This document shows positions 1 through 64,000 of a stretch of 64,000 bases of DNA, piece after piece. Under the pieces are notes generated by a model. The model was given only the letters and a program-made list of their open reading frames with translations. It ran no database searches and was not told where the DNA came from. Within the stretch, counting starts at the first letter, position 1. Every line of letters begins with the position of its first letter. The DNA comes from the human T2T-CHM13v2.0 reference genome, Homo sapiens: assembly GCF_009914755.1 (NCBI RefSeq), contig NC_060925.1. The stretch is one strand, 5' to 3'. The translations under genes and the position numbers were made by a program.

Positions 1-540
1 TAGAAATAGCCAAAAACTGAAAAAAACTCAGATGTCTTTAAACTCATAAATGGTTGAACAAACTACTACATCCATACCATAGATTACTTCTCAGCAATAA
101 AATGGAATCAACTATTGATACATGCATCATCTCTAGATAAATTACTCTTTGGGTGAATCTCCAGAAACCTATGCTTAGTGAATAAATTCAGTCCCAAAAG
201 ATTAGGTACTGTATGATTCCATACACAAAACATTCTTGAAATTATAGAAATGCATACAAAGTTATAAAATTGTAGAGCAAGTTGGTGTTTGCTAGGAATT
301 AATGAGAGGTGGTGATGAGGGATATGGGGGTGGGTATGTAAAGGCCACATGAGGAATTTGGGGGTGATGTAAATATTCTTTATCTTAACTGTATCAATGC
401 CATAGTTATGATATTGTGATATAGTTTTGCAAGATGTGTTCATTGAGAGGAAATTGCAGAAAAGGTACGTGGGCTCTCTATTATTTTTTTAAACTCCATG
501 TAATCTACAATTTTCTTCAGACAAATAAACTTTTAAAAAT
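1..540 (+). mobile_element. Ancient L1M-type LINE-1, 3' end fragment (truncated by window start)
   Basis: Degenerate L1 3' motifs (aatagccaaaaactg, catccataccatagattacttctcagcaataaaatggaat, tactgtatgattccata) ending in an A/T-rich tail. Boundaries approximate. Confidence 0.7.
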
Positions 541-624
541 TTCAATAATATATTTTATTTCATCCAATATAACAAAAATATTTTCATTCATCAAATAATG
601 TATGAAGTTATTTTTATAAGTTTT

Positions 625-2425
625 ATTTTTTTAATTGATGCATAATAATTGTACTTATGTATACATAAGTACAAATACATAATTGTATTTATGGGGTACA
701 GTGTGATATTTTCATATATATAGTATATGTGTGTATATATAGTGTAATGATCATATACATATACATATATATAGTATATATGTGTATATATAGTGTAATG
801 ATCAAATCAGGGTAAATAGCATATCCATAACCTCAAACACTTGTCATTTCTTCATGGTGAGAGTACTCCAAATCATTTCTTCTAGCTATTTTGAAGTATA
901 CAATAGATTGTTGTTGACTATAGTCACCCCACTATACAATAGAACACCAGAACTTATTCCTCCTATCTAACCGTAACTTTGTATACATTGACCAATCTCT
1001 TTTCATCCTCCCTCTTTCCTACTCTTCCCAGTCTCTGGTTACCACTATTCTACTCTCTACTTCTATGAGATTAACTTATTAGATCTCACATATGAGTGAT
1101 ATCATGCAGTGTTTGTCCTGTGCTTGGCTTATTTCACTTAACATAATGTCCTCTAGGTTAATTCATTTTGTTGCAAATGACAGGATTTCATTCTTTTTTA
1201 TGGCTGAATAGTATTCCATTGTGTATATATGTCACATTTTCCTTATCCATTCATCCATCAATAGACCCTTAGGCTGATGTCATATATTGGCCATTGTGAA
1301 TAGTGCTGTAATAAGCATGAGGGTGCAGATATCTCTTCAATACATTGCTTTTATTTCTTTTGAATAAATACCAATAGTAGGATTGTTGGATCCTATGGTA
1401 GTTCTATTTTCAATTTTTTTGAGAAACCTCCATACTGTTTTTCATAATAGCTGTACAAATTTACCTTTCCACCAACAGTGTGTAAGAGTTCCTCTTTCCC
1501 CATATCCTCGCCAGCATTTGTTATTTTTATCTTTTTGATAATAGCCATTCTAACTGGAGTGAGGTGATATGGTGGTTTTGATTTGCATTTCCCCAGTGAT
1601 TAGTGATGTCGAGCATTTTCTTCATGTAATGTTGGCTGTTTGTCTTGGGTCAAATATCTGAAATGTCTATTCAGATCTTTTGCTCATTTTAAAAATTATT
1701 TGTTCTTTTGCTATGAGTTATTTGAATTGTTTATATACTCTGGATATTAACAGCTTGTAAGATGCATAGTTTGAGAATATTTTCTCCCATTTCACAGGCT
1801 GTCTCTTCACCCTGCTGATTGTTTCCTTTGCTGTGCAGCTTTTCAGTTTGATGTCACTCCATTTGTCTATTTTTGTTCTTCTCTGTTTCTGAGGTCTTAT
1901 TAAAAATATTCTTGCCCAAACCAATGTCATGTTTTCTTCCAGTAGTTTCATAGCTTTGGGTCTTACATTTAAGTCTTTATTCAGTTTCAAGTTGATTTTT
2001 GTAAGTGGTGAGAGAGAGGGGTCTAGTTTCATCCTTCTGCACATGGATATCCAGTTTTCCCAGCACCATTTATTGGAGAGAGGGTCCTTTCTCCAAGGTG
2101 TGCTCTTGGTACCTTTGTCAAAAATGAGTTGGCTGTAAATGTGTTAATTTATTCTGAGCACTCTATTCTGTTCCATTTGTCTATGTCTGTTTTTATACCA
2201 GCAGCATGCTGTTTGGTTACTATTGCTTTGTAGCATACCTTAAAGTCAGGTAGTGTGATGCCTCTGCTTTTGTTCTCTTTTCTCAAGATAGCTTTAGCTA
2301 TTTAGGGTATTTTGTGGTTTAATATGCGTTTTAGGATTGCTTTTTTTCTATTTCTGTAAAAAATGTCATTGATATTTTGATAGGGATTGAATTGAATCTG
2401 TAGATCACTTTGGGTAGTATGGACT
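625..2425 (-). mobile_element. L1MA-type LINE-1, 3' ~1.8 kb (ORF2 C-terminus + 3' UTR)
   Basis: Minus ORF 1718-2044 (CRRMKLDPSLSP..KINLK..KDLNVRP) is L1 ORF2-like. Typical antisense L1 text (ttcttttttatggctgaatagtattccattgtg). T-rich tail near 625. Confidence 0.9.
715..804. repeat. TA-rich low-complexity tract with ~40-nt tandem duplication
   Basis: atatatatagtatat(a)tgtgtatatatagtgtaatgatca occurs twice inside the L1 3' UTR. Confidence 0.7.
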
Positions 2426-3984
2426 TTTTATTTTTGTAAAAATATAATAGAGAAATCTGATTTGCTTCTATGGTGAAATCCTTGTTATCTGGTGGTAACT
2501 TGGAGGTAAAAGACCAACCTGGCTAAGGCAATCATGTGCACTGTAGCCCCATCGTCCTGTCAGGGCACAGCAGTCAGGAAGGGGGACCTAGAGGTGGTGA
2601 TTGTGTGAGGACCTTCTGGAGCTCTGTCTACTTCCACTCTGCTTCCTGGATCTGGCTACCAAACAGGAGCAAGAAACTGGGGGAGAGTGTTTTACAATTT
2701 CCCTCTGGCAAAGATTTCTACAACTTCTAGGAAAGGAAACCAGTGGCAAAGGGTCTATAAGAAGACTAGTCAATACCTTGTTTATTTGTAATCTTGTGTC
2801 CAGTATACAGAAGCTGGAGTCAGAACTGGGTTCTATAGCTCTATTGATGATGAAATAGGTGAACTCAGACAATTTTTTTTCCTAACTTACTTGTGTTTCA
2901 GTTTTCTTTTTAAAATGGTTGTACTAACCTCTCCTTTTATTATTATCTAGATGTTTTTACATCAACTTCCCTAATCGGACTACAAATAACAGGATGACAA
3001 GCAGTGTACCTTCATAATTTTCTGTCTGCAGTATCAAATTAGCACAGTGTACACAGTCAATAAAAGAATGAAGATACAATCCAAATGGAACCCTAATAAT
3101 TATGTAGGCAAGCAGGTCCTTTCCCTCAGAACTCTTAAGTACAATGTCTGGAGAATGGGTTTAGAAAGATAAATTTGGAGCAAATGAATTACAGCCATGG
3201 TTGCCAGGAAAGTCTTTCCTGATTGGAAAGGATCCACCAATTCATGTAGGTGCAAGGAGTCACCTTGAGAAATAGTTCGGTGTCCTCTTCCTTTTCACAA
3301 GAAAATAGCAAGAAATAAAGATTAAGACAAATTTTGCAATGAAGCCTTACAAAGCAAAAAGAGATTGAAGTCTTACAAAGCGAAAAGAAATTCACCTTCC
3401 TTTCTCCATCTGTTAACTTTTGGGTATGGCAATGCTCACAAGTCAATTAACAGTTAACTAGTAACTCTCTGTCACAGGATATAAACAGCAAAGTGAGATT
3501 GAACTAGAACCACTTATCAAGGGAGCCTGAAGCCCAAGTGCTAGAACAGTCCACATTCCCCACAGTGCCCTGGCTCTAAGCAAAGATTCAGGTTCACTTT
3601 GCTATTGAGGCCCAGACAACAACTAAAATAATCTTTGAGAAACTAATCTGTAGCTGGTGTTTGTATACACTATTTTAAAATATTTATCTTTACCTAAAAT
3701 TTGTACAATGTGAGTAATATATTTATTTAATATTCGCATGTCTATTTTAAAGTAATGCTTTCTAGAAAAGCTAAGAAGCAGGGTTGTGTGGTACACACTG
3801 CCTCTGTCTGTGATATGCACATGAGGACAACTTGGCTGGTTAGGCACAGAAGCATAATTTTTCCCCTGAAGGCAAAGTCCCTGAGGAAGATAACCAACCT
3901 CTAACAGCTGGCCTTGGGAACCCAATTCTTAAGAACAACTGCAAACTTCAAGGTAATATCATTGATTTTTTGTTCTCATTATTT

Positions 3985-4100
3985 CCTGCAAATAATTATT
4001 ATCTACTATGTGATAGATACTGTTCTTGGCACTGGGATACAGTATCAGACAAGGTAGAAGAGTTCCCTGCTCTTGTGGGATTATAGTCTAGTAGTAGATG
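3985..4100 (-). mobile_element. L2 3' end fragment
   Basis: tattatctactatgtgatagatactgttcttggcactgggatacag...ccctgctcttgtgggattatagtctagt resembles the antisense L2 terminus. Confidence 0.55.
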
Positions 4101-4389
4101 CAGTCAATTACCAAGGAAATAAAAAAAATGCAGGGAAATAATGATACACATCATGCAGAAAAAAAAGCAGGGCATGTTCTAGGCAGAGTCAACAATTACA
4201 GGTTTTCTGAGATAAAACAGGACTTGGTGCTCTTACAGGATGAGGCAAAAGAGAAAAAAAAAGTAACAGGCAGCCAAAAATAGTTAACTTTTCATTATAT
4301 CCACATAGTCACATTCACAATCATGTGAATATCTGAAGTTGACACATTAGGCTCAAAAATCCTTTTATTTCAGCCCTTTATATTTTCTT

Positions 4390-5216
4390 TCTTTTTTTTA
4401 TTTTTATTTTTATTATACTTTAAGTTTTAGGGTACATGTGCACAATGTGCAGGTTAGTTACATATGTATACATGTGCCATGCTGGTGCACTGCACCCACT
4501 AACTCGTCATCTAGCATTAGGTATATCTCCCAATGCTATCCCTCCCCCCCTCCCCCCACCCCACAACAGTCCCCAGAGTGTGATATTCCCCTTCCTGTGT
4601 CCATGTGATCTCATTGTTCAATTCCCACCTATGAGTGAGAATATGCAGTGTTTGGTTTTTTGTTCTTGCGATAGTTTACTGAGAATGATGATTTCCAATT
4701 TCATCCATGTCCCTACAAAGGACATGAACTCATCATTTTTTATGGCTGCATAGTATTCCATGGTGTATATGTGCCACATTTTCTTAATCCAGTCTATCAT
4801 TGTTGGACATTTGGGTTGGTTCCAAGTCTTTGCTATTGTGAATAATGCTGCAATAAACATACGTGTGCATGTGTCTTTATAGCAGCATGATTTATAGTCC
4901 TTTGGGTATATACCCAGTAATGGCATGGCTGGGTCAAATGGTATTTCTAGTTCTAGATCCCTGAGGAATCGCCACACTGACTTCCACAATGGTTGAACTA
5001 GTTTACAGTCCCACCAACAGTGTAAAAGTGTTCCTATTTCTCCACATCCTCTCCAGCACCTGTTGTTTCCTGACTTTTTAATGAACAGACACTTCTCAAA
5101 AGAAGACATTTATGCAGCCAAAAAACACATGAAAAAATGCTCATCATCACTGGCCATCAGAGAAATGCAAATCAAAACCACAATGAGATATCATCTCACA
5201 CCAGTTAGAATGGCAA
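4390..5216 (-). mobile_element. Young L1PA (L1PA2/3-like), 5'-truncated with 5' inversion (twin priming)
   Basis: 4390-5083 is the antisense L1 3' end (ORF2 C-term [26 protein letters not shown]). 5081-5216 is the adjacent upstream L1 segment in sense orientation. TSD ttatattttctt at 4378-4389 and 5217-5228. 3' UTR has GAG (not Ta ACA) at 4503-4505. Confidence 0.93.
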
Positions 5217-6325
5217 TTATATTTTCTTATTAGATTTTTTTCACCTTTTAAAGACAAACAGTATGTAAAGATTATAATTGTAATCTTTTCTGAAGTCAAA
5301 GGATCAGTAATAATTGCTTCTTGTATTATGCTATATGGGTTAAGAGTCAAGTATTTACCTGAATCTGTACCCTCTGCAGAATATATTTGAAGTTTTTATT
5401 CCTGAATAAACGTGTATTAGTGGCTTGGTTTCAAAAAATAAATATCTCTTATTTATAAAAGTAGAATGTTCTCTTAGAAATTGAAAAATATCCTTTCTGC
5501 AAATAACTAAATAGCTGAAATGCTTGAAACAGGCTTCTCTGAAATGGTCTTGCTCTAAATAAAATAATCTTTGTGTTTTGATCAGTGGTCTTTGACTTTT
5601 AAAAAGTATCTTTTGCCATTTAAAATCTTTTTAGCATCATTACTGCTTCTAACACCTATTCAGCTTCAATTCAGGCTCTAGGGTCCTTCCTCTAAACTGA
5701 CTCGCTGACAATACCATTTGTGCAGTTTGCTAAAATTGAAAGGACGCTAGATTTGAAGTAGTCAGACATTTGCTCCATATTTGTTCATTCCTCTAAGTGA
5801 TTAATCTTAAGCCCCTGCTATGTGACAGGCTCCAAGATAGGACCTAAGTACGGAGTAGTAATGAGACAGACACACTCTGTCTTCGTGAGACATGCAGTTT
5901 GCTCCCAGCTCCCTCACAGTCTTCTGCCTGGACAATTCTTATGAGGAACTCTCTCAGAGCCTGGATGTCCTCATTTGTCAAATTGGCAACATGCAGAGGG
6001 GTTGTGAGGATGATAGAAAGATATGCTGGCATACATTAGATATGTAGTAAATAGATATCAATAAGGACAAGATTGCAGGAAGTCTGGGTACTATATCATA
6101 GACAAAAAAAACCTTTAGTTCTAAAGAACAAATGAGATAGTTTCAATTTAGTGTTTATTTCATCATTGTTTCATTTGTTTCACTTATTGGAGAGCTGTGT
6201 TAATTTGTTAGTTTGATCAAATGTCTCTCCAGTTTGCTAATGCCTGTCAGTAAATAAGAACTTTAATTCCATAAGGTTTCCATCACAAACTTACATTTCC
6301 TAGAACAGAACTAGCTTCAGTCACT

Positions 6326-7825
<1,500 letters not shown>

Positions 7826-8127
7826 TTTTTTTTTTTTTTTTTTTTGAGACAGAGTCTTAGTCTGTCACCCAGGCCAGAGTGCAGTGGCATGATCTCGGCT
7901 CACTGCAACCTTGCTGCCCGAGTTCAAACAATTCTCCTGCCTTAGCCTCCCGAGTAGCTTGGATTACAGGAACCTGCCACCGCGCCCGGCTAATTGTTTT
8001 TGTATTTTTAGTAGAGATGAGGTTTCACCATGTTAGTCAGGCTGGTCTTGAACTCCTGACCTCGTGATCCACCTGCCTTGGCCTCCCAAAGTCCTGGGAT
8101 TACAGGCGTGAGCCACTGTGCCAGGCC
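7826..8127 (-). mobile_element. AluS element abutting the NRBF2 retrocopy 5' end
   Basis: Full dimeric Alu with poly(T) at 7826-7845. TSD cttcagtcact at 8128-8138 pairs with 6315-6325. Confidence 0.95.
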
Positions 8128-10329
8128 CTTCAGTCACTATTTTTAATCAATGACAGGAATCCAGGAGGACACAAGTTCTTTAGAATCTTAATTGATGGCT
8201 TTGATGATAAATGTGTACTATTGCAGATAATTGTTTCAGTTCCCTACCAAACGTGTGACAATAAGGAGATACACAGTAATTTTTCTTTCAGGAGGTAGAA
8301 ACAAATTGAATACTTCCTTCAAAATATTCTTTTAATCCATTCCCCTAAAGCACAGCATAATCACTCATTTTCAATTAAATCTCTTTATAAAGGTCATATA
8401 AGTAAAAAGAGTCATTATCAAAGTAAAAGCTTAATGCAAAACAAGGAGGAAAAAGACATTTTCTTTAAGGTGAAGGTACCTTGGTTTCATAGAATTTGTA
8501 AGGTAAACAACAATTTCCCGCCAGAGTCATCTGGGAAACGCCCACGAGCACCAGTATCAGGGGAGATGATGGCTTTGCCCACAGAGGGACTCAAGTTTAT
8601 ACGGAAAAAAGAAGGTTGAGAAATGAGGCCCAAACTCAAGTGTCCTCCTACGTTCATGCGGAGAGACAGCTCTGACATGGTTTTTGTCAAGTGCACCACG
8701 TGGCGTATTTCTGGATAAAAGCTGGATTCCAGAGATCTAGCCCAGTTCTACAAATCCAGGGGAGGCGGACACACCATAGTCTTTGTGGCCTGGCTCCCCA
8801 AATTGGGAGTGGGTTCCTGTAAGGCACTGACAGGTAAAGCTCATCTATTCTGATGGTGTACACTTGAATTTTTCCTGTTTTGAGTCCTTAATTTGCTAGA
8901 TGAGTCCGTGTGTACAATTGCCTACTATATTAAATAAACTATTCCATGTTGGTTTGGTGGCAAAATCAAATTATTTGCCTATCTGGTTGCCCAGTTGTTC
9001 ACTTGAACTGACCAGCACCTGGCATGAGTTAACTGTCCTTATCATCAGCTAGATGCTGGCTAAATGGATTGGTTAGTTCACTGACCACTTAATTCAGCTA
9101 AGAGGGTAGATCCTATTCAGATAGCCCCTGAATCCTCCTCTGCTTTTTGTTGTTGTTAGTGGAAGTTACAAAGCCCAGGATAATTCACCGAGTACTTGTG
9201 TTTTTTCTTGGCTTTGTGATAAGCCTCTTGTCTTTTGCCTGAATTTGCTTTATGTGTGTGTCCTGGGGGAATGAAATGCTTCTCAATTAGGAAAAAAAAT
9301 CTTAAGTTTGAAAGGAATGTTTAAAATCATCAGATCCAAATAATTCTCTACTGATTTAGTCTCCTTTAGTTGTCTTCACATGTTTTTCTCATTGAACATC
9401 TCCCGTGATGGGGAGCAGATTCCTTCCATTTACCTATAGACAATACTAACTGTGCTGGGCATATTTGGAAGGAAAGGAGGGAGTAGATGAGAAAGAGCTG
9501 GAGAGGAGAGGATGAGGAGAAAGCACTGCCACTTACTGAGCACATTCCCTGGGCTCAGCCCTGTGTCAACATCATTTATAGATATATTGTGCAATTTGCT
9601 GGGCTGTGGCTCTAGAGTCAAGCTGCCTTATGTGAGCAGAGCTAACATAAGAGCATGTTAGCAGAGTTCACACCTCTAGCTTTTTCATTAATACCCTTTT
9701 AAAATTTGCTCTCTTCTGCTGAGGAGATAAGGGAGGAGATAGTGGCTGCATGCTAGGGTGGGAGGTCAGTATCAGTGGCTTCTCTGCTGCCCTTGAAGGC
9801 CTCTTTCTGCACAGACCTGGAGATGGTAGAATTGTTTTTCCCTTAAAGATTGTCCAACTTGCCTTTGCTAAATGTCTTTGTGGCTGAGCAGCAATTGAAG
9901 CCAGCCTATTTAGTTTTACAGCCCATGCTCTAACAGGCTTCACTGTCTTTCTAGTTAATTCTCTCCTACTTTCACCTGGCTTTCCATTCTCCATCATGGG
10001 GCTCTGCCCTGCATCCAGGTGGTGAGGCAGTCCTGCAGCAGAAATGTAACTGCCTGGTAGAGAGTAAGAGGTAATGCCCTGTGCACATAAAAGTAGCAGC
10101 GTGAAGGCAAGTTCAGGAGATGATATAGAAAGTTGTCAGAGAGTGTGACTCTTTATGGGATTGCACCCTCACCAAGCAACAAAGCAGGCCTCACTTTCCC
10201 TGAAGTTAAAACCAGGATGAAAGGCTGCCCTGTGAAAACTTTTATCTTCCTGCCTCTATGAGATGATGCACATGAGCCTATGTACTCAGGCTCCATGACA
10301 GGCAGTGTTCGCGGTCAGGTACGAGAGAT

Positions 10330-10485
10330 CTAGAGTGAGTCTAAATTTCATCTCTTCCACTTTTTAGATGATTATCATGGATAAGTTACTTCACGTCTCT
10401 GTGCCTCCATCTGTAATAAGAGTACTCACTACATAGGGTTGTTGTGATGATGAAATTTAGTTCTATATTTTCAGCACTTAGAACA
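10330..10485 (+). mobile_element. MIR fragment
   Basis: ataagttacttcacgtctctgtgcctccatctgtaa...tagggttgttgtgatgatgaaat...cagcacttagaacagtgc matches the MIR core. Confidence 0.7.
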
Positions 10486-10868
10486 GTGCTGCAGCCCCAG
10501 CCAGGAGTTTGGCTGTGTTCTGTCAGAACTGACGCCCTCTCTTTGAGATCTCAGACCATCATTTGTGATTTGCAGGGGCTGGAGAGAAGTTTTCTCTTTG
10601 CGCCTTCCCCATACTCCACTCAATGTGTTCAGGGTCTGAATCACCAGTTGCTGGGCATCCTCTGAGCACCAGGGCATCCTCTAGGCGCCAGGACTGCCAG
10701 GCAGCACAGATTCCAGGTTATTTCTATAAGCCACCTGGAAAGCTAGAACTGATGCTCCACAAGATGGTTCCCAGGACATTGGCTCAGCTTAAACATGCGA
10801 TCAGTGTATTGCCAAAGGCTATTGGTATGAGAACAGATAGCAGGAACAGCTTAATTATTCATGCAGTT

Positions 10869-10869
<1 letters not shown>

Positions 10870-10908
<39 letters not shown>
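10870..10908. repeat. (CA)n microsatellite
   Basis: About 19 perfect CA units. Confidence 0.98.
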
Positions 10909-10910
<2 letters not shown>

Positions 10911-11621
10911 CAGGATACTGCAAAGGAGACTGAGCTTTGTTTCCAATGCTCCCTTCAAAGTAAAGCAATTCCTTGGTAAATTTAAGTAATGTCTGCAGCT
11001 CTGAATAACCAGTGATTTCCCAGTCTTTTCAGTTATATGCTTTTTGTACCTACTTAGCACATGTGACATTCTCCGGTCCTAAATGCCGTTTTATAGTTTA
11101 TGGCAAACTGTTAAACAACTTGCTCAAAGTCTGATGCATAAACAGAGCTCCTGCTTTGTTTGGGACTCTCTGGCTACTCATGGTAGCTACCTCATTATTA
11201 TAGCCACACAGTGCTTTCTGTGCCTGTGTGTAGACTTTCCCAATTCCACTTGCTTTCCTGCAGCCAACCAGTCCCTCTAAAACTACCTCAAGTAGGTGCA
11301 GATCCAGCACAAGGGAGTTGAGGATACTAAAGTGGGTTCAGCTTCAGACCTTGCCTATGGCCTTAGCAGTTTTTTTGTGGGGGTTGGGGGAGATTGTCTA
11401 ACCACCCCGAGCGTTTTGGTTGGGTGCGTGGTGGGCTTTAACCAATATGGTACTGAAGATGAGACTTGGGCTTCCTTAACTCATTTAAAATAACCCAAGG
11501 CTATCTTACACTCAATTGGTTGGTTGCACACAGTGTGTTAGGCCAGTTAGTTCTGAATCTTCTTTTCCATTTACTGCAGTCCTAGATAAAATATTTTCAA
11601 TGATCTGATTTTATCTATTTA

Positions 11622-12003
<382 letters not shown>

Positions 12004-12694
12004 TCAAACCTCACATTCACATGATTTTCTCTTGATAGTGCCACGGAAACCGAAACAGAAATAAAAAACTTCCTTCCCAGCTCAGGAAGAAACTGAAAAG
12101 AAAAGGATACATGATTGATAGGACAGGGCCATTTCACTAAAGACAAACTATGCTTGAGGTGGGAGGGGAGGGGTTCTTTGTCTTGGATCTGTGACTCTCT
12201 TAGGTCCTCTGTGAGAGTTCTCGAATCCTCTGGAATGTGCTCCTCATCCTCCTCTCAGTCCTACCTCCCTTCAGATCTTCTTCCTTCCTTTTCATAACTC
12301 ACCAGATGAACACAGTACATGCAGGAAGGGCATATAGTAGGTGATTCTTCCTCTCTTTCTTTGTCCTCCTTCCCCTTTGCATTCCTGCTTCCATTTTTCT
12401 CTGCATTCCTCTGTTTCCGTTTTCCTCAAAGACTGACATTGCTCCTGAGGAAGTGAAGATACAAGATAAGAGAAAAGGGGAGATTGAAGGCATAGGGTCT
12501 TAGTCCAAATTTTTTTCTTTCCCATTTTAGACCTTGAAATGAAAAGATGATCTCTCTCCACTCAAATAAGAAACCTTCCAAAAACCTGAGTGGGGATTGA
12601 AAACCATTCACTGTCCATGTTCTTTGTGTAAGCTAGAACTTTCTACATTTTCTTGTTTTATCACTGGGTGTTCTGTTTCTAGTGAAGCTGAGGC

Positions 12695-13648
12695 ATGGTG
12701 ATCCTGTCCTGGGAAAACCAAACGATGAGAGTGGAATTCGTGCTTCAAGGATTCTCTTCCATCAGACAGTTAAATATTTTCCTCTTTATGATAATTTTAG
12801 TTTTCTACATCTTAACTGTTTCTGGAAACATCCTCATTGTCCTTCTAGTTTTAGTCAGACATCATCTCCACACCCCTATGTACTTCCTCCTGGTGAACTT
12901 GTCCTGTCTGGAGATCTGGTATACCTCTAACATCATCCCCAAAATGTTGCTGATTATCATAGCTGAATAGAAGACTATCTCTGTGGCTGGCTGGCTGGCA
13001 CAATTCTACTTCTTCGGATCCCTGGCTGCCACGGAGTGCCTCTTGCTCACTGTGATGTCCTATGATCGCTACCTAGCCATCTGCCAGCCTCTTTGCTACC
13101 GTGTCCTCATGACTGGCCCCCTTTGCATCAGGCTAGCTGCTGGCTCTTGGTTCTGCTGCTTCCTCCTTACAGCAATCACCATGGTCTTGCTATGTAGACT
13201 AACCTTCTGTGGACCCTATGAAACTGATCACTTCTTTTGTGACTTCACCCCTCTGGTTCATCTCTCCTGCATGGATACCTCAGTGACTGAGACCATTGCC
13301 TTTGCCACCTCTTCTGCAGTAACTCTGATCCCATTTCTCCTCATTGTAGCCTCCTACTCCTGCGTCCTTTCTGCTATCCTAAGAATCCCATCTTGCACAG
13401 GCCAGAAAAAGGCCTTCTCCACCTGCTCTTCCCACCTCACTGTGGTCATAGTGTTTTATGGGACACTGATTGCCACATACCTTGTGCCCTCAGCCAACTC
13501 ATCCCAACTCTTGTGCAAAGGGTCCTCTCTGCTCTACATCATCCTGACACCCATGTTTAACCCCATCATTTATAGCCTGAGAAATAGAGACATCCATGAA
13601 GCTCTGAAGAAGTGCTTGAGGAAGAAGTCAGGTGTTTGCCTTAGATAA
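12695..13648 (+). pseudogene. OR11I1P: Olfactory receptor pseudogene, family 11-like (317-codon frame with one in-frame stop)
   Basis: OR motifs NQT, GN..I, LHTPMYFLL.NLS, MSYDRYLAICQPL.Y, HFFCD, KAFSTCSSHL, PMFNPIIYSLRN all lie in one frame. In-frame TAG at 12968-12970. Conserved TM3 Cys replaced by Trp (TGG at 12992-12994). Symbol from recalled position next to CD53. Confidence 0.9.
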
Positions 13649-13904
13649 TACGAAAAGGAAAAAAGTTGTATTTGTCTAAATGTTGATGAACTGGGCTGAG
13701 TCATTTAAATTCTACATAAAAGGCAATTGCCTAAATGAGGAGCTACCTAAAACAGATGACCAGATACCTCTACTGAGTTATGACAGCCCCAGGTAAACTG
13801 CTGTCCCAGGATACGATCTATGCAGGTCAGACTGTGCTCCATCATCTCCAGTAGACTTGGATTCTTATGTAGAAGCCCATATTCAAAATGAGCCAGTAAG
13901 TGTG

Positions 13905-14045
13905 TTCACTCGTTCATTAAAATATTCATCAAGGGTTTGTTAATGCTCAAGGCATTGTGTTGGACATAAGTGATAAAGTGATGGGCAAAAACAGAGGCAG
14001 TTCCTGCTTTCACTGAACTCACAGTCTATGGGGAGAAAAACATTA
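13905..14045 (-). mobile_element. L2 3' end fragment
   Basis: ttcattaaaatattcatcaag...caaggcattgtgttgg...ttcctgctttcactgaactcacagtcta. Confidence 0.55.
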
Positions 14046-14119
14046 ATCAAGTAATGAATATAAAACTACATATATGATATAAAACTGTACTTGTAATTCA
14101 AAATTGAAAATAAGAAGAT

Positions 14120-14970
14120 GACCAGCACATACCTATTAGAACGGCCAAAACCCAAAACACTGACAACACCAAATGCTGGTGAGGATGTGGAGCAACAGGA
14201 ACTTTCATTCACTCCTGGTGGGAATACAAAATGGTACACCCACTTTGGAGTATACTCTTGCAGTTTCTCACAACACTGAATATACTTTTACAACAAAATT
14301 CAATAATCACATTCATTGCTATTTACCCAAATTGGTTGAAAACGTATGTCCATACAAAAACCTGTACATGGATGTTCATAGCAGCTTTATTCATAATTGC
14401 TGACATTTGGAAGCAAACAAGATGTCCTTCAGTAAGTGAATGAATAAATAAACTGTGGTACATCCAGACAATAGAATACTATTTGGTGCTAAAAAGAAAT
14501 GAACTATCAAGCTATGAAAAGACATGAAGCAACCTTAAATGCATATTACTAAGTAAAAAAAAAAAAACCAATCTGAAAAGGCAAAATTATGGAAATAAGT
14601 GAAAAGATTAGTAGTTGCCAAGAGGTAGGAGGGAGGGAGGAATAAGAGCACAAAGCGGAGAGCAGAGAAATTTTACAGCTGTGAAGCTACTCTGTATGAT
14701 AATACAGGGGTAGATACATGCCATTATACATTTGTCCAAACCTATCCAATGTACAACACTAAGCATGAACCCTAATGTAAATTACGGACTTTGCTGATGA
14801 TGTGTCATTGTGGGTTCATTGATTATAAAAAATGTACCACTCAGGTGTGAGATGTCAGTAGTGGGGAAGGCTGTGCATGTGTGAGGGTGAAGAATATGTG
14901 GAAACCATCTGTATTTTCTGCTCAGTTTTGCTGTGAACCTAAAACTGCTCTAAAAAATCAATTTAAAAAG
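14120..14970 (+). mobile_element. L1MB/L1MC-type LINE-1, 3' end
   Basis: acaacaccaaatgctggtgaggatgtggagcaacaggaact; ORF2 C-term-like KTCTWMFIAALFIIA..WKQ.RCPS; terminal gttttgctgtgaacctaaaactgctctaaaaa. Confidence 0.88.
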
Positions 14971-15868
14971 AATAACTATTATTATAGATGTTAAGTGTAT
15001 ATTAATAATGCAAAACTTCAGTCTCTTTGGAGTAGATTTTGCCTAGGAAAAGCATTTTCTAGTCCTTTGGACTCTTGAAATTAGAAGTGGGAAAATGAAG
15101 ATTTGGGGAAATAAGCTAGACAAAGGACCTATGACAATATCTCCAGTACTCCATCTCCTCCGCTGCCACAGTGGTAGGCTCAGTTGGAAGTTAGGGATTT
15201 ATATATTTATTGAGTGCCACCTCTTCCTACCAGGCTGTTGTCTGTACTTGGTCCTCTTCCTGTTGGCACATACTCTCAGCAGTTAGAACACAGGGTGTGT
15301 TGAGCTTGTGTTTGTTCTTGGCTCTATGCAATTCTAAAGAGCAGAATTGACTTCAGAGTAGAAAAGCTGAGGTCAGCATTGCACACGGATGCTACCTGCC
15401 TCCTTCTCTGGTTCCTACAAAGTATGTTCCCCCAGTGCTGGGAACAGGAGTCTTTCTTATCCAAACTTTTCTCTTTTTTTGAGTTAAGCCAAGAGATTAT
15501 ATTCACCATTCATGGAGGTTACTCAAAACTCCGGCTGGGAAACAGTTCATAAGTATCTGAAGACATTCTCAGGCTTTGCTTATGAAAAGATAATTAATTG
15601 CCCTCTTCTTGTAAACTAGAAGAATATTGTTGAAATCATCTTAGAGTAGTTTCAGCAAAAGTAAAAGTTGTCAGCTTTCAATTATCTGCAGGTGGCTCAT
15701 CTGCAGCAAGTTTCAAAGCCAGACTAAATTTAAAGGAAGATGGATGGCTGGATACGAGAGCAAGATCTGCATCAAGGGTAAGTTTGAATTCAAGCACTGC
15801 CACTTTCTAGCAGTGTGGCTTTGGTTAAGTTATCCAACATCAAGAATCTTAGGATTTCCTATCTGTAA

Positions 15869-16231
<363 letters not shown>

Positions 16232-16372
16232 TAAGAACATGTCCAGTTCACGGTCTGGCCCACAGGAAAAGCTCAGTAAATGAAGAGCTCTTGTAATTCT
16301 TCTAGGTTCCACCTTCTGCACCAAATCCTAGTCAAAACTATGCTCTACTAAGAATTATTTTTGATATTATAA

Positions 16373-16686
<314 letters not shown>

Positions 16687-16923
16687 AATGCTCAGAATTT
16701 TTAAGGTGCAGAGAGAATATATGGCTTACCTAGTCTATATATTATTTCACAGATAGAAAAGTGATCTCCTACTTTAGGTGGACTTTTCCTGGGTAATTAT
16801 ATAACAAAGGCTAGAATCCAGTGCTTCTGTTTCCAAATCTAGGCCTCTTCCCCAACGACACACCACCTACCAACTAAGTGGCTTCTGTCTCTGTCCAGAG
16901 GCACCTAAGAAACTTCCCTTTTA

Positions 16924-17478
16924 TAGTAGTGCTCCCCTTATCTGAGGTTTTGCTTTCCATGGTGTCAGTTGCCCTCAGTAAACTATGCTCCAAAAATATT
17001 AAGTGGAAAATTCTAGAAGTAAGAAATGTATAAGTTTTAACTTGCCTGTTCTCCTGAGTAGCATGTTAAAAATCTTTCACTGTCCCACTCTGTCCTGCAC
17101 AGAAGTGAATCATCTCTTTACCCAGTGTATCCACACTGTGTAGGCGACCTGCCCCATTAGTCACTCACTAGCCCTCTTGAGTGTCACAGCAATTGTCCTA
17201 GTATCACAGAGCTTGTGTTCAAGTAACCCTTATTTTGCTGAATAATGGCCCCTAAGTGCAAGAGTAGTGAGGTTGGTATGTTGTTATTGTTGTTTTATGT
17301 TATTATTAGTTATTGCTGTGAATCTTACTGTGCCTAATTTATAAATTAAATTTTAGCAGGGGCGTGTATGTATAGGTAAAAAACATAGTGTATATAGGGT
17401 TTGGTGATATCTGTGGTTTCAGGCATCCACCAGGGGTCTTGAAATGTAGTATCCCTTGCAGATAAGAGGAGACTACTG
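16924..17478 (+). mobile_element. MER44-like (Tigger family) non-autonomous DNA transposon
   Basis: Terminal inverted repeats tagtagtgctccccttatct ... gataagaggagactactg, ~555 bp apart, preceded by TA. Confidence 0.75.
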
Positions 17479-18427
17479 CATATGCCAGATTTGCCTCTAG
17501 GGTCACTGTTAGGTTACGCTCGGCAGGGATAGAGTGCAGTGTATCACAGCACATGCCAGTGCCATTGACATCCCCTGCCAGCACTGAGCTCCACGTTGTA
17601 CCTTCTACAAAGTCACAGCCTTGAATTAGGTAACACGGCCTCAGATTTTTGTGGTGAGCAAACCCCTATCAGATGGGAGATATTCCCATTATTCTTTCTG
17701 CAAAAAAGCCACAACTCCCAGCCTTCTAAATAGGGAAGGGGAAATGTTGGGTATAGAACTGGCTTATTTTCATTGTGACATGACAATGAAGCACAAAGAC
17801 TGGGGACTCTCCTTCCAGGTCACTGAGGGATGTAGGATTGGAGGAGCCACACCCCTGGTCTCACAACTGAAAATAAATTCCAACACTGGCAAGGAACCCA
17901 GAAGTCTGACCCCCTGGACCAGTGGTTTTTCATCCTGAGAGTTGGGCAAAGGTGCCTAAGAAGCCACCAAAGGAGGAAAGTGGCTGAGCAGTCTCTGAGC
18001 CCCACCCCTGTGCTCGCTGAGCAATTCTGCTTTTATCTATCCTGTTTACTTCTATTCCGTTTAAAACTTCATTTGAATAAAGACTTTTGGTGCCATACAT
18101 GCATGCCCACACACTTTCACACATATATCTTTTTGGTAGGCCTTTTCTTTCTTTAGAGCTTACCTTATTTTTCTGCTAGAAAACATGCAAAACACAAGGG
18201 TCATGTTTGGCTTAATTTATATCCTGTGAGTTCAAAGACAGTTGGTGTGCCCTTGCTGAGAGGAGAAAAAGGAGAGATATCTGGAGAAGGCTACAGCTAA
18301 CAGAGAATGACCAGCTTCTATAGATAATTTTGTACATCACCATTACAAGCACTATACCTTTTTAAGCCTTTTGAATCTCTGTAACTGACTTTTCTTCTAC
18401 AAATTGAGTCATAAAACAACACTTGCC

Positions 18428-18720
18428 GCCAGGCGCGGTGGCTCACGCCTGTAATCCCAGCACTTTGGGAGGCCGAGGTGGGCGGATCACGAGGTCAGGA
18501 GATGGAGACCATCCTGGCCAACATGGTGAAACCCCATCTCTACCAAAAATACAAAAATTAGCTGGGCGTGGTGGTGGGCGCCTGTAATCCCAGCTGCTCG
18601 GGAGGCTGAGCCACGAGAATGGCTTGAATCCGGGAGGCGGAGGTTGCAGTGAGCCAAGATCGCCACTGCACTCCAGCTCGGTGACAGAGCAAGATTCTGT
18701 CTCAAAAAAAAAAAAAAAAA
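18428..18720 (+). mobile_element. AluS(c-like) element
   Basis: Full Alu with poly(A). TSD aacacttgcc on both sides. Confidence 0.95.
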
Positions 18721-19259
18721 AACACTTGCCAATATCTTCTCCAAATTTATGAACAATGCCCATCCCTGTATGGCATGGGATACCACCAGTTAGCCTGGCT
18801 ATACCCTGACATATTTGTTCTTTGAAGCTCAGGTGTGAGATGGCCTTCAAAAGGTATGTCTTGTCATCCACAGTCAAATTACTTCTGAGGACAAGAAAAG
18901 GGAGTAATGCCACATGATGATCTATAAGTTACTGATTATTGGCTTATAGCTGGCAGTCCTTTGGTGATAAATGGGAGAGGATACTGATGTACAGTCAAGG
19001 TTGGACTGGGGAACTACATGGGAGATATCACAGCCACTGCAGTCATCACAGGACGTAGCAGTGTTTCCTGAGAGACTTCTCATTCTTCTCTCTCTGAGTT
19101 GGGACAAGAAAGCCCATTCAGTCTGGGCTATGGTGTCATCCAGTCTTGGTGGTTTCTCACTATCCACATCCATCTGAGCTCAAAGAAGATGAAACCTAAA
19201 CAAGAAAGAGTCACAGCCTTCATGCTGAAATCAAGAGTCTGCAGCACAAGAGACCACTT

Positions 19260-19545
19260 TTTTTTTTATACTTTAAGTTATAGGGTATATGTGCACAACG
19301 TGCAGGTTTGTTACATATGTATACATGTGCCATGTTGGTGTGCTGCACCCATTAACTCGTCATTTACATTAGGTATATCTCCTAATGCTTTCCCTCCCCC
19401 TCCCCCCACCCCATGACAGGCCCCTGTGTGTGATGTTCCCCATCCTGTGTCCAAGTGTTCTCATTGTTCGATTCCCACCTATGAGTGAGAACATGTGGTG
19501 TTTGGTTTTCTGTCCTTGAGATAGTTTGCTCAGAATGACAGTTAA
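19260..19545 (-). mobile_element. Short 5'-truncated L1PA 3' end
   Basis: Antisense L1PA 3' UTR (ttatactttaagttatagggtatatgtgcacaacgtgcagg). TSD gagaccactt at 19250-19259 and 19547-19556. Confidence 0.92.
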
Positions 19546-20006
19546 GGAGACCACTTCTTGTACATCCTCCTGGGACCTACCTGTCCCTCAACCACTGAGT
19601 GAGTCAAGTTTGTGATGGTTCCTATGTAGCTGACAGACCTGGGCCAGTCTCTTAACTGCTTTGGGGCTCAGACTCCAAATCTGAAAAACCCGGAATATTG
19701 GCTAGGTTTTTTCTAAGGAACATACTAAGAATAATAACTAATATTTATATTGTATTTTAAACTTTATAAAACTTTTCCACACAGTTACTCACTTGCTCCT
19801 CATTTAGTTGTAAAGTAGAAACCATCTCCATGGCACAGATGAAAAAACTAAGACTCAAAGATGCTAAACAACTTTCACAAAGTGTCTCTGTGAATGCCTT
19901 CAGGTTTCCAACATTCCATTACATCACACTCTTAGCTCTAAGATTTCATAATTCAGTGTTTTTCTTCTGGAGATATATATATACATACATACATACATAT
20001 ATCTCC

Positions 20007-20182
20007 ATCCAAAGTACAGCAACTTCAAAGACTGAAGGAACATCAGCCCACACAGATGAGAAAGAACCAGCTCAAGAACTCTGGCAACTCAGAGAGCCAG
20101 AATGCCTTCTTACCTCCAAACAACCACACTAGTTTCCCAGCAATGGCTCCTAACCAGACTGAAATGGATGAAATGACAGAAA
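20007..20182 (+). mobile_element. Isolated internal L1PA fragment (5' UTR end / ORF1 start) inside TA-rich microsatellite
   Basis: Roughly 85% identical by eye to 23333-23510. Flanked by (TA)/(TACA) repeats at ~19970-20002 and ~20186-20285. No poly(A) or TSD visible. Confidence 0.8.
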
Positions 20183-20539
20183 GAAATATAATTCATATAT
20201 AATATATATATATATATGCACACACACACTTTTATATATATTTATATATAATTATAGCTATATAAAAATATATATATTTAATTACAGTTACAATAACCAT
20301 AATACTGCCTTATCTTTGGGGCTTAATCCAATGTGATACAGATTGGAAAGCTTGCATCCATGGTAGCTGCATGCTGGTACCACTGTCCCAGATGCCATAC
20401 TGCCAAATAGTTTGGTACTTTTTATATAATCTATGACATATTATGCTTAACTTGAATTAGGCACTAGTAATGATATGGGCTTTTGATAATACACACCCAA
20501 TTTCTGAAATCCAGATTTTAATTCATATTTAATACGATT

Positions 20540-22650
20540 TTTTAAAACTTTTATTTTAGGTTTGGGGGTATATGTGGAGTTTTGTTACATAGATAAACAT
20601 ATGTCATTGGGGTTTGTTGTACATATCATTTCCTCACCCAGGTATTAAGCCCAATACCCAATAGTTATCTTTTCTGCTTCTCTGCCTCCTCCCAGACTCC
20701 ACCCTCCAGTAGACCCAGGGGCTATTGTTTCCTTCTTTGTGTTCATAAGCTCTTATCATTTAGCTCCCACTTACAAGTGAGAACATACAGTATTTTGTTT
20801 TCTGTTCCTACATGAATTTGTCTAGGATAAAAGCCTCCAGCTCCATCCATGTTCCCAAAAAAGATATAATCTTATTCTTTTTTATGGCTGCATAGTATTC
20901 CATGGTATGTATGTAACACATTTTCTTTATCCAATCTGTCATTGATGGGCATTTATGTTGATTCCATGTCATTGCTCTTATGAATAGTGCTGCAATGAAC
21001 ATTTGCACGCATATGTCTTTATGGTAGAATGATTTATATTCCTCTGGGTGTATAGCCAGTAATGGGATTGCTGGGTTGAATGGTAGTTCTGGTTTTAGCT
21101 CTTTGAGGAATTGCCATACTGCTTTCCACAATGGTTAAACTAATAATTTACTCTCCCACCAACAGTGTATAAGCATACCTTTTTCTCTGCAGCCTTATCA
21201 GTATCTATTGTTTTTTGACTTCTTAGTAACAGCCATTCTGACTGGTGTGAGATATTATCTCATTGTGGTTTTGATTTGCATTTCTCTAACGATCGATGAT
21301 ATTGAGATTTTTTTCATGTGCCTGTTGGGCACATGTATGTCTTCTTTAGAGAAGTATTTGTTCATGTCCTTTGCCCACTTTTTTATTGGGTTGTTTTTCT
21401 CTTGCAAATTTGTTTAAGTTCCTTATAGATTCTGGATATTAGACCTTTGTCAGATGCATAGTTTGCAGATATTTTTTCCCATTTTGTAGGTTGTCTGTTT
21501 ACTCTGTTGACTGTTTCTTTTGCTGTGCAGAAGTTCTTAAGTTTAGCTCTTAATCAGGTCCCAATTGTCAATTTTTGCCTTTGTTGTGATTGCTTTTGGT
21601 GCCTTTGTCATGAAATCTTGCCCATTCCCACGTCCAGGATGGTATTTTCCAGGTTATCTCCCACGGTTTTATAAAGTTTTATGTTTTAGATTTAAATATT
21701 TCATCGATCTTGAGTTGATTTTTGTATATGGTGTAAGGAAGGGGTCCAATTTCAATCTTCTGCATATGGATAGCCAGTTAGCCCACTACCATTTATTGAA
21801 TATGGGGTCTTTCCCCATAGCTTGTTTATGTCAGCTTTGTTGAAGATCAGATGGTCATAGATGTGCAGCCTTATTTCTGGGCTCTCTATTCTGTTCCATT
21901 GGTCTACGTGTCTGTTTCTGTACCAGTTCCATGCTGTTTTGGTTACTATAGCCTTATAGCATAGTTTGAAGGTGAGCAATGTAATGCCTCCAGCTTTGTT
22001 CTTTTTACTTAGGATTGTCTTGGCTATTTGGGCTCTTTTTTTTGTTCTATATGAATTTCAAAATAGATTTTTCTAGTTTTATGAAGAATGACATTAATAA
22101 TTTGATAGGAATAGCACTGAATCTGTAAATTGCTTTGGGCAGTGTAGCCATTTTAATGATATTAATTCTTCCTATTTATGAGCATGGGATGTTTTTCCAT
22201 TTGTTTGTGTCTTCTCTGATTTCTCTGAGCAGTGTTTTGTAATTCTCTTTGTAGAGATCTTTCACCTTCCTGGGTAGTTATAGTCTAGATTACTAGATAT
22301 TTTATTCATTTTGTGGTGATTGTGAATGGAATTTCCTTTTGGTTTCACTATTGTTGGTGTATAAGAATGCTAGTGATTTTTGTATTGTACAACTTTGCTG
22401 CAGTTGTTTATCAGCTGGAGGAGCTTTTGGGCTAAGACCATGGGGTTTTCTAGATATAGAATCATGTAATCTGCAGAGATGGTTTGACTTCCTTTCCTCT
22501 TATTTGGATGCCATTTATTTATTTCTCTTGCCAGATTGCTTTGGCTAGGACTTCCAATACTATGTTGAATAAGAGTGGCGAGAGAGGGCATCTTTGTCTT
22601 GTGCTGGTTTTCAAGGGGAATACTTCCAGCATTTGCCCATTCAATATAAT
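20540..22650 (-). mobile_element. Old L1PA (PA13-16-like), 3' ~2.1 kb
   Basis: Minus ORFs 20808-21131 (WKAVWQFLKELKPELPFNPAIPLL), 21752-21979 and 22370-22591 (..[11 protein letters not shown]) are disrupted ORF2 pieces. Confidence 0.92.
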
Positions 22651-22830
22651 GTTTCTGGAGTTTTGAAAAACCATTTGTTGTCCCACAGCAAATGAATGGT
22701 TTTTTGAAACTCCAGAAATATCCAGATTATATGAAGTCAAATATTAGAATTTTTAAACACTTATGCTTATTTCTAAGTAATAATAGAAATGAAATTATAT
22801 GATACATTTTATTATTAAAGATGATGTTCT

Positions 22831-22987
22831 GGCACTGAGCTTAGTTGCTGTCTCCACTGCTCCATCTTCTCTGTTCCAGGAGTCCCTGAGTGATTCTACT
22901 GCAGCCTCTGTCTGTCATCCTGTGACCTGCAGGTACTGAGAGGAGATCCATAGAAAAGACTCCAGAACATATGGAGGCTGGGAAATG
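22831..22987 (+). other. KRAB zinc-finger gene exon-1-like segment (5' UTR + ATG) fused to the L1 5' end
   Basis: gtctccactgctccatcttctctgttccaggagtccc...cagcctctgt...cctgtgacctgcaggtactg..ggagatccatag..aagactccagaaca..tggaggctgggaaATG matches the recalled first exon of ZNF91/ZNF141-type genes (…ccctgtgacctgcaggtattgggagatccacagctaagacgccaggacc…ggaagcctagaaATG). Needs an alignment to confirm. Confidence 0.7.
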
Positions 22988-25900
22988 TACTGGTTGATTC
23001 CACCGTGCTGTCATGGCTGCTGGCATACATGAATGAACATAGATCCTGATAAAACACTTTGGCTAGAACCACCCATTGGAGTGTTGTGGCCAGTAGACTA
23101 GGAGCACTTTGGCCCCACCAGCATAGCAGGTTTCTAATCTCCAGGGACTGGAGAACAAAGCTAGAAGCTGAGTACCAGCCCCCCAGAGTCACAGCATGCA
23201 GATCAGAAGTGCTGAGCTGAGCCTTTGCCCTGTAAAACTTTCCAGATACGAATTCAGTTGACTGAACCCACCTCATGTTGCAATCAAACCACCAAGGGCA
23301 TCAGAGAAGATAAAAGCCAAAAAAAAAAAAAAATCCAAAGTACAGCATCTTCAAAGACTGAGGGATCATCAGCCCACACAAATGAGAAAAAAAACCAATG
23401 CAAGAAGTCCAGCAATTCAAAAAGCCAGAATGTCTTCTTACCTCCAAATGACCATACTAGTTCCCCAGAAATGGCTTTTAACCAGGCTGAAATGGCTGAA
23501 ATGACAGGAAGAGGATTCAGAATATGGATAGGAACAAAGATCATTGACAGGAGAAAGTCTAAACTCAATCCAAGGAAACTAAGGAATACAATACAATGAT
23601 ATAAACGATGAAAGATGAAATAGCTATTTTAGAAAGAACCAAATTGATCTGATAAAGCTGAAAAATTCATTTCAAGGATCTCGTAATAAAATGCAAGTAT
23701 TAACAGCAAAACCAACCAAGCTGAGGAAACAGTCTCAGAGCTTGAAGACTAGTTCTCCAAACTAACTCAGTCAGACAAAAATAAAGAAAAAACAATAAGG
23801 AAGAATGAACAAAACCTCTGAGAAATATGGGCTTATGTGAAGAGATCAATCTATGACTCATTGGCATCCCTGAAAGGAGGCAGAGAAGACAAGCAAGTTG
23901 AAAAACATATTTGAGGACACCATCCATTAAAGTTTCCCCAACCTTGCTAGAGAGATGAACATTTAAATTCAGGAAATGCAGAGAACTCTTCTGGGATACT
24001 ATACAAGATGATCATCCTCAAGTCACATAGTAATCAGATTCTCAGAGGATGAAATGAAAGAAAAAATGTTAAAGGCAGCTAAAGAGAAGGGAGGAGACAC
24101 CTACAAAGGGAACCCCATCAGCCTAATAGCAGACCTTTCAGCAGAAACCCTATAAGCCATAAGACATTGGGGGCTATATTTAGCATCTGTAAAGAAGAGA
24201 AATTTCAACCAGTAATTTCATATCCAGCTAAACTAAGCTTCATGAGCAAAGAAGAAATAAGATCATTTTCAGAGAAGCAAATGCTAAGGCAATTCATTAC
24301 CACCAGTCCTACCTTACAAGGGGCCCTTAAAGGAGTGCTAAATATGGAAATGAAAGGCTGTTACCAGCCCAACACAAAAACACATTTAAGCACAGAGACC
24401 ATTGACACTATAAAGCAACCACACAAACGAGTCTGTATAACCAGCTAACAACATGACAACAGGATCATATCTTCACATATCAATATTAATCTTGAATGTA
24501 AACAGACAAAATGCCTCAATTAAAAGGCACAGAGTAGCAAGTTGGATAAAGAAGCAAGATCCAACTGTATGTAGTCTTCAAGAGGACCATCTGACATGCA
24601 ATGACACCCACAGACTCAAAGTAAATAAGTGGAGAAAAATCTATCAAGCAAACAGAAAACAGAAAAAAGTAGGAGTTACTAGTCTAATTTCAGACAAAAC
24701 AGACTTTAAACCAACAAAGATCAAAAGCAACAAAGAAGAGCATTACATAATGGTAAAGGGTTCAATTAAACAAGAAGACATAGCTATCGTAAATATATAT
24801 GCACCCAACACAGGATACCCAGATTCATATAGCAAGTTCTTAGAGACCTGCAAAGAGACTTAGGTAACCACACAATATTAGTGGGAAACTGCAACACCCC
24901 ACTGACAGATCATTGAGATAGAAAACTAACAAAGATATTTGGGACCTGAACCTGACACTTGACCAAATGGGCCTAAACAACATCTACAGAACTCTCCACA
25001 CAAAACCAAAAGAATATACATTTGTCTCATCTGCACATGGCACATACTCTAAAATTAACCACACAGTTGGCCATAAAACAACCCTCAGCAAATTTAAAAA
25101 AGACCCAAATCATGCCAAACACACACTCAGACCACAGTGCAATAAAAATTGAAATCAGTATGAAGAAAATCATTCAAAACCACACAACTACATGGAAATT
25201 AAACAACCTGCCGCCAAATGACTTTTGGGTAAATTATGAAATTAAAGCATAAGTCAAGTAATATTTTGAAACGAATGAGAACAAAGATACACTGTACTAG
25301 AATCTCTAGGAAACAGCTAAAGCAGTATTAAGAGAAAAGCTTATAGCACTAAATGTCCACATCCAAAAGGTAGAAAGATCACAATTAACAACCTAACATC
25401 ATACTTGAAGGAATTAGAAAAACAAGAGTGAAGTAACCCCAAAGCTAGCAGAAGACAAGGAATAACCAAAATCAGATTTGAACTGAAGGAAATTAAGATG
25501 CAAAAACCATACAAAAGATCAACAAATCAAAGGGCTGGTTATTTGAAAGGATAAATAAGATTGACAGACTGCTAGCTAGACTGATAAATAAAAAAAGAGA
25601 GAAGTTCCAAATAAACACAATCAGAAATGACAAAAGGGACATTACCAATGACTCCACAGAAATACACAAACTCTCAGAGACTACTATGAACACTTCTATG
25701 CACACAAACTAGAAAACCTAGAAGAAATGGATAAATTCTTGGAAACATACAACCTCCTATGTTTGAACCAGGAGGCAATTGAATGCCTGAACAGACCAAT
25801 AACAGTTTCCAAAATTAAATCAGTAATAAAAATCCTACCAACCAGAAAAAGCACAAGACCAGAAGAATTTACGGCCAAATTCTACCAGATGTATAAAGAA

Positions 25901-28480
25901 GAGCTGCTACCATTCCTACTGAACCATTCCAAAAAATTCAGGAGGAGGGTCTCCACTCTAACTACTTGTATGAGACCAGCATCATCCTAATACTGAAACC
26001 TGGCAGAAAAAAAAAAAACAAAAAAGAAAATTTCAAGCCAATACCCCTAATTAACATAGACACAAAAATCTCCTACAAAATGCCAGCAAATTGAATGCAG
26101 CAGAACATCAAAGAGCTAATCCACCATGATTAAATAGGCTTTAACCCTTGGATGGAAAGTTGGTTCAACATACACAAATCAATAAATGTAATTCACCGCA
26201 TAAACAGAACTGAAAACAAATACCACATGATTACCTCAATAGATGCAGAGAAGGCTTTTGATAAAATTCAACATCCCTTCATGTTACAAACCCTCAACAA
26301 GCTAGGCATTGAAGGGACCTACCTCAAAATAATAAGAGCCATCTATGACAAACCCACAGCCAACATCATACCGAACGGGCAAAAGCTGGAAGCATTCCCC
26401 TTGTGAACTGCAACAAGACAAGGATGCCCACTCTCACCACTCCTATTCAAATAGTACTGGAAGTCCTAGCCAGAGCAATTAGGCAAGAGAAATAAATAAA
26501 ACCCATCCAAATAGGAAGAGAGGAAGTCAAATTATCCTTGTTCGCCAACAATATGATTCTATATCTAGAAAACCCCATAGTCTCTGCTCAAAAGCTCCTA
26601 GATCTGATAAACAACTTCAGCAAAGTGTCAACATATATAAAACCAATGTACAAAAATCACTATCATTTATATACATCAACAGCTTCCAAGCTGAGAACCA
26701 AATCAAGAATGCAACCCTATTCACGAACACCACAAAATGAATAAAATACCTAGGAATACAGTTCACCAGGGAGGTGAAAGATCTCTACAATAAGAATTAC
26801 AAAACATTGCTCAAAGAAATTAGAGATGACAGAAACAAATGGGAAACATTCCATGCTCATAAATTGGAAGAGTCAATATTGTTAAAATGCCCATACTGCC
26901 CAAAGCAATTTGCAGATACTATGCTAATCCTATCAAACTACCAACACTATTCTTCACAGGACTAGAAAAAAACTATTTTAAAATTCATATGGAGCTAAAA
27001 ACAAATAGCCAAGATAATCCTAAGCAAAAAGAACAAAGCTGGAAGCATCATGTTACCTGACTTTGAACTATACTACAAGGCTATCATAACCAAAACAGCA
27101 TGGTACTGATACAGAAACAGATGCATAGACCAATGGAACAGAATAGAGAGCCCAGAAATAATGCTGCACACCTACAACCATCTGATCTTCAACAAAGCTG
27201 ACAAAAACAAGCAATATGGAAAGGACTCCATACTCAATAAATGGTACTGGGCTAACTGGCTATCCATATGCAGAAGATTGAAACTGGACCCCTTCCTTAT
27301 ACCATATACCAAAATCAACTCAAGATGGATTAAATTTTAAATCTGAAACCTAAAACTTTAAAAACCCTGGGAAATAACCTAGGAAATACCATTCTGGACA
27401 AAGGCCCTGGTAAAGACTTGATGATGAAGATGCCAAAAGCAATTGTGACAAAAACAAGAATTGATAAATAAGGCCTAATTAAACCAAAGAGCTTCTGAAC
27501 AGAAAGGGAAACTATCAACAGAGTAAATAGACAGCCTGGAGCATGGGAGGAAATATCTGCAAACTATGTATCTGACAAAGGTCTAATATCCAAATCTATA
27601 AGAAGGTTAAACTAATTAACAAGCAAAAACCAAACAACTCCATTAAAAAGTGAGCAAAGGACATGAATAGACATTTGTCAAAGGAAGTCACACATGTAGC
27701 CAACAGGCATATGAAAAAATACTCAGCATCGCTAATTATTAGAAAAATGCAAATCAAAACCACAATGAGATACCATCTCACACCAGTCAAAATGCCTATT
27801 ATTAAAAAGCCAAAAAATAACAGGTGTTGGCGAGGTTTCAGAGTAAAGAGAATGCTTATACGCTGTTGGTGGGAATGTAAATTAGATTAGCCAGTGTGGA
27901 AAACAGTTTGGAAATTTCTCAAAGAACATAAAACAGAACTGCCTTTTGACCCAGCAATCCCATTACTGGGTACATATCTAAAGGAATACAAATTGTTCTA
28001 TCATAAAGACACACGCATGTGTATGTTCATCATAGCACTCTTTACAATAACAAAGACACGGAATCAATCTAAATGCCCATCAATGATAGACTGGATAAAG
28101 AAAATGTGGTACATATACACCATGGAATACTATGCAGTCATAAGAAAGAATGAGATGATGTTCTTTGCAGCAACATGGATGCAGGTGGAGGGCCTTATCC
28201 TAAGCAATTTAATGCAGGAAGAGAAAACCAAATATTGCATATTCTCACTTATAAGTGGGAACTCAACACTGAGTACACATGGACGCAAAGAAGGGAAAAA
28301 CAGACACTAGGGCCTACTTGAGGGTGGAGCGGGGAAGGAGGGAGAGGATTAAAAAACTACCTGTTGGTCACTATACTTACCCCCTGGGTGATGAAATAAT
28401 CTGTACACCAAAACCCTGTCACATGCAATTTACCTATATAATAAGCCTGCATATGTACGTTTGAACCTAAAATGAAAGTT
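22831..28480 (+). mobile_element. Near-full-length inactive L1PA15/16-like element with a non-L1 5' leader
   Basis: Disrupted ORF1 (~23390-24400). ORF2 starts at 24453 (MTTGSYLHISILILNVN, APE domain); RT motif degenerate (LFANNMILY, ~26540); C-term at 27663-28310; 3' UTR follows. TSD aagatgatgttct (22818-22830) / aagaatgatgttct (28481-28494). Confidence 0.93.
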
Positions 28481-29479
28481 AAGAATGATGTTCTACAGCA
28501 TTTTCTTCAAAACTTTACTCTTAGAGCCCATAAGCAAAATCCAATGTACTACTAGTTAACTTTAATCTCCCATTTGAAGTTTCCAATCTTATAATTCTCA
28601 CAAAATCTATGCCTCTTAAACTCTAATATCCTTATATACTTAAATAACTCTGAAATAAACTTGGAAGTTCTATCTGTATTCTCATATTTCAACAGTGATT
28701 ATCTTCCAATAATAAAACAGAACTACTCACTTAGAAGGCTTTTGAAAAAGGCCTAAATGGGGGCTAAATACAAAATGTCTATGTGAGTATTTGTCTATTC
28801 AGAATGTATTTTGGCAAATACGACTGCACAGTAGTAGAGTACTCATAATTTGTATTCCCGCTATTCGTCTGGCCAAGTTCAAGTTTCCTAAACTCTCAGA
28901 TTCTATTATCATCTATGATGGTGATCAATATACCCCGTATTGAGAAGACCAAGCCATGAGTCTGAGCTTCTGCTAAATGCCTTTTCTAATTTAGTTTTTT
29001 CAAAGTTTTTGAGCGTTCTTTTGGGTTATTCAATAACATGGGGTTTCCTGATATTGTCTTATTCTCTATTTGTTTTTGTTCTTGTCCCTCCAAATGAATT
29101 CTAAATATCTGATGGTCAGAAACAGAATTAATTCTCAATAAAATTTTATAGGTATGGGTATAAGTGGGCACGTTGTTCTCTACCAAACCCCTAAACCCAG
29201 GAAACAGCCACCTCTAGTTGTCCGGCACTTGGAACAACCCTTCCCAGTGAAATGATGGAAAGAGGCACATTCAAGGAAAAATGTTCTGCATTAAAATGGT
29301 CACCTATTTTGCTGTGAACAATTTGTCTTGAGATAGTCTTCCCGATATTCCTAAGATTCCCCCTTATTTATCACTTCTCTCTCTGCAGATGTTCAGTCTA
29401 CCTATCTCTTTCTTCTCCTTACTCTCTCTGCCTGTCCCAAATTTCTGGTTCCCCTAACTTGCAGGCCTCACATTACCTG

Positions 29480-30420
29480 AAACTATTCAAATATTTATAG
29501 AACACCTCTTATGTGCCAGACCCAATACCAGGCACTAAAAATACAGTCATGAGCAAGATCACCCAACATACACAGAGTAACACAGAACCTACAGAGCTTT
29601 CAGTCTAGTGGGGAAAACAATGAAAAACAAGGAATGACAGAGGGTGGAGGAATGCCTGTGGGCAATGGGAGCAGAGAGCAGGAGTAACTGTTCCTGCCTG
29701 GAGGGCTTTCTGGTGCTATGATGGGGGATGAGTAAGGAATTAAGTGAACAGGTGAGAGGATATTCTAGAGAGAGCTCGTGAGACAGAACTAGATTGATTT
29801 GTTTAAGCAACTAAAAGGAATTCCATATCCAGTGTTACCCAGTGTGAGGAGATCTTGGGGGTGGGGCCGGGGAAGAAATAGCCAGCTGAGAGTTTTAAGC
29901 TGGGGAGTCATGTGATTAAATTTGCATTTTAGAAGGCTCTCCTCCCTTCTTCCTGAGGACAGACTGAAGAAACATCCAAGGTGGTCTTGAAGGACACTGG
30001 GATCCTGTAACACAGGTAAAAGATAAAGACTAATGTAATTTCTATGGGGTTGGAGAGAGGTGGTCTGGTTTGAGAAATATTTAGGCAAAAGCATAACTGA
30101 CAGGACTTGGTGGCTGATAATAGGTGGTGGTGTGGGAGAGAGAGTAGCTTAAGAGGACACCTGGTTTCTCATGAACGTGGCTGAAAGGCCAGTCAGGCCT
30201 TTCCTGGATGGTGGACATGGTGGGAGGAGCAGGCTTGAGTGTGGGGATGCCAAGTTAATCAAACTGAAGTTGGATATTGGATTTGAGGTGCCTGGGAGAG
30301 AGTGGAGCTCAAAGGAGAGATCATGGCATCTATATAGATTTGTGAATCTTTGGAACAGACAGATAGTAATTAGAGCCATCAGAATGGGTGAGATAATTAG
30401 GAAAATATGAGTTCAGCCAG
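29480..30420 (-). mobile_element. L2 element (fragmented) overlapping the distal CD53 first exon
   Basis: Antisense L2 motifs: ttcaaatatttatagaacacctcttatgtgccag, gagagttttaagctggggagtcatgtgattaaatttgcattttagaag, gagaaatatttagg..ctgacaggacttggtg, ggatttgaggtgcctg. Confidence 0.7.
29950..30015 (+). other. CD53: CD53 distal non-coding first exon (alternative 5' UTR); start approximate
   Basis: Ends at a good donor cacag|GTAAAA (30016). A matching acceptor (pyrimidine tract, ..aaatAG) lies at 31921. Agrees with my recollection of a longer CD53 transcript variant. Confidence 0.6.
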
Positions 30421-30568
30421 AAGCCTCTCCTCAGCCCCACCACTTCAGGGACCTGTAAGCATGGCAGCAGCTCTGAGTGAGGGTCAGTGATTCCAGCCGA
30501 GGTGCAGAGACTTTTTAATAGCATTCCCTAAAGTGTAGTTACACTGAAAAATTGTTCCCCAAGAGAAA

Positions 30569-30570
<2 letters not shown>

Positions 30571-30614
<44 letters not shown>
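30571..30614. repeat. (AC)22 microsatellite between the two CD53 first exons
   Basis: Perfect AC run. Confidence 0.98.
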
Positions 30615-30615
<1 letters not shown>

Positions 30616-31489
30616 ACACAGTTCCATGCTCAGATAAGTTTGGAGAAATCTATATATTATTTCCCCTGCTTAGAGAATATTAAGGACTGACAAGTTCTGC
30701 AGTAAAGACCTTTTTACCTTCATTTAATTCAGTTTTCCCCACAAGACAGCCCTGGCTGGAGATTACTCTGGATCTGAATGTCTCAGGGTGAAGGAAGCGG
30801 GAGACAGCTAGCTTTCCCAGAGGCATGCCCGCAAGTCAGCACCGCAGAGTGCATCTATCTGTTCATTTATAAGATGAAAACATTGGGGCCCAGTGATTGC
30901 TTCCAAGTTTCATAGTTAGCTAGTGATACATTTGGGTTGTCACATACTCCTTTGACCCAATCTAAGAAAATTCCAGTGATGCAGCATAGTGAAACCAGAA
31001 ACACATTTTTCAAAATATATTGATCACAGTGTTTCTCAAAAGGCCTTCTCTGTGACCTTGAATTTTAATCCTACCTCTGACATGTCTTAGTTGTATGAGC
31101 TTGGGCAAATTTTCTAACCTCTTTGAGCGCCTGTTTTCTTGTATATAAATAAGGATGTAACAGTAACCAGTAGGATTATTATTAGGTGTTACCATTAATA
31201 AACTGAGGCTGACAGATTGAGACTTGCTCAAGATCTCACAGCTAAAAGAGATAAAGCTGGAACTGAAACTCAGATCTTTGGCTCCAAATGTGGTGTTTCC
31301 TGTACTAACCAAATCATTTCTACCAGTGCCCCTGGGATTATGCCTTGGGGACTCACCTTAAGACAGTCTTGCTCTCGAGACAGAGAAGTCTGCAAATGGT
31401 GTCCAATTCAAGTCTAGAGACTGGCTGAAGCCAGACAGAGGGAGTATGAGGAGGGGGCAGAGAATCTTCAGAAAGACATTCCAAAGTCT

Positions 31490-31640
31490 CGGGCCTAGAA
31501 AATGTTTAGAAATATTGGTTCCTGTGTTCCCCTCCAGTCTGTCTACCTGAATGGGAAACTGGTGGTGGGGCCAGGCATACTTCTTTTTGAACAAATACAC
31601 AGTTAATTCTGAGATGCCACCTTGATTGAGAAGCACTGTC
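31490..31640. mobile_element. MER5-like hAT DNA transposon relic
   Basis: ctacctgaat...tggggccaggcatac...tttttgaacaa...attctgagatgc...ttgagaagcactg. Confidence 0.45.
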
Positions 31641-31759
31641 CTTTTCTAAGCAAAAATCATTGCCAAATTACCCTAGAATCCACCACTGCTCACAGATCTG
31701 TGCCTGAACCAACTTGGTTTTGAAGTTTTCTTTTGTTTCACAAAACTAGTTTAGGGTGG

Positions 31760-31870
31760 GCTGTGAGAGGAAGCTTCTAAAAAGCCACTGGGAAAGTACT
31801 AAATCTCTGAGACTAAAGAGGGCGGACTCAGCCTCACTTCCTCCTTCTTCTCATCTGGGCTTCCTGTCGT
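31760..31870 (+). promoter_or_regulatory. CD53: CD53 proximal TATA-less promoter with Sp1 and ETS/PU.1 sites
   Basis: GGGCGG at 31820-31825, CACTTCCTC (PU.1-type) at 31835-31843, further GGAA/TTCC cores at ~31769 and 31861, directly upstream of the non-coding exon. Confidence 0.7.
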
Positions 31871-32014
31871 CACAGCATGATCATATTTTTTCACCCTTCA
31901 CTTCTCCTTTTACACAAATAGCCCCGGATATCTGTGTTACCAGCCTTGTCTCGGCCACCTCAAGGATAATCACTAAATTCTGCCGAAAGGACTGAGGAAC
32001 GGTGCCTGGAAAAG
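31870..32014 (+). other. CD53: CD53 non-coding exon (first exon of proximal transcript; 31922-32014 shared with the distal transcript)
   Basis: ...aggactgaggaacggtgcctggaaaag|GTAAGG donor at 32015 joins to ggcaagaatatcacggcATG (50192), as in recalled CD53 mRNA. Start approximate. Confidence 0.85.
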
Positions 32015-35000
32015 GTAAGGTTGATGACGTTTTAACTTGGCTTGCTGTCTAATGTGGGGTAGGGCGTATTCTTAGGGGTCTCCATATACCTCTCTAGTAA
32101 CCATAAAATCTCCGGCAACTTCTCTTTCACAAATATTTAGTGCACAAAGTAAAACAGATTAGCAAGATCCTAGTAACATCCCCAAAGGCAATCAGGCCAG
32201 AAATACTTTTACTTAATCAGGTTCCCATTATCTAAATCTCTGAGTCGAGGCATTCACATGCCTTAATTGCTTCAGAGCTTGAATTACTCTGTGTAGTAAT
32301 TCCTGATGCCTGGAGCTTTCTATGCGAGATGACATTGGGGAGATTTCCTATGTGCTCTGGTCTTCAGAAAATTGGTCTTGTGATTTTAAAGTGAGGAAAG
32401 AACCCACAGCCAGAGCTGTCTTTAGAAAGACAGCTAGAAGACACAGTTCTTTTTCATTTGAGAAAATTTCAAAAGTAAATTTAGTGACTCCCACTGTGGT
32501 TCTTCAAAGCCACTAAATAGAAAGGTGGCTAAAAATCAAAACACCAGGATGTGCTCAGTAACTGTATTTTAAAAGGTGAAAGCTAGACATCTCTAAAGGA
32601 TGCATAGATTGTTGGCTTTTAAGGAGCAGGAAGCACATTGGGATCCTCAGCATTTCCCCAAATTATCCTTGGTGTACAAAACATGACCACTGATAAATGT
32701 CACATGAAATGCACGTATAAAATGCAATCCCCAAAACTTGATACTGCAGTAATTTCCAATCATGTGCTGTAACTAATGACTGAGGTTGCATGGACTCAGC
32801 AAAGTGTTAGCAGAGCTTCGGTCCTGACTCTCTGTGACCACCATCGGAAACTCTATGTAAGAGCTTTCTTCTTCCAAGACCTGTGAGAATTTCACTTGAT
32901 TATGCCCTGGAGCAGAAAGGAGAAAGTTCTCTTTGATTACACCCACCCATCTAAGTATGAGGATTGGGAACAGGGCAGAGGGCTCTAGATTTCCAAGAGG
33001 GGTGGGGACGGGGAGAGGGCTCTGGATTCCCAAAACACCTCAGAGTTTATTGAGCCTTGTATTAAAAAATAAAAAGCAGTCTTTTAAATAAATTCACTTA
33101 ATAATCAAGTGGTAGGTGCCTCCTGAGGCCAGGCACTGTGCTTTGGGAATTGTGGGGGAGGGAGATGAAAAGGTAGAAGGAGAATATTTGTCTAGCAAAC
33201 AGTCCTACTCTTAAGGAACTCCCATGGGAGATAAGAGATATCATACTATGCGTGTGCTTTGGAAGAAAGCTGAGAAAAAGCAAACTCCCAGCTGCTGGAC
33301 AAACAAAGAGGTTTTGCTTTCTCAATCTTGAGGAGAATCTGTACTATTTTGAAATTGTGGTTGAATGGGAGCAAAGACTGAACTGAAACATTATTTCCTG
33401 TGATGTTTCCTGTGTGGGCCAGTTAAGAACACTTAATTTTTAAATGAAAGGATTGGGTACCTTTATATTCATGAGGAATGATTCCAAGTTCATGCCTTCA
33501 CAGCTATGGTTACCACCACCTAAGTGACCTCACCTTTGTTCACTGACAAGAGGCACAAACTGGAAAGGACAAAGTCTGTTGGTCCTTGTTTTTTTGTGCC
33601 CTCTGATTGACCTCTGACTGCACAGAGGCCCTCGGACTCTGGTTCTCCTTTCCCACTCCTACCCCATGGCCAGATATGGCACTTGGTGCTGGAGATACAG
33701 GATAACAGAAAAGATTATCATCTGAAAGGAGTTGTAGAGTTTATTATGGATGACAGTCACAGCAATATACAAATACAGTGCAATGTGCTCTTTTCTATAA
33801 TAGATGGAGAACGTGCACAAACTGTAGGAGTTAGGAGTGTGCCAAAAACTGCCTAGAGAGGTGACTGGTGGGTTCACTTTCACAGAAGTATGGGTTTGCT
33901 ATGGAGACATTCTAGACCAAGGGTGCTGTATATTCAAATTCAAAGAAGTGTGTACCTCCAGGCATGTTAGAAATGAGAGAAAGCAAGTGAGACTGCAGTG
34001 TAACACACCATGTTTACAGAGCCACATGAAGTGGAAAGCCCTTTCTCCTACTTGGCACCAGAAAGTGGAGGGCAAGATCGCTCACCAGGCAGGTCCTAGG
34101 TCCAGCTCTGGGTGGGGCTATGCCCACCATGTTCACACGACAGAATTGATGGGATGTGGGTTTGAAATGAGGGAGAAGAGGCAGGTTTTTGCCTCCTCAA
34201 CCTAGATTTTCACTTAGAGCAGAAGGAAGGGTGGAGCTTCTTGTGAGGTTACAGCCATTGTTTTCAGCTTAGCTTCTGTTCCAGGAAGTACTGCATTGAT
34301 TCAGTTATAGTGGTTTGTTCTGCGTCCCTAGATTAGTCAGCCTAGGGCACTTCTTGTACCGAGCAAGCATCCACTGTGTGTAGATCACCCTGGGCCCTAG
34401 AGACTGGGCACCTGTCCTCAGGAAGCTCCTAGGACCCATCTGCCACTGCAGGTGCAGGGCACTGAAGCAAAGTAACCCAGAGAAAACAGACAGCTATGCA
34501 GAGCAGGACTCCAGCATGGCTGCTGGGGCAGAGGAGGGAAGGATTGAGCTGGAGGTTGGGTGGTCAGTTTGAGAAGGCTGTCTGGAGGTAGGTTTTGGGA
34601 AAGAGAAAGACATGCATTTGCAAAGCCAGTGGATGACCACTCAGAGTAAAGGCCAGGAATCTCTATGCTGAGAGTTAGAGGTGAGTGCTCTCTCTTCATT
34701 ATCCATTTCATAAGCACACAGCAGAATTTCTACCCAAGCAATAGCATCAATATGTCATAGCTCTGACCAAGAATTATTGTAAAAGAAAATATGACACAAG
34801 CATACATTTTTATAATCATTTAAAATGAGAGTGCTATATTCCAAGAATTAGAATATTGGTACTTCAAGCGAAGTTAGAGATTATTTAGATTCAAATAAAG
34901 TATCTTAACTCACAATGAGAGCCAATAAATAGGAGCTGTCGCAACTGTCCAATCTGCTTACTTTTCAGGTAAAATGACTTGTCCAAAAATCATAAAATTA

Positions 35001-35524
35001 CTTAATAGTTATTCAGAATGTCTTCTGATTCTCTATGGCATGCTCTTTCTTCTACATTATACTATAGTCCCTTTTCTAAGAGATTTTTTATTAAGTAAGC
35101 ATCATTAGACTGTATTCTTCATTTACATAAATTCCTAGTGCATTTTAACATAAGCAAACATAAAAATACCACTTAATTGTAAATGTAATTGATCTTAAGC
35201 TACTATGCTAGCAAACTAAATACTTAACATATATTTTATTTTCCAAACCTTTTTGTTTGGCCTTTTCTATTTCAGGAGAACTAGATTGAGGAATAGGGGT
35301 AAGAAATGATTTTAATGCCTCATATCTTTTAAAACTTGTTAAAGTTTACTTGTTAAAGTAAATTTGAACTTATGGCTTACCTTATATCAGGAGCAAATAA
35401 AGGCATTCAAGAATTATTCCATAGTTTAGTCTTCTTAAAATAACTATTGTAGAATCTCAGTATTTATAACATAGAAGACAAATTGTAATGATTTTGAGAT
35501 GAGAATCCCTTAGATCATTTATTT

Positions 35525-36085
35525 ATTTCCCATCTCTTTAAAAAAATGACAAAATTCAGACTGATAAAAAGGTTGAAAAAATATTATGAAAAATTTCTAA
35601 ATCCTTTTCACCCAGATTTCCAAAATATTAACATTTTACTTCATTTGTTTATTCTCTGGCTCTCTCATTTGACAGTAATTAGTAATTTGATTGATGCCCT
35701 TTCCCCTAAGAATGTTAGTGTATATTTCTACAAACAAATGCATTCTCTTATATAACTACTTTACAATGATCAAAACCAGGAAATTAACACTTATGCAATA
35801 TAATTAACAATCTATGTACTTTATTCAGATTCCACCAATTACCTCTTTAATATTCTTTATAGCAAAAGGAAATTTCTAGTCACGCATTGCCTTCAACTGT
35901 CACTTTTGTCTCCTTTAGTCTGGAACACTTCCTGAATTTTTCTTGCCATTGATATTCTTGAAGAGTAAGGTCAGTTCTTTTTTAGAATGTTTCTCCATTT
36001 GGGTTTATCTGATGTTTCCTCATGATTAGATTCAGGTTATTTAAATTTTTGATAGGAATACCAACAAAGTGGCTTTTCTTATCCC
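35525..36085 (-). mobile_element. L1MC-type 3' fragment in CD53 intron
   Basis: ttcacccagatttccaaaatattaacattttac..., gcattctcttatataact..atcaaaaccaggaaattaacac, gggtttatctgatgtttcctcatgattagattcagg. Confidence 0.7.
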
Positions 36086-37336
36086 ACAAAGAGTCTTGCT
36101 TAATCTGAGCATAGCCAGCCTGCAGACACCATGGACAGGCCTCTAGCCGAGGGACCCCGTATGTAAAGTTCTGCATATTTCTACCTAGGAGGACGGAGAA
36201 CCTCTGGTCTCTTGACTCTGTAACAGTGCTAACTGTTTTAGGTAACTGTTCCTGATTTACGAAGTAAGCTTATTAGAAGAGTCCCTGTCCCACCTCAGCT
36301 GTTATTAGTATCTTGCTAAGCTCCCACATGGGAGGAAGTGAGCTTCCAAGATCATCTGGATTTGTCTTTCTTCACTTTTTCTCTCCTCTTTTCTTCTTCC
36401 TTATTTCTCTCTTCTTCTATAAATCGCCAAATCCTCTCCCCTAACAGCGACCTAGAAGAAACAAAATTTTTATCAGATTACAATTTTAGGAAGGAATAAG
36501 ATAACAGATATTCCTTGATTAGTTGATGGAGAGATGAGTGGACACGAATACATGAGAGTTGATGCTTTGGCTTCGTTTTATTTTACTCCTACTTCTTCCT
36601 CTACAACTGCTTATTACTCTTCAAAAGGACGTACAGCGATAACTTTGATTGCACCTCAGCCACTGCTCACAGGAGTTCAAACGAGCTGATGAAAAATGGA
36701 AGGTCTTCTCCTGGATGCTCAACACATTGCACCAAATGAGTTGGGAAGTAATAGGCACAAAACCAGAGCCTGGGACGGTGGAAAGAGCATGGGCTTTGGA
36801 GGCTGAAAGAACTTGGCCTTCACCCTGCCTTTGATGATTCTTAGCTGGGTGACCTTGTGCCAGTCCTCGGCTTCTCTATTTGCAGAATGGGGCTAATGAC
36901 ACCTAAGTTGTCAGGCCGATTTGAGGATTATAAATAAGACATTTATGAGGAACTTAGTTATTTTGTGGGATTCAGTGAACTATCTATTATGTATCTCAGT
37001 TTGTTTGAGCAAGGCCTACATTTGGGAGCCCTCACTGGGGCAGATTTTCGCTCCTATTTAGAAAAACTTTTTCTTAATCACAGCCTCAATTGTCTTTGCT
37101 AAGGAACAAAGACTGCCACAGGCTCTGTGTAGGAAGGGATAGGGAGCCGTAATTACCTTGCGAATGCTCTTGTATGTAAATTGACAATCTGTATATAGAG
37201 AAATGTATATGGAGAAGTGTCTGGAAAGACGTTTGCCAAAATGCTAATGATGGTTATCTCTGGGAGGTGGGATTTCAGAAGATTTTATGCTTTCTTCTTT
37301 ATACTTTTCTTTATTTTTTAAATGTAGAATTTTTTT

Positions 37337-37760
37337 TTAAAGAAAGCATGCTTACATTTGCTTTCTATTGCTGGATTTTTCAACTTTTTCTAATAGGTTT
37401 GAATGGAGTAAGAAATGTGTTCTAATAATATATATTCTCAATCTTAGCTTACAAAGGTGTTTCTCTACCAAACACTTCCATTCACTGAAAGAAAACAATT
37501 TATGCATCTTAAAGAAACTGTGCTTACATTTGCCTTTTATTGCTGGGATTTTCCAACATGTCTTAACAGAGTTCAGTGGAGAAAGAAATGTGTTCTAATA
37601 ACGTATTCTCAATCTTAGCATACAAAGGTGTTTTTCTATTAAACGCTTTTCTTCACTGAAAGGAAGTCTTACAGAAACTGTACTTGCATTTATTTATTTA
37701 TCTTTTATTACTGAAATTTAACATTTTCAATTTGTTCTAATAGGTACAAATGGAAAAAAA
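37337..37760. repeat. Diverged ~160-172 bp tandem repeat, about 2.5 copies
   Basis: Unit starts tt(a/c)a.agaaa..tgcttacattt at 37337, 37509 and 37669. Shared blocks agaaatgtgttctaataa, attctcaatcttagc.tacaaaggtgttt and ttcactgaaag. Confidence 0.85.
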
Positions 37761-38487
37761 ACATGTGCTTTTCTTTATTGTTTGATTTGTTTTTGTTTTT
37801 TTATTTTTTTTACAAATGGCACACGAAACCTCTTTTTAAAACGTATGAAACAAGCAAGGGATTATTCTTGCCCCGTGTATGTTTTATTCCTAAAAATCTG
37901 TTAGAAGCTAAGGGTTACCCTTAGGAATGGACTGGTAGGTAAGGTCTGAACTTGATCTTTCAGTGAGTTTTCACTGAATAAGGCAGATACACAGGGACTG
38001 AGCCATCCTGGAAATAGTATCTCATTTAGCCCTCAGAACAACCTCTGAGGTAAGTATTAATAACCCTATTTCAAAGATATAGTGAAAGACAGGTTAAGCA
38101 AGTTGCCCAAGGTCACACTTCTGATAAGTAGCACTAACAGAATTCAAAACTAGACCTGTCTGATTCCAAAGCTAGTGTTTATCAAACTGTGTTCCACAGA
38201 ATACTATGTTATTTGACCTGTTAATAAGTGATCTGCAACATAAAACTAGGTTTGTAGTTATATAAACATATTTTTGTCTTAGAGACTCACAGTGCACATT
38301 AGCATATAACAGGTTTTTCTCTTACACTGTTTTTTTTTCTTTATCTTGGCTTTTGTTTGAGGAGCACTTACTAATATCTCATAAGCGTAATGGTCTATGT
38401 AGCACCAAAGCTGTCTTATGTGGCTCCAGCCTAGCTTGTAATATTGGATCAGATAAGGCTGAAGATGAAGAACTGATAGAGGTTCTT

Positions 38488-38633
38488 TTTTTTTTAACTT
38501 AAAAAAATTTTAAAATAGAGACAGGGTCTCTCTATGTTGTTCAGGCTGGTCTTAAACTCCTAGGCTCAAGGGCTTCTCCCACCTCAGCTTCCCAAATGGC
38601 TGGGATTACAGGTGTGAGCCACCATGGCGAGCC
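38488..38633 (-). mobile_element. Alu monomer (FLAM-like)
   Basis: Single left-arm Alu. TSD tgat(a/c)gaggttctt at 38474-38487 and 38634-38647. Confidence 0.88.
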
Positions 38634-41600
38634 TGATCGAGGTTCTTGAAGCCTCTATCCAACCTTAACCACTTCTAAGCTTGATTAAATTCAAGAGTAG
38701 ATTACATGGTGCTGTTAGTACAGGTCAAAAAAAAGACAGGGATGGAATTAGAAATCCACAGGTTCTACCAGCTCAAGCCCATTGGAGGAAACTAAAGAGC
38801 AAAGTTGATCCCTAACCTCTATGTTGAGTTGTGGAAGGTAGCCACAGTTAAGTGCAGTTTGGTCACGCAGGTTTCCTGGAAACTGATATTGGTGGCTTTT
38901 TGCATAGAACCATGAGTCATGCATCTAAGAGTCATAGACTTTGACTGTGGGAGGGGTGTCAGTTCCTCTAGATGGTAGTTGGAAGGGGTGGGAGGCTTAA
39001 TCACTGCCCAGTAACAGTGAAAAGGGGAAGGGGAAACGGAGCAGCATTCTCTCTGGGGCCCTTATGGCATGTGGCAAAAGTAGTGACAATCTTCACCAGG
39101 TGAGAAGATTTTCTTACTCAATTTAGTATGAGTCTGGAGAGGTAGAAAGTGGGAGAGGAAGGAAGAAGAGGTTCTTCTTCCTGTCTGTGAAGGAAAGAAT
39201 CAGTAGGAATGTCCCTAAGTTTGTGGGCACCTAGCCAGCTGGTGTTCTGTGGACAATCAGGTTACACGGGCCTGAACTAATTGTCACAGGATACCAGGAT
39301 GTTGGGGCTGATGTGACTCTAGGAGGCATCTGGCTCAATTCCTTTCTGTTACTGATGGGTGAGTTAGTTATTTTCCTATGTCCAAAACATCAGTTTATTA
39401 GCAGACTGAAAATTCAAGCCCAAGGCTCCTGTCTCTGCAGTGTCATGTTCATTCCACTACATCAGATAATTCTGAGGTAATGAGGCTTTGAGAATTCAAA
39501 GATGAATAGCATAGATCCTACCCTCAAGGAGCTCACATTCTAGTGAGGGAATAGTCACTTATAAAACAAAATGGTTAGTACAATGGCAGAGGTACACAGG
39601 TATTACAGATACTCCTTAGGGCAAGTGAGGGTTGGGTGTGAAGACTTAGACACAAACAGAGAGGACTTCCTGGAAAAGTGACACATCATTAGGATGATGA
39701 GTAACTAACCAGAATAAGAGGCCAGAAAGAAAAGAGAAAATTTCAGCAAAGAAACACATTACCAAAGTAAGGAAGGAAGCATTAAGACAAGGATTCAATA
39801 TTGCTTTGCTAAATTTTAAAGTATAATACAGGGGGTGTTGCCATGAGTGTGGAGTGATGGACAGGAGCAAATTAGGAGGGGCCTTTGACGTAAGTGTACA
39901 TGCATAAATCCATCACCACAGTCAAAACACTGAGCGTATGCATCACTCACCACAGATTGTTGTGGCCTTCTGTAATCCCTTTCTCTCACCCTTCCCTGCT
40001 CCCTCTCTACTCACCTCCTGCCCTCCCCCACCTTCATCCTCAGACAGTCATTGATCTGCTTTCTGTTGCTATAGATTAGTTTTCATTTTCTAAAATGTTA
40101 TATAACTGGAATCATACAGAATGTACTCTTTTTTATTTAACCTCTTTCACTCACCATGATTATTTTTACATTCACCTGTGCTGTAGAGGGTAACAACAGT
40201 TCATTCTTTTTAATTGCTAAGTAGTTTCCATTGTAAAATTATACCACTATTTATTTATACATTCACTTGTTTATGGACATTTGGGTTGCTTCCAGTTTGG
40301 GCTATTACAAATAATACTACAAAACTATGAACCTTCCTGTACTAGTCCTAGTATGGACATATGCTTTCATTTCTCTTGGGTAAATACCTAGGAGTAGAAT
40401 GGCTGGATCATATGATAAGTATATGTTTAACTTTGTACAAAACGAGCAAACTGCTTTTGAACATGGTTATACCATTTTACATTCCCACCAACAGTGTATA
40501 AGAGTTCCAGTTTCACTACATCCTCACCAACACTTGGTGTGGTCAGGTTTTGAAAACATTTTAGCCATTCTAGGAGATGTGGAGTGGTATCTTACCATGG
40601 TTTTAATTTGCATTTCCTTAATGAGTAATGAAGTAGAGAATTTTTTTCATGTCCTTATTTGCCATCCATATAGTATCTTCTTTGGTGAATTGTCTGTTCT
40701 GATCTTTTGCCCATTTTAAAAATTGGATTGTTTATTTTCTTACCATTGAGCTTCAAGAGTTGTTTTTATACTCTGGATACATGCCTTTTATCTCCTGTGT
40801 GATTTGGAAATATTTTGTCCCTTCTGTGCCTTGTCTTTTCATTCTCTTAACAGTGTCTTTTGAAGAGCAGAAGTTTTTAATTTTGAAGAAGTCCAATTTA
40901 TCAACTTATTGTGCTTTTGGTGTCTTATCTGAGAACTCTTTGCATAACCAAGGTTGCAAATATTTCCTTCTGGAGAATTATAGTTTTGGATTTTACCTTT
41001 AGATCTATGATTCATCACTAGTTACGATTTCGTATGGAGAGAGGTATAAATGCAAGTTCATTTTTGCATATTAATAGACAATTGTTCCAGCACCATTTGT
41101 TGAAAAAAGTATTCTTCATTCTGTAATATATTAATTTTGTATTTTTTTTGAAAATCAGTTGTCCATATGCATATGGACTCTATTCTGTTCTCTTGATATA
41201 TTTATTTAACACCAGTGCTATCCTGTCTTTATTGTTGTAGTTTTATAGAAAGCAATATAATTAGGTAGTGTTTGTACTCCAATTTTGTTCTTTATCAAAC
41301 TCATTTTTACTATTCTAAGTCTTTTGCATTCCCAAATGAATTTTAGAATTAATTTCTTGAAGCCTACAAAAAATTCTGCTGTAATATTGATGGGGATTAC
41401 AATCTATAGATAAATTTGGAAGAATTGACATCTTAAAAATATTGAATTCCTGGTAGATGGACGTGGTATATCTCTCCATTATTTGCATCTTTTCAATTTC
41501 TTTCAGCAATGTTTGTTTTTAAGTTTTCAGTGTACAATTCTTTCACAACTTTTGTCAGATTTATGCCTAAGTATTTCATATATGATGCTATTGTAAATGA

Positions 41601-44040
41601 TACTTTTAAAAATACTTGATTTCTAATGGTTACTAGTGCATAGAATGCTATTATTTTTTGTGGATTGAATCTTGTTTCTAGCAACCTTGCTACACTTACT
41701 TGTTAGTTCTAGTAGTATTTTTGTAGATTTATTTAGATTTTCTACAAAGACATTCATGATATCTGTGAACAAAGCCAGTTTTACTTTTTTTTCTTTCCAG
41801 TTTGGATGCCATTCTTTTCATATTTCATTTGCACTGCCTAGAAACTCCAGTACAATGCCAAATAGAGTAGTTAAGAGTAAACAGACTTATTTTCCTCCTT
41901 ATATAAGGGTAAGGCATTTGGTGTTATACCATTAAGTATGATGTTCTTAATTCTATGCCCTTCATAAATGCCTTTTATAAGTTTGCATAAGCGTTCTTCT
42001 ATTCCTAGTTTGCTAAGAGTTTTCATCAAAAATAGATGTTGAATTTTGTCAAATAAATTTCCTGTATCTATTGAGATGATAATTTATTTTCTCTTTCAAT
42101 TCATTAATATGATTAATTAAGTAGTTTTTTCAATGTTAAAATAACCTTGCATTCCTGAGAGTAGCCCCATTTGTTCATAATTTCTTATCATTGTTCTATA
42201 TCGTTAGATGCTTTTTACTAAAATCTTGTTTATAATTTTCACATCTTGTTCTGAGGAACATTGGCCCGTGGTTTTATTTCTTGTAATATCTTTCTGCTTT
42301 TAGTATCTGAAAAGTCTGGCCTCACAGGATAAGGTAGAGAGTGTACCCTCCTTTTCTATTTTCTGGAAGACTTGATATAGAATCAGTATTATTTCTGCCT
42401 TACATGTTTAGTAGAAATCATCAATAAGACATCTGGACTAGCAGTTTTCTTTATGGGAAGACTTTTAAACTCCAAATTCAGTTTCTTATTAGAGATAGGA
42501 TTATTCAGGTTATCTATTTTTTGAGTGAGATTTGGTAATTTGTGCCTTTCAGTGAATTCATCTATTTCATCTAAGTTGTATTGGCATGAAGTCATTTATT
42601 ATATTGACTTATATTTTTGATATCTATAGAATTTGTAGTGTTGTTCTCTCAATCCTAATATTGATAATCTTTGTTCTCTATTTTAAAATTGATTACCTGT
42701 GTATAAGTTTATCAATTTTATCAGTCTTCTAAAAGAGCCAACTTTTGTGGGGTTTTTAAAATTGTTCTTCTGTTTAATTGATTTCAGTGCTTATCTTCAT
42801 TATCTACTTCCTTCTGCTTATTTTGGGTTTAGTTTGTTATACTTTTTCTAGTTTCTCAAGATGCAATCTGAAGTCATTAATTTGAGACCACTTTCCTTTC
42901 AGCTATAGACATTTAGCACTAAAATTCACCCCAAAATATTGCTTTAGTGACATTCCCACATTTTCAACATGTTTTTAAAGTTTTTCTCAATTCAGAATTC
43001 TAATTTTCTCTTTGATTTCTTCTTTCATCTATGAACTATTTAGAAATATGCTATTTAGTTTCCCAATTTGAGGAAACTTTCTAGGGATATTTCTGTTATT
43101 GATTTCTAATTCAATTCCTTCTAAATTTGTTGAAACTTGATTTATGGTCCAGAATGGTCTATCTTGGTAAATGTTTCATGTAACCTTGAAAAGAATGTAT
43201 GTTCTGCTGTTGTGGGGTGGAGTGTTCTATCACAATCAGTTAGTTTAAGTTGACTGATGCTGTTGTTCAAATATTTACTGCTTTTCTGTCTACTGATTCC
43301 ATCAACTATTGAGAGAAGGATATTGAACTATTCAAGTATAACTTATACTTGTCTATATCTTCTTTCAGTTCTGTTCATTTCTGTCTCATAAATTTTGACT
43401 AGGTGCAAAAACACTTAGGATTTTTATGTTTTTTAGCTCAATCAGTCCCTTTATAATTATAAAGTAATCTTCTTTATCCTTGATAATTTTTTCTGTAATA
43501 GTGTTTGTTTTAGTCTAATATAGACACTCCAGCCTTTTTTTCCCTTTTATTAGTGTTAGTATGGTATATCTTTTTCCATCCTTTTACTTTAAAATGTATT
43601 CGCTTCTTTATATTTTAAATGCATTTTTTGTAAACAACATAATTGGGTCTTGTTTTTTCAATCCATCTATTTATTCCTGCTTCATATTTTAAGTATTCAG
43701 ACCATTTCATTTACTGTGATATTGGTATGGTTGGGATTTTAGCATATTTGTTTTTTATTTGTCTCATTTTTCTACTTGTTCTTTATTTTTTCCCATTTGT
43801 TGTTCCCCCTTTTCTCTTTTTCTGGCTTCTTTTGATTAATCGAGTATTTTTTAAGATTTTTACCTTCAAGTGAGATTTCCACTTTACATATAAGAAGCTC
43901 ACAGTAGTATACTTCCATTTCTCCCTTCCCAGTCTCTACACTATTATTATCATAAAGTTTACTTTTACATTTATTATTAATGCAATGCAATACTGTTACT
44001 ATTTTTGTTTGAACAGTTCAGTATCTATTAAAGAGATTTG

Positions 44041-44667
<627 letters not shown>

Positions 44668-45337
44668 TTAAATAACAAGAAAAAAAGTATTGCGCATTTA
44701 TTCCTGTAGTCACCATTTCTGGTGCTCTTTGTTCCTTTGTGTAAATCTGTAGTTCCATCTGGTCTCATTTTTCTTCTACTTAGAGGATTGCTTTTAACAT
44801 TTCTTGTAGTATGGATCTACTGATGAGGAATTCTTTCACCTTTTGTGTATCTTAAAGTCCTTTTTTTAAGTTATTAAAATGTATTTTTATTGGGTATAGA
44901 TTTTTAGTATGACAATTTTTTTTCTTTAGTATTTTAAATGTGTTGCTCCACTTTCTTCCAGCTTGCCTGTTTTCCAATAAGAAGTCTGCTCTTATCCTTA
45001 CAATTGTTCCTTAGTCCATAACATGTCTTTTTTTCCCCTGGTTGTTTTAAGATTTTCTTTTTATCACTGTTCCTTGAGTACTTTGATTATAAAGACCTTA
45101 GTGTAGCTTTCTTCATGTTTCTTGTGCTTGGAGTTCATTGAGCTATTGAGCTTCTTGGTTCCATAGGGATATTATTTTCATCAAATTTAGGATTTTATTT
45201 AGTCATTATTTCTTCAAATTATTTTTCTATCTCTCTTCTCTCCTCAATTTTAGAGACTCCAGTGACATGTATATTAAGCCACCTGAAATTATTTCTCAAC
45301 TCATGATGCTCTGTTCATTTAAAACATTTTATTTTCT

Positions 45338-45622
45338 GGCCAGGCATGGTGGCTCACACCTGTAATCCCAGCACTTTGGGAGGCCGAGGTGGGTGGGTCA
45401 CTTGAGGTCAGGCATGCGAGACCAGCCTGGCCAACATGGTGAAACCCTGTCTCTACTAAAAATACAGAAATTAGTTGGGCATGGTGGCACGCGCTGTGGT
45501 CCCAGCTACTCGGGAGGCTGATGCAGAATTGCTTGAATCCAGGAGGTGGAGGCTGCCGTGAGCCAAGATCACGCCACTGCACTCTAGCCTAGGCAACAGA
45601 GCGAGACTCTGTCTCCAAGATA

Positions 45623-45645
<23 letters not shown>
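45338..45645 (+). mobile_element. AluS element with tail converted to (TA)n
   Basis: Full Alu followed by about 13 TA units. Confidence 0.93.
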
Positions 45646-45653
<8 letters not shown>

Positions 45654-45803
45654 TTTCTATCTGTGTTTCTTTGAGGATATTTTCTCTTGCCGTCTTCAAG
45701 TTCACTAGTTTTTTTCTTCAGCAATATCTAACCTGCCATTAATCCAATCCAATGTATTTTTCATGTCACACATTGTAGTTTCATCTTTAGAAGTTTGATT
45801 TGA

Positions 45804-46160
<357 letters not shown>

Positions 46161-46645
46161 TATTTTTTTGAAAACATAGTATCTGGCTTAATGGCTTTAC
46201 TAATCTAACACCTGGGTTGGTTTTCATCTATCGCCATATTATAGGTTGTACTTTCTTGCTTCTTGCATGCCTGATATTTTGAGTGAATCTATGTGTAAAT
46301 TTTACTTTGTTGGGTGCTAAATATTTGGCATTCCTATAAATCTTATTGAGCTTTGTTTTAGGATGCACTTAAGTTACTTGGAAAGTGTTTAATATTTTGG
46401 GCCCTTACTCTTAAGATTTGTTGGGTAGAACAGTGTTCAGTCTAGAGCTATCTGTTCCCTATTACTGAGGCCACATCCTTCTGTGTACTCTAGCCTGTGA
46501 ATCTTGGAGTTTTCCAGTCTGACTGGTGGGAATAGTCACTGGTGCTGTGTGAATGCCAGGCACTGCTCAGATGGTACCTATCCTTGGGCAGTTTTGTACA
46601 TGCAGGTGCTAATCAGGACTCAGCTAAATTCTTAATGGACACTTT

Positions 46646-47067
46646 GGTAGACTGAATAATAGGCCCCAAATATGTCCATGCACCTTATAGGGCAAAGATG
46701 ACTTTGAAGTTGTGATTAAATCAAACATCTCGAAATGGGGTGATTATCCTGGATTAGCCAGGTGGTTCTTATCTAATCATATGGGCCCTTATAAGAATGA
46801 AGCAGGAGATAAGAGTGGAAAGTAGCAGATGTGATGACAAAAGCAAGAAGTTGCACGATGCAAGAAAGGAGGTAAGGAATGCAGGTGACTTTAGAAGCTG
46901 ACAAACACAAGGAAACAAATTCTCTCCCTGAGCCCTTAAGAAGAAATGTAGCCTAGCCAACAACCTGAATGTATACTTCTGACCTTCAGAACTGTAAAAT
47001 AATAAATTTGCGTTGCTAAGGCACGAAGTTTGTGGTAATGTTTTAGCAGCAATAGGAAACTGATGCA
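46646..47067 (+). mobile_element. MLT1-type (ERVL-MaLR) solo LTR
   Basis: tggtagactgaataataggccccaaatatgtcc ... ttctgaccttcagaactgtaaaataataaatttgcgttg ... tttgtggtaatgttttagcagcaataggaaactgatgca. Confidence 0.85.
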
Positions 47068-47449
47068 AGCACCCGCTGCGAATCTCTGGGGTTTGCTCTC
47101 TGTGCACCTTTCTTTTGTACATTGCGGTGTCCTGTAAACCCTAGCTGCCTTGGTCTCCTCAAAATCTCAGCTCTGCCAGGCTCTCCCTCTATGCTCCATG
47201 GTTTGGAAACTGTCTGTGAATATAAGCTGAGGCAATCACAGGGCTCACACCATTTATTTCCCATCTCTCATGGGTCCGTGCCCTTCATTGTCTCACATTC
47301 AGTGTTTTGCAGACCATTATTTTATAATCTACATTTTTTAGCTGTTTCAGGTGAGGGGGTAAATCTGGTCCCTGTTAATCCATTGGCCAGAGGCACATTT
47401 CCCAAATATATGATTTTATATTTTTACGTTAAGAAAAGGAAAATGAAAA

Positions 47450-47640
47450 AGGTGAAATGAATTTTAATAACATTTTAGTTATCTCAATATGTACAAAATA
47501 CTATAATTTAAAAATGTAATCCATATTGAAAAATTACTGATATAATCCTTTTTGTACTAAGTGTATATTTTACACTTATAGCACATAGTAATTCAGACTA
47601 GCCAGATTCTAAGTGCTCAAAGCTGTAGCACAGCTCTAGG
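47450..47640. mobile_element. MER3/MER33-like hAT relic
   Basis: tgtatattttacacttatagcacat..aattcagactagcca.att..aagtgctcaa ... agcacagctctag. Confidence 0.6.
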
Positions 47641-48070
47641 GTACAGTGAATCATGAGAGTCTGTGTTTAGCTGCTCAAGGGGACTACATTCATTTGAATG
47701 TTTCAGCTTTTATGTCCTCCACCATGAAATATTCTTTGATCAACCCAGCTGCAAATCTTTGCATCTTCATGGCCTTTGTTACTGTTCTTTGGGACTTGAC
47801 ATATTTTATCTTTTATTGATTGATGTAGCTTGTGCAAAGGGCAACAGGAAGGATTCTCAAGAATTTGGAAATGAGGACTGGCAAATGTCACATTCTAAGA
47901 GTTAATTTAATTTTTTAAAATTCTAGATAAAATGAATAAGATTATTTATTCATAGATGTGTCTTACTCTATGAGATATTTTGTCAGTGTGATACTGATAA
48001 AGGGCTGGGAAACACTCAAATTCATCATTCACTCCTGATAAACAGAGTAGTTCTTTAAGACTCAATAATT

Positions 48071-48392
<322 letters not shown>

Positions 48393-49005
48393 CTAAATAA
48401 TCATGGGTTCAATTTATTGAGTACCGGTCTTGCTGTATGCCAGTCTGTGTGATAAGATCATTTAATATTCACAACCACCCTATAAGGGATAAGTGTTGGC
48501 CCGTTTTACATAGGAAGAAATTGTGACTGGAACTGTTAAGTTGGTGTGCAATTCTCACACAGCTGTTTAGAGGCATATGTAAGAGGAAAATTCAAGTTTG
48601 ACCCCAAAGCCTGGGTAGTAAATCATTACACTTTACTTCTGATATATATTCAAATGCATTTATAATCTAATTTATTTTATTTTATTAAAGTAATCATGTA
48701 GATTTAAGAATAATCCTGAGGAGTAAGACAAGAAGAAAAGAGGGGAAAAGAGCACAAAGTAAAGGAAAAGGATATGAGATAGATACAAGTATTTGGTGTT
48801 TACAACAGAGAAATTCACTTTATTGTGGAAGAGAAGTAGCTCATCAGGCTTATCTACAGCCTGGATGAACTATTCCCTCAAGACCATGTGATTCCCAGGT
48901 ACCTTGAAACTGCAAAGGAGATACTATGGATTGCACAAGTGACCCATGCACTGGAAAAGGCATAATTTTCATGGAAAAAAATCACTGCCCCAACATTCTG
49001 CTTGA

Positions 49006-49446
<441 letters not shown>

Positions 49447-50208
49447 CTAGAATTGAGAACCAGACATTGGACATTGATGTCCTCACTAAGAAAATGATAT
49501 TCTAGTTGAAAAAAATAAAGCTTACATTGCTATCTCTTTTTACTTCCCCATTGCATATTTGTTGGCTTGTTTTATCTTTGCTGTAAGACTGTTGTCTTCT
49601 GGAGGATAGCTACTGCTTAGTCATGGTTGCATCTTCCACAACATCTAGAACAGAAAACATAAATGTTTCTGCAATAAAAGAATAAATGAGGCGTGGATAT
49701 GTTCCCCCTACTTTCATGTGGAGAAGTTTACTGATCAAATGTAGCATGTACATAAATCACAGAGTATTTAAGAAACTGGCTGATCAAGCTGTTGGCTTTC
49801 TTGATGGCTGATTGACCAGTCCATCCCTGACTTCAAGGGCTTAAGTGCCCAGGCACTAGTTGCTAATGCTGCAGTTAGAGCTAAAGCACTGGCCTGGTCT
49901 CTGTCACTGTGACTCATCCTCTTCTAAGAATGGCTCTATTTTCTTCTACAATACTTAATTCAATGTTAAGCATTGTTGGCTTGCCGAATTGGGCAAAAAC
50001 TGAATGTCTAAGATGAGCCAGTTGGTATTTCAGTTTAGAACTAGGAAAGCGCAGAGTTTGGGGAAACTTTCCAGAGGAGAGCCACAGCTCAAACCCAAGG
50101 TAATGCTAGAGATCCCTGAACATTTGTGCACTCTGATCTCTGGCTACCTTACAGAGTGAGGTAACTTACTTTCTTCTTCCTTATTCCTTAGGGCAAGAAT
50201 ATCACGGC

Positions 50209-50271
50209 ATGGGCATGAGTAGCTTGAAACTGCTGAAGTATGTCCTGTTTTTCTTCAACTTGCTCTTTTGG
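50209..50271 (+). CDS. CD53: CD53 coding exon 1 (exon starts 50192): MGMSSLKLLKYVLFFFNLLFW
   Basis: Acceptor ttccttAG at 50191, ATG at 50209, donor GTAAGT at 50272; 63 coding nt. Confidence 0.97.
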
Positions 50272-51139
50272 GTAAGTGTATCTCTTCTGAGCACGGTTTA
50301 GCTCACCTTTACCCAGCTAAGCTCTCCTCATTCCTCTACTGAAGAGGCTGGGGTAAAATGCATGCGTGTTTGGGTCATGTCCAGCACAACCATCCTAGAA
50401 ACAAAAGAGTAATAATTTTTCCCCTCTTCCTGCCACAGAATAAACCTGCAAAATTGAAAGGTACCAGTGCAGTTATTAATGGAGGTGCTGTTTCTCTCTG
50501 AGGGCTTTAGTTTACTACTACTCATAGCTAACATATATAGGTGAGAAACCTGAGACTGTGCTCTGGATATTGAGTGCCTCTGTTTTTCTTGTCTTTTTTT
50601 CTAGATTCCTTGAAACAATAAGTGATTGAAAGGAAAGTCACCCTTTCCAGGGAGGTTTCACTGTATAAAATTCAGCAATTGAATTTCAGATATAGGATGG
50701 GTTGGTACTTGTGTATATGAGAAGATTATTATAAGTTTGGCTTCTCTAGTTTTCTGCCTAGCAAGATGAGCTTCCTCAAGCAGGGCATCTTCTCTACATG
50801 GTCATGGTTTCTACAGAGAAAGCCATGTGTGAGCGACTGAAAAGATAAGGAAAAAGAAGTTAGACCTATATATGGTGAAGATACTGTGTGGCTCACAGAA
50901 GTGATCTTTCCTTGGTATCTGGAGATGGGTAGGAAGAGTTGTGAGTAGGTCTCCACATGAGAAAGCTGAGATTGCCTCTCCAATGTAAGCATGGAAAAGT
51001 TTGGTAAAGAAATTGTTCATGAGACTCTTGATTGAGCCAGTTAAAAATAAAGTGATTCTGATCTCAAGGAAGTGAGAATATGAGGAGATACCCAAGAACC
51101 ACATTTTGCTTCAGGATGTTGTGGGATTCTTCCTTTCAG

Positions 51140-51328
51140 ATCTGTGGCTGCTGCATTTTGGGCTTTGGGATCTACCTGCTGATCCACAACAACTTCGGAG
51201 TGCTCTTCCATAACCTCCCCTCCCTCACGCTGGGCAATGTGTTTGTCATCGTGGGCTCTATTATCATGGTAGTTGCCTTCCTGGGCTGCATGGGCTCTAT
51301 CAAGGAAAACAAGTGTCTGCTTATGTCG
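51140..51328 (+). CDS. CD53: CD53 coding exon 2: ICGCCILGFG...KENKCLLMS
   Basis: tttcAG| ... |GTGAGT; 189 nt; end of TM1, small loop, TM2. Confidence 0.97.
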
Positions 51329-52048
51329 GTGAGTCCTTACAGCAGATGTGGTGCCCCAAGTCGGGGAGATGGTGCCTAAATCCCAGGCAAGATGTTTCTT
51401 GGTAGATCACTTATAGGCACAGAAAGATCATAGGAAAATGAGATTGGTACCTCAGATCAGCCAAGTCTGCCCAGACCAATAGTATATTATGTATGACTAG
51501 GGTCCCATGGACAGGTGAAAGAGGGCATTGCTATCCCCCTTGTAGCCATTTTTATATTGCTAATAATGACTTTTGTCATTATTGTAATTCCCCTTTATAG
51601 CATTTTATTTTTTCTTTATGTCTGGATGAAATCAGGTGTCATCCATCTTCCAAAATCCTCCTCATGCTAGCTATTATTATGTACTTTCAGATTCTGACTG
51701 AGAGTCGCTAACTAATGGAAAATAATTTCTAGGCTCTTTCCTCCCCAAATGCCAAAGGATGCTTCCTTAACTCATGTCTGCACAAGATACTCCGTAGAGA
51801 GATCCAACTTAGGTGAGGGCTCTGGCTGCAGCCATTGAGGTCTAATGTGAGAGATGCTACAGCCTTTTGCATGTTCCCTATCAGGTACTATCCTGAGGAG
51901 TACCTTAAGGCTTAGGTTTTGCCTGTAAGCACAGTGCCTGTAGAGCACTGAGCTCTACATTTCTGTAGTGTTCCCAGAACAGAGCTTGTTGTAACAGTGC
52001 CACTCTACCAATAGGCGTGGGTTTCTAATCACATTGGTTCTTCCTTAA

Positions 52049-52416
<368 letters not shown>

Positions 52417-53121
52417 TGTATGGGTCAACTCTTAAACTGGAGCCAAGAGAAAGAATTTTTTAAAAAGTCCCTCTTCTCAGATAGTTGTCAGACTAATGGC
52501 AAAGGATGGAAGATAGCAGACATGGGGTAAGGTAAATGTTTTAAGCAGTCAAAATTAATGTTGGGGTAAAAAAGGTGAAGGAGAAGGAATAAGTGAAAAT
52601 GTTTTCTGTTGTGTGTTATTAGCATAAAAGGAGTAAGCATCGAAAGCTGGAAACAAATATGAGTTAGAACCATGGCTAGGACCCTTCTTTCTACCATTGT
52701 ACAGGGCTCCTCTCAGCCACTACCAGCAGTCCTCCACCCAGAGGTATCCCTGATCTTGTAGAAAGGACCAGGCCCCAAATGATCTAGTTTACCAACCTTT
52801 TGCTTAACTGCTTCAATAGGCAGATGTCAAAATTGCTTAACTTATTCAACAGGTGGTGGTGTGTATGTATTATGCATGTAGTGCTCTGATAGGCACAGCA
52901 GGTAGGAGAGAGCAAAGAAGACAGTTGATCTGCCCTCTAGAGTCTAATTGTAGAAAAAGAACACATATTTTCACAAAACAAAAGAAGGCTTACAACGGCC
53001 TGAGGAGGCAGAACAGGAACACCCTGTACGTGTGCAAATGCCCCTGGATGCTCCCAGAGCTGAGTGGGAGTGGGACGAGAATGGGGATCAGTGCTGTGAG
53101 AATGTATCTGCTTTGTCCCAG

Positions 53122-53196
53122 TTCTTCATCCTGCTGCTGATTATCCTCCTTGCTGAGGTGACCTTGGCCATCCTGCTCTTTGTATATGAACAGAAG
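53122..53196 (+). CDS. CD53: CD53 coding exon 3: FFILLLIILLAEVTLAILLFVYEQK (TM3)
   Basis: tcccAG| ... |GTAAGT; 75 nt. Confidence 0.97.
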
Positions 53197-53755
53197 GTAA
53201 GTTATAAAGACAACAACTTATTGTCTTAATACTGAAAGTGGGGAGTATGCAGTGGAGAAGTTGGTACAAAGTTACAGAATAAGTTCTATAATAGAGATAG
53301 AAATGAAGTGGAAGGATAGAGGAAACAGAGAGTAATTGTAATTGGGGGGAAAAATTTGTATGAAAGAGATTGTATCTGAGTGGTATCTTGAGGGGTGCCT
53401 GGAAAGAGCAGTAAAACAAGTGTCTCTTCCTCTACTTGCTTTCCTCTGTGTGTTTGGCAGGAGAGAATGTCTGCCTCAGTGCCTAAGGATAGCCCTTGCT
53501 TTAATTGCTCCTTTTCCTCCCTTGTAAAGCCAGAGCTCTAGAAGGAAGCAAGCCTACTAAATACTTCTTCCTTCAATGCCACCTCATGCTCAGCATGTAT
53601 GCCCATAGATAAACACCCTCCCCTCACCCTTAGTTCTGAGGAGACCATTTGGAAGGGAAGCGCAAGTGGAACCACTAACCTATACTGGAAATTCCTTATT
53701 CCTTGAACTCACCTGCTTTTTACCATGTCTCCTCTGCTGGAATGTGCCTGCCCAG

Positions 53756-53851
53756 CTGAATGAGTATGTGGCTAAGGGTCTGACCGACAGCATCCACCGT
53801 TACCACTCAGACAATAGCACCAAGGCAGCGTGGGACTCCATCCAGTCATTT
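53756..53851 (+). CDS. CD53: CD53 coding exon 4: LNEYVAKG...WDSIQSF (large extracellular loop)
   Basis: cccAG| ... |GTGAGT; 96 nt. Confidence 0.97.
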
Positions 53852-54499
53852 GTGAGTACAGGTGGAATCCTCTTCAGATCAGCCCAGACTTCATTTTCAA
53901 GCCTAAATCCTTGGGGGCTAGTTCCTTTTTCTGGAAGTTTCAGAATCTAAGGTCCACATCCCTGAATCCCAGAATAATGCCTTGGCTATCACAAACATGG
54001 GAGCCCAGTAATTAGTCTGATTAGTACAAAGTTCTCTACATTCTCTCTTTCATCCTTTTCTAACATGAATAGGTTTATTTTCTAAGTTCTGCTAGGATGT
54101 GAAGAAGACCCAAACACAGCAAACTGGATTAGTTTATGTATTTTCCAAAATTTTACTGAAAACAGCATTGTATAACACAAGAAATTGCCATTGAGTTCCC
54201 GAGTTGCCCAAATCAGGCTTGTTACCTAGCCCACCAACATCCCATTCCTCATGTGCTGTTTCCACCCACAAACGTGTATATGTACAGCATATACAAGCTC
54301 TGCATTCCTGACATGATGTGTTGGGAGATAAAGATGGAGCCTTGCACCAGTATAATCTATTTGTGTCTCGAAACAGTACCACTATGAAAGCACGCTGGCT
54401 TAGTGTGGAGTAGAAGAAATGGCACAGGAATTAGAGCCTGGAGACCAGAATTGGGTAGCCCTGGGGAAGTCACTTAACTTATTTAGATCTCCAATTCTT

Positions 54500-55195
54500 T
54501 ATTTTTTTAATTCAGTTTAGAAAACTTTTTATTACATAATTTTTAGAAATATACAAAAGAGAAAAACAGAAAAATGAATCTCCCAACTCCTCAATAGTTA
54601 ACATTTTCCAGTGTCATCTCATCTAATTCCCCACACTTTTTTTGTTAGAATATGTTAAAGCAAATACTAGACAATATATTATTTCACCCACTAAATATAA
54701 AAGAACTTCTTTTTAATACACCTAAAATTTTATAATTTCTTAATACCACTAATAAAGTCTATAATTAAATTTCCCTAATTTTCTCAAAAAATTTTAATTG
54801 ACTTGTTCAAATCAAGATCTTAACAAGGCCTATGTGTTTATATTTGAATGATAGGTCTCTCTATTTATCTTTTAATCTATAATAGTACACCTCTTTGTTC
54901 TTGCTCTTTGTGGAAAGAAATTAGGCTATTTGTCCTTTAGACTTCTCCACTCTCTAGATCAGGCTAGTTGCTTCCTCGAGTATTTTGGTATCAGGGAGTC
55001 TCTGTCTCCCATAAGCCCCATGAACTTAAAAGTTTGATGTGGTTTTTGTTTTGTGGTAAGACTGCCATAGCTGTCACTTCCTGTTGCATCGTGTAAGCAG
55101 GTACATAATGTCTGATGGTCCTCCTTTCTGTGATCTTAAGATTGGTTGGTGGGTCCAGGGGTGGTCAGCCTAATCCCTCCATTATGCAGTCCCTG
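54500..55195 (-). mobile_element. L1MC-type fragment inserted in a MIR
   Basis: Degenerate antisense L1M 3' text. MIR halves at ~54400-54495 and ~55205-55300. Confidence 0.55.
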
Positions 55196-55448
55196 GGTGC
55201 CTTATTCTTGATCTGTAAAATGTGACTAGATTAAGCACAGGGGTCTCTACTCCACAGGGATCTTATGTGAATGAAATGGTATAACAGATTAGAAAGCACT
55301 TTGTTTTAAGGAGCCCATAGCAATCAGACCAATTCTGGACTTCTGCTATAGAGTCAGATCTGAAGGGCACACCTTTTCCTCTAAGGTCCACAGCTTTTTT
55401 TCACTGTTGACTTTCTAACCATCATCATTTTGGGGGTTTGGCTTTTAG

Positions 55449-55529
55449 CTGCAGTGTTGTGGTATAAATGGCACGAGTGATTGGACCAGTGGCCCACCAG
55501 CATCTTGCCCCTCAGATCGAAAAGTGGAG
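55449..55529 (+). CDS. CD53: CD53 coding exon 5: LQCCGINGTSDWTSGPPASCPSDRKVE
   Basis: ttttAG| ... |GTAATT; 81 nt; tetraspanin CCG motif. Confidence 0.97.
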
Positions 55530-56604
55530 GTAATTTTGTCGGCAATGTTTCTGTTATTGACCTCTTTGTTTAAATGTTTAATTACCTCGGAAACTGCAGT
55601 CATAGAGGACCTAGACCTTCTATTGAGAAACAGGGGACCTTGAATAAAAGAGAGGCCAGGGCAACAACCTTGGGTAATTAGAAAAGTCAGAAAAACATAC
55701 GAACAAACTCATTTAGACTAGAGACACTGTGATTGATCTTGCTACACTAGACTATTACATTAGAGGGGAACAGTTACTTTTGTGTGAAAGTAGGAGAGGG
55801 TTGTGTCTAGATATTTCTTAAGCAAGAAGTAGGTCTCCTTATGGTTAAAGTGAAATGTATAGGGTTGAGATAGAAAAGTTTCTCCCTCTCCCTCTTTCTC
55901 TGCTCTTCTTCCTTGGAGATGGCAGAATCCAGCCCCTTAGGGAAATGAATCATAGGTGAAGGAGTAAGGAGTTGAGGGAGACAGAGTTAGTGGAACTACT
56001 GAAACAACCTGTCCAATTAATTTGGACCTCCAGAATAGGCTCTGAGAAGAAGCCACAACTATCTTCCAACTAGACTGAATCCCTGAGGTCTTGTCTCCTC
56101 ATGTTATCTGCTCCTGAAGGGGTTTGGAAATCTCCAGGGTTTTTCAGGTTTGTGGAGAAAGACTAGGACAACCACTGACCAGCAACTGCCCTGGCACTTG
56201 GTAGGGCTATGATGGATTTACTGAATGTTGAAGCAGAAAGTGAAATGCAAACCAATTTTAGTATTGCATGCCCTATGTTAATCTCTGGTCAGCACTGAGT
56301 GTTCAAAGACAGTAGGACGTCGGTTGCTGACCTGCCTCTTAGAAGCTAGTTTAACTCAGCGGGTAAGGATCTAGGACTTCTACATTAGTTACCACTGTAA
56401 TGATAACACCACCAGAAAAGTCTGTAGTTTAATATTTCCCACCTTATGCCTGTTTCTTCATTCACGCAAAGAAAATAAAAATATAATACCTAAGCCTCTT
56501 TGTATTACATAAAGCAAAATGCAAAGCACTGTATCTTCCAAATACTTCCTCTTGATATGGTGGAATTATAGAGTAGTATCATTTGTAACTGAAATGTCTT
56601 CTAG

Positions 56605-56688
56605 GGTTGCTATGCGAAAGCAAGACTGTGGTTTCATTCCAATTTCCTGTATATCGGAATCATCACCATCTGTGTATGTGTGATTGAG
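56605..56688 (+). CDS. CD53: CD53 coding exon 6: GCYAKARLWFHSNFLYIGIITICVCVIE
   Basis: ttctAG| ... |GTAAGA; 84 nt. Confidence 0.97.
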
Positions 56689-56891
56689 GTAAGAGCTTAA
56701 CCACAGGGTTATTGTGAGGATTACATGAGTTAAGTCAGGTAAGATTTCAGAATAATACCAGGTACACAGTATTTACACAATAAATGTTAGCTATTTTTAC
56801 TAATATATGAATTCCCCCAGCCAAGTAGCAAATAATGTAATTAACAATTTGCTTTAAGGTATATAGAAAATGTGCTATAAGAACATCTCTT

Positions 56892-57295
<404 letters not shown>

Positions 57296-57919
57296 TCAGC
57301 TGGTCTGAAAAATACGAATTGATAAAGTATTTCATTTGAAAACCTGATCTTGCATGTTAAGGGGCTGATGACGAAAATTGTAATCAATTTCCTCTTTGTT
57401 TCTGTGCTTAGTTTGACAAGTGATGGGTGAATTGAGGGTAGTTTTTTGTCCTTTTTAATAAAAAAGGACAAAAATAATGTGATATTTCTAACATTTTTCT
57501 ACCCAAGTGTTGGGTATATCATAGATTAGTTAAAACTCAATCAGGAAGCTCAGAGAAAATGATTTTTCTCTGTTTGGAAACAAAGGAGGCACAGAGCATG
57601 GATAGAGATAACTCATTGCACAGTGTTCAGTGAGCAGAATATGACCATCCTAGCAGCAGGGCTTCTGTGACTTCCTCAGAAGATAAAACATGCTCCAGTA
57701 CTTTACAGCCTGTTATCTTGTCATCATTGACCCCGTTTCTCTCCTCACTGCTATTCTTTAACCAAAGGAAAGAGCTCCTGAGAGAGACTTGAAAGTAATG
57801 GTTGGAAGGGTGGTTTCAGTGTAATGGATACATTCTTTTTCTCAGAGGCCAATCCCAGGCATTGTGAAAGAAATGGCTTTTCTTATGAAGACTTCAAATT
57901 TTCCCAACTCTTTTCACAG

Positions 57920-57991
57920 GTGTTGGGGATGTCCTTTGCACTGACCCTGAACTGCCAGATTGACAAAACCAGCCAGACCATAGGGCTATGA
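57920..57991 (+). CDS. CD53: CD53 last coding exon: VLGMSFALTLNCQIDKTSQTIGL*
   Basis: ttcacAG|; TGA at 57989-57991; total 219 aa. Confidence 0.97.
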   Translation: MLGMSFALTLNCQIDKTSQTIGL

Positions 57992-58693
57992 TCTGCAGTA
58001 GTTCTGTGGTGAAGAGACTTGTTTCATCTCCGGAAATGCAAAACCATTTATAGCATGAAGCCCTACATGATCACTGCAGGATGATCCTCCTCCCATCCTT
58101 TCCCTTTTTAGGTCCCTGTCTTATACAACCAGAGAAGTGGGTGTTGGCCAGGCACATCCCATCTCAGGCAGCAAGACAATCTTTCACTCACTGACGGCAG
58201 CAGCCATGTCTCTCAAAGTGGTGAAACTAATATCTGAGCATCTTTTAGACAAGAGAGGCAAAGACAAACTGGATTTAATGGCCCAACATCAAAGGGTGAA
58301 CCCAGGATATGAATTTTTGCATCTTCCCATTGTCGAATTAGTCTCCAGCCTCTAAATAATGCCCAGTCTTCTCCCCAAAGTCAAGCAAGAGACTAGTTGA
58401 AGGGAGTTCTGGGGCCAGGCTCACTGGACCATTGTCACAACCCTCTGTTTCTCTTTGACTAAGTGCCCTGGCTACAGGAATTACACAGTTCTCTTTCTCC
58501 AAAGGGCAAGATCTCATTTCAATTTCTTTATTAGAGGGCCTTATTGATGTGTTCTAAGTCTTTCCAGAAAAAAACTATCCAGTGATTTATATCCTGATTT
58601 CAACCAGTCACTTAGCTGATAATCACAGTAAGAAGACTTCTGGTATTATCTCTCTATCAGATAAGATTTTGTTAATGTACTATTTTACTCTTC

Positions 58694-58703
58694 AATAAAT
58701 AAA
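58694..58703 (+). terminator. CD53: CD53 polyadenylation signal (overlapping AATAAA x2)
   Basis: caATAAATAAAac about 700 nt after the stop codon. Confidence 0.85.
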
Positions 58704-58794
58704 ACAGTTTATTATCTCAATCACAACATTCCTATATATCAAACACTCCTTCCATGACCCAGCCTGATTACCCTGATTAATGCACCAAACCAGG

Positions 58795-59522
<728 letters not shown>

Positions 59523-59944
59523 TGAGTTGAATTGTTCAGCTCACACTCAAAAAAAAAAAAAAACAAAAAAAAAAGGAGATTATAGACAAGGGTATAAATC
59601 TGTAGCACATAGAGATCACTGGAGGTCATCTAAGAGGTTGCCAACCCCACCATATTTGTTTGGTCAAAAAAAGAAGCTAAATTGAATTGTCTATAAGCTA
59701 AATTTAATTATCTACGTATAACCACACTTTGTAAGGCAGAAAATAAGACCATATCTAATAGGGAGCCAAATGTAGAGAAGTCAGAGAAAGGAATAGAGAA
59801 AAACTGGTTTCTGTTCCTGAAGTTTTATGTATCATCTCCCCTCTCCTTTTAAAAAAATTAGTATTTCAGTGGTAGTCTGTAGAAAAACCTACAACTTTTG
59901 CATTTTCCTGAGACAAAGAAGTAGCAGAGGAGACATTCTCTCTC

Positions 59945-60572
<628 letters not shown>

Positions 60573-60599
60573 GAGACATTCTCTTGAGTATCACAAGTT

Positions 60600-61095
60600 T
60601 CAAAAGTATCTCACATTAAACATGCACAAAATGAAACTTATCATTCTATCTTCCAAATCTGCTTCTCTTCTTTGTTCCCCATATGAGTGAGTGATAACAT
60701 CACCCACCTAGTTTTCCTAGCCAGAAGCCTAGGCTTTGTCTTTAACTCTAGCCTGTCCTTTACTCCCAAAAACAAGTCACAGTCAGTCATGAAGCTCTGA
60801 GGATTCACCCACCAAGTATCACCAAATTCATTAATTCTCCCTATTTCATTAACTTGCCTGTATTCCTTCAATAGTCTACTATCTGCTCTTCTAGTATTCA
60901 CCATTGGCCCTTATCTACACCATTCTGCATATAGCAGCCAAAGTAATATTTCTAAAACATAAATGTAATAATGACACTTTTATGCTTGAAACTCTTCAAT
61001 GACTCTGTTCTTAGGATAAAGTCTAGATTTTTTATTTATTATAGCTGTCAAGCCCTACATGAGATGGCTCACTCTTAGCTCTCCAGCCTTCCTCT
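60600..61095 (+). mobile_element. L2 fragment
   Basis: aaacatgcacaaaatgaaactt..., gccagaagcctaggc, gcagccaaagtaatatttctaaaacataaat, aaactcttcaatgactc..taggataaagtc. Confidence 0.7.
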
Positions 61096-61524
61096 TGCCA
61101 TTCTCATTTTGTTTTACTCACCAAAATAATACAGCACATAGTGCATCTTAAAAGAAGCATGCTTAGATTTACCTTTTAAATGGGTATATGTAAACCTTTC
61201 ATAATAAGGCTTTGTGGAACAAAGGCAAGAAACATCCCTTAACAGCATGCTAACACTTGCTTACAGTGATCAAATCGAACTAAATCAATCACTAAAAAAA
61301 AAAAAAAAAAAAAAAAAAGAAATACAGACAGAAAGGAAGAAAGAAGAAAGAAAGAATTCTAAAGAATAAATTTCAGGCATTAAAAACAGTGATCTCGGAA
61401 CGTCTGAAATACAAGAAGGATCAAAGAGAAGATGTAAATATGTGGAAAATATAAATGACCACTGATTTCATAAAAGTTATAACAATGTGTTCCTTGAATT
61501 ATAAACAAAAGATAGAAGGTATAG

Positions 61525-64000
61525 CGAGATGGTGGAATAGAATACCAGTTTCCCCTCCCCATCCAAGGACACCAATTTAACAACTATCTAACACAAAAAA
61601 CCACCTTCGTATGAACCAAAAATTAGGTGAGTCCTCATAGGACCTGCTGTTAAGTTGGTATCACTGAAAGTCATGCTGGAGAGGTGAGTAAAACAGTTTT
61701 GAATCTCTAATGCCACCCCTGGCAGCAGCAGCATGATGCGGAGAGTGTCTCTGGGTGCCGGGGGAGGGAGAACACAGCAATTGTGTGGCACTGAACTCAG
61801 TACCATCCCGTTAGAGCAGAAAGGAAACTGGACCAAACTCTGCTGGTGCCTGCCCATGGAGGGAGCATTTAAATCAGCCCTAACCAGAGGGAAATCGCCA
61901 ATTCCAATTGTCAAAACTTGAATTCCTGCAAACCTCATCACCAACAGCTACAGTGCTATGTGTTTCTAAGTAAACTTGGAAGGCAGTCTAGGCCATAAGG
62001 ATTGCAAATCTTAGGTAAGTCCTAGCATTGAACCAGGCCCAGAGACAGTGGACTGGGAGGGGCATGTGACCTACTAAGACACCAGCTGGGGTAGCTAAGA
62101 GAGTGCTGGCATCACCCTTCCCCTAACCCCAGGCTGCACAGCTCACAGCTTCGAAAGAGACACCTTCCTTCTGCTTAAGGAGAGGGGAGGGAAGAGAGAG
62201 GAGGACTTGTTTTGCATCTTGGATACCAGGTCAGCCACAGCAGATAGGACACCGGTCAGAGTTGTAAGGTCCCTGTTTCAGGCCCTAGCTCTTGGATAGC
62301 ATTTCTAGACAACCTCTGGGCCAGAAGGGAATCCATTGCCTTGAAGGGAAGAACCCAGTCCTGGCAACATTCATCACCTGCTAAGTGAAAAGCCCCTAGG
62401 CTCTGAATAACCAGCAGTGAAACCAAGTTACTATGTCCAGGGCTTTGGGTGACCCTCTGAGACTTGCTTGTTTCAGATGAGATTCAGCACATGGCTAGCT
62501 GTGGTGGCTATTGGCTGAAACTCCTTCTACTTGAGAAAAGCGGAGGGAAAAGTAAAGGAGACTTTGTCTTGCACCTTAAGTACCAGCATGGGCACAGGGG
62601 AATAGAGCACCAAGTAGGCTCCTGAGGTCCCTGATTCCAGGACTCAACTCTTGAACGGCATCTCTGGACCTGCCCTGGGCCAGAAGGGAGCCCACTGCCC
62701 TGAAGGGTGAGTCCCAAGACAGGCAGCATTCACCACAAGCTGACTTATGAGTACTTGGACCTTAAAGGAACATTAGCAGTAGTCTGGCAGTACTCCCTAT
62801 GGCTTGTGGTGGTAGTGGCTACAGGGTGAGGCTCCTCTCCTTTGGAAAGGGGAGGGAAGAGTGGGGAAAACTGAGTCTTATGGTTTGAATGCCAGCTCAG
62901 CCACAGTACAATAGAATATCAGCTAGAGTTCTAAGGTTTTCCACTCTAGTCCCTGACTCCCAGACAGCACCTCTGGAACCACCCAGGGTCTAGAGGGACT
63001 TGGCACTCTGAAGAGAAGGACGCAGGCCTGGTTGGCTTTGCCATCTGTGATTGTAGAGCCCCAGGGCATTAAGTGAACATAGGCAGTAGTCAGGGAGTGG
63101 TTACAGCAGGCCTTGGGCAAGACTCAGTGCTGTGCTGGCTTGAGGTATGACCCAGCACAGTCATAGTGGTGGTCATAGAGTGACACAGGCGTGCTTGTGT
63201 CACTCCATCCCCAGGTTTAGATGGCTCAGAACAGAAAGAGAGAGAGAATCCCTTAGTTTAGGAGAAAGTGAGGGAAGAGAACAAGATTCTCTGCCTGGTA
63301 ATCCAGGGAATTCTCCCCAATTTTATCCAAGACCATCAAAGTAGTACTTCTATGAGTCCATAAGAACCACAGTATTACTGAGCTCGAGGTGCCCCTAAAG
63401 CAGATACAGCTTAGATTACAACACTCAAGTCCTTTTGAATATCTGAAAAGCCTTCCCAAAAAGGACAAGTACAAACAAGCCCAGACAGTGAAGACAACAA
63501 TAAATACCTAACTCTTCTATGCTCGGACACTAAAGGACATCTATTAGAATCAACACCATCCAGGAAAACATGACCTCACCAAAAAAACTAAAGAAGGCAG
63601 CAGGGGCCAATCCTGGGGAAACAGAGATATGCAAGCTTTCAGACAGAATTCAAAATAACTGTTTTCAGGAAACACAAATTCAGGGTAACACAGAGAAGGA
63701 ATTAGGAATTCTATCAGATAAATTTAATGAAGAGATTAAAATAATTAAAAAGAATCAAATTCTGGAGCTGAAAAATGCAATTGGCATATTAAAGAATGCT
63801 TCAGAATCTTTTAGTAGCAGAACTGATCAGGAAGAAGAAAGAATTAGTGAGCTTGAAGACAGGCTATTTGAAAATACAGTCAGAGGAGATTTAAAAAAAG
63901 AATAAAAAACAAGGAAGCATGTCTGCAGGATCTAGAAAATAACCTCAGAAGGGCAAATTTAAGAGTTATTGGCCTTAAAGAGGAGGTAGAGAAAGAGATA
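61525..64000 (+). mobile_element. 5' end of an old L1MA/L1PB-type element (5' UTR + disrupted ORF1), running off the window
   Basis: 5' UTR motifs (caaggacaccaatttaacaactatc..caaaaaa). ORF 63570-63905 is an ORF1-like coiled coil (EIIKKNQILELKN.I..LKNASES..SR.DQ.EERISELEDRLFEN). Confidence 0.88.

What the first reader, a model, noticed from the sequence alone, without database searches (positions are those of the whole stretch)
22831..28494. L1 carrying a captured KRAB zinc-finger first exon: candidate spliced 5' transduction
Seen in the sequence: one TSD (aagatgatgttct / aagaatgatgttct) brackets a 5.65-kb L1PA15/16-like element. Its first 157 nt end in ggaggctgggaaATG (22985-22987), after which L1-type 5' UTR begins (tactggttgattccacc...accacccattggagtgttgtggccag). 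Recalled knowledge: this leader closely resembles exon 1 of ZNF91/ZNF85/ZNF141-type KRAB-ZNF genes, which ends exactly at ...gaaATG before the GT donor. Inference: a KZNF promoter transcript was spliced from its exon-1 donor into a cryptic acceptor in an intronic L1 5' UTR, and that L1 then retrotransposed the chimeric RNA. This would parallel MAST2 exon capture by SVA_F1. It would be a fossil of an L1 driven by the promoter of a gene family that includes L1/SVA repressors. If other copies share the junction, it defines a hidden L1 sub-lineage. The G right after the TSD is compatible with copying to the cap.
Basis: partly seen in the sequence, partly recalled or inferred. Interest (0 to 1): 0.85.

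Follow-up and report, generated by a model that had tools for sequence, protein, structure and literature searches.

The report
Old L1 carrying a KRAB-ZNF first exon
An ancient, dead L1 retrotransposon upstream of CD53 carries the first exon of a KRAB zinc-finger gene in place of its own promoter; this kind of exon-plus-L1 fusion has recently been described, so this is a new example rather than a new phenomenon.

Summary
A 14-16 nt target-site duplication (22815/22817-22830 and 28479/28481-28494) brackets one 5.65-kb insertion. It consists of a 157-nt leader (22831-22987), 12 unassigned bases, then an L1 with part of its 5'UTR, ORF1, ORF2 and 3' end.

The leader is a KRAB-ZNF exon 1. It is 79-80% identical to an exon at chr7:65.52 Mb. 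It aligns with exon 1 of five genomic loci on chr7, chr19 and chr1, all of which end at ...GAAATG followed by GTGAGT. In processed pseudogenes the same exon joins a KRAB box at that exact base.

The acceptor side is not. L1 homology is only demonstrable from 22996-23000. Related L1s show no AG at the join. The 12 intervening bases best match an internal piece of KZNF exon 1, not L1. The L1 lacks the first 0.9-1.3 kb of its 5'UTR.

No second copy shares the junction, so no hidden sub-lineage was found.

The kind is in print: Law & Burns (2025 preprint, 2026 paper) list 17 exon/L1 chimeras, one of them with ZNF681. In passing I found at least 10 further KZNF-exon/L1 chimeras with different junctions. 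Their recurrence appears not to be described.

The parts
22815..22830 (+). 5' copy of the target-site duplication (TTAAAGATGATGTTCT; core AAAGATGATGTTCT 22817-22830)
   Evidence: family D14. It directly abuts the first base of the leader.
22831..22987 (+). 157-nt leader: a KRAB-ZNF exon 1 (5'UTR plus start codon) that ends at the exon's splice-donor boundary (...GGGAAATG)
   Evidence: 79-80% identical over its whole length to G000:C7:65521854-65522002. (alignment A1): five gene copies continue with GTGAGT after the ATG; the KRAB box follows the same ATG in retrocopies.
22988..22999 (+). 12 bases (TACTGGTTGATT) of unresolved origin at the join
   Evidence: the L1 profile alignment starts only at 22996; the best match is the exon-1-internal stretch that follows CTGCAG (p about 0.001, uncorrected for 8 candidates); no support for L1 sequence downstream of an AG.
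23000..23381 (+). 3' remnant (about 0.38 kb) of an L1 5'UTR; the first 0.9-1.3 kb, including the L1 5' start, is missing
   Evidence: 629 first-look candidates, best non-self 77-78% identical; profile positions 292-638 of 641; in 13 of 14 matching relatives the L1 5' start lies 929-1340 nt upstream of the equivalent point; the 14th, L052, gave 475.
23382..24448 (+). Decayed ORF1. The start ATG at 23382-23384 was read by eye; the C-terminal dsRBD-like domain lies at 24083-24448
   Evidence: sequence. PF17490, E 4.1e-21.
24441..28310 (+). Decayed ORF2, broken into many open stretches: endonuclease region 24441-24863, reverse transcriptase 26134-26406
   Evidence: ORF list. PF03372 E 0.0068 (below cut-off), PF00078 E 7.8e-9.
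28311..28480 (+). L1 3' end with a degenerate A-rich tail (aaaatgaaagtt)
   Evidence: homology of other L1 copies runs to 28480.
28479..28494 (+). 3' copy of the target-site duplication (TTAAGAATGATGTTCT; core 28481-28494)
   Evidence: family D14.

Best explanation
This is a fossil chimeric L1 insertion. One RNA was reverse-transcribed into this site in a single target-primed event tens of millions of years ago. That RNA carried, from 5' to 3', exon 1 of a KRAB-ZNF gene of the chr7q11.21/chr19p12 type, a few extra bases, and an L1 that lacked the first kilobase or so of its 5'UTR but kept ORF1, ORF2 and the 3' end.

The two parts were joined at the RNA level by use of the exon-1 splice donor. 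The most likely route is that a promoter-less L1 lying in or next to a KZNF gene was transcribed from the KZNF promoter. It was then spliced from ATG|GT into an acceptor a few bases upstream of the truncated L1. This matches the published RAP1GDS1/L1PA2 case. Trans-splicing is the published alternative.

Shown: the co-insertion, the identity of the leader, and its exact end at the donor. Inferred: splicing itself, cis versus trans, and the acceptor.

The copy arrived without any promoter, because exon 1 carries only sequence downstream of the transcription start. That fits its having left no offspring.
For: - One target-site duplication encloses leader plus L1.
- The L1 domains are in order on the + strand.
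- The leader is 79-80% identical over all 156-157 nt to a chr7 exon that is followed by GTGAGT. It aligns with four more gene copies that end at the same base.
- The same base is the exon 1/KRAB exon junction in retrocopies.
- The first intron bases are absent, so this is not plain read-through (intron candidate p 0.09-0.41).
- Related L1s carry hundreds of bases of 5'UTR upstream of the join that are missing here.
- A sister case shows the mechanism directly. At L077 (chr6:25.07 Mb) exon 1 is followed by 77 nt that match intron 1 of about 20 chr19/chr7 KZNF loci. In ten of these, read against the exon-1 hits, the stretch lies 0.9-1.9 kb downstream of exon 1. In the three gene copies examined it begins exactly after ...cctttAG, and in L077 an L1 5' start follows.
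- Published parallels (Law & Burns, sections and Table S5 read): 17 exon/L1 chimeras, 6 ending at splice donors, 4 with short unexplained bases at the join, most with L1 longer than 5 kb, and one cis-spliced 5'-compromised L1.
Against: - No acceptor can be shown on the L1 side.
- The 12 bases at the join are unexplained. Their best match (p about 0.001 before correction for 8 candidates) is an internal piece of KZNF exon 1. That would put the KZNF-to-L1 join at a non-splice position with a CCA overlap, which looks more like template switching or a later deletion.
- No source L1 was found. There is none in 9.7 kb downstream of the best-matching exon, none among the 40 scored of 629 5'UTR candidates lies in a KZNF cluster, and no second copy of the junction exists.
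- Whether leader and L1 arrived together could not be checked in other species.
Confidence: 0.6

Rival explanations
1. Template switching or RNA ligation. During reverse transcription of an L1 RNA the enzyme left the L1 template about 1 kb from its 5' end and continued on a spliced KZNF transcript. Alternatively the two RNAs were ligated. The join to L1 would then lie inside KZNF sequence, not at a splice site.
For: - The bases after the ATG match the exon-1-internal stretch GTACTGGGAGATCCA at 13 of 16 columns by eye; the anchored alignment score gives p about 0.001 uncorrected.
- One other chimera (L004) has a complete second copy of that stretch right after its ATG.
- The putative KZNF/L1 boundary shares CCA.
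- The L1 is 5'-truncated, as in U6/L1-type chimeras.
- There is no AG on the L1 side.
- Two by-eye cases (L075, L076) seem to join the L1 5' end inside exon 1.
Against: - The complete exon 1 still ends exactly at its donor base.
- After correction for the 8 candidates tested, p is about 0.01 on only 12-16 bases.
- A genome-wide pattern search for the ATG-plus-second-copy arrangement found only L004 itself above background: 37 hits against 17 for the reversed control, and none in KZNF context.
Confidence: 0.2
2. A chimera of the commoner type (KZNF exon, then a short spacer, then a full-length L1 from its 5' start) inserted here. It later lost about 1 kb by an internal deletion that runs from just after the exon into the repeat-rich 5'UTR.
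For: - Ten other loci have a KZNF exon-1-like leader followed within 152 nt by a sense L1 5'UTR of this same type. In eight of them (by eye) the L1 part begins at or near its 5' start; L010 and L072 join inside the 5'UTR.
- The 5'UTR of this family is built of variable repeats; its length upstream of the join varies from 929 to 1340 nt among relatives.
- The window copy has a further 14-nt gap against the profile.
Against: - It needs an extra event.
- At least two other chimeras (L010, L072) also join inside the 5'UTR at other points, so internal joins do occur.
- Nothing in the sequence marks a deletion scar.
Confidence: 0.12
3. Two unrelated events: a KZNF retro-fragment and an L1 that merely lie side by side. 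Or the leader is ordinary L1 5'UTR.
For: Nested and adjacent insertions are common.
Against: - The only target-site duplication lies outside both parts, and none lies between them.
- The leader ends at an exon boundary.
- 17 related L1 5'UTRs carry different sequence upstream of the join.
- The leader is found upstream of no other L1 at this junction.
Confidence: 0.05

Closest known systems
mRNA first-exon/LINE-1 5' chimeric insertions (Law & Burns, bioRxiv 10.1101/2025.02.02.635956; Cell Genomics 2026, PMC13174262)
   Same: - The host gene's first exon lies in sense orientation upstream of an L1 longer than 5 kb.
- The exon ends at its splice donor.
- One target-site duplication lies around both parts.
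- A few unexplained bases sit at some joins.
- Their Table S5 (read in full, long cells cut) already lists one KZNF case: ZNF681 exon 1 plus L1 at hg38 chr3:94441985-94449213.
   Different: - This locus is not among their 17 rows.
- The L1 here is older and is cut about 1 kb into its 5'UTR, at a place with no recognisable acceptor.
- The donor gene belongs to a large paralogous family, so the exact source gene cannot be named.
RAP1GDS1/L1PA2 promoter co-option by a 5'-compromised intronic L1 (same paper, sections 25 and 33; passages read)
   Same: An L1 without a working promoter region carries host exons and a short spacer (15 bp there, 8-12 nt here) at its 5' end. Transcription is proposed to come from the host promoter, with cis-splicing.
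   Different: There the source L1 sits in the intron and two offspring share the junction. Here no source and no sibling were found.
SVA_F1 with MAST2 exon 1
   Same: A host first exon, spliced at its donor, is carried at the 5' end of a retrotransposon.
   Different: SVA_F1 became a propagating subfamily. This L1 chimera is a single copy.
Classical unspliced 5' transduction, and U6/L1 template-switch or ligation chimeras
   Same: Extra non-L1 sequence lies inside the target-site duplication at the L1 5' end. The L1 is 5'-truncated, as in U6/L1.
   Different: The extra sequence is not contiguous genomic flank, since the intron start is absent. It is also not a small RNA. It ends at an exon boundary.

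Membership tests
LINE-1 insertion made by target-primed reverse transcription | ORF1 and ORF2 (endonuclease, reverse transcriptase) in order on one strand | tested here: met
   PF17490 E 4e-21; PF00078 E 8e-9; the PF03372 match is weak (E 0.007, below cut-off). The reading frames are broken.
LINE-1 insertion made by target-primed reverse transcription | Target-site duplication at both ends and an endonuclease-type target | tested here: met
   14 of 16 positions identical at the element's ends; TT/AAAG upstream.
LINE-1 insertion made by target-primed reverse transcription | Poly(A) tail | tested here: inconclusive
   only a degenerate A-rich stretch (aaaatgaaagtt) lies before the 3' repeat.
L1PA15/L1PA16 subfamily | Best match to that subfamily consensus | not testable with these tools
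   No Dfam or RepeatMasker is available. The best genomic relatives of the 5'UTR are 77-78% identical, which fits an old primate L1.
KRAB-ZNF exon 1 (chr7q11.21/chr19p12 type) | Homology over the whole exon to exon 1 of genomic loci | tested here: met
   79-80% to chr7:65.52 Mb over query positions 1-156. The alignment includes loci at chr7, chr19 and chr1.
KRAB-ZNF exon 1 (chr7q11.21/chr19p12 type) | Ends at the start codon, directly before a GT donor | tested here: met
   all 5 gene copies examined read GAAATG then GTGAGT (GTGAGA at the chr19:21.16 Mb locus); the window's leader ends at that ATG.
KRAB-ZNF exon 1 (chr7q11.21/chr19p12 type) | Spliced to a KRAB-box exon in mature transcripts | tested here: met
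   the KRAB box (PF01352) begins 3 codons after the ATG in retrocopies L007 (E 1.9e-24) and L067 (E 7.5e-5). KRAB exon 2 of the chr7:65.52 Mb locus itself was not found within 9.7 kb.
Spliced exon/L1 chimera (Law & Burns type) | Host first exon in sense orientation, ending at its donor, inside the L1's target-site duplication | tested here: met
Spliced exon/L1 chimera (Law & Burns type) | Splice acceptor (AG) at the L1 side of the join | tested here: not met
   the relatives have no AG at the aligned position; the nearest is about 18 nt upstream; 252 of 300 random fillers fit as well. The published set also has cases without an acceptor, so this feature is not strictly defining.
Spliced exon/L1 chimera (Law & Burns type) | Leader and L1 arrive at the same time in the species tree | not testable with these tools
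   No other primate genomes or multi-species alignments are held.
Propagating chimeric sub-lineage (SVA_F1-like) | Several copies share the junction and have different target-site duplications | tested here: not met
   1 of 1 candidate is the locus itself; none of the 39 non-self hits spans the join.
Unspliced 5' transduction | The leader continues into the genomic sequence that follows it at the source (the intron start) | tested here: not met
   the intron-start candidate gives p 0.09 (12-mer) and 0.41 (16-mer).

The most novel reading that the evidence does not exclude
First exons of the ZNF91-like KZNF family, the family that includes L1 and SVA repressors, may be a recurrent and strongly over-represented 5' partner of L1.

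Besides this locus, at least 10 loci carry a KZNF exon-1-like leader followed by a sense L1 5'UTR. The leader appears alone, with the KRAB-A exon, with the KRAB-B exon, or with an intron-1 stretch. Every junction is different.

One locus maps to a real intron-1 acceptor, with an L1 target-site-like AAAAAG... stretch just before the L1 start. That would mean L1s resident in KZNF genes were repeatedly launched from KZNF promoters over tens of millions of years, across several L1 5'UTR types.

This would be a so far uncounted side of the KZNF-L1 arms race and a possible route for 5'UTR replacement in L1.
Probability: 0.45. Interest if true: 0.65.

Novelty: new member of a known kind. Interest (0 to 1): 0.4.

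Why it matters
On its own the element is an inert fossil 1.5-7 kb upstream of CD53, and it adds one more example to a recently catalogued class.

It matters in two modest ways. First, it shows that the class reaches back to old primate L1 families and to multi-copy host exons. A pipeline built on unique sequence and alignment-based dating would tend to miss both. Second, together with the sister loci it points at KZNF genes as unusually frequent donors.

A rough comparison of frequencies:
- KZNF exon 1: 10 or more chimeras against about 100 first-look hits, which include gene copies and dispersed retrocopies.
- All other genes in the published list: 16 chimeras.

This comparison is crude. The two searches differ in method and in the age range they reach.

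If the excess is real, it links where L1 source elements sit with the genes that evolve to silence them. It also gives a concrete path by which L1 could swap its 5' end.

Tried and rejected
- **Sibling copies.** The junction query 22930-23050 found only itself.
- **Source L1.** In 9.7 kb downstream of the best-matching chr7 exon I found only a 197-nt L1 3' fragment and no KRAB exon. The intron-1 stretch known from chr19/chr7 genes is absent from the first 1.5 kb of the L002 and L005 introns.
- **Acceptor in the L1 5'UTR.** No support.
- **Origin of the 12 join bases, 8 candidates.**
  - Exon-1-internal stretch: p 0.001.
  - The L077 intron-1 stretch: p 0.001-0.006, but the gene version of that stretch gives 0.15-0.25.
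  - KRAB exon 2 start: 0.02-0.5.
  - Intron start: 0.09-0.41.
  - None is decisive after correction.
- **Genome-wide pattern for "ATG followed by a second exon-1 half".** 37 hits against 17 for the control, and only L004 is in context.
- **Spacers of other chimeras against KZNF intron 1.** Only L077 and L003 match. My by-eye likeness of the L014 and L072 spacers to that stretch is rejected.
- **Target-site duplication of a sister chimera (L006, chr6:41.12 Mb).** Its L1 3' end was found but no convincing duplication. For L013 the expected 3' region held no L1.
- **False or doubtful leads.** L078 is a KZNF fragment nested in an L1 ORF2, not a chimera. L069 is a short fragment nested in another L1.
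- **Literature.** Searches gave nothing relevant in their listings; led to Law & Burns.
Full report
**What is there**

The window is human chr1 (T2T) just upstream of CD53. Between 22831 and 28480 lies one insertion framed by a direct repeat. The repeat reads TTAAAGATGATGTTCT at 22815-22830 and TTAAGAATGATGTTCT at 28479-28494, with 14 of 16 positions identical. The same call lists 31 approximate repeat families in these 5.9 kb. What counts is therefore that this repeat sits exactly at the two ends, next to a TT/AAAG endonuclease-type site.

The body is L1:
- ORF1 dsRBD domain at 24083-24448.
- A weak endonuclease match at 24441-24863.
- Reverse transcriptase at 26134-26406.

All lie on the + strand, in frames broken by many stops. 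L1 homology runs to 28480.

**The leader is a KRAB-ZNF first exon**

The whole human assembly could be searched. The 156-157-nt leader matched 15 other places (16 of 16 candidates scored, one being itself). The best match is chr7:65521854-65522002, at 79% over the full length.

Using that chr7 exon as query gave 38 hits. They include chr7:65.25 Mb, five places in chr19:19.9-22.0 Mb, two at chr1:246.6 Mb, and many dispersed copies.

At the five gene-like loci I read, the exon ends GAAATG and is followed by GTGAGT (GTGAGA at the chr19:21.16 Mb locus) (alignment A1). These are chr7:65.52 Mb, chr7:65.25 Mb, chr1:246.6 Mb, chr19:21.99 Mb and chr19:21.16 Mb.

In dispersed intronless copies the same ATG is followed by a KRAB box: L007 at E 1.9e-24 and L067 at E 7.5e-5. 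The window's leader stops at that very base (22987).

That these regions are the chr7q11.21 and chr19p12 KZNF clusters is my recollection; no call gave gene names.

**The join**

After the ATG come 12 bases (TACTGGTTGATT), then clear L1 5'UTR from CCACCGTGCTG at 23000.

A profile of 17 related 5'UTRs aligns from 22996, at profile position 292 of 641. The relatives carry hundreds of further bases upstream. In 13 of 14 relatives that matched the L1 5' start, that start lies 929-1340 nt upstream of the equivalent point; the fourteenth gave 475. The L1 part thus lacks about 1 kb of a roughly 1.4-kb 5'UTR, including the region where an L1 promoter would lie.

There is no AG at the aligned join in the relatives; the nearest is a CCCCAG about 18 nt upstream. 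The 12 bases fit L1 sequence after any nearby AG no better than random 12-mers do: 252 of 300 random fillers scored as well.

I compared the 12 bases with eight candidate sources:

| Candidate | p (uncorrected) |
|---|---|
| Exon-1-internal stretch that follows CTGCAG | about 0.001 |
| KRAB exon 2 start | 0.02-0.5 |
| Intron start | 0.09-0.41 |
| Intron-1 stretch, L077 copy | 0.001-0.006 |
| Intron-1 stretch, gene copies | 0.15-0.25 |

One other chimera (L004, chr14:39.72 Mb) has a full second copy of that exon-1 half right after its ATG. However, a genome-wide pattern search showed no further case.

I conclude that the donor side is exact and the acceptor side is unresolved.

**No lineage**

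A 121-nt query across the join found only itself. In one search none of the 39 non-self hits spans the join. Exon 1 carries no promoter sequence, and the L1's own 5' kilobase is missing. The copy could therefore hardly have been transcribed after landing, which fits its being single.

**Sister loci**

I read or tested 31 loci carrying the leader.
- 10 have a sense L1 5'UTR of the same type starting within 152 nt of the end of the leader match: L004, L006, L009, L010, L013, L016, L068, L069, L072, L074.
- 3 have L1 only 514-770 nt further on: L011 and L012 (which look like duplicates of each other) and L020.
- 18 have none against my reference set. These include:
  - one gene (L073);
  - seven processed pseudogenes (L007, L064, L067, L070, L079, L080, L081);
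  - one fragment nested in an L1 (L078);
  - several that by eye join other L1 types or parts (L014, L065, L066, L071, L075, L076, L077).

The junctions all differ:
- Exon 1 alone, then a spacer and the L1 5' start: L013, L069.
- Exon 1 plus the KRAB-A exon, then the L1 start with almost no spacer: L009, L068.
- Exon 1 plus the KRAB-B exon: L074.
- Use of the internal CAG|GTAC site: L006.
- Joins inside the 5'UTR at other points: L010, L072.

Target-site duplications of these loci were not established. I tried one, L006, and found none that convinced me.

The clearest case is L077 (chr6:25.07 Mb).
- After exon 1 come 77 nt that match about 20 places in chr19:21.4-24.2 Mb and chr7:65.7-66.6 Mb, plus single hits on chr3 and chr10.
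- In ten of these the stretch lies 0.9-1.9 kb downstream of exon-1 hits on the same strand (read).
- In the three gene copies examined it begins directly after ...cctttAG.
- In L077 an L1 5' start follows the stretch directly.
- The last 14 of the 77 nt begin AAAAAG after TT. That is what the upstream target-site copy of a resident sense L1 would look like; this last point is my inference.

**What is known**

Law & Burns describe 17 mRNA or lncRNA/L1 5' chimeras in hg38. I read the abstract and sections 24 and 34 of the preprint, passages of other sections of the preprint, a term search of the journal version's text, and that version's Table S5 in full with long cells cut. Their main points:
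- The chimeras are mostly first exons in sense orientation, and most have an L1 longer than 5 kb.
- Six end at splice donors.
- Four have short unexplained bases at the join.
- Some lack any acceptor, above all when the L1 starts at its first bases.
- They propose trans-splicing.
- They describe one cis-spliced case, RAP1GDS1 with a 5'-compromised L1PA2, joined through an acceptor 15 bp upstream.
- They speculate that such events renew L1 5'UTRs.

Their table lists one KZNF case (ZNF681, chr3:94.44 Mb) with the donor marked undetermined. The window's locus and my other loci are not in it. The string ZNF does not occur in the main text of either version. My other literature searches listed nothing on KZNF exons fused to L1. 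That is the extent of my claim that the recurrence is not in print; the paper's PDF supplements could not be read.

**Verdict**

The element is a new member of a known kind. The age, tens of millions of years, is only a rough inference. It rests on 77-78% identity to other copies and 79-80% identity to the gene exon. The recurrence of KZNF exons as L1 partners is the part worth following up.

Noticed in passing
L004 (G000:C14:39.72 Mb), L006 (C6:41.12 Mb), L009 (C8:16.23 Mb), L010 (C18:44.39 Mb), L013 (C1:157.43 Mb), L016 (C1:91.18 Mb), L068 (C23:86.15 Mb), L069 (C3:7.25 Mb), L072 (C1:176.89 Mb), L074 (C3:143.35 Mb): Ten further loci have a KZNF exon-1-like leader followed within 152 nt by a sense L1 5'UTR of the same type as the window's. 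Some also carry the KRAB-A or KRAB-B exon. Every junction is different. Target-site duplications were not established, and L069 is a short fragment nested in another L1.
   Followed up: partly
L077 (G000:C6:25072500-25072990); gene copies L084-L086 (C19:22.77 Mb, C7:66.21 Mb, C19:21.65 Mb): ZNF91-like exon 1 is followed by a 77-nt stretch that matches about 20 loci, mostly in the chr19 and chr7 KZNF clusters; in ten of them it lies 0.9-1.9 kb downstream of an exon-1 hit, that is, in intron 1. In the three gene copies examined the stretch begins right after ...cctttAG. A younger-looking L1 5' start follows it directly in L077. This is a direct trace of splicing into KZNF intron 1 upstream of a resident L1. 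No extant source copy was seen.
   Followed up: partly
L004 (G000:C14:39718374-39718560): After the exon-1 ATG comes a second, diverged copy of the last 52 nt or so of exon 1. It starts exactly after the internal CTGCAG, as if one exon-1 donor had been spliced into the internal AG of another exon 1. A spacer and an L1 5' start follow.
   Followed up: partly
L065 (G000:C6:115122080-115122600): KZNF exon 1 is followed by 21 nt that begin GT and end AG. Then come only the last 180 nt or so of an L1 and an A-rich tail. The whole is framed by AAAAAAGCAAA on both sides: a short exon/L1-3'-end chimera (read by eye).
   Followed up: no
L003 (G000:C11:96.62 Mb): Exon 1 is followed by a stretch (GTGATGTGTCCTCAGCC...) that also occurs in KZNF intron 1, about 160 nt downstream of the 77-nt stretch (19 of 19 and 16 of 16 base matches). 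This suggests further alternative intron-1 exons in retrocopies.
   Followed up: no
L011 and L012 (G000:C10:81.10 Mb, minus strand, and C10:80.40 Mb, plus strand): These are two nearly identical copies of one locus, probably a segmental duplication. A partial KZNF exon 1 ends at the ATG and is followed by unidentified sequence. L1 appears only about 0.5 kb further on.
   Followed up: no
window 22985-23032: In the present sequence the captured KZNF start codon opens a 15-codon reading frame that ends at TGA 23030-23032, well upstream of ORF1 (read). In the chimeric RNA it would have acted as a short upstream reading frame.
   Followed up: no
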